Source of the DNA: Clostridia bacterium
GTDB lineage: Bacteria > Bacillota > Clostridia > RGIG6154
NCBI GenBank assembly: GCA_045589295.1
Contig: JAZNOU010000017.1
Span: 1 to 10,461 of the forward strand
Reading direction: 5' to 3'
Length of the DNA stretch: 10,461 nt
This document shows, piece after piece, positions 1-10,461 of this stretch; position 1 is the stretch's first letter, and each line of letters begins with the position of its first letter. The notes beneath the pieces were generated by a model, which was given only the letters and a program-made list of their open reading frames with translations, did no database searches and was not told where the DNA came from. The position numbers and the translations under genes are program-made.

Positions 1-135
1 ACCCGCGGGACCCATTTATGGGTAGTAAGTAGCAGTTGCATGGCTGGCAGGCCAATAAAAAACGCACTTGTGCGTCGCCAGTAGCATTAGGGCTATGCCC
101 GAAAATGAAAAACCACCCGCTATGCGGGTGGATAT
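1..135 (+). mobile_element. Right end of a probable IS200/IS605-family insertion sequence (tnpA 3' end plus hairpin-rich end), truncated by the window start
   Basis: 3..32 translates PRDPFMGSK*, resembling the DPF(T/M)GSK C-terminus I recall for Firmicute IS200-type TnpA. It is followed by ~100 nt of GC-richer DNA with hairpins ACGCAC-tt-GTGCGT (62-75), GGGC-tat-GCCC (90-100) and CCACCCGC-tat-GCGGGTGG (113-131). The exact end is not determined. Confidence 0.6.
101..131 (-). terminator. Intrinsic terminator-like hairpin downstream of the ABC ATPase gene (also the putative IS subterminal hairpin)
   Basis: 8-bp GC-rich stem 113-120/124-131. On the minus strand it is followed by TTTTTCATTTTC and lies 7 nt after the stop at 139. 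Confidence 0.7.
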
Positions 136-138
136 TTA

Positions 139-1251
139 TTAGTTAATAATTGTTTTTTCTGTTTCTTTATCAAAAATGTGAATTTTAGAAACATCAAATG
201 CGATTTTGATTTTGTCACCAGGTTGTGCAGTTGATCTTGGGTTAACACGAGCGTTAAACTGTGTTTCACCAATTTTCAAGAACAAATAAGTTTCAGCACC
301 CATAGGTTCTGTAACAACAACGTCTGCATCAAGTGGTGATTCTGAATTAGAAATGAATACTTCTTCATCGTGAATGTTTTCAGGTCTGATACCCATAATA
401 ACATCAGTTCCTTCAAAACCACTTGCTTCAAGCTGCTGAGCTTTAGCTTCTGTAAGTTTTACTTCACCACCGCCTGCTAAAACAAGGTATGTACCATCAG
501 CACGTTTGTCTATTTTAGCATCAGAGAAATTCATCTGTGGGCTGCCGATAAATCCTGCTACGAATACATTGCAAGGTTTTGAATAAAGTACCTGTGGTGA
601 ATCTACCTGCTGAACAACACCATCTTTCATAACAACAATTCTTGTACCCATTGTCAATGCTTCTGTCTGGTCGTGAGTAACATAAATGAATGTTGTGTTT
701 AGCTTTTTGTGAAGTTTGTTGATTTCGGTTCTCATCTGAACTCTGAGTTTAGCATCAAGGTTAGAGAGCGGTTCGTCCATTAAGAAAACTTTTGGTTCAC
801 GAACAATAGCACGACCTAATGCAACACGCTGTCTCTGACCGCCTGAAAGAGCAGCAGGTTTTCTATCTAAAAGATGTTCAATATCAAGAATACGAGCAGC
901 TTCCTGAACCTTTTCTTTAATAACATCTTTTGGAACTTTTCTTAATTTAAGACCAAAAGCCATGTTATCATAAACTGTCATATGTGGGTAAAGAGCATAG
1001 TTCTGGAAAACCATTGCTATATCTCTGTCTTTAGGTTCAATATCATTCATCAACTGACCGCCGATGTAGAGTTCGCCTTTAGAAATTTCTTCAAGACCTG
1101 CAATCATTCTGAGAGTAGTTGATTTGCCGCATCCTGAAGGACCAACTAAAATGATGAATTCTTTATCTTCAATATCCAAGTTGAAGTCACTAACAGCTGT
1201 AACATTGCCGTCATAAATTTTGTAAATATTTTTGAGTTGTAAATCTGCCAT
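139..1251 (-). CDS. msmX: Multiple-sugar ABC transporter ATP-binding protein (MsmX/MalK/UgpC family)
   Basis: Walker A GPSGCGKST, Q-loop VFQNYALYPHM, signature LSGGQRQRVA, Walker B FLMDEPLSNLD, H-loop VTHDQ and a C-terminal TOBE-like GIRPE region. Start placed at ATG 1251 (MADL), which follows AGAAAGGA; the ORF-track start at 1260 overlaps that RBS. No permease genes are adjacent, as is typical of shared MsmX ATPases. Confidence 0.93.
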   Translation of the reverse strand: MADLQLKNIYKIYDGNVTAVSDFNLDIEDKEFIILVGPSGCGKSTTLRMIAGLEEISKGELYIGGQLMNDIEPKDRDIAMVFQNYALYPHMTVYDNMAFGLKLRKVPKDVIKEKVQEAARILDIEHLLDRKPAALSGGQRQRVALGRAIVREPKVFLMDEPLSNLDAKLRVQMRTEINKLHKKLNTTFIYVTHDQTEALTMGTRIVVMKDGVVQQVDSPQVLYSKPCNVFVAGFIGSPQMNFSDAKIDKRADGTYLVLAGGGEVKLTEAKAQQLEASGFEGTDVIMGIRPENIHDEEVFISNSESPLDADVVVTEPMGAETYLFLKIGETQFNARVNPRSTAQPGDKIKIAFDVSKIHIFDKETEKTIIN

Positions 1252-1295
1252 TTGTAACATCCTTTCTTTATTTTACCAATTTTTTTACAAGTAAT

Positions 1296-1324
1296 ATTAT
1301 ACCATCATTCAAAGTGAATTTCAA
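1296..1324 (-). promoter_or_regulatory. Sigma-A promoter for the ABC ATPase gene
   Basis: Minus strand TTGAAA (1324-1319), 17-nt spacer, then TATAAT (1301-1296) preceded by TGG (extended -10). Confidence 0.7.
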
Positions 1325-1387
1325 ATGTATTTTTCAACAAAGTTTTTTGTTGATTTTGTACAAATTAACCAAACGATTAAAAAAAGA

Positions 1388-1416
1388 TTGAAAAAATTGT
1401 GCAAAAGCATTATAAT
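1388..1416 (+). promoter_or_regulatory. Sigma-A promoter for the radical SAM gene
   Basis: TTGAAA (1388-1393), 17-nt spacer, TATAAT (1411-1416). Confidence 0.65.
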
Positions 1417-1492
1417 TTAACAGTAAAATACAAGGTAAAGTTTACATTGGGTGCTGTTAAAATATTGATATTACTTAATAAGGAGTATAATT

Positions 1493-3076
1493 TTGAAGAA
1501 AAGGATTTTAGCTATAGCTGCAAATTCGAAATTTTCACATTCAAGTTTAGCACTTAGATATTTCAGAGAAAATTCAAAGTGTGATATTTTTGAATGCAGT
1601 ATTAACGATAATATTTTTGATGTGTATTCACATTTGTGTGAATTACCATATGAAATAATGTGTTTTTCAGTATATATTTGGAATGTTGAGTTTGTTTTAA
1701 AATTGTTACCAATGCTCAAAAATGCCAGACCAGATGTTAAAGTTATTCTTGGCGGACCAGAGGCAGGGTATAATTATATTGAATTACTGGAAAAATATTA
1801 TTTTATAGACGGAATTATATATGGGGAAGGAGAAAATGCACTTTTGGCTGTTGCGGAAGGAAAAAGTGAAAGTGAAATACCAAACTATATATATCGTAAT
1901 AATGTAGAAATTGTATGTAACGAAGTTAAAAAAGTAGATCTTGTAAAAATAAAATTCCCGTATACATATGATGATTTAAATGAACTAAAGAACAAAATAG
2001 TTTATTTTGAATCCTCAAGAGGATGCCTCTTTAATTGTTCATATTGCTTATCATCTTCTGAAGGTAAAACAAGATATTTTGATATGGAATATGTTAAAAA
2101 AGGAATAAAATTTTTTATTGATAATTCTGTACCGTTAGTTAAATTTGTTGATAGGACGTTCAATGAGAATAATGAGCGTGCCTGCGAAATTTTAAACTTT
2201 ATAGCTCAAAATAATAAAGGTACAAAATTTCATTTTGAAGTATCACCAATTTTGCTAACAAAAGAGTTTAAAGAAATTTTAGAGAAAACAAATGGTTTAG
2301 TACAACTTGAAATGGGGATTCAGACTACAAACATAGATGCGATGAAATGTATTAACAGGATGTATGATATTAAAAAAGTAAAAGAAAATTTGGATTTGTT
2401 TCCGCCGAATGTTCATATTCATCTTGATTTAATAGCAGGTTTGCCGATGGAAACATTACAGACCTTTAGAGATGGATTTAACTATGTTTATGCATTAACT
2501 CCAGATATGTTGCAACTTGGTTTTTTGAAATTACTTCATAATACCCGTCTAAAAAAAGATGCACAAAAGTATGGGATAGTAACTACAAATTTCCCGCCAT
2601 ACGAAGTGCTCTCAACTGACACAATGTCAGTTGAAGATATAATGTTGCTTAAGAAAATTGAAAATGCAGTGGATAAGTATTATAACAGCGGAGTGTTTTG
2701 CAAAACAATAAAGGCTTTAGCTCAAGAACCTTTTGAAATTTTTAAAAATATCGGTTTGGAATTATATCGGCGAGAAAAGAATGGTCCATTGTCAAGAACA
2801 GCGCTTTACGAACTTTTATATGATTTATATGGCGAAAAAATTAAAGTGCAGTTAGCGAATGATTTTGTTGTTAACAATCCTAATTTAAAAATTCCGGACA
2901 TACTTTTGTCAGAAAGTGATAAAAATGAAAATCTAAATTATTACAGAGAGAAAATTCTAAAATATGACGATTACAAAAATATAAAATTTAGGTTGGTTTC
3001 GGCTGGTGGGGAGATATTTATTATAAGCGGCAAAAATAAAGTTGAATCTTATGTAGAGTTTTGTAAAAGACATTAA
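1493..3076 (+). CDS. B12-binding-domain radical SAM protein (DUF4080-type C-terminal region)
   Basis: N-terminal B12-binding-like motifs (HSSLALRY, FSVYIWN, ILGGPE, GEGE), CxxxCxxC in SRGCLFNCSYC, then FVDRTFN, HFE, EMGIQT, HLDLIAGLP and LQLGFLKLL...PPYEVL. TTG start with RBS AAGGAG at 1480-1485. Confidence 0.88.
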   Translation: MKKRILAIAANSKFSHSSLALRYFRENSKCDIFECSINDNIFDVYSHLCELPYEIMCFSVYIWNVEFVLKLLPMLKNARPDVKVILGGPEAGYNYIELLEKYYFIDGIIYGEGENALLAVAEGKSESEIPNYIYRNNVEIVCNEVKKVDLVKIKFPYTYDDLNELKNKIVYFESSRGCLFNCSYCLSSSEGKTRYFDMEYVKKGIKFFIDNSVPLVKFVDRTFNENNERACEILNFIAQNNKGTKFHFEVSPILLTKEFKEILEKTNGLVQLEMGIQTTNIDAMKCINRMYDIKKVKENLDLFPPNVHIHLDLIAGLPMETLQTFRDGFNYVYALTPDMLQLGFLKLLHNTRLKKDAQKYGIVTTNFPPYEVLSTDTMSVEDIMLLKKIENAVDKYYNSGVFCKTIKALAQEPFEIFKNIGLELYRREKNGPLSRTALYELLYDLYGEKIKVQLANDFVVNNPNLKIPDILLSESDKNENLNYYREKILKYDDYKNIKFRLVSAGGEIFIISGKNKVESYVEFCKRH

Positions 3077-3114
3077 AATAAAACAAGCGGTGATTTTCAC
3101 CGCTTGTTTTATTT
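3076..3114. terminator. Bidirectional intrinsic terminator between the convergent radical SAM and PEPCK genes
   Basis: Perfect 18-bp inverted repeat AAATAAAACAAGCGGTGA-ttt-TCACCGCTTGTTTTATTT with T-runs on both strands, filling the gap between the two stop codons. Confidence 0.92.
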
Positions 3115-3118
3115 ATAA

Positions 3119-4885
3119 TTATTTTAAGTTGTTTTCAAGAATTTCAAGCTGTTTTGCAATTTCAGCAGGAAGTCTATCACCAAACTGGGCAAAATATTCT
3201 TTTTGATTAACAACGTCTTCCATCCAGATGTCTTTATCAACACTTAAAAGTTCTTTTAAAACTTCAGGTTTGAGATCTAAATCTGTTGTGTCAATTCCAC
3301 CTTCTTCTGGAAGATAACCGATTGCAGAATCTGTAGCGCCAACTTTACCTTCGCATCTATCAAGAATCCAGAGAAGAACACGCATGTTGTCTCCAAATCC
3401 AGGCCACATAAAGTTGCCATCTTCGTCCTGTCTAAACCAGTTAACATGGAAAATCTTAGGAGCTTTTTCTGGGTCGAGTTTGTTACCCATATCAATCCAG
3501 TGTGCAAAATAGTCAGCCATATTATAACCAACAAATGGTTTCATAGCCATTGGGTCACGTCTTACAACGCCAACCGCACCTGCAGCTGCAGCAGTTGTTT
3601 CAGAGGCCATTGTTGCACCAACGAATACACCATGTTCCCAATCTCTTGCCTGGTACACAAGGGGAGCAGTTTTAGCACGACGTCCACCAAACACAATAGC
3701 AGAAATCGGCACACCCTGCGGATTTTCAAATTCACTTGAAATACATGGGCAGTTTACAGCAGGAGCAGTAAATCTTGAGTTAGGATGAGCAAGTTTACCG
3801 TCAAATGTCTTGCCGTTAACAACTTTACCCGTCCATTCTGTGCAGTTTTCCGGAGGATTTTTATCCAAACCTTCCCACCAAACAGTATTATCATCATTGT
3901 TGATTGCAACATTTGTAAAAATAGTATTCTTCTTTGTTGCAGCCAATGCATTGAAGTTTGTTTTTTCGCTTGTTCCTGGAGCAACTCCAAAGAAACCAGC
4001 TTCTGGGTTAATGGCATAGAGTCTGCCGTCAGCACCGATCTTAAGCCAAGCAATGTCGTCACCAACAGTCCAAACTTTATAACCTTTTTTCTTAAGGTAT
4101 TCTGGTGGGATAAGCATAGCAAGGTTTGTTTTTCCGCAAGCAGATGGGAAAGCAGCGCAAATGTACTTAACCTCACCTTTAGGATTTTCAAGGCCCAAAA
4201 TGAGCATATGTTCAGCCATCCAACCTTCTTTCATGCCGAGGTAAGATGCAATTCTAAGCGCAAAACATTTTTTGCCGAGCAAAACGTTTCCACCGTATGC
4301 TGAGTTAATTGACCAAATTGTTGAATCCTGTGGGAACTGAACGATGTATCTTTCTTCAGGATCAACATCTTTTTTAGCGTGGAGACATTTAACAAAGTCT
4401 GCATCATCACCTAAAGCGTCAATAACAGCTTTTCCGACTCTTGTCATAATAGCCATATTTAAAACAACGTAGATGCTGTCTGTAAGCTCAATACCAATTT
4501 TTGAAAATGGTGAACCTACAGGACCCATTGAGTAGGGGATAACGTACATTGTTCTGCCCATCATAGAGCCTGTGTAAAGTTTTTTGAGTTTTGCGTACAT
4601 TTCAGCAGGGTCCATCCAGTTGTTAATAGGACCAGCCTCTTCTTTTGTAGGAGTACAGATAAATGTTCTGTCCTCTACACGAGCAACGTCATTTTCAGCA
4701 GTTCTGTGATAGTAGCAACCAGGTAATTTTTCCTGATTGAGTTTAATAATTTCGCCTGTAGCAACAGCTTCAGCGCGAAGTTCTTCAAGTTGCTGTTCGG
4801 AACCGTCAATCCAAACGATTTTGTCAGGTTTAGTCATTTCAGCCATTTCATTAAGCCAACTTAAAACAACCTTGTTATTTGTCAT
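3119..4885 (-). CDS. pckG: Phosphoenolpyruvate carboxykinase (GTP)
   Basis: Motifs DVARVE, YGGNVLLGKKCFALRIAS, WMAEHM, AAFPSACGKTN, VGDDIAW, NPEAGFFGVAPGT, AHPNSRF, RRDPMAM and VNWFR...WPGFGDNMRVL, all diagnostic of GTP-type PEPCK. RBS GGAGGA upstream. Confidence 0.96.
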   Translation of the reverse strand: MTNNKVVLSWLNEMAEMTKPDKIVWIDGSEQQLEELRAEAVATGEIIKLNQEKLPGCYYHRTAENDVARVEDRTFICTPTKEEAGPINNWMDPAEMYAKLKKLYTGSMMGRTMYVIPYSMGPVGSPFSKIGIELTDSIYVVLNMAIMTRVGKAVIDALGDDADFVKCLHAKKDVDPEERYIVQFPQDSTIWSINSAYGGNVLLGKKCFALRIASYLGMKEGWMAEHMLILGLENPKGEVKYICAAFPSACGKTNLAMLIPPEYLKKKGYKVWTVGDDIAWLKIGADGRLYAINPEAGFFGVAPGTSEKTNFNALAATKKNTIFTNVAINNDDNTVWWEGLDKNPPENCTEWTGKVVNGKTFDGKLAHPNSRFTAPAVNCPCISSEFENPQGVPISAIVFGGRRAKTAPLVYQARDWEHGVFVGATMASETTAAAAGAVGVVRRDPMAMKPFVGYNMADYFAHWIDMGNKLDPEKAPKIFHVNWFRQDEDGNFMWPGFGDNMRVLLWILDRCEGKVGATDSAIGYLPEEGGIDTTDLDLKPEVLKELLSVDKDIWMEDVVNQKEYFAQFGDRLPAEIAKQLEILENNLK

Positions 4886-4957
4886 AATTTATTCCTCCGT
4901 TTCATTGTTTACAATAATTGTGTGAATAAATTCAAATTTATCCACATTCTTTTTATT

Positions 4958-5827
4958 CTACTTAACATCTTGTTTTCCTTTATTTTTCTCCAAAAAATTA
5001 CAAACTTGCGAAAAATCTTCAATATCAAGTGCTTCACCACGAACGTTTTCGTTTTTACCAATGTGCATAAGAGTTGACTTTATTAAATCCTTGCTAAATT
5101 CAGGACAAGAGTTTGATATGGAGTTTACTAATGTTTTCCGCCTTTGGCCAAAGGCGGCTTTTATGATTCTGAAGAATAGTTTTTCATCAGAAACTTGAAC
5201 TCTTTTTTTGTCAAGAACGTCAAGCCTTACAACTGCAGATTCAACCTTAGGGGCAGGAATAAATGCACCTGCGGGTACTGTAAACATAATATTTGCATCT
5301 GCATGATAGCTAACTGCTAATGTTATAGCGCCATAATCTTTTGTATTAGCTTGAGCTGTAAGCCTTTGTGCAACCTCTTTTTGAATCATAATAACTATTG
5401 AAGAAATGTTTTCAGTTTTTTCAAGTATTTTCATAACAATTGGAGTAGTTATATAATAAGGAAGATTTGCAATAATTTTGACACTTTTATATTCTTTTGT
5501 AATAGTATTTAAATCAAATTTCAAAACATCATTATTGATTATTTCAATGTTTTCATATTCAGATGTTATATTTTTCAAAACCTTTGCTATATTGGAGTCT
5601 ATTTCAACCGCAAAAACTTTTAAGGCACGCTCTGCGATACGTGTTGTAAGAACTCCGAGACCGGGACCAATTTCTATAACAACATCTTCTTTTGTAATAT
5701 TACCTGCATGTACAATTGCATTCAAATAATGCTCGTCAAACAAAAAATTCTGACCTAATCCTTTGTGAAAAATCAATCCATTTTCGGTCATTATTTTTTT
5801 TATTTGTGCAGGAGAATTAATATGCAT
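4958..5827 (-). CDS. rsmA: 16S rRNA m6(2)A dimethyltransferase RsmA/KsgA
   Basis: Motifs KGLGQNFL, IEIGPGLGVLT, AVEID, IANLPYYITTP, MIQKEVAQRL, PAPKVESAVV and AAFGQRRKTL. Start placed at ATG 5827 because the ORF-track GTG at 5839 lies inside the RBS GAGGTG. Confidence 0.96.
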   Translation of the reverse strand: MHINSPAQIKKIMTENGLIFHKGLGQNFLFDEHYLNAIVHAGNITKEDVVIEIGPGLGVLTTRIAERALKVFAVEIDSNIAKVLKNITSEYENIEIINNDVLKFDLNTITKEYKSVKIIANLPYYITTPIVMKILEKTENISSIVIMIQKEVAQRLTAQANTKDYGAITLAVSYHADANIMFTVPAGAFIPAPKVESAVVRLDVLDKKRVQVSDEKLFFRIIKAAFGQRRKTLVNSISNSCPEFSKDLIKSTLMHIGKNENVRGEALDIEDFSQVCNFLEKNKGKQDVK

Positions 5828-5853
5828 TTGTAAAATCACCTCACATAAATAAA

Positions 5854-5882
5854 ATTATATCATAAAATAATCATAAATGCAA
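5854..5882 (-). promoter_or_regulatory. Sigma-A promoter for rsmA (possibly also pckG)
   Basis: Minus strand TTGCAT (5882-5877), 17-nt spacer, then TATAAT (5859-5854) preceded by TGA (extended -10). Confidence 0.7.
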
Positions 5883-5884
5883 AA

Positions 5885-5917
5885 TAAAAAATCCAACTCT
5901 TAAAGTTGGATTTTTTA
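5885..5917 (-). terminator. Intrinsic terminator-like inverted repeat (probably the original lysS terminator)
   Basis: 14-bp perfect inverted repeat TAAAAAATCCAACT-cttaa-AGTTGGATTTTTTA with T-runs on both strands, 3 nt after the TAA at 5921-5923. Confidence 0.8.
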
Positions 5918-5920
5918 AAA

Positions 5921-5952
5921 TTAATTTTTATCAAGTGGTTTCATTGTTGGGA
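5921..5952 (-). other. Displaced 3' end of lysS / putative attachment junction of the integrative element
   Basis: The minus strand TC CCA ACA ATG AAA CCA CTT GAT AAA AAT TAA encodes PTMKPLDKN*, matching the FPTMKP C-terminus of class II lysyl-tRNA synthetases. Upstream sequence is not LysS-like. It lies ~160 nt downstream of the integrase stop. Confidence 0.72.
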
Positions 5953-5978
5953 TTTCAATTCTTGTAATCATATAATTC

Positions 5979-6007
5979 ATTATAAGTCTTCATAACCCTT
6001 TTGTCAA
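5979..6007 (-). promoter_or_regulatory. Outward-facing consensus sigma-A promoter at the element end
   Basis: Minus strand TTGACA (6007-6002), 17-nt spacer, TATAAT (5984-5979). This is a perfect consensus. Confidence 0.75.
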
Positions 6008-6048
6008 GCCGCCCTTTTCTTTCTGTTCGTTGCGCAAGTCTTCATAAC
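5984..6048. repeat. 13-bp direct repeat AAGTCTTCATAAC x2 (candidate Xis or accessory-factor sites)
   Basis: Exact copies at 5984-5996 and 6036-6048, with a degenerate TCTCCATAAA at 6049-6058. They lie between the putative core and arm sites. Confidence 0.6.
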
Positions 6049-6070
6049 TCTCCATAAATTATGTTCCATT

Positions 6071-6099
6071 TGGCGTAAGTTATGGCGTAAATGGCGTAA
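6071..6099. repeat. Three direct copies of TGGCGTAA (candidate integrase arm-type binding sites)
   Basis: Copies at 6071-6078, 6083-6090 and 6092-6099, just downstream of the int stop codon, the usual position of arm sites. Confidence 0.7.
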
Positions 6100-6108
6100 G
6101 GTTGCATT

Positions 6109-7347
6109 TTATGTCCATGCAAACATGTTTTCTAATGCATTGACTTCCTGCCGCTTTTTCGCTTCGGTTACATGGGTATAAATCTCTAATGTTGTCTTGA
6201 TTTCTTTATGTCCCATGACATTTTGTATCACCGATAGATTTATATCCGCTTCACACAATCTTGTGGCGAATGTGTGCCTAAGGTTGTGGCAACTGAAGTT
6301 GGGGATTAAAACAGGATTTTCTTCTTTTAACAATGCTTCATCGTTGTAGTCACGGACAATTCTGCGAATTGCTTTGTTAACAGTTCCGTAGTGTTGCACA
6401 CTGCCGAAGCGATTGACAAATATGAAATCTGTGTAGCAATCAATCGTTACCTGACAGGTAATGCCTGTTTCTTCCTGATTTGCTTTTTCAAGGAGGAATG
6501 CTTCCTTTACAAAGTCCATCATCGGGATTTTGCGGTATCCCTTTTTCGTCTTCGGTGTGTTGATTGCGAACTTGCATTTCTTGCCTTTGCCTGTGCTGTA
6601 GTAAACAAGAGTGTGATTGATATCAATAACTCCTTCTTCCAGGTCAATATCGCACCATCTAAGCCCTGATACTTCACCAATTCGCATTCCGCTTCCGAAC
6701 ATTACAGCGAATAGAGGATACCAATGATTATACTGAGGCTTCCTTTTCAAAAAGTCCAGAAATAATCTTTGCTCATCTGCCGTTAATGCTTTTCGCTCTT
6801 TGATTTCGAAATCATGAGCTTGTTTCAGTTCTTTGAGCATCTTGTCAGTAGGGTTTGAGCGGATGCAGTTATCATCCACTGCTAAATCGAATATCTGATG
6901 CAATACATTGTGAATTGTATCGATGGTGGATATCGATAACATTCTTTCATCTGCGAGGGTGTTATAAAACCTTTTCACATCCGATTTCTTTACATCCGCA
7001 ATCCTATTCTTGCCGAAACTGTCTCTGACATAGTTGTTATACATGTATAGATAGTTTTTAAATGTGTTATCTTTCAGACCTCGTTTTAAGTCGCACCAGG
7101 TATCAAACACATTGTTAACTGTCAGCTTCTTTGTTTCGGTTTTGATTCCATCGTGTTCGTCAATCACAATTTCTTTTTCAAGCTCTCTGAGTTCTTCCAG
7201 AGTGGGTGCATATACAGCATGTCTTACTCCGTCAGGGCCAACCCATCTGTAATCGTATGTTCCGTTCTTTCTCTGTGATTCGCCCTTGCGAAGCACTCTT
7301 CGTTTGTTGTCAAATCGTTTGTTATTTTTACCTTTCTCTATATTCAT
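6109..7347 (-). CDS. int: Tyrosine recombinase/integrase, Tn916 Int-like
   Basis: N-terminal arm-binding domain RVLRKGESQRKNGTYDYRW. Catalytic residues in GMRIGE (R), PKT (K), HNLRH, MGH and IYTH (Y). ATG 7347 follows RBS AAGGAG (7359-7354). Confidence 0.95.
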   Translation of the reverse strand: MNIEKGKNNKRFDNKRRVLRKGESQRKNGTYDYRWVGPDGVRHAVYAPTLEELRELEKEIVIDEHDGIKTETKKLTVNNVFDTWCDLKRGLKDNTFKNYLYMYNNYVRDSFGKNRIADVKKSDVKRFYNTLADERMLSISTIDTIHNVLHQIFDLAVDDNCIRSNPTDKMLKELKQAHDFEIKERKALTADEQRLFLDFLKRKPQYNHWYPLFAVMFGSGMRIGEVSGLRWCDIDLEEGVIDINHTLVYYSTGKGKKCKFAINTPKTKKGYRKIPMMDFVKEAFLLEKANQEETGITCQVTIDCYTDFIFVNRFGSVQHYGTVNKAIRRIVRDYNDEALLKEENPVLIPNFSCHNLRHTFATRLCEADINLSVIQNVMGHKEIKTTLEIYTHVTEAKKRQEVNALENMFAWT

Positions 7348-7401
7348 AATTAACTCCTTCCTAATGGCTTGCACCGGAAGGAACCTTAACTATCGATATT
7401 C

Positions 7402-7430
7402 ATTATACTATATTTTAGCTGTGTAGTCCA
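7402..7430 (-). promoter_or_regulatory. Candidate int-specific promoter between xis and int
   Basis: Minus strand TGGACT (7430-7425), 17-nt spacer, TATAAT (7407-7402). Confidence 0.55.
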
Positions 7431-7471
7431 GGAATTTCAGTACAAGCCATTGTAAAATTTAATATAATTTT

Positions 7472-7666
7472 TCATATCGAGTATTGCTCCTCTATGTATT
7501 TAAGGAATTTATTTTTCTTGATAAGTCGTTTGGATCCAATCCATAATACAAAATCGCAATCCTCGTTATCGGTGAGGTCACGTAATTTCTGCTGTCCGAT
7601 ACTAAAATACGCTGCAGCTTCCTCTAAGGTTAAGTTTGCCTTTTCCCAAAAAGGAATTTCTTTCAT
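7472..7666 (-). CDS. xis: Excisionase, Tn916 Xis-like (64 aa)
   Basis: MKEIPFWEKANLTLEEAAAYFSIGQQKLRDL...VLWIGSKRLIKK fits the Tn916 Xis winged-helix pattern. It lies directly upstream of int, and ATG 7666 follows GGAAAGGTGG. Confidence 0.9.
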   Translation of the reverse strand: MKEIPFWEKANLTLEEAAAYFSIGQQKLRDLTDNEDCDFVLWIGSKRLIKKNKFLKYIEEQYSI

Positions 7667-7667
7667 A

Positions 7668-7703
7668 TCACGCACCCACCTTTCCGATTCTTGCAAATCT
7701 CAT
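7668..7703 (-). CDS. 11-aa micro-ORF MRFARIGKVGA (leader peptide or deletion remnant)
   Basis: Strong RBS GAAAGGAG 7 nt before ATG 7703. Its stop abuts the xis start (TGA-T-ATG). Confidence 0.35.
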   Translation of the reverse strand: MRFARIGKVGA

Positions 7704-7849
7704 TTGAGTTCTCCTTTCGATTTACTAAGTCATATATTTAATACTCAAATCACCGAAAGTTTGAGTTTCTCCTTTCTTTTAGATTTTTGACCGCCGTACA
7801 TTAAAGATAATCGGTGAATGTGTAAGTATTATCAAGTTAAGTTTGCTTT

Positions 7850-8112
7850 ACATCAAAACGGAAGCAGCACCTTCCCACAGGAGTTTCACCTCAGCCCATT
7901 CTGATGGCCTGCCATCCAATTCTGTGACGAGTTCAAGACGGGAGTATCATTATCAGCAATAATGGTCTTCGCATAGCGGTTTGCAACTCCGCCTTATTGC
8001 ATGAAGTTTATCGCTCGCTTTCTGTGGCGTAGAGAAGGTCTTCGCGCCTTTGCAAAACTGCTCGCATTATTGCTTGTGTGTTTTGATGTTGTTATTCACT
8101 TTTCAAGGTTCA
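7850..8112 (-). ncRNA. Structured cis-acting RNA upstream of xis (Tn916 antiterminator-like leader)
   Basis: No credible ORF. A perfect 10-bp closing inverted repeat (7850-7859 / 8080-8089) encloses several internal hairpins, and a 5' boxA-like TGAACCTTGAAAAGTGAATAAC lies at 8112-8091. Motifs GCGAGCG, GATAATGATACTCCC and GGTGAAACTCCTGTGG resemble, from memory, the Tn916 region upstream of xis. Confidence 0.62.
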
Positions 8113-8151
8113 ACTTATATATTTCAGCTAGGATTTTCTACTTGGGCTATC

Positions 8152-8182
8152 ATTATAGCGCGTGAACGTAGGGGCCTGTCAA
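8152..8182 (-). promoter_or_regulatory. Candidate promoter for the leader RNA-xis-int transcript (19-nt spacer)
   Basis: Minus strand TTGACA (8182-8177) and TATAAT (8157-8152) are both perfect but separated by 19 nt. Confidence 0.5.
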
Positions 8183-8405
8183 GGCCTTTTTGCTCGCGTC
8201 ACGAAATTTTAACAAAATTGCAGCGAACGCGCAATAATTAAAATTTAACGATCGATTTTTTCTCACATTGAAACTGCTTTATATATCGCATTTTTTATTA
8301 ACAAAAGAGCAGGCGGGGCAATTACCCTACGTGCAATAGTTTTCTTCTACAACGGGCTTATACAGCCGTTACACTCGCACTTAAAATTGATTTTAGTTAT
8401 CAGTC

Positions 8406-8687
8406 CTAGTCATATATATCACTGTCATTCTCAATACATGCCATAACAAATCTTGTTCCAAGTTTGAATCCTTTTATAAAGGTTTGGCATTCTGTGATTT
8501 GTATCATTTCATCGTAGCAAGCTTTGAATCTATCAAACAATTCTTTTTCCTGATCGTTTAGGGTTTCGAGCAACTTTTCTTCGTTCTTGGTGAGTAATCT
8601 GAATACCTTATCAAATTTCCTTTGTCTTTGAAATGGTCTTTCCATCGGGTTTATGTTTCCATACCAAAATTCTTCGAGTATATGCAT
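8406..8687 (-). CDS. DUF6809-like small protein (93 aa)
   Basis: N-terminal ILEEFWYGNINP and C-terminal FIKGFKLG motifs are typical of this MGE-associated family. RBS GGAGGA; the start overlaps the upstream stop (TAATG). Confidence 0.8.
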   Translation of the reverse strand: MHILEEFWYGNINPMERPFQRQRKFDKVFRLLTKNEEKLLETLNDQEKELFDRFKACYDEMIQITECQTFIKGFKLGTRFVMACIENDSDIYD

Positions 8688-8929
8688 TATTTTTCCTCCT
8701 TACGCAAAGAGAGCGACTCAAGTTCCGGTATATCCGAAATTGAGTCGCCCTCTTCATTCATTTTTTTAGCTGTAATCAGTGCGTGTTTGACATAAATCAT
8801 ATTTAGTTGTTCTCGTATCGTCTTCGCGGCAACTTTTTGTTCCATCATTTTGAATACTTCTACAAACACAGCACTTTCAATTCCGTATTTGTCGCCGTAC
8901 ATAATTTCTTCCAATGTGTATTTAGACAT
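8687..8929 (-). CDS. Hypothetical protein (80 aa), translationally coupled to the DUF6809-like gene
   Basis: ATG 8929 (MSKYTLEE) follows RBS GGAGGTG, and there is a TAATG overlap with the next gene. The ORF-track extension to 8995 runs through the predicted promoter. Confidence 0.7.
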   Translation of the reverse strand: MSKYTLEEIMYGDKYGIESAVFVEVFKMMEQKVAAKTIREQLNMIYVKHALITAKKMNEEGDSISDIPELESLSLRKEEK

Positions 8930-8952
8930 TTGCGTCACCTCCTGTGACACAA

Positions 8953-8981
8953 ACATTACCATGTATAATAGTAAAAGTCCA
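8953..8981 (-). promoter_or_regulatory. Candidate promoter for the two small genes
   Basis: Minus strand TGGACT (8981-8976), 17-nt spacer, then TAATGT (8958-8953) preceded by TGG (extended -10-like). Confidence 0.45.
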
Positions 8982-9020
8982 GACAAACATTTCATAATTC
9001 TAAGATTTGTTATATAATTG

Positions 9021-9180
9021 GACTATGGCTGTGAATAGACTAGACAGTACCATGGGTCCTTGAATCCATTTGTTGTGAGTAGTCATTCATCTCCCTACTG
9101 ATGCTTGGTTGAGATAGTTGGGTCACCGAATCCATATAAGGCACATGAATGAGCTCAGGACGGACAGATGATAGCCAAAT
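9021..9180 (+). ncRNA. Candidate IS110 bridge RNA
   Basis: Located in the left non-coding end just downstream of a -10 box. It has two copies of TGGGTC-N3-GAATCCAT (9053-9069, 9119-9135) and multiple complementary stems. Confidence 0.65.
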
Positions 9181-9203
9181 AAATTATATTGGAGGAGATG
9201 CTT

Positions 9204-10403
9204 TTGAGATACTGTTTAGGAATTGATGTTGCAGCTATGGATTCTATGTACTGCCTTATTTCCGAAGCCGGTGAGATTATTTTTATGCCAGAAAAACATC
9301 CTCATACTTTAACTGGATTTATGGATGTTATCAGCAAGTTTGAAAACATCCCACAGGAGCAGATTTCTATAATTATGGAATCAACTTCTACCTACCATCT
9401 GAAAGTAGAGAGATTTTTTCGTGAAAACACCGACTGTGAAATTATTATTCTTAATCCTATCATTTCTAACAGACATAAACGTAACTTAAGAAAAACTAAA
9501 ACTGACAAAGAGGATTGCCTGAATCTTATCGATGTGTTCTTCAAAAAGGAATACAACATGCAGGTTCATCATGAAGAAATATACTCTGAAATGCAGTTTC
9601 TTTCACGTCAAATTCAACATTTACAAGAGGGAACTACGCGAACCAGAAATCGTTTCCGACAGTTGGTTTCTATGCTTAATCCTGCTTACATAGAGGTGTT
9701 TCGCAGCGACTATATGTATAGCGAAACGGCACTTTCATTCATAGCCAAATGGCCTCATTGTGATATGCTCAAAGAGGCATCTGTTGATGAGATAGCTAAG
9801 TCATTAGCCTCTACTCGCCAAAGATTTAACAGTTATTACACTAAAAAAGCAGAGCAATTGAAAGCATATGCCTTGGATTGTTACCCAACTACAGATAAAA
9901 ACAGTGTAATGACAACCTGTCTCTCAGAAACAACACTATATCTCTTATCTCAATTAAAGGAAATTGATGTTTTAAAAGAGAGACTTATTTCATTAGCACA
10001 ATCAACAGAATTGTATGAGATATATGTATCAATCCCAGGAATCGGTCCATATTTAGCATCAACATTAATTGCCGAATTAAAGGATATTAGACGATTTGAA
10101 AATCACAAGAAGTTGACCGCCTATTGTGGTTTCGATCCTACAATTATTCAATCCGGCAAAAGTGTTCACTACAATGGCCCCATATCTAAGCGTGGCAACA
10201 GTACCGCTAGAAAAATGCTTTTTTACACTGTCAATATTATTCTAACTGTTGCAAGAAAAACAAACCGTGAAATGCCTCTTTTGCTCTATTACGAAAAAAA
10301 GCGCGGTGAGGGAAAACATCACCACGCTTGTATAGTAGCTTGTTGCACCAAGTTACTACGTATTTTACTCGCAATGAGCAAGCAAAACATTCTGTATCAT
10401 TAA
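9204..10403 (+). CDS. IS110-family DEDD transposase / bridge recombinase
   Basis: RuvC-like DEDD residues in LGIDVA, IMESTSTYH and KTKTDKED, a coiled-coil linker, and a C-terminal Tnp domain SIPGIG...AYCGFDP...QSG...ISKRGN. TTG 9204 is best spaced from RBS GGAGGAG (9191-9197); ATG 9198 is an alternative start. Confidence 0.94.
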   Translation: MRYCLGIDVAAMDSMYCLISEAGEIIFMPEKHPHTLTGFMDVISKFENIPQEQISIIMESTSTYHLKVERFFRENTDCEIIILNPIISNRHKRNLRKTKTDKEDCLNLIDVFFKKEYNMQVHHEEIYSEMQFLSRQIQHLQEGTTRTRNRFRQLVSMLNPAYIEVFRSDYMYSETALSFIAKWPHCDMLKEASVDEIAKSLASTRQRFNSYYTKKAEQLKAYALDCYPTTDKNSVMTTCLSETTLYLLSQLKEIDVLKERLISLAQSTELYEIYVSIPGIGPYLASTLIAELKDIRRFENHKKLTAYCGFDPTIIQSGKSVHYNGPISKRGNSTARKMLFYTVNIILTVARKTNREMPLLLYYEKKRGEGKHHHACIVACCTKLLRILLAMSKQNILYH

Positions 10404-10429
10404 TATACATCAAGTTTCACTGATTTTCA

Positions 10430-10451
10430 AGAGCTATTTGAAGATAGCTCT
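10430..10451 (+). terminator. Hairpin downstream of the IS110 gene
   Basis: AGAGCTAT-ttgaag-ATAGCTCT forms an 8-bp stem, followed by a weak GTTT tail. Confidence 0.5.
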
Positions 10452-10461
10452 GTTTGCTATG

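Follow-up and report, generated by a model that had tools for sequence, protein, structure and literature searches.

We analysed a window of 10,461 nucleotides that represents the whole of contig JAZNOU010000017.1. Near its right-hand end lies an IS110-family recombinase gene (9204-10403), preceded by a non-coding stretch that forms the left end of the IS110 element (8962-9203) and begins with TGTATAAT. Directly outside this end are the left target ACATTAC and a core dinucleotide CA (8953-8961, with the core at 8960-8961); all of these features, and those of the RNA described below, are on the forward (+) strand. The insertion lies upstream of a small minus-strand gene (8687-8932), ~20 nt from its ribosome-binding site; this gene precedes a DUF6809 gene, with a Tn916-type excisionase and integrase alongside. 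At the other side, the contig stops at 10461, 58 nt past the recombinase stop codon and immediately after a terminator-like hairpin (10430-10461, +), and the element is cut off there: its right end lies ~58 nt beyond the end of the window, as does the right flank. An Rfam 15 scan gave no match in 8962-9203 at E values up to 1. The only match in the window above its own family threshold was a pemK RNA on the minus strand (7875-7953).

The recombinase likely starts at a TTG codon (9204), 6 nt after the sequence GGAGGAG (9191-9197), within a frame that is open from 9189. This frame (9189-10403) matches PF01548 (residues 10-164, E = 2.8e-21) and PF02371 (residues 281-348, E = 1.8e-20), and relatives of the protein are mostly 399 amino acids long. 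Two alignments, of 24 and 26 relatives, show no variation at residues D13, E64, D106 and D109 or in Q321-S322-G323 (numbering from 9189), and the four acidic residues are candidate catalytic residues. The original prediction, made from the sequence of the window, had called the region upstream of this gene the left end of an IS110 element with an intact DEDD plus QSG recombinase. The region indeed lies upstream of, and on the same strand as, a recombinase with both Pfam domains, and the gene is open with all seven residues in place. The further description of the system as intact holds for the gene and the RNA; because the element is cut by the contig end, it does not extend to the element as assembled, where the right end is missing.

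A second claim concerned the distance from IS621, and this was borne out. When the protein was searched against solved structures, its C-terminal part alone aligned, with best matches to ISCro4 (9t56, E = 2e-7) and IS621 (8wt6, E = 8.2e-6). Using an AF2 model (mean pLDDT 85.1), the best fold matches were chains of the IS621 and ISCro4 synaptic complexes with E values of about 1e-10 (1.4e-10 at 16% identity for IS621), TM-scores of 0.51-0.54 (normalised to query length) and 0.62-0.67 (normalised to target length), and identities of 15-17%.

For comparative analysis, we gathered homologous loci in equal number (80 each) from contigs of genomes and of metagenomes, and in 157 of these loci the N-terminus of the gene was included. 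The clade comprises metagenome-assembled genomes (MAGs) of Clostridia, Bacilli and Mycoplasmatota, with recombinases that are 37-76% identical. A DNA search of 60 relatives and of plasmids yielded nothing useful. The most informative single locus was a 98%-identical copy in another MAG (L004), which aligns from window position 8957 to 10461 and then continues. An IS30-like element with an rve domain is inserted in this copy exactly at the point matching window position 10461 and is flanked by a 27-bp duplication of window positions 10435-10461. The IS110 element resumes after it, with a right terminus reading ...TTGACAAATCTTAGATAGT-CA followed by CAAAAAATG. As read in L004, only the terminator-like hairpin and the right end lie 3' of the recombinase gene.

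We assigned the CA core from both junctions of seven copies in one complete genome (WC44, a 47%-identical relative) and from empty sites. The seven copies share a left flank of ATTATAA-CA, an element running from TGTATGAT to TTAGAAAGT, and then CA followed by TAYTAT. CA was found at both junctions in these copies, in L004 to L008 and in the L149 group, and empty sites carried a single series of left target, CA and right target. Because L004 and the WC44 copies fix this layout, the core of the window is placed at 8960-8961 and the start of the element, TGTATAAT, at 8962. A left terminus of the form (T/A/C)GTAT is conserved among homologues.

All of the strings named in the original prediction occur in the window where it had placed them. 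The duplicated motif TGGGTC-NNN-GAATCCAT (9053-9069 and 9119-9135) gave two matches with up to one mismatch, compared to an expectation of 0.00 and to 0 of 200 shuffled sequences with two. Each copy can form the proposed TGGGT/ATCCA stem with a 6-nt loop, using one G-U pair. Among homologues, the distal hairpin of the target-binding arm (9053-9068, helix 3) was 100% paired and that of the donor-binding arm (9119-9134, helix 7) was 99.4% paired, with G-C replaced by A-U in 6 and 43 rows, respectively. A simple pattern search of the 157 loci at the expected distances detected the complete hairpin pair in 94. A further 44 loci gave the first hairpin alone and 8 the second alone; the remaining 11, some of which have truncated upstream sequence, gave no match. 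The AGAYAGT string reported ahead of each hairpin is present (AGACAGT at 9042-9048 and AGATAGT at 9112-9118) but has no shared register, lying 4 nt away from the first hairpin and abutting the second. Because the segment containing AGACAGT shows free variation among homologues, this resemblance is probably a coincidence.

Beyond the hairpins, we wrote a covariance model (R1) on an alignment of 35 sequences and calibrated it. R1 comprises 38 pairs, distributed over the closing helix and the arms for target and donor, and it gave a match 5' of the gene in 99 of 100 sources; the window scored 103.8 bits over the full length of the model, and in the one source without a match (L077) the two hairpins are fused by a deletion. 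The original prediction had proposed such a model of homologous left ends as a check, and the outcome supports it: in an alignment of 94 distinct rows fitted to the model, 89.4% of cells were paired compared to 72.8% after shuffling (0 of 500 shuffles reached the observed value) and at most 50.6% with slid partners, and 32 of the 38 pairs showed changes on both sides. Applied to 149 other genomes of the class with strict filters and 19 candidates scored per genome, R1 returned no match. The thermodynamic fold of 9005-9190 was unremarkable (z = -0.68), and for the window sequence the R1 structure had an energy of -29.5 kcal/mol compared to -39.5 kcal/mol for the minimum free energy structure, which is a different fold. 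Because the fold energy is not unusual, the evidence for the structure is comparative and not energetic.

Read from its 5' side, the structure opens with a stem-loop closed by AGTCCAG/TTGGACT (8976-9024). A stem-loop was found in 14 of 14 representatives when the sequence from the left end to the closing helix was folded, and these sequences differed from one another. The RNA probably starts with this element, upstream of the interval first proposed (9005-9180). The closing helix P1 pairs TGGCTG (9026-9031) with TAGCCA (9172-9177), in agreement with the terminal stem of the original prediction; in the fitted alignment the P1 of the window is itself mis-registered, and these two strands come from direct reading. 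Comparison of homologues backs this helix (helix 1), which was 84.1% paired with both-side changes in 6 of 6 pairs, and in a set of 35 sequences the 5' strand of the equivalently placed helix took 23 different forms. Taken alone in single sequences, P1 was not significant (9% of shuffles equal that of the window).

Within the closing helix, the base stem of the target-binding arm pairs GACTA (9038-9042) with TAGTC (9080-9084). Independently of R1, analysis of a plain MAFFT alignment of 17 sequences with RNAalifold yielded the target arm, with compensatory changes in this stem, and both distal hairpins. In the covariance alignment, the four inner pairs of the same helix (helix 2) were maintained through changes in both strands, and the two loop-proximal pairs were often open. 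This stem had been predicted as part of a longer one, whose remaining part, TGAAT/ATTCA, is present in the window but is not conserved (64.3% of cells paired over 94 distinct rows). The same was true for TGCTT/AGGCA, with 44.8% of cells paired over the same rows, and the alternative pairing TCATTCAT/ATGAATGA reached 48.5%, a value that 102 of 500 shuffles equalled. Sequence comparison points to a different base for the donor-binding arm, at 9087-9105/9152-9171, where the 5' strands TCATC (9087-9091), TCC (9092-9094), CTGA (9098-9101) and GCT (9103-9105) face the 3' strands AGC (9152-9154), TCAG (9155-9158), GGA (9162-9164) and GATGA (9167-9171). Helices 4-6 of this base were 85-98% paired, 17 of their 18 pairs showed both-side changes, and the four-helix layout was identical in single-sequence folds of 17 of 17 homologues.

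We next compared the loop segments with the sequences flanking each element and with the element ends. This guide analysis covered the 94 of 157 loci with both hairpins by pattern. Of these, a left-end start could be recognised in 84, a right end could be located via the left donor guide in 86, and no right target guide was recognisable in five. The rule for finding left ends required CA; the CA at the left junction is therefore partly a product of construction, only non-core bases serve as evidence, and guide statistics were computed from non-core positions only.

In the first loop, the left target guide (ACAGTACCA, 9044-9052) is formed by the 9 nt ending one base 5' of the first hairpin and corresponds to the 9 nt of flank that end in the core. 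Its sequence is that of the top strand across left target and core, so that its pairing partner would be the bottom strand. The guide of the window matches its own flank (ACATTACCA) at 8 of 9 positions. Across 82 unique sites, the seven non-core bases matched perfectly in 48 and with one mismatch in 21, and the mean match was 6.15 of 7 compared to 4.03 for permuted pairs (sd 0.155, maximum 4.66, 5,000 permutations). The guides fell into 14 distinct types, and for 11 of these the consensus flank was within one mismatch. Agreement was looser in the clade nearest the window (guide ACATTACCA, 8 sites), where ungapped comparison gave one perfect site, one site each with two, three and five mismatches, and four sites with four mismatches. 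The commonest flank there, CACATACCA, would fit the guide with one bulged base, and only the five core-proximal bases are constant.

The right target guide (TTTGTTGTG, 9069-9077) consists of the 9 nt after the first hairpin, ends in TG and is the reverse complement of the core plus right flank; the sequence expected from the guide of the window is CACAACAAA. L004 has an identical guide, and its right flank (CACAAAAAA) matches at 8 of 9 positions. Over 72 unique pairs, the mean agreement was 4.46 of 7 compared to 2.65 for permuted pairs (maximum 3.22), with values of 0.86, 0.88, 0.64, 0.61, 0.56, 0.51 and 0.40 by distance from the core. Handshake guides, which in a bridge RNA of the IS621 type pair with the partner DNA after strand exchange, would lie next to the right target and right donor guides. 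The two bases after the right target guide, read by eye, are mostly AC, which would fit GT before the donor core; the window has AG.

In the second loop, the left donor guide (TGAGATAGT, 9110-9118) has its counterpart in the terminal 9 nt of the right end, directly 5' of the core. The right end of L004 (TTAGATAGT plus CA) agrees with it at 8 of 9 positions, including 7 of 7 proximal ones. Across the family, the 9 nt before the second hairpin correspond to the right-end terminus, although the two distal positions frequently disagree, and coverage of the core by this guide is not consistent. RNAalifold placed a small hairpin within this segment, which we rejected because the segment matches the right end. 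The right donor guide, CATG (9144-9147), is complementary to the core CA and the first two left-end bases TG (4 of 4). Guides and left-end sequences form three classes, CATG with CATG (64 loci), CTTG with CAAG (16) and CGTG with CACG (3), which pair throughout, so that 83 of 83 loci are complementary across the core and first two left-end bases. The base after the right donor guide, read by eye, is always A, even though target position 7 varies. More tentatively, TATA at 9135-9138 may be a discontiguous extension of this guide.

The WC44 copies illustrate the scheme with a different target: of their loop segments, ATTATAACA equals the left flank, AATAGTATG is the reverse complement of CA plus TACTATT in the right flank, and TTAGAAAGT equals the right end. 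The original prediction had proposed asking whether loop segments covary with target flanks and element ends, and across the 94 homologous loci they did. It had also described a two-module bridge RNA of a clostridial IS110; the two hairpins do head two internal-loop modules, whose loops track the target and the element ends in a structure that R1 finds in nearly every source.

Two unoccupied sites resembling the target were found in the window's own genome, both before further DUF6809 genes. At the first (C8), ACAGTACCA is followed by CAAGAAG and matches the left target guide at 9 of 9 positions; at the second (C2), ACACTACCA is followed by CAGAAAG, and the sequence downstream of both is that found beside the right end of L004. 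The predicted target ACAGTACCACAACAAA was not enriched in this genome, with 25 matches at up to three mismatches compared to 28 for a reversed control, and the best match led to a true look-alike site. Two insertions in the 76% clade likewise lie just upstream of DUF6809-like genes, one above the Pfam threshold (L088) and one just below it (L086). Using tblastn, we found no homologues of the small gene at 8687-8932 beside other insertions. The element favours a conserved leader before the DUF6809 genes of Tn916-like elements, one mobile element targeting others.

The left end also carries a TATAAT box (8964-8969) that would serve as the -10 half of a split promoter, complete only when right and left ends are joined. 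At the right end of L004, TTGACA (2655-2660) is followed by 13 nt, the CA core and then the left-end TG and TATAAT, giving a 17-nt spacer, and the same TTGACA-17-TATAAT arrangement occurs in L005, L006, L008 and the WC44 copies. The putative transcription start, ~7 nt downstream of TATAAT, coincides with the foot of the 5' stem-loop. A consensus scan predicted a second, internal promoter-like site (TTCATA-16-TATAAT, 8991-9018, 10 of 12 positions) that ends just before the closing helix, and homologues have a -10-like box at the same place. Public runs labelled transcriptomic in one study are probably DNA. In the one true metatranscriptome that shared a few sequence words with the element, coverage fell on part of the gene, as a 206-nt contig inside it, and on the neighbouring gene, with the RNA region free of contigs. 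Contigs cannot show transcript starts or ends, and these data are neutral as to expression.

Taken together, the region very probably encodes a two-loop IS110 bridge RNA, with loops matching both the site of insertion and the ends of the element itself. We propose that 8962-9203 encodes an RNA spanning approximately 8976-9177 (about 200 nt), which would fold into the 5' stem-loop, the closing helix P1 and two arms, each an internal loop capped by a GGGUC-N3-GAAUCC hairpin. Loop 1 would read the target: 9044-9052, equivalent to left target plus core, would pair with the bottom strand, and 9069-9077 would be complementary to the core plus right target. Loop 2 would read the joined element ends, with 9110-9118 equivalent to the last right-end bases and CAUG (9144-9147) complementary to the core and first two left-end bases. 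The recombinase, with its RuvC-like DEDD domain and a Tnp domain containing a conserved serine, would bind both arms and bring a circular form of the element into synapsis with the target for strand exchange at CA. The TTGACA-17-TATAAT promoter driving both RNA and gene would arise on circularisation. The data show the conserved structure with its compensatory changes, the complementarity of guides to flanks and ends across homologues, and the family and fold of the protein; in this scheme we infer transcription, RNA-protein binding, catalysis, the circular intermediate and the programmability of the loops.

It is possible, though we consider it unlikely, that the bridge RNA is real for the family and that the copy in the window is an immobile remnant with mismatched guides and a right end that may have been moved by a nested insertion or be absent altogether. 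The contig stops at the exact point of the IS30-like insertion in L004, the left target guide and left donor guide are each one position off their partners, and both DNA and RNA-model searches of the window's own genome (97% complete) found no further copies, leaving a single one. Against this, the gene is open with its conserved residues all present, the RNA is full-length by model score, and L004 retains both ends, the core and both promoter halves despite its nested insertion. Moreover, single distal guide mismatches are common in copies that have clearly multiplied.

A functional bridge RNA is also preferred over a cis-acting leader of the recombinase mRNA that acts on translation or stability and guides no DNA, which we regard as very improbable. 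The structured region does run directly into the ribosome-binding site (9191-9197) with no terminator between them, and a separate RNA is a prediction, but a leader function would not explain why four loop segments follow the target and the two element ends even where targets differ between loci. One RNA could serve in both roles. Least probable of all is that the motif copies and their surroundings act as duplex DNA, as subterminal recombinase-binding repeats: they are direct repeats with strongly conserved hairpin sequence inside an element end, where many transposases bind, but both-side changes in most of the 38 pairs, including G-C to A-U in both hairpins, indicate a folded single strand, and the arm-base helices differ completely in sequence between clades and still remain complementary.

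Within the bridge RNA reading, we also considered whether the clade represents a structurally distinct subtype, an idea that we hold to be rather doubtful. Its possible marks would be a three-way junction of abutting arms closed by a helix; target guides of 9 + 9 nt around CA, for a potential 16-bp site; a left donor guide that stops short of the core; an internal promoter-like site (8991-9018) that could let integrated copies make the RNA without its 5' stem-loop; and mutually exclusive junction pairings, TGAAT/ATTCA or TCATC/GATGA, that might act as an arm switch.

Bridge RNAs were reported in 2024 as general among IS110 orthologues. Given this generality and a clostridial example with an active bridge RNA in a recent preprint (10.1101/2025.10.25.684509), the element is therefore a well-supported further example and not a new kind of system, and the clade may already be among the orthologues catalogued with PMC11208160. 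Bridge recombinases are under development as programmable tools for DNA insertion, excision and inversion, and orthologues far from IS621 offer further options in core sequence, guide length and protein scaffold. The clade also provides natural guide-target pairs that make the rules of recognition directly testable: about 80 sites of insertion, 14 types of left guide, 29 types of right guide and three classes of right donor guide, together with unoccupied look-alike targets in the same genome.

Finally, we compared the system with those already described. The reference is the bridge RNA and recombinase of IS621 from E. coli (Durrant et al. 2024, PMC11208160; Hiraizumi et al. 2024, PMC11208158). 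As for IS621 (PMC11208160), the RNA-coding region lies in the left end with the gene downstream, loops 1 and 2 correspond to target and donor in that order and with the same strand logic, the core is inside the pairings, and a predicted promoter is split over the right and left ends. The right donor guide is likewise short and possibly discontiguous (PMC11208160 and PMC11208158). The DEDD and serine residues are similarly spaced, at D13/E64/D106/D109 and S322 here compared to D11/E60/D102/D105 and S241 in IS621 (PMC11208158), and the overall protein fold is the same, based on a predicted model for the present protein. Differences from IS621 include protein length (399-404 compared to 326-341 amino acids), the core (CA compared to CT), the left end (242 compared to 191 nt) and the right target guide, which has 9 nt here, with natural sites matching well only at the first two positions past the core, compared to 4 nt in IS621. 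In the fold alignment the proteins share about 16% identity, and sequence comparison detects only the C-terminal part. The abutting arms within a closing helix are a further apparent difference.

The IS1111 group belongs to the same recombinase superfamily and has an element-encoded guide RNA (seekRNA), located downstream of the gene in the right end; in the present element, by contrast, the structured, guide-bearing region is upstream of the gene. IS1111-group seekRNA is mentioned in PMC13604230. By protein alone, the element resembles ISCro4, also known as IS622 (PDB 9t56; preprint 10.1101/2025.05.14.653916), which was the best sequence match among solved structures and tied with IS621 as the best fold match; at 16-17% identity its recombinase is equally distant. 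A parallel within the class Clostridia is CazIS110-1 of Caloranaerobacter azorensis, which a bioRxiv preprint (10.1101/2025.10.25.684509) describes as active in vivo and in vitro and for which it reports an abundant 77-nt RNA with the target-binding loop alone. Compared by description and not by sequence, CazIS110-1 is like the element studied here in being a Clostridia-class IS110 with a bridge RNA, of ~170 nt in its case, that contains target- and donor-binding loops.

Two look-alike target sites without an IS110 were found in the window's own genome, at G000:C8:17306-17321 (L166) and G000:C2:16830-16860 (L085). Both precede a DUF6809 gene, whose ribosome-binding site begins some 20 nt further on, and both share their downstream sequence with the flank beside the right end of L004, a 98%-identical IS110 copy in another MAG. 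The left target guide matches the C8 site at nine of nine positions. In the 76% clade (L005 and L086-L093), left flanks commonly read CACATACCA as against a guide of ACATTACCA. Because this common flank equals the guide minus one T, it suggests either that a one-base bulge is acceptable at natural targets or that the five core-proximal bases are the only ones to matter in this clade.

Within the left end, a promoter-like site (TTCATA-16-TATAAT, 8991-9018) is located inside the 5' stem-loop and ends 8 nt before the closing helix, with a −10-like box recurring at this place in homologues. This candidate promoter could yield RNA lacking the 5' stem-loop from integrated copies. Further downstream, ATTCATC (9085-9091) has two possible partners: pairing with TGAAT (9032-9036) gives a longer target arm, while pairing with GATGA (9167-9171) closes the donor arm. 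The distant L018 group shows a comparable competition (GAG/CTC), and the competing pairings may reflect a shiftable junction or coincidence.

Two homologous loci were unusual. The sequence upstream of the recombinase gene in L077 was the only one of 100 sources missed by the covariance model of the bridge RNA; here, the target loop's 5' half is fused via a single hairpin with the donor loop's 3' half, as though a deletion had run between the two repeated hairpins. The resulting hybrid loop combines a left target guide with a right donor guide and would match the left junction of the element. In L030, from the WC44 genome, the RNA model matches twice over its full length (1328-1490 and 1770-1932), 440 nt apart, and the protein match is also unusually long (1501-3142); this locus may hold two elements in tandem or nested.

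At the other end of the element, the near-identical copy L004 has its non-coding right end interrupted by an IS30-like element (L004:1506-2617) with inverted ends, which encodes a 312-aa transposase with an rve domain on the minus strand and has a 27-bp duplication of window 10435-10461 at its flanks. This IS30-like element is absent from the assembly of the window's own genome. Its insertion point in L004 corresponds to position 10461, the exact end of the window's contig, which suggests that the window's genome carries the same nested insertion or that the assembly broke at a repeat.

Finally, 6109-8687 on the minus strand is part of a Tn916-like integrative element, and the IS110 lies either inside that element or at its edge. 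The 6109-8687 stretch carries an integrase gene (6109-7374), a Tn916-type excisionase gene (7472-7696), a pemK RNA motif (7875-7953; 53.2 bits versus a threshold of 34.8 bits) and a DUF6809 gene (8406-8687). Left of the Tn916-like element are genes for an ABC ATPase, a radical SAM protein, PEP carboxykinase and a KsgA-like methyltransferase, which look chromosomal.
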